A stretch of DNA of 10,899 nucleotides from Marine Group I thaumarchaeote (lineage in GTDB: Archaea; Thermoproteota; Nitrososphaeria; Nitrososphaerales; Nitrosopumilaceae): the NCBI GenBank assembly GCA_044358425.1, contig CP054849.1:609663-620561 (forward strand). The letters run 5' to 3'. The notes under the pieces were generated by a model that worked only from the letters and a program-made list of their open reading frames with translations, was not told the DNA's origin and searched no databases. This document shows, piece by piece, positions 1-10,899 of this stretch (position 1 is its first letter; the number at the start of each line of letters is the position of its first letter). Both the position numbers and the translations under genes were made by a program.

Positions 1-177
1 CCTGAAATTTATGAACATGTATGTGACCAAATATCTTCTCAAAATATCTTATTCATTGATGATAAACAAGAAAATTTGGATGTTGCAAAATTATTTGATA
101 TGGAGACTATTTTATTCACATCTGATGATTACGAATCTGGGTTAATTGAAGAAAAAATATTGAATTTTTTAAATTAA
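1..177 (+). CDS. HAD-superfamily hydrolase, C-terminal part (5' truncated by window)
   Basis: Frame 1 is open from base 1 to TAA at 175-177: PEIYEHVCDQISSQNILFIDDKQENLDVAKLFDMETILF... This fits HAD motif III/IV ((KP)xPEIY...hFIDD..EN...A). Not in the ORF track. Confidence 0.8.
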   Translation, partial: PEIYEHVCDQISSQNILFIDDKQENLDVAKLFDMETILFTSDDYESGLIEEKILNFLN

Positions 178-262
178 CTGATAATTATTTTCATTTAGTT
201 ATTCATTAGCACTATCAAAATAATATCTTTTTAGTTATATTCCATAATATTGGAATTTTTAC

Positions 263-1231
263 ATGTCTGATTTTTCACGACCGATTATTGGTATCAGTAA
301 ATGCTTGGAATTTGATATGTGCAGATATGATGGAAGTAGAATTAATAATAATTTTGTCAGAAATATGAAAAAGTATGTAGATTTTGTAGATATTTGCCCT
401 GAAGTTGGAATTGGGCTGGGAACTCCTAGAAAACCAATTAGATTAGTCAAAATTGATGGAAAAAAAAATCTCTATCAGCCTTCTAGTGACAGAAATTTAA
501 CAGATGAAATGCATAATTTTACTAAAAAGTTTGTAGCTTCAACTGAAGTTCTTGATGGTTTTATCTTCAAACGTGATTCTCCAACTTGTGGAATAACTGA
601 TGTTAGATTATATCATAAATTAGGTACAGATTCTGGTTATCAAAAAACTTCTGGAATGTTTTCTGAAGGAGTATCTGCAGAATTTCCAAATATGGTAAAG
701 GAGGATGAAAAAAGATTATCTAATATTTCAATCCGAGAGCATTTTCTCACTAGGATTTTTGTTTTGGCAAATTTAAGAGAATCCTTAAAACAACAATCTA
801 TGGAAAAATTATTTGAATTTTATTCAAAAAATATGCTGCTATTTTTATGTCATGATGAAAAATTAACAGCTGAACTTGGACTGCTTTTTAGAATTCAAGA
901 TGATTTTGCAATTATTTCAAAGAAATTTCAAAAAATTGCATATGATGCATTGTCCTCCCCTGTAAAAAAAGCCCCCATGATTAACACATTTGAGTATATG
1001 TATAATTTTGTAAAATTAAAATTATCTGAATCTGAACAATCTTATTATCAATCATTAATTGATAAGTTTGAAAATGATTTAATTTCACAATCAGAAATAT
1101 CGACACTGCTCTATTCTTGGGCTTTAAGATATGATGTGAAAATTATTTTGGAACAATCTCTATTTGATCCTTTTCCAAAAAACTTATTGTTAGATCTAGT
1201 TGAATCAAAAAAAGAATATTCTGTTTTGTAA
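263..1231 (+). CDS. DUF523 (TudS-type thio-nucleobase desulfidase, Fe-S) + DUF1722 fusion, YbgA/RudS-like
   Basis: N-terminal motifs GISKCL..CRYDG, CPEVGIGLGTPR and SPTCG are characteristic of DUF523. EDEKRL..REHFLTRIF and C-terminal Q.LFDPFP match the DUF1722-fused form. Confidence 0.88.
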   Translation: MSDFSRPIIGISKCLEFDMCRYDGSRINNNFVRNMKKYVDFVDICPEVGIGLGTPRKPIRLVKIDGKKNLYQPSSDRNLTDEMHNFTKKFVASTEVLDGFIFKRDSPTCGITDVRLYHKLGTDSGYQKTSGMFSEGVSAEFPNMVKEDEKRLSNISIREHFLTRIFVLANLRESLKQQSMEKLFEFYSKNMLLFLCHDEKLTAELGLLFRIQDDFAIISKKFQKIAYDALSSPVKKAPMINTFEYMYNFVKLKLSESEQSYYQSLIDKFENDLISQSEISTLLYSWALRYDVKIILEQSLFDPFPKNLLLDLVESKKEYSVL

Positions 1232-1269
1232 TTATTTTTAATTTAATTCAATTTATGAAATTCAGACAA

Positions 1270-1332
1270 AAAGTTGTAATTATTTTATTTTGATCTGTAA
1301 TTATTTCATCATGATCTGTAAAAATTACATAA
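1270..1332. promoter_or_regulatory. Three 21-bp-period imperfect repeats, each with a TGTAA-N3-TT(A/T)(C/T)A box; putative operator array
   Basis: TGTAAttaTTTTA 1275-1287, TGTAAttaTTTCA 1296-1308, TGTAAaaaTTACA 1317-1329. TGATCTGTAA is exactly repeated at 1291-1300 and 1312-1321. Confidence 0.55.
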
Positions 1333-1367
1333 AAAAAATTATACTTAATTATGATAACTTCCTAGGT

Positions 1368-1457
1368 ATGGTATTAGGAGTAAGTCCACCTTAACCCCCT
1401 GAGTGCAACGCTCAAAAGGAAACCAAACGGGATTTTGCCCTGGGCTTATTCATCTTT
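1368..1457 (+). ncRNA. Candidate structured small RNA of unknown family
   Basis: Local GC enrichment. 11-bp closing helix 1378-1388/1441-1451, inner hairpin 1400-1405/1409-1414. Three G-U pairs work only on the + strand. TATA-like 1339-1350 upstream and a T-run just downstream. Confidence 0.55.
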
Positions 1458-1508
1458 TAATTATTTTTCAATGCAAAGCATTAATTTGTGATATTTTTGA
1501 TCAAAGTT

Positions 1509-1988
1509 ATGTCATTTGAAATTGATTGGCATGATAATTTTTATGGAATATCCTGGGCTTATGAAAAAGATAGACTTGTAGTCTCTACTGTTTTTGAAGA
1601 TAAAAAAGAAGCAACAACTATTGCACAAGAAATAGAAGAATGGAGTGACAAGTTTACTCGATTAACAATTATTGAAAAAGATAATGGTGAATTTTCTATT
1701 TGTTGTTACGAAGATCCTCAAATCTCTAAAAGCTCTAAACATATTGGTCTATTTAGAACTGGAATGATACAAAGTGGGGGTTATGAGCAAGCAAAACCTA
1801 TGATTGAGGAAAAACCTCCTTTATTGCAAATTGCATATGCTTCTGATGTTAGAGATATGACTACTTATGAACAAATATCGCGACTTGTTCCAATGAGAAA
1901 ATGTAGAATTATTTCTGAAAAGGATTTGAAAAAACAAGAATATTATTTTGAAAGAACTGCCCATAACAAAAAAAATAATGAAATCTAA
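1509..1988 (+). CDS. Hypothetical protein (~159 aa); ATG at 1509 preferred over GTG at 1488
   Basis: Long ORF with globular composition. AT-rich TATA-like ATTAATTT at ~1480 suits a start at 1509. No motif recognised. Confidence 0.75.
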   Translation: MSFEIDWHDNFYGISWAYEKDRLVVSTVFEDKKEATTIAQEIEEWSDKFTRLTIIEKDNGEFSICCYEDPQISKSSKHIGLFRTGMIQSGGYEQAKPMIEEKPPLLQIAYASDVRDMTTYEQISRLVPMRKCRIISEKDLKKQEYYFERTAHNKKNNEI

Positions 1989-2126
1989 AATATCCTATTC
2001 ATTACTTATGGACAATTGTCGATAATTGTTTGAAATTGATATAAAGAATCACTATCAAATCATTCATAACATTGCTACTGATCAATCATTCATCTCTTTT
2101 AAATGCAAATTTGATTTACTCTATTC

Positions 2127-2198
2127 ATGAATGATAACACCACCTCAACTAACTGGGAAGATGCTATAGGCTCATCCTGGTTAATTTCAGATGAGTAA
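2127..2198 (+). CDS. Putative 23-aa micro-protein MNDNTTSTNWEDAIGSSWLISDE
   Basis: TTTAAA at 2098-2103 about 24 nt before the ATG, and a T5 run right after the stop. Overlaps an antisense 46-aa ORF (2099-2239), so the coding strand is ambiguous. Confidence 0.35.
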   Translation: MNDNTTSTNWEDAIGSSWLISDE

Positions 2199-2272
2199 TC
2201 TTTTTGATTACTTATTCTGAAATGAATCCTTGTTTTCATAACTTTATTTTATTGATTTTTTAATGTATGTAG

Positions 2273-2413
2273 ATGCAAAATCCCATTGATATTGAACATA
2301 CAAAAGAATGCAAATATAGAAATGATAATGATTTACCACATACAAATTGTTACTGCAAATGTCATAAAATTTTGATGATGGAATCTAGTAAGTTGCAATC
2401 AAGAACTTTCTGA
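2273..2413 (+). CDS. 46-aa Cys/His-rich putative metal-binding micro-protein
   Basis: MQNPIDIEHTKECKYRNDNDLPHTNCYCKCHKILMMESSKLQSRTF, with HxxxC...HxxCxCxCH. TATA-like TTTATTT at ~2243-2249. Below the ORF-track length cutoff. Confidence 0.6.
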   Translation: MQNPIDIEHTKECKYRNDNDLPHTNCYCKCHKILMMESSKLQSRTF

Positions 2414-2641
2414 TTCTTTTTTTGGCTCAAAATTCTCTACAATTTCTGTCACTGTTTTTATTATTGCTTCTTTAATCTGTTCTTGATTCATTCCTGATTT
2501 GTGCATTAATTTCATTTGGTCCATTAATGCAAAATGCACGCGACCTTGTAGATAATCTACAATTCCAAAATTACCTTTTGGAAATTCTGTTACAAATAAT
2601 TCATGATCTGTGGGATCACTTGAAGATTCAGACATATACAT
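2399..2641 (-). CDS. Hypothetical protein (80 aa)
   Basis: ORF with plausible composition, divergent from the 2706 gene across an AT-rich spacer containing TATA-like elements. Confidence 0.7.
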   Translation of the reverse strand: MYMSESSSDPTDHELFVTEFPKGNFGIVDYLQGRVHFALMDQMKLMHKSGMNQEQIKEAIIKTVTEIVENFEPKKESESS

Positions 2642-2705
2642 TATCTAAAAAAATACTATTATAAAATTTGCAAATATTCATTAATCTCTAAAAGTAGACA
2701 ACTTC

Positions 2706-3056
2706 ATGACTGAATTTATTCACAAACCATATGATAAAATCTATGTTCGTGACATGATACAACTTAGTCTTGATGATCTTATTGGTATGATGTCTTCATT
2801 GGAATCAGCAAATGCCTATTGGGTAGATGGTGTATTGTTTGCAAGTTTTGCAATGACTGAATCTGAAGAATTGGCTAAAAAAGAAATGAATAATGAAATG
2901 TTTTTAGATAAAGTAATTTTTGCAAAATGTGAAAATTATTCAAAGACTGTTAAATCCTCAACTAATTTAGAAATTGGTGTATTAAACATGCAAAAAAGTA
3001 GTCTATATGTGGATTTAATCAAATGGCTAAAAACCCAACCCATTTGGTCAAGTTAA
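2706..3056 (+). CDS. Hypothetical protein (116 aa)
   Basis: Clean ORF with globular pattern (PYDKIYVRD, AYWVDGVLF). No function recognised. Confidence 0.8.
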   Translation: MTEFIHKPYDKIYVRDMIQLSLDDLIGMMSSLESANAYWVDGVLFASFAMTESEELAKKEMNNEMFLDKVIFAKCENYSKTVKSSTNLEIGVLNMQKSSLYVDLIKWLKTQPIWSS

Positions 3057-3123
3057 CTACTAACTTTTTGACATTTAATCAATCAAGTATAATCTTTTTA
3101 TGATGATTAATTTGATTTAGAAT

Positions 3124-3651
3124 ATGGCACTTAAATCTGAAGCATCCTTTAAAGAATATCTAAAAAAATTATCTGATGAGACAATTATTAGATACTATTC
3201 TGATGTGGAGTATTCTCCATTTCCTATCTTACTTATCCAGGAATATACAAGACGATTTGAACAAAAAAGTAAAAATGAAATTATAAAGGATCTAAAGTAT
3301 CAGACTCGGTTAGCCAAAAAAAAGACTCTGGAAATTAGCCAAATGGCTAAAAAACATAAGTTAATTGATGATGTAACTAAACAGAAATCTCAAGAAATTG
3401 TAAGTCAGGCTAAAAAGAAGGGATTCCAAATTTCTGAAAAAATTTCTGACAAGCGTCATGATTTAGGTTCAAAATTAAAAACCACAGCTAAATCTAAAAT
3501 TCAAAAAACTGTGAAAGTTGGAAAATCATTAAAAGTTTCTAAAAAAGAGAATCTTGAACTCTTAGAAAGTTTAGCAAGACTAAAGGATGCTGGAGTAATT
3601 ACTGCTAAAGAATTTCAAGAAAAGAAAAAGAAACTTCTTTCAACAATTTAA
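3124..3651 (+). CDS. Lys-rich helical protein with C-terminal SHOCT domain
   Basis: C-terminus LELLESLARLKDAGVITAKEFQEKKKKLL fits the SHOCT consensus (L..L..L...G.IT.EEF...K..LL). Confidence 0.8.
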   Translation: MALKSEASFKEYLKKLSDETIIRYYSDVEYSPFPILLIQEYTRRFEQKSKNEIIKDLKYQTRLAKKKTLEISQMAKKHKLIDDVTKQKSQEIVSQAKKKGFQISEKISDKRHDLGSKLKTTAKSKIQKTVKVGKSLKVSKKENLELLESLARLKDAGVITAKEFQEKKKKLLSTI

Positions 3652-4064
3652 TTTTTGGATAATTTTTTAAATTTCTCAAATTCTGATTTAGTCTTAACAA
3701 ATTGATCAGTTAAAATTTTACAAGAAAAAATTTGATTCATTTTATTATCTATGATGAATATCACTTCATTAAAAATTACTGATTCAATAAACTCTATGGA
3801 TGGATATAATGTATATTCAAGCAATTCTTGATTAATTTGAATTTTAAATTTACATCCCATTACTAATCCTATTTCTTCATGTTTGTTTATAAATCCCCTT
3901 AAGCTTGCCTTAATTTCTGATTGATTTTCTAATGATTCGAATTTTAATCTGTTTTTGGAATTATTGTCTATAATGCATGCAACAGGATTCTTTTGAATAT
4001 GTAGGACTGAAGATTTGTGAGTTTCTGCATACTCTTTAATTTCTTTAATTTTATCTAATGGCAT
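3648..4064 (-). CDS. Hypothetical protein (138 aa)
   Basis: ORF convergent with the SHOCT gene, stops overlapping in TTAA at 3648-3651. No motif recognised. Confidence 0.75.
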   Translation of the reverse strand: MPLDKIKEIKEYAETHKSSVLHIQKNPVACIIDNNSKNRLKFESLENQSEIKASLRGFINKHEEIGLVMGCKFKIQINQELLEYTLYPSIEFIESVIFNEVIFIIDNKMNQIFSCKILTDQFVKTKSEFEKFKKLSKN

Positions 4065-4128
4065 ATTATTTTAATTAAAATTTAATTAATTAATTTTCAT
4101 TATCAATGCTATTTTTTAGTATTCTCTG

Positions 4129-4161
4129 AAAAAAAAGTCAGTCTCCGTATTTTTGGAGACT
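4129..4161 (-). terminator. Hairpin plus T8 tract, terminator-like
   Basis: AGTCTCC 4140-4146 / GGAGACT 4155-4161 is a perfect 7-bp stem with 8-nt loop. A8 at 4129-4136 reads as T8 on the minus strand. Confidence 0.6.
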
Positions 4162-4180
4162 CTGTAATGCATTAACTAGT

Positions 4181-4249
4181 TTATGTGAGCATTGGGCTCT
4201 TCCAGCTAACACCGCGAGATGTCTCTGACTCTAAACTCCATAGAATCAT
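4181..4249 (-). CDS. Putative 22-aa micro-ORF MILWSLESETSRGVSWKSPMLT (alternatively a small ncRNA)
   Basis: GC-enriched island. TTTAAA at 4274-4269 upstream of the ATG, terminator-like hairpin about 20 nt after the stop. Confidence 0.35.
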   Translation of the reverse strand: MILWSLESETSRGVSWKSPMLT

Positions 4250-4387
4250 CTTTTTGTTAAAAATTAAATTTAAAAAAAATTACTTGAGTGTTTAACTTTT
4301 TCACATCAATAAGATCGCTATTTTTTATTTTTAAATTTTTTTTATAATTATTATGCAGCTATTCTGAATCTTCCGTAAATTATGTAA

Positions 4388-4720
4388 ATGTCTATTAAAA
4401 GAACAATGATCGCTGACCCAATAAACCAATCTCGAATTGTTGATAATTCTACAATTCCATCTTGGATTAAAAACAACGCAGGCTGATGGGCTGACGGAAC
4501 AATTGATGATGATTCATTTGTCCAAGGAATTCAATATCTAATAGAAAATAATATTTTGGATGTTACTTCTCAAACAATTGATACTTCTCAAGAAAAAATC
4601 CCATCCTGGATTAAAAACAACGCAGGCTGGTGGGCTGACGGTACCATAGATGATAATTCTTTCATCACAGGTATTGAATGGTTAGTATCAAATGGAATAA
4701 TCCACATTAAAAATAACTAA
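4388..4720 (+). pseudogene. Remnant with two IPSWIKNNAGWWADG..IDD..F..GI..L repeats, interrupted by in-frame TGA at 4484-4486
   Basis: MSIKRTMIADPINQSRIVDNSTIPSWIKNNAG*WADGTIDDDSFVQGIQYLIENNIL...IPSWIKNNAGWWADGTIDDNSFITGIEWLVSNGIIHIKNN. No signal peptide or N-terminal passenger domain. Confidence 0.8.
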
Positions 4721-4914
4721 TCTGTCCTTGTACATCCACATTTAACATATACTACTTTGAATTCCCCTTCACTTTTGATATTATGTGACATTGGTTTGTT
4801 ACAGTATTGACACTCAGTCCAACCGTGATATTCGTCTACTGTAACTATTTTGTATTCCCAAGATTTTTTCTTACTGTCCCAAAATACTGAATTAATCTCT
4901 TTTGGAGAATCCAT
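4717..4914 (-). CDS. Small zinc-ribbon-like protein (65 aa)
   Basis: CQYC...CGC cysteine pattern. Confidence 0.75.
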   Translation of the reverse strand: MDSPKEINSVFWDSKKKSWEYKIVTVDEYHGWTECQYCNKPMSHNIKSEGEFKVVYVKCGCTRTD

Positions 4915-5022
4915 ATCAAAAATACCTATTAATTATTTAATTAATTTTTAGAATTCTTGTTTTAATATTAGGCATAAAAATCTCTAATTAAACCGTAAAT
5001 AGGGCAATTTTTAGATTAAATT

Positions 5023-5631
5023 ATGAAAGATATTGCTATTAATTCTATTTTAGATTCTATGAATGCTGATAGTGCATATCTTACAGATATGTGGGAGACT
5101 TGTCTTGATGAAAAAAGAAAAAGATATGCCAGAAATAAATTCTTATCAGTTTTAGATAAAATGGAAAAACTTGGATATCTAAAAAAACAAGGATATAAAA
5201 CTGAAATTACGTATACAAAATTACAATTTCAAGATACCGCAGATCATATTGGATTCATCAATAATATTGTTTTTACAAATGAATCATCGATTACAAAATC
5301 ATTAAAAAAATTGGATAGCAAAAAAATCTTTATTGATATTTCAAAAGATCTTAATTCTCAAAAATTAAATAAATTAATTTTAAAAGATTATGATTTACTT
5401 ATTAACAGTATAACGAATATGTTGGAATTATCTTCTTCAATTATGCTTACTATTGAAAATACTAAAAACATAGAATTAAAAAAAGAATTAAAAAATAATT
5501 TTAAGCAAATTAAAGAATTTTTAGATGAATCAAATGAAATTCTAATGAAATTTAGAGGTTCAAATGAAAGAATTGTATTACAACGAATTTTAAATAATAG
5601 AATTCCAAAACCCGGATGCATAAAAATTTAA
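5023..5631 (+). CDS. Hypothetical protein, possible N-terminal winged helix-turn-helix plus helical C-terminal domain
   Basis: RNKFLSVLDKMEKLGYLKKQGYKTEITY resembles a wHTH recognition helix plus wing. BRE/TATA-like AACCG-TAAATA at 4991-5001. The ORF is solid; the fold is inference. Confidence 0.7.
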   Translation: MKDIAINSILDSMNADSAYLTDMWETCLDEKRKRYARNKFLSVLDKMEKLGYLKKQGYKTEITYTKLQFQDTADHIGFINNIVFTNESSITKSLKKLDSKKIFIDISKDLNSQKLNKLILKDYDLLINSITNMLELSSSIMLTIENTKNIELKKELKNNFKQIKEFLDESNEILMKFRGSNERIVLQRILNNRIPKPGCIKI

Positions 5632-5641
5632 AATAATTTTT

Positions 5642-5821
5642 TTACTGCATTGAATAATGAACATCACAAAATAATACAATTCCATTTGATAATGTTTTAG
5701 CTGAAATACTGTGTCCATCGGCCAAACCTTTACCACAAACATAACACTCAACTTTTGAAACAGAGGATTGAATATTATTTTCAATTTTTGTCTCTTGCAT
5801 TATTGTTCTACTTTGCATCAT
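5642..5821 (-). CDS. Small zinc-finger-like protein (~59 aa); start at 5821 preferred over 5875
   Basis: CYVC...FCDVH (C3H) pattern. TTTATA at 5850-5845 lies about 24 nt upstream of ATG 5821, inside the longer ORF call. Confidence 0.75.
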   Translation of the reverse strand: MMQSRTIMQETKIENNIQSSVSKVECYVCGKGLADGHSISAKTLSNGIVLFCDVHYSMQ

Positions 5822-6129
5822 GCTAACACTGCGATCAACTATGCTATAAAGGTACCGTACTATACCGTAATACATTTATGCCTAAATTATTCGAATTTAA
5901 TTCCATATTATGATGAAAATTATCTTTAACAAATTGGACAGTTTAGGCTAATTATGCGATTTTCTCATGCCTAAGACTTTAACAGTTTTTGAAAAAGAGA
6001 AAAGTTCTGAATTATTGCCATATTTCTAAGATTTTTTAAAAAAATATCAATCTATTGAAAAACTACGATCAGGATTTTTCTTCTTTTTGAATTGTATTAC
6101 AGTGTTTTCGACATTCTTAAATTCTAGAA

Positions 6130-8727
6130 TTGAAAAATAATTTATTGAAATCAGTATTCATTATTGCAATAGTGGCAGTTGCCATGATTGGAGTTATGGT
6201 TCCAAATTCTGATGCATTTATCACAAACCAAATCCCCGAATTATCTCTTGGGACCATAAATATTGCAGGTCATCATATTATTCCATCATCTGGAGATAAT
6301 CCATCCACATTTGATTCTGATGGTAACTTGTGGGTTGCAGAAACTGATAACAATCGTATTGTCAAATATCCTGTAGATAATTTGGGAATGTATGGCTATT
6401 ATACTGTTGTACTAGGACAATATAATCTTGGAACCAATTTTGAAAATAACGGAGGTATAAGTTCATCTTCACTTAATGCGCCAAACGGATTAACATTTGA
6501 CTCGTCAGGTAACTTGTGGGTTGCAGATTCTGGAAACAGTCGAGTTCTAAAATATCCTGCAGATAACCTTGCAACTGGTGGTGCTGCAACGGTCGCACTA
6601 GGGCAAACTGACTTGACAACCAAGGATCACGGAACAATTAGCTCACCTTACTCTCATTCTGCAAAAACTTTTCATAATCCTACAGACATCGCCATTGACT
6701 CAACTGGTAATATCTGGATTAGTGAATGGAACAATCATCGTGTTTTAAAATTATATACGTCCAACCTTAAGATTGGCGGTGCTGCATCTGTCGTACTGGG
6801 ACAAACTGACTTTACATCAAAAACACTTGGCAACACTGCAACTACTCTTCGTGAGACTGCTGGTATTGAATTTGACTCGTCAGGCAACTTGTGGGTTACT
6901 GATACTGGGGGTCATCGAGTTCTAAAATATCCCGTAGCTAACCTTGCAACTGGCGGTGCTGCAACTGTTGCACTAGGACAAGTTGACTTGACATCAATGG
7001 CTACTGGCAATACTGCAACAACTGTTGATACTCCGGAATACATTACATTTGATTCAGATGGAAACTTGTGGCTTTCTGACCGAGATAATCATCGAGTTCT
7101 AAAATATCCTGCAGCTAACCTTGCAACTGGCGGTGCTGCAACTGTTGCACTAGGACAAGCTGACTTGACATCAAAGGCTACTGGCAACACTGCAACAACT
7201 CTGGATGCTCCAAGAGGATTAGATTTTGATTCGTCAGGTAACTTGTGGGTTGTAGATGGAAATAATCATCGAGTTCTAAAATATCCTGCAGCTAACCTTG
7301 CAACTGGCGGTGCTGCAACTGTTGCACTAGGACAAGCTGACTTGACATCAAAAGCAAGTGGAACTACTGCAACAAAATTTTTGGATCTACGAAGTCTTGA
7401 ATTTGATTCAGATGGTAACTTGTGGGTTGCAGATAAAAATAATAGACGCATATTGATGTTTCCTGAAGCCAATCTTGTAACTGGCGGTGCTGCCACACTA
7501 GTTTTAGGTCAGCCTGATTTTACATCCAATACTCAAAACACTGCTGCTAATGGTGGGCTTGCTTCAACATCTCTGGATACTGTAACAGGTTTGGCATTTG
7601 ACTCCTCAGGGGACTTGTGGGTTGTAGATGATGGAAATCACAGAGTAATGAAGTATCAAAACATTACTGGTTCACAAAGTACATCTTCAATTTCTACAGG
7701 CGATAACAGCATAACTTTGGATACATTCACCACTAGTTTTACCTCCAGTAATTCAATTACAGGTAACAAAGTTGATGTCCAATCATCAACAACCAATCCC
7801 ACTGGAAATTCCACTATTAGTGGTACTCCTATATCAAATTACTTTACTGTGGAAACCAACACTCCTGGATTATTATCTTCAAGAACTGTACAACTAACTT
7901 ACACTGACAGTGAAGTTGGAGATTTAGACGAATCAACACTTCAAATTAATCGATTTTCAGATAACGTGTGGACTGTTTTAGATACTACAGTTAATCTAAT
8001 TACAAATACATTGACTGCAACAACTCCTGGTTTTTCAACATTTTCTATTTCTGGCTTTTCTCCCAGCTCTAGTTCTGGAAATGGTGGTGGAAATAATTGT
8101 GATTCAAATGGATTTGGAAATAATAATTCTTTAAGAGTGTATCAGGTTATGTATGATGTTGAAACAAATGAAGTTCAAGTTCATGCATATTCTACATGTG
8201 GTTCATTACAAACCAAAATAACTACTCCAACTGGACAAAGTATTTTGGGATTGTCTACTGAACAACCATACCTTGATGATAGAATTCTAATTTATTCCGG
8301 AGTCATTGATGAATCCGATGAAAAATTTAACATTTCAATTCAGAATAAAAGACACTCTTTCACTGAAACATTTTACATTAATGACAAATCAATTACCAAG
8401 AAATATACTGGAACCACTGGATATACATCTGAACAACAAGGGTCAACATTACCAACTGTTACATCTAAACAAACTACTGTTGTCTCTGAACCATCTGTAA
8501 CGCCAATTGTTCAAACTATCAAAGACCCAATTATAATAGACTCTAAAAAACAAATTCCTGATGAAAAATCAAACATTCTAAAAGTACAGTCAATTGAATA
8601 TACTCCAGAACCAGTTGCAGAAGAAACCAAGCCTCAATGTGGAGTAGGAACCAAATTAGTAGATGGAATTTGTAAAATAATTAAAACTGATGAGCCAAAA
8701 TTCTGCTTTTTGTTTTGGTGCTGGTAA
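6130..8727 (+). CDS. Secreted or cell-surface NHL-type repeat beta-propeller protein with PGF-pre-PGF-like domain (865 aa, TTG start)
   Basis: Signal-peptide-like N-terminus. Eight FDSxGNLWVxDxxNxRVLKY repeats, Ser/Thr linkers, the LDESTL...W..L.T...TATTPGFSTFSIS domain, and a Cys/aromatic C-terminus. Confidence 0.9.
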   Translation: MKNNLLKSVFIIAIVAVAMIGVMVPNSDAFITNQIPELSLGTINIAGHHIIPSSGDNPSTFDSDGNLWVAETDNNRIVKYPVDNLGMYGYYTVVLGQYNLGTNFENNGGISSSSLNAPNGLTFDSSGNLWVADSGNSRVLKYPADNLATGGAATVALGQTDLTTKDHGTISSPYSHSAKTFHNPTDIAIDSTGNIWISEWNNHRVLKLYTSNLKIGGAASVVLGQTDFTSKTLGNTATTLRETAGIEFDSSGNLWVTDTGGHRVLKYPVANLATGGAATVALGQVDLTSMATGNTATTVDTPEYITFDSDGNLWLSDRDNHRVLKYPAANLATGGAATVALGQADLTSKATGNTATTLDAPRGLDFDSSGNLWVVDGNNHRVLKYPAANLATGGAATVALGQADLTSKASGTTATKFLDLRSLEFDSDGNLWVADKNNRRILMFPEANLVTGGAATLVLGQPDFTSNTQNTAANGGLASTSLDTVTGLAFDSSGDLWVVDDGNHRVMKYQNITGSQSTSSISTGDNSITLDTFTTSFTSSNSITGNKVDVQSSTTNPTGNSTISGTPISNYFTVETNTPGLLSSRTVQLTYTDSEVGDLDESTLQINRFSDNVWTVLDTTVNLITNTLTATTPGFSTFSISGFSPSSSSGNGGGNNCDSNGFGNNNSLRVYQVMYDVETNEVQVHAYSTCGSLQTKITTPTGQSILGLSTEQPYLDDRILIYSGVIDESDEKFNISIQNKRHSFTETFYINDKSITKKYTGTTGYTSEQQGSTLPTVTSKQTTVVSEPSVTPIVQTIKDPIIIDSKKQIPDEKSNILKVQSIEYTPEPVAEETKPQCGVGTKLVDGICKIIKTDEPKFCFLFWCW
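6301..7659 (+). repeat. Intragenic tandem repeats, 8 units, core period 177 bp (59 aa)
   Basis: Equivalent positions at 6352, 6538, 6736, 6913, 7090, 7267, 7444, 7639. 7085-7175 and 7262-7352 are identical over 91 bp. Confidence 0.92.
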
Positions 8728-8760
8728 AATCATGTTGAATTTCTAATATGATTGCAGTTG

Positions 8761-8849
8761 GAATTAGGCATATTTTTTAGTAATAATTTCTCATTTTGGG
8801 TCAATTCTTTTGATATTTTGTGCCTAATTCGATCTAGAGGCTTTAAATA
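8761..8849 (+). promoter_or_regulatory. trp operon promoter region: 10-bp inverted repeat followed by TATA box
   Basis: GAATTAGGCA 8761-8770 / TGCCTAATTC 8821-8830. TTTAAATA at 8842-8849, about 27 nt before GTG 8876. Confidence 0.6.
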
Positions 8850-8875
8850 TTAAACAGTGAAAAATTTGTTTATGG

Positions 8876-10225
8876 GTGGACACCTTTGGAAATGCACAAG
8901 CAAAAGTAATACCTCTAGATTTATCTGAAAATCAATTTCAAATTTATAATAAAATATCTCGAAATTATTCTCATTCGTTTCTCTTTGAATCCCTATCTGG
9001 ACCTGAGGTTTTAGCTGAAACATCTGTTATGGGATTTGATCCTAAAATTATTTTTAAAGGATATCCTGATAAAGTCGAAATAATTGAAAATAATGAAACA
9101 ACTACCATTCAAACTAATGATCCATTTGTAGAATTAAAAAAATTATTGGGTCAATCAGATGATCAAAAATATCGATACCTTGGTGGTGCAGTTGGAGTAG
9201 TAAATTATGATTCAATTAGGTTAGTTGAAGATATTTCAGAAGAAAATAATTTATCTCAACCAATAATGGAATTTGGAATATATGATGATGGTCTGTTATA
9301 TGACAATGTTGAAAAAAAATTATTTTATTTTTATCATGATGTAAATCGATTTGATCAATTAATTGTAAGTGATGATTCATTTGATGAATTTAATTCTAGT
9401 GAAGTCACTCCTAATATGAATAAAGAAAAATTTTCAAGTATTGTAAATAAAGCAAAACAGTATATTCACGATGGTGATATTTTCCAAGTAGTTTTATCTC
9501 GTAAATTTGCATTTGACACTAGTGGTGATAATCTGACCTTATACAAAACATTACGAAAATTAAATCCATCCCCATACATGTATCATTTAAAACAAGATTC
9601 TAAGACTATAATTGGTGCTTCTCCAGAAATGTTAGTTAGAATTACCGATGATAAAGTAGAAACTTTTCCAATTGCTGGAACTAGAAAAATAACTGATAAT
9701 GAAGAAAAGAACAAGGCATTATCTGAAGAATTAATTCATGATGAAAAGGAATTAGCTGAACATACAATGCTTGTAGATTTAGGGCGAAATGACATTGGTA
9801 GAGTATGTAAATTTGGCACTGTACATCCAGAATCACTTATGCAAATAAAGCGATTTAGTCATGTACAACATATTGTTAGTCATGTAGTTGGTAATTTGGA
9901 CTCAAAAAATGATATGTTTGATGCATTTCAGGCAGTATTTCCTGCTGGAACTGTCTCTGGTGCACCAAAAGTACGTGCAATGCAGATAATTGATGAATTA
10001 GAGGGAGAAGAACGCGGTCCATATGCTGGAGCAGTAGGTTATTTTTCATATAATGGATGTTGTGATTTTGCAATTGCAATTAGAAGTATTTTCATTGATG
10101 GTAACAAAGGATTTGTGCAATCTGGTGCCGGTATTGTTTCAGATTCAGTTGCAGAAAATGAATTTAAAGAAACTGAACACAAAGCAGGTGCAATGCTTCA
10201 AGCATTAAAGGAGGCTTCTAATTGA
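8876..10225 (+). CDS. trpE: Anthranilate synthase component I
   Basis: FLFES, GDIFQVVLS, NPSPYMY, GASPEMLV, PIAGT, KELAEHTMLVDLGRND, FPAGTVSGAPK, RGPYAGAVGY and GAGIV motifs. Precedes trpG and trpD. Confidence 0.96.
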   Translation: MDTFGNAQAKVIPLDLSENQFQIYNKISRNYSHSFLFESLSGPEVLAETSVMGFDPKIIFKGYPDKVEIIENNETTTIQTNDPFVELKKLLGQSDDQKYRYLGGAVGVVNYDSIRLVEDISEENNLSQPIMEFGIYDDGLLYDNVEKKLFYFYHDVNRFDQLIVSDDSFDEFNSSEVTPNMNKEKFSSIVNKAKQYIHDGDIFQVVLSRKFAFDTSGDNLTLYKTLRKLNPSPYMYHLKQDSKTIIGASPEMLVRITDDKVETFPIAGTRKITDNEEKNKALSEELIHDEKELAEHTMLVDLGRNDIGRVCKFGTVHPESLMQIKRFSHVQHIVSHVVGNLDSKNDMFDAFQAVFPAGTVSGAPKVRAMQIIDELEGEERGPYAGAVGYFSYNGCCDFAIAIRSIFIDGNKGFVQSGAGIVSDSVAENEFKETEHKAGAMLQALKEASN

Positions 10226-10812
10226 AATTTTTAATTATTGATAATTATGATTCATTTGTTTACAATATTGCTCAATACCTTGGAGAATTAGGTGTTGACT
10301 GTGATGTGTTTAGAAATGATAAAATCACTATTTCACAAATTAAAGAAAATAATTATGATGGAATAATAATTTCACCAGGACCCGGAACTCCTGAGGATAA
10401 AAAATATTTTGGAATATGTAGTGATGTGATCAAAGACATTGGTCCAAAAATTCCAATTTTAGGAGTTTGTCTTGGTCATCAGGGAATCATAGATGCATTT
10501 GGTGGTAAAGTTACAAACGCAGGTTGTGTACGACATGGAAAAACTAGTCAAGTAAAACACACTAATTCAGAATTATTCAAAGATGTAAAAAATCCTTTTA
10601 GGGCAACTAGATATCACAGTTTAGTTGGAGATAAAACAATAATCCCTGATGTTTTAGAAGTTACTGCAACTGCAAATGATGATGGTGAAATAATGGCAAT
10701 TAGACACAAGGAATTTTTAATTCAAGGAGTTCAATTTCATCCTGAATCAATTATGACTGAAGATGGTAAAAAAATTCTTGGCAATTTCATTAGACAGGTA
10801 AAGGAAAAATGA
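10222..10812 (+). CDS. trpG: Anthranilate synthase component II (class I glutamine amidotransferase)
   Basis: IDNYDSF, SPGPG, GVCLGHQ, RYHSL and QFHPES motifs. TTG start overlaps the trpE stop (TTGA). SD-like AAGGAGG at 10208-10214. Confidence 0.96.
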   Translation: MKFLIIDNYDSFVYNIAQYLGELGVDCDVFRNDKITISQIKENNYDGIIISPGPGTPEDKKYFGICSDVIKDIGPKIPILGVCLGHQGIIDAFGGKVTNAGCVRHGKTSQVKHTNSELFKDVKNPFRATRYHSLVGDKTIIPDVLEVTATANDDGEIMAIRHKEFLIQGVQFHPESIMTEDGKKILGNFIRQVKEK

Positions 10813-10899
10813 TTTCAGATTATATTGAAAAATTAGAGAAAAAAATTGATCTCACATATGATCAAATGAATGAAATAATGAATCAAGTATTATCTGGAA
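10809..10899 (+). CDS. trpD: Anthranilate phosphoribosyltransferase, N-terminus (3' truncated by window)
   Basis: ATGA overlap with the trpG stop. MISDYIEKLEKKIDLTYDQMNEIMNQVLSG fits the TrpD N-terminal helices (L....DLT......M..I.SG) and operon context. Confidence 0.8.
   Translation, partial: MISDYIEKLEKKIDLTYDQMNEIMNQVLSG

Follow-up and report, generated by a model that had tools for sequence, protein, structure and literature searches.

In bacteria, Qrr1-5, PrrF1/2 and LhrC1-5 are reportedly families of sibling, i.e. multi-copy, stand-alone sRNA genes, and the C-rich motifs of some bacterial sibling sRNAs pair with mRNAs. In arrangements of the oxyS/oxyR type, an sRNA gene stands divergent from a regulator or operon. 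The archaeal H/ACA guide sRNAs, also products of stand-alone genes, are single irregular hairpins of ~70–80 nt whose lower stem is long and whose internal loop is large, and the Y RNAs are closed-end RNP RNAs, their two ends held together by a terminal helix. Covarying helices around invariant junction or bulge nucleotides characterize riboswitch aptamers and small ribozymes, and many self-cleaving ribozymes associate with repeats or mobile genes. Here, we describe an archaeal locus that invites comparison with each of these systems.

The locus lies in the genome of a Marine Group I thaumarchaeote (GenBank assembly GCA_044358425.1, contig CP054849.1, positions 609,663 to 620,561), and the window, by which we mean the whole stretch of DNA that was analyzed, is 10,899 nt long. 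Its features are collected in Table 1. The reading that we favor, and consider probable by a modest measure, is that of a free-standing gene for an ~80-nt ncRNA of a new family that acts in trans and whose invariant loops most likely bind a conserved partner. Like the bacterial sibling sRNAs, the copies of this family look like self-contained promoter-RNA-terminator units with a near-invariant core; their promoter regions are highly similar, which suggests one regulator, and their number varies among related genomes. Unlike the bacterial sibling sRNAs, the archaeal family has a TATA-type promoter and an oligo-T terminator as predicted signals, its ends are locked in a 13-bp helix, and it keeps three invariant internal segments where the bacterial RNAs keep one seed.

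Table 1. Features of the RNA locus and its borders, in window coordinates
Feature	Position	Strand	Remarks
DUF523/DUF1722 gene	263–1231		Upstream border of the RNA-bearing spacer
Three tandem repeats of ~21 bp	1275–1329	.	Each opens with TGTAA (1275, 1296, 1317)
Putative promoter	1331–1357	+	A-run 1331–1338; TATA-like box CTTAATTA 1344–1351; TGATAA 1352–1357
ncRNA gene	1375–1458 (approximate)	+	GC island; covariance-model family; promoter-like and T-run signals
P1, 5' strand	1376–1388 (core 1378–1388)	+	Two more pairs in most other copies
Internal loop 1, 5' side	1389–1393	+	Invariant CC, then three variable bases
Proposed P2, 5' strand (ACCCC)	1394–1398	+	Pairs with GGGAU 1429–1433
P3, apical hairpin (GAGUG-CAA-CGCUC)	1401–1413	+	Length and loop variable across the family
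Purine-rich strand (AAAGGAAAY, four variable bases, C)	1414–1428	+	Internal loop 2, large 3' side
GGGAU (P2, 3' strand), then U-rich strand	1429–1440	+	Last two to three bases variable (CCC here)
P1, 3' strand	1441–1453	+	Covariation with 1376–1388
Predicted oligo-T terminator	1455–1468	+	TTTT 1455–1458; TTTTT 1464–1468
159-aa gene (the 1509 gene), without known family	1509–1988		Downstream border of the spacer

A reading of the window made from its sequence alone, hereafter the sequence-only reading, had noticed a GC-enriched island in this AT-rich spacer, and the numbers bear it out: GC content is 0.48–0.50 in 60-nt windows spanning 1360–1439 against 0.13–0.22 in the flanking spacer, in a genome of 26.6% GC. 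Could the island encode a small protein? No ORF of at least 50 aa was found over 1232–1487 on either strand, and the aligned copies of the RNA share no conserved start codon and frame. Hairpin P3 differs in length among copies by 1, 2 and 8 nt; indels of these sizes inside the RNA exclude a conserved reading frame, and the unit is non-coding. Is the single sequence unusually stable as a fold? The + strand reaches −23.9 kcal/mol, for a z of −1.17; of 200 shuffles, 30 folded just as well. In other words, the lone + strand fold is at chance level, and the evidence for an RNA is comparative.

The comparisons start from the genus. Of 60 relatives searched with BLAST, 10 have clear homologues (E ≤ 1e-12), and one of the 10 has four. 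A first covariance model, made from nine orthologues, has 76 matches in 40 of the 151 genomes of the genus (22 of the 98 high-quality ones), leaving 111 from which the RNA is missing; four genomes hold 12, 7, 7 and 4 copies, and the window's own genome holds one. A second model, made from 48 copies and run on an even sample of the order, matched only the window's genome and one other of the same genus; under Infernal's strict filters, 146 genomes spread over 63 other genera had no match. Species-representative genomes were scanned with a pattern, which picked out 81 stretches; 68 genome-contig loci and three viral-contig matches were passed to the model, and 49 of the 68 match it fully or as copies cut at a contig end. 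Thaumarchaeal labels are attached to 48 of these 49 (Nitrosopumilus, Nitrosopumilaceae, marine group I, Nitrosomarinus, one Nitrosarchaeum, Nitrososphaerota and 'archaeon'). The other one sits in a contig binned as Phycisphaerae. Beyond the 49, a single partial 22-bit match in a bacterial bin looks like chance, and the 18 other bacterial-labeled loci failed the model. One matching record, L102, is labeled as an isolate. In a metagenome pattern scan, whose pattern left both P2 strands unspecified, at least 120 stretches were found; among the matches listed, 55 of 75 loci match the model, and these comprise at least 49 distinct sequences, at least 39 of them new. The family total exceeds 100 distinct members. 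Judged from these searches, it is a previously undescribed RNA family restricted to Nitrosopumilus-type ammonia-oxidizing archaea. Full-text literature searches found no paper on a regulatory RNA of marine ammonia-oxidizing archaea and none on an RNA like this one in Nitrosopumilus; passages of PMC5069720 concern other RNAs. As a side observation, one genome carries in two places (L082 and L083) an identical RNA with identical flanks over at least ~220 nt of printed sequence (the span compared comprising 70 nt upstream, the RNA and ~58 nt downstream), a sign of either a recent segmental duplication or a repeat in the assembly.

What fold do these copies share? Pairs were counted in 68 distinct copies, in alignments that were fitted to the model's structure and so lean towards it. 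Across the 22 proposed pairs, 89.8% of cells are standard pairs, and 10 of the 22 change on both sides; the covariation score was reached by none of 500 column shuffles, it collapsed when partners were slid by 1–3 columns (pairing then drops to 27–54%), and a 47-copy set gave the same picture. The covariation signal resides in P1, where 9 of 13 pairs change on both sides. For example, pair 7-101 is GC in 46 copies and AU in 22, with none unpaired; pair 9-99 is AU 38, CG 18, GU 8 and UG 4; and pair 10-97 is CG 28, AU 14, UA 13 and UG 5. Variants seen by eye agree with P1 as well (GCCUG/UAGGC in L051, GG/CC in L080). The 11-bp closing helix that the sequence-only reading had drawn at 1378–1388/1441–1451 is present in the sequence and covaries strongly across the collected homologues. 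That reading had also held that the wobble pairs favor the + strand: the cells of P1 and P3 hold 225 G-U against 50 A-C, an excess from which it follows that the selected molecule is the + strand, and the minus strand folds worse than its own shuffles (z +0.90).

Inside P1, conservation rather than covariation prevails, with about 31 of the 51 positions between the P1 strands at least 95% conserved. The two invariant C's of internal loop 1 belong to an invariant CACC (1387–1390) that is kept in the 68 distinct copies and in at least 49 distinct metagenome copies. P2 would consist of an A-U pair, a C.A mismatch and three C-G pairs, with the variable base after ACCCC left unpaired. Its strands are invariant in the 68 distinct copies and in at least 49 metagenome copies, which provides no covariation for or against the helix; in the sole variant, AUCCC of L064, a U-A pair replaces the C.A mismatch. 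Although unspecified in the metagenome pattern, these strands are invariant in all 55 covering matches among the matches listed, one end-cut match being without the P2 5' strand, and we regard P2 as a plausible helix. In P3, three pairs (GAG/CUC) are invariant and the fourth is UA 34, UG 22, CG 6 and AU 1; the hairpin measures 13 to about 21 nt, and its loops are unrelated among copies. On the 3' side, AAAGGAAA within the purine-rich strand is at least 95% conserved in the 68 distinct copies; the metagenome pattern fixed this strand, and the metagenome set is therefore non-independent there. The U positions of the U-rich strand tolerate C or A in some copies. Its AUUUUG (1432–1437) resembles an Sm/Lsm site, a likeness that concerns a short motif with U positions that are not strictly conserved.

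This picture retains the outline of the sequence-only reading and changes its interior. The apical hairpin, which it had placed at 1400–1414, keeps its helix. The pairing of CCUU (1389–1392) with AAGG (1416–1419) does not survive the comparison, as CCAU, CCAC or CCUC faces the invariant AAGG in other copies, and the pairing of GGG (1429–1431) with CCC (1438–1440) fails in the same manner, the latter segment being GCUC, GCUU, GCUA, GC-A or GU-A elsewhere. An alternative pairing of the C-run with that GGG, which it had also mentioned, fits the family better, in the form of P2. Thus, in place of the multi-stem junction proposed before, the alignments favor a single irregular hairpin. An RNAalifold alternative, AGUCC/GGGAU, was set aside: it competes with the top of P1, which the variants in L051 and L080 fit.

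Does an irregular hairpin of this kind belong to a known class? Rfam 15 gave no match at gathering score in the window; at E ≤ 10 over 1232–1510 there were six weak matches, none of them on the + strand at 1366–1456, and 12 other family members gave one weak match at E ≤ 1, outside the RNA. ARAGORN found no tRNA or tmRNA gene in the window. The sequence-only reading had likewise been unable to match the RNA to tRNA, SRP, RNase P or a familiar riboswitch. Archaeal H/ACA guide sRNAs share with it the single irregular hairpin of ~70–80 nt, the long lower stem, the large internal loop and the stand-alone gene; unlike them, it has no ACA/ANA box after P1, the bases there being AUC, ACC or ACU in group-1 copies and U-runs in group-2 copies, with CAU, CAC or U-runs as the flank, and it has no apical K-turn or K-loop, with no tandem G.A/A.G flanking a 3-nt bulge in alignments inspected by eye and with a variable apical loop. 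Moreover, guide pockets vary from one guide to the next, while this RNA keeps its loop strands invariant in more than 100 copies. Of the two boxes of C/D sRNAs, C (RUGAUGA) near the 5' end and D (CUGA) near the 3' end, a CUGA occurs within CCCCCUGAG, yet the RNA has no C box. On the minus strand, a C/D-box-like sRNA candidate at 1259–1316 (AUGAUGA, CUGA) scores 17 bits against a cut-off of 44 and loses its C box in orthologues, and is probably a chance match. The Y RNAs are similar in their terminal helix and conserved internal loops, and in being small, dispensable and patchily distributed; unlike those similarities of form, there is no sequence or Rfam similarity to them.

The boundaries of the gene are predicted from signals that recur around the fold. 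In 55 of the 68 distinct copies, a YTTAWBY motif begins 28–32 nt upstream of the base at which P1 starts to pair; in most of the other 13, a variant such as TTTAAAT takes its position. The spacing from TATA box to start point is usual enough in archaea to place the latter, and the position of the TATA-like box therefore predicts a start at ~1375 ± 2, at the foot of P1. Initiation at ATG 1368, as proposed from the single sequence, fits less well; this ATG lies ~7 nt upstream of the start that the conserved box would give. At the other end, 60 of the 68 distinct copies have a run of at least four T's no more than 15 nt past P1, and oligo-T is a sequence at which archaeal RNA polymerase terminates. 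With a start at the foot of P1 and a T-run after it, the predicted transcript is little more than the fold. Transcription would run from the RNA's own TATA-type promoter, downstream of repeated palindromic sites, and would stop at the T-run directly after the closing helix, making the primary transcript nearly the folded RNA itself. From these signals we infer a discrete transcript of ~80 nt. Four sequencing runs gave only Logan contigs of depth about 5; in two RNA libraries, these cover the RNA plus its promoter and may represent DNA or read-through; low-depth contigs in one of these libraries also cover the upstream gene. Contig ends at this depth of about 5 fall once at 1452 and twice at 1436. 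The earlier proposal of a novel archaeal sRNA with its own promoter fares well here, given the absence of an Rfam or tRNA match, a family of more than 100 members, a covarying P1, a promoter-like box and a T-run.

Upstream of this promoter stand the three tandem repeats, the third of which is a perfect palindrome, TGTAAAAATTACA, at 1317–1329. The repeats are kept in most of the 18 group-1 loci aligned, and group-2 copies are conserved over ~140 nt upstream, a stretch that holds a related palindrome, CTGTAAGAAATACAG. Their look of an operator array makes the repeats candidate binding sites for a transcription factor. A regulon was sought from the palindrome; its 13 exact sites in the genome are mostly inside ORFs, so that none is definable, and the control for these sites was a mononucleotide shuffle, a poor one.

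Is the RNA instead a part of the gene that follows it? The sequence-only reading had offered, besides an sRNA, a translation-coupled cis-acting element for the 1509 gene, and had drawn a leaderless ORF of eight codons; a leader or attenuator would be of the same kind. The arrangement is indeed recurrent: apart from the window, 12 loci have a 1509 homologue on the RNA's strand and downstream of the RNA, and in 10 of these the homologue starts 42–65 nt past the RNA. The RNA is single-copy in the window's group. Against this reading stands the distribution, as the gene has a homologue in 137 of the 151 genomes of the genus (97 of the 98 high-quality ones) and the RNA occurs in 40 of the 151. The gene also has a promoter-like motif of its own, GCATTAATTTG, ~25 nt before its ATG, in all six RNA-less loci examined and in the window (1480–1495), from which its mRNA appears to be leaderless. 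A gene that is core to the genus and keeps its own promoter in genomes without the RNA does not have the RNA as its leader. Additionally, T-runs stand between the RNA and the gene, and paralogous copies of the RNA have unrelated or convergent neighbors; across the family, no constant and coherent set of downstream genes was found of the sort that riboswitches and cis-leaders have, the neighbors being different and sometimes convergent. As for the mini-ORF, the window does contain its ATG at 1368 and its eight-codon frame, but most aligned orthologues (e.g. L002 and L003) lack the ATG. We consider the cis-acting reading very improbable and already largely refuted. Overall, the earlier observation is largely right; its inner pairings need revision, and the mini-ORF and the cis idea are to be dropped.

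Some further observations were made around the 1509 gene. Its promoter-like motif resembles the RNA's own TATA-like box. Its protein has no Pfam family, and the ESM Atlas gives clusters of hypothetical proteins only. An 11-nt string, CCTGGGCTTAT, is present both in the RNA (1439–1449) and in the gene (1549–1559); as a link between the two it was rejected, since W-A-Y codons explain it and since variants of P1 are not followed by the gene in orthologues. In the RNA-less loci L168–L171 and L173, a gene for a 77–82-aa protein lies upstream of the 159-aa gene in place of the DUF523/DUF1722 gene; this different neighbor argues for a local rearrangement in the RNA-bearing clade.

The multi-copy genomes bear on another alternative, namely that the unit is mobile or works as DNA, for instance as a MITE-like repeat, as an attachment site or as an inverted repeat bound by protein, and is no RNA at all. 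Its patchy distribution and its up to 12 copies per genome could be so explained, and where a genome has many copies, ~140 nt of upstream sequence and, often, a small gene have been duplicated along with the RNA. In four complete genomes of this kind, however, the 19 RNA copies sit among ordinary housekeeping genes, and a domain search of 76 flanking ORFs (of 98 called, at 15 of the 19 loci) turned up no integrase, transposase or phage domain. None of the three viral-contig pattern matches passes the covariance model, and conservation stops at the T-run in the flank alignment of the 19 copies. The excess of G-U over A-C, furthermore, speaks for selection on the RNA of one strand. We find this alternative scarcely credible. 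By sequence comparison, the unit has been shown to be a conserved, strand-specific, non-coding and structured one, with fixed promoter-like and terminator-like signals and independent of its neighbors.

What, then, travels with the RNA in these genomes? In 12 of the 19 copies, a small Cys-rich ORF lies divergent from the RNA, within about 150–260 nt, and these ORFs form three families, of 52 aa, 72 aa (zinc-ribbon-like) and 71–75 aa. The 52-aa family occurs in 7 of the 151 genomes of the genus; six of the seven carry the RNA, including the four copy-richest, in which 11, 8, 4 and 3 matches of the gene accompany 12, 7, 7 and 4 copies of the RNA. About 12 of the 29 matches of the family adjoin an RNA copy, mostly ~250 nt away, and the gene is divergent, ~153 nt off, from many copies of the RNA (L066:2690-2845 on the minus strand, L065, L069, L073, L076, L080). 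Its residues C8, C11, H15, H17 and C42 are invariant; the protein has no Pfam or NCBIfam match and only two database relatives, and a weak fold model (pLDDT 68) found no structural match (best E 1.4). The family is absent from the window's genome and therefore is not required for the function of the RNA there, and no protein gene was found that co-occurs with all copies of the RNA.

Similar in kind are observations on the wider neighborhoods. In L066:362-2845 and L081:3247-6042, the 52-aa gene heads a same-strand cluster with genes for DM13 and ArsR-type HTH proteins, joined in L066 by a Spondin_N protein; the DM13/ArsR-type HTH clusters could be a hint that the shared regulatory region is controlled by metals or redox state. 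Members of the 72-aa zinc-ribbon-like family (CxxxC...CxxC...CPCC) are divergent from the RNA in L074:3253-3468, L075:3355-3573 and L082:3254-3469; they have a weak zf-IS66 match below the cut-off, and the window's genome holds two paralogues (~1208037-1208213 and ~566887-567057), neither of which adjoins the RNA. The comparison to make is with oxyS/oxyR: as there, many copies in the multi-copy genomes are divergent, at ~153 nt, from a gene, here the 52-aa Cys/His gene, which in L066 and L081 heads the DM13 and ArsR-type HTH cluster; unlike there, the window's copy has no 52-aa partner, the family being absent from its genome.

For the function of the RNA, the central observation is that covarying helices and paired ends enclose loops that are almost invariant in more than 100 copies, from which we infer the loops to be the working surface and the RNA to act in trans. 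In our preferred reading of a free-standing, trans-acting RNA, P1 would join the 5' and 3' ends of the irregular hairpin. Above it would lie an internal loop with the invariant CACC on one side and the U-rich UUUG on the other, followed by the short probable helix P2 (ACCCC/GGGAU), the large invariant purine-rich bulge AAAGGAAAY and the variable apical P3. The loops would be bound by a conserved cellular partner, for which a protein (in a small RNP, or a regulator that the RNA titrates) seems likelier than an mRNA; our ranking of partners would thus put protein first, base pairing to mRNA second, and ligand binding or catalysis third. The window's genome has three LSM-domain (Lsm/SmAP) genes. 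With AUUUUG, a motif like that of Sm/Lsm sites, and the U tail, these make Lsm/SmAP one candidate partner; such Lsm/Hfq-type features (the AUUUUG, the 3' T-run and the three LSM genes) come without target complementarity in the searches made. As the RNA is absent from 111 of the 151 genomes, a partner that is a core protein would have to work without the RNA in those.

Might the loops instead pair with mRNAs? As a base-pairing riboregulator, the RNA would use its CACC/ACCCC or its purine-rich bulge on mRNAs, e.g. on purine-rich ribosome-binding sites, and its own promoter and terminator, its multiple copies like those of sibling sRNAs, and the LSM proteins as possible chaperone are all consistent with that. 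The group-2 loop CACCUC even shares 6 nt with the 3' end of 16S rRNA (GAUCACCUCCU in the window's genome); the window's group, however, keeps only CACC, reading CACCUU, CACCAU or CACCAC, and SD-like motifs occur in few genes, GGAG at −16..−5 being found 53 times before 908 ORFs. No complement of 13–15 nt to any of the three conserved stretches was found in the genome with up to two mismatches, the matches besides the locus itself being AT-rich and chance-like, and three invariant segments with paired ends are, from established knowledge, unusual for a seed-type sRNA. We regard a riboregulator as possible but rather unlikely.

A ligand sensor or catalyst, transcribed on its own as an orphan fold of the aptamer-like or self-cleaving sort, would likewise be expected to have covarying helices around invariant junction or bulge nucleotides, and the RNA has these, down to the high conservation of its inner positions. 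No Rfam riboswitch or ribozyme match appeared, though, even at E ≤ 10; the downstream gene is inconsistent among copies, and there is no association with repeats or mobile genes. This we consider an outside chance.

More speculatively, and with only tentative credence on our part, the RNA may be the heart of a novel type of archaeal regulatory module: a closed-end RNA under the control of a transcription factor, its invariant loops capturing a specific protein or small ligand, that in some Nitrosopumilus lineages has been multiplied together with small Cys/His proteins of metal-binding appearance as a two-gene cassette. If true, this would be the first sibling-sRNA system of the ammonia-oxidizing archaea, possibly one of metal or redox homeostasis.

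Marine ammonia-oxidizing archaea are among the most abundant microbes of the ocean, and the RNA family described here represents a well-defined candidate in them. It comes in more than 100 natural variants, its fold and the boundaries of its gene are clear, and its regulatory region is conserved. GC-rich islands in very AT-rich genomes of these archaea, such as the one that marks this gene, can also be used for finding unannotated RNA genes. With the fold, the boundaries and the regulatory region this clear, the expression of the RNA, its partners and its regulon should be directly testable in carrier strains and in metatranscriptomes.
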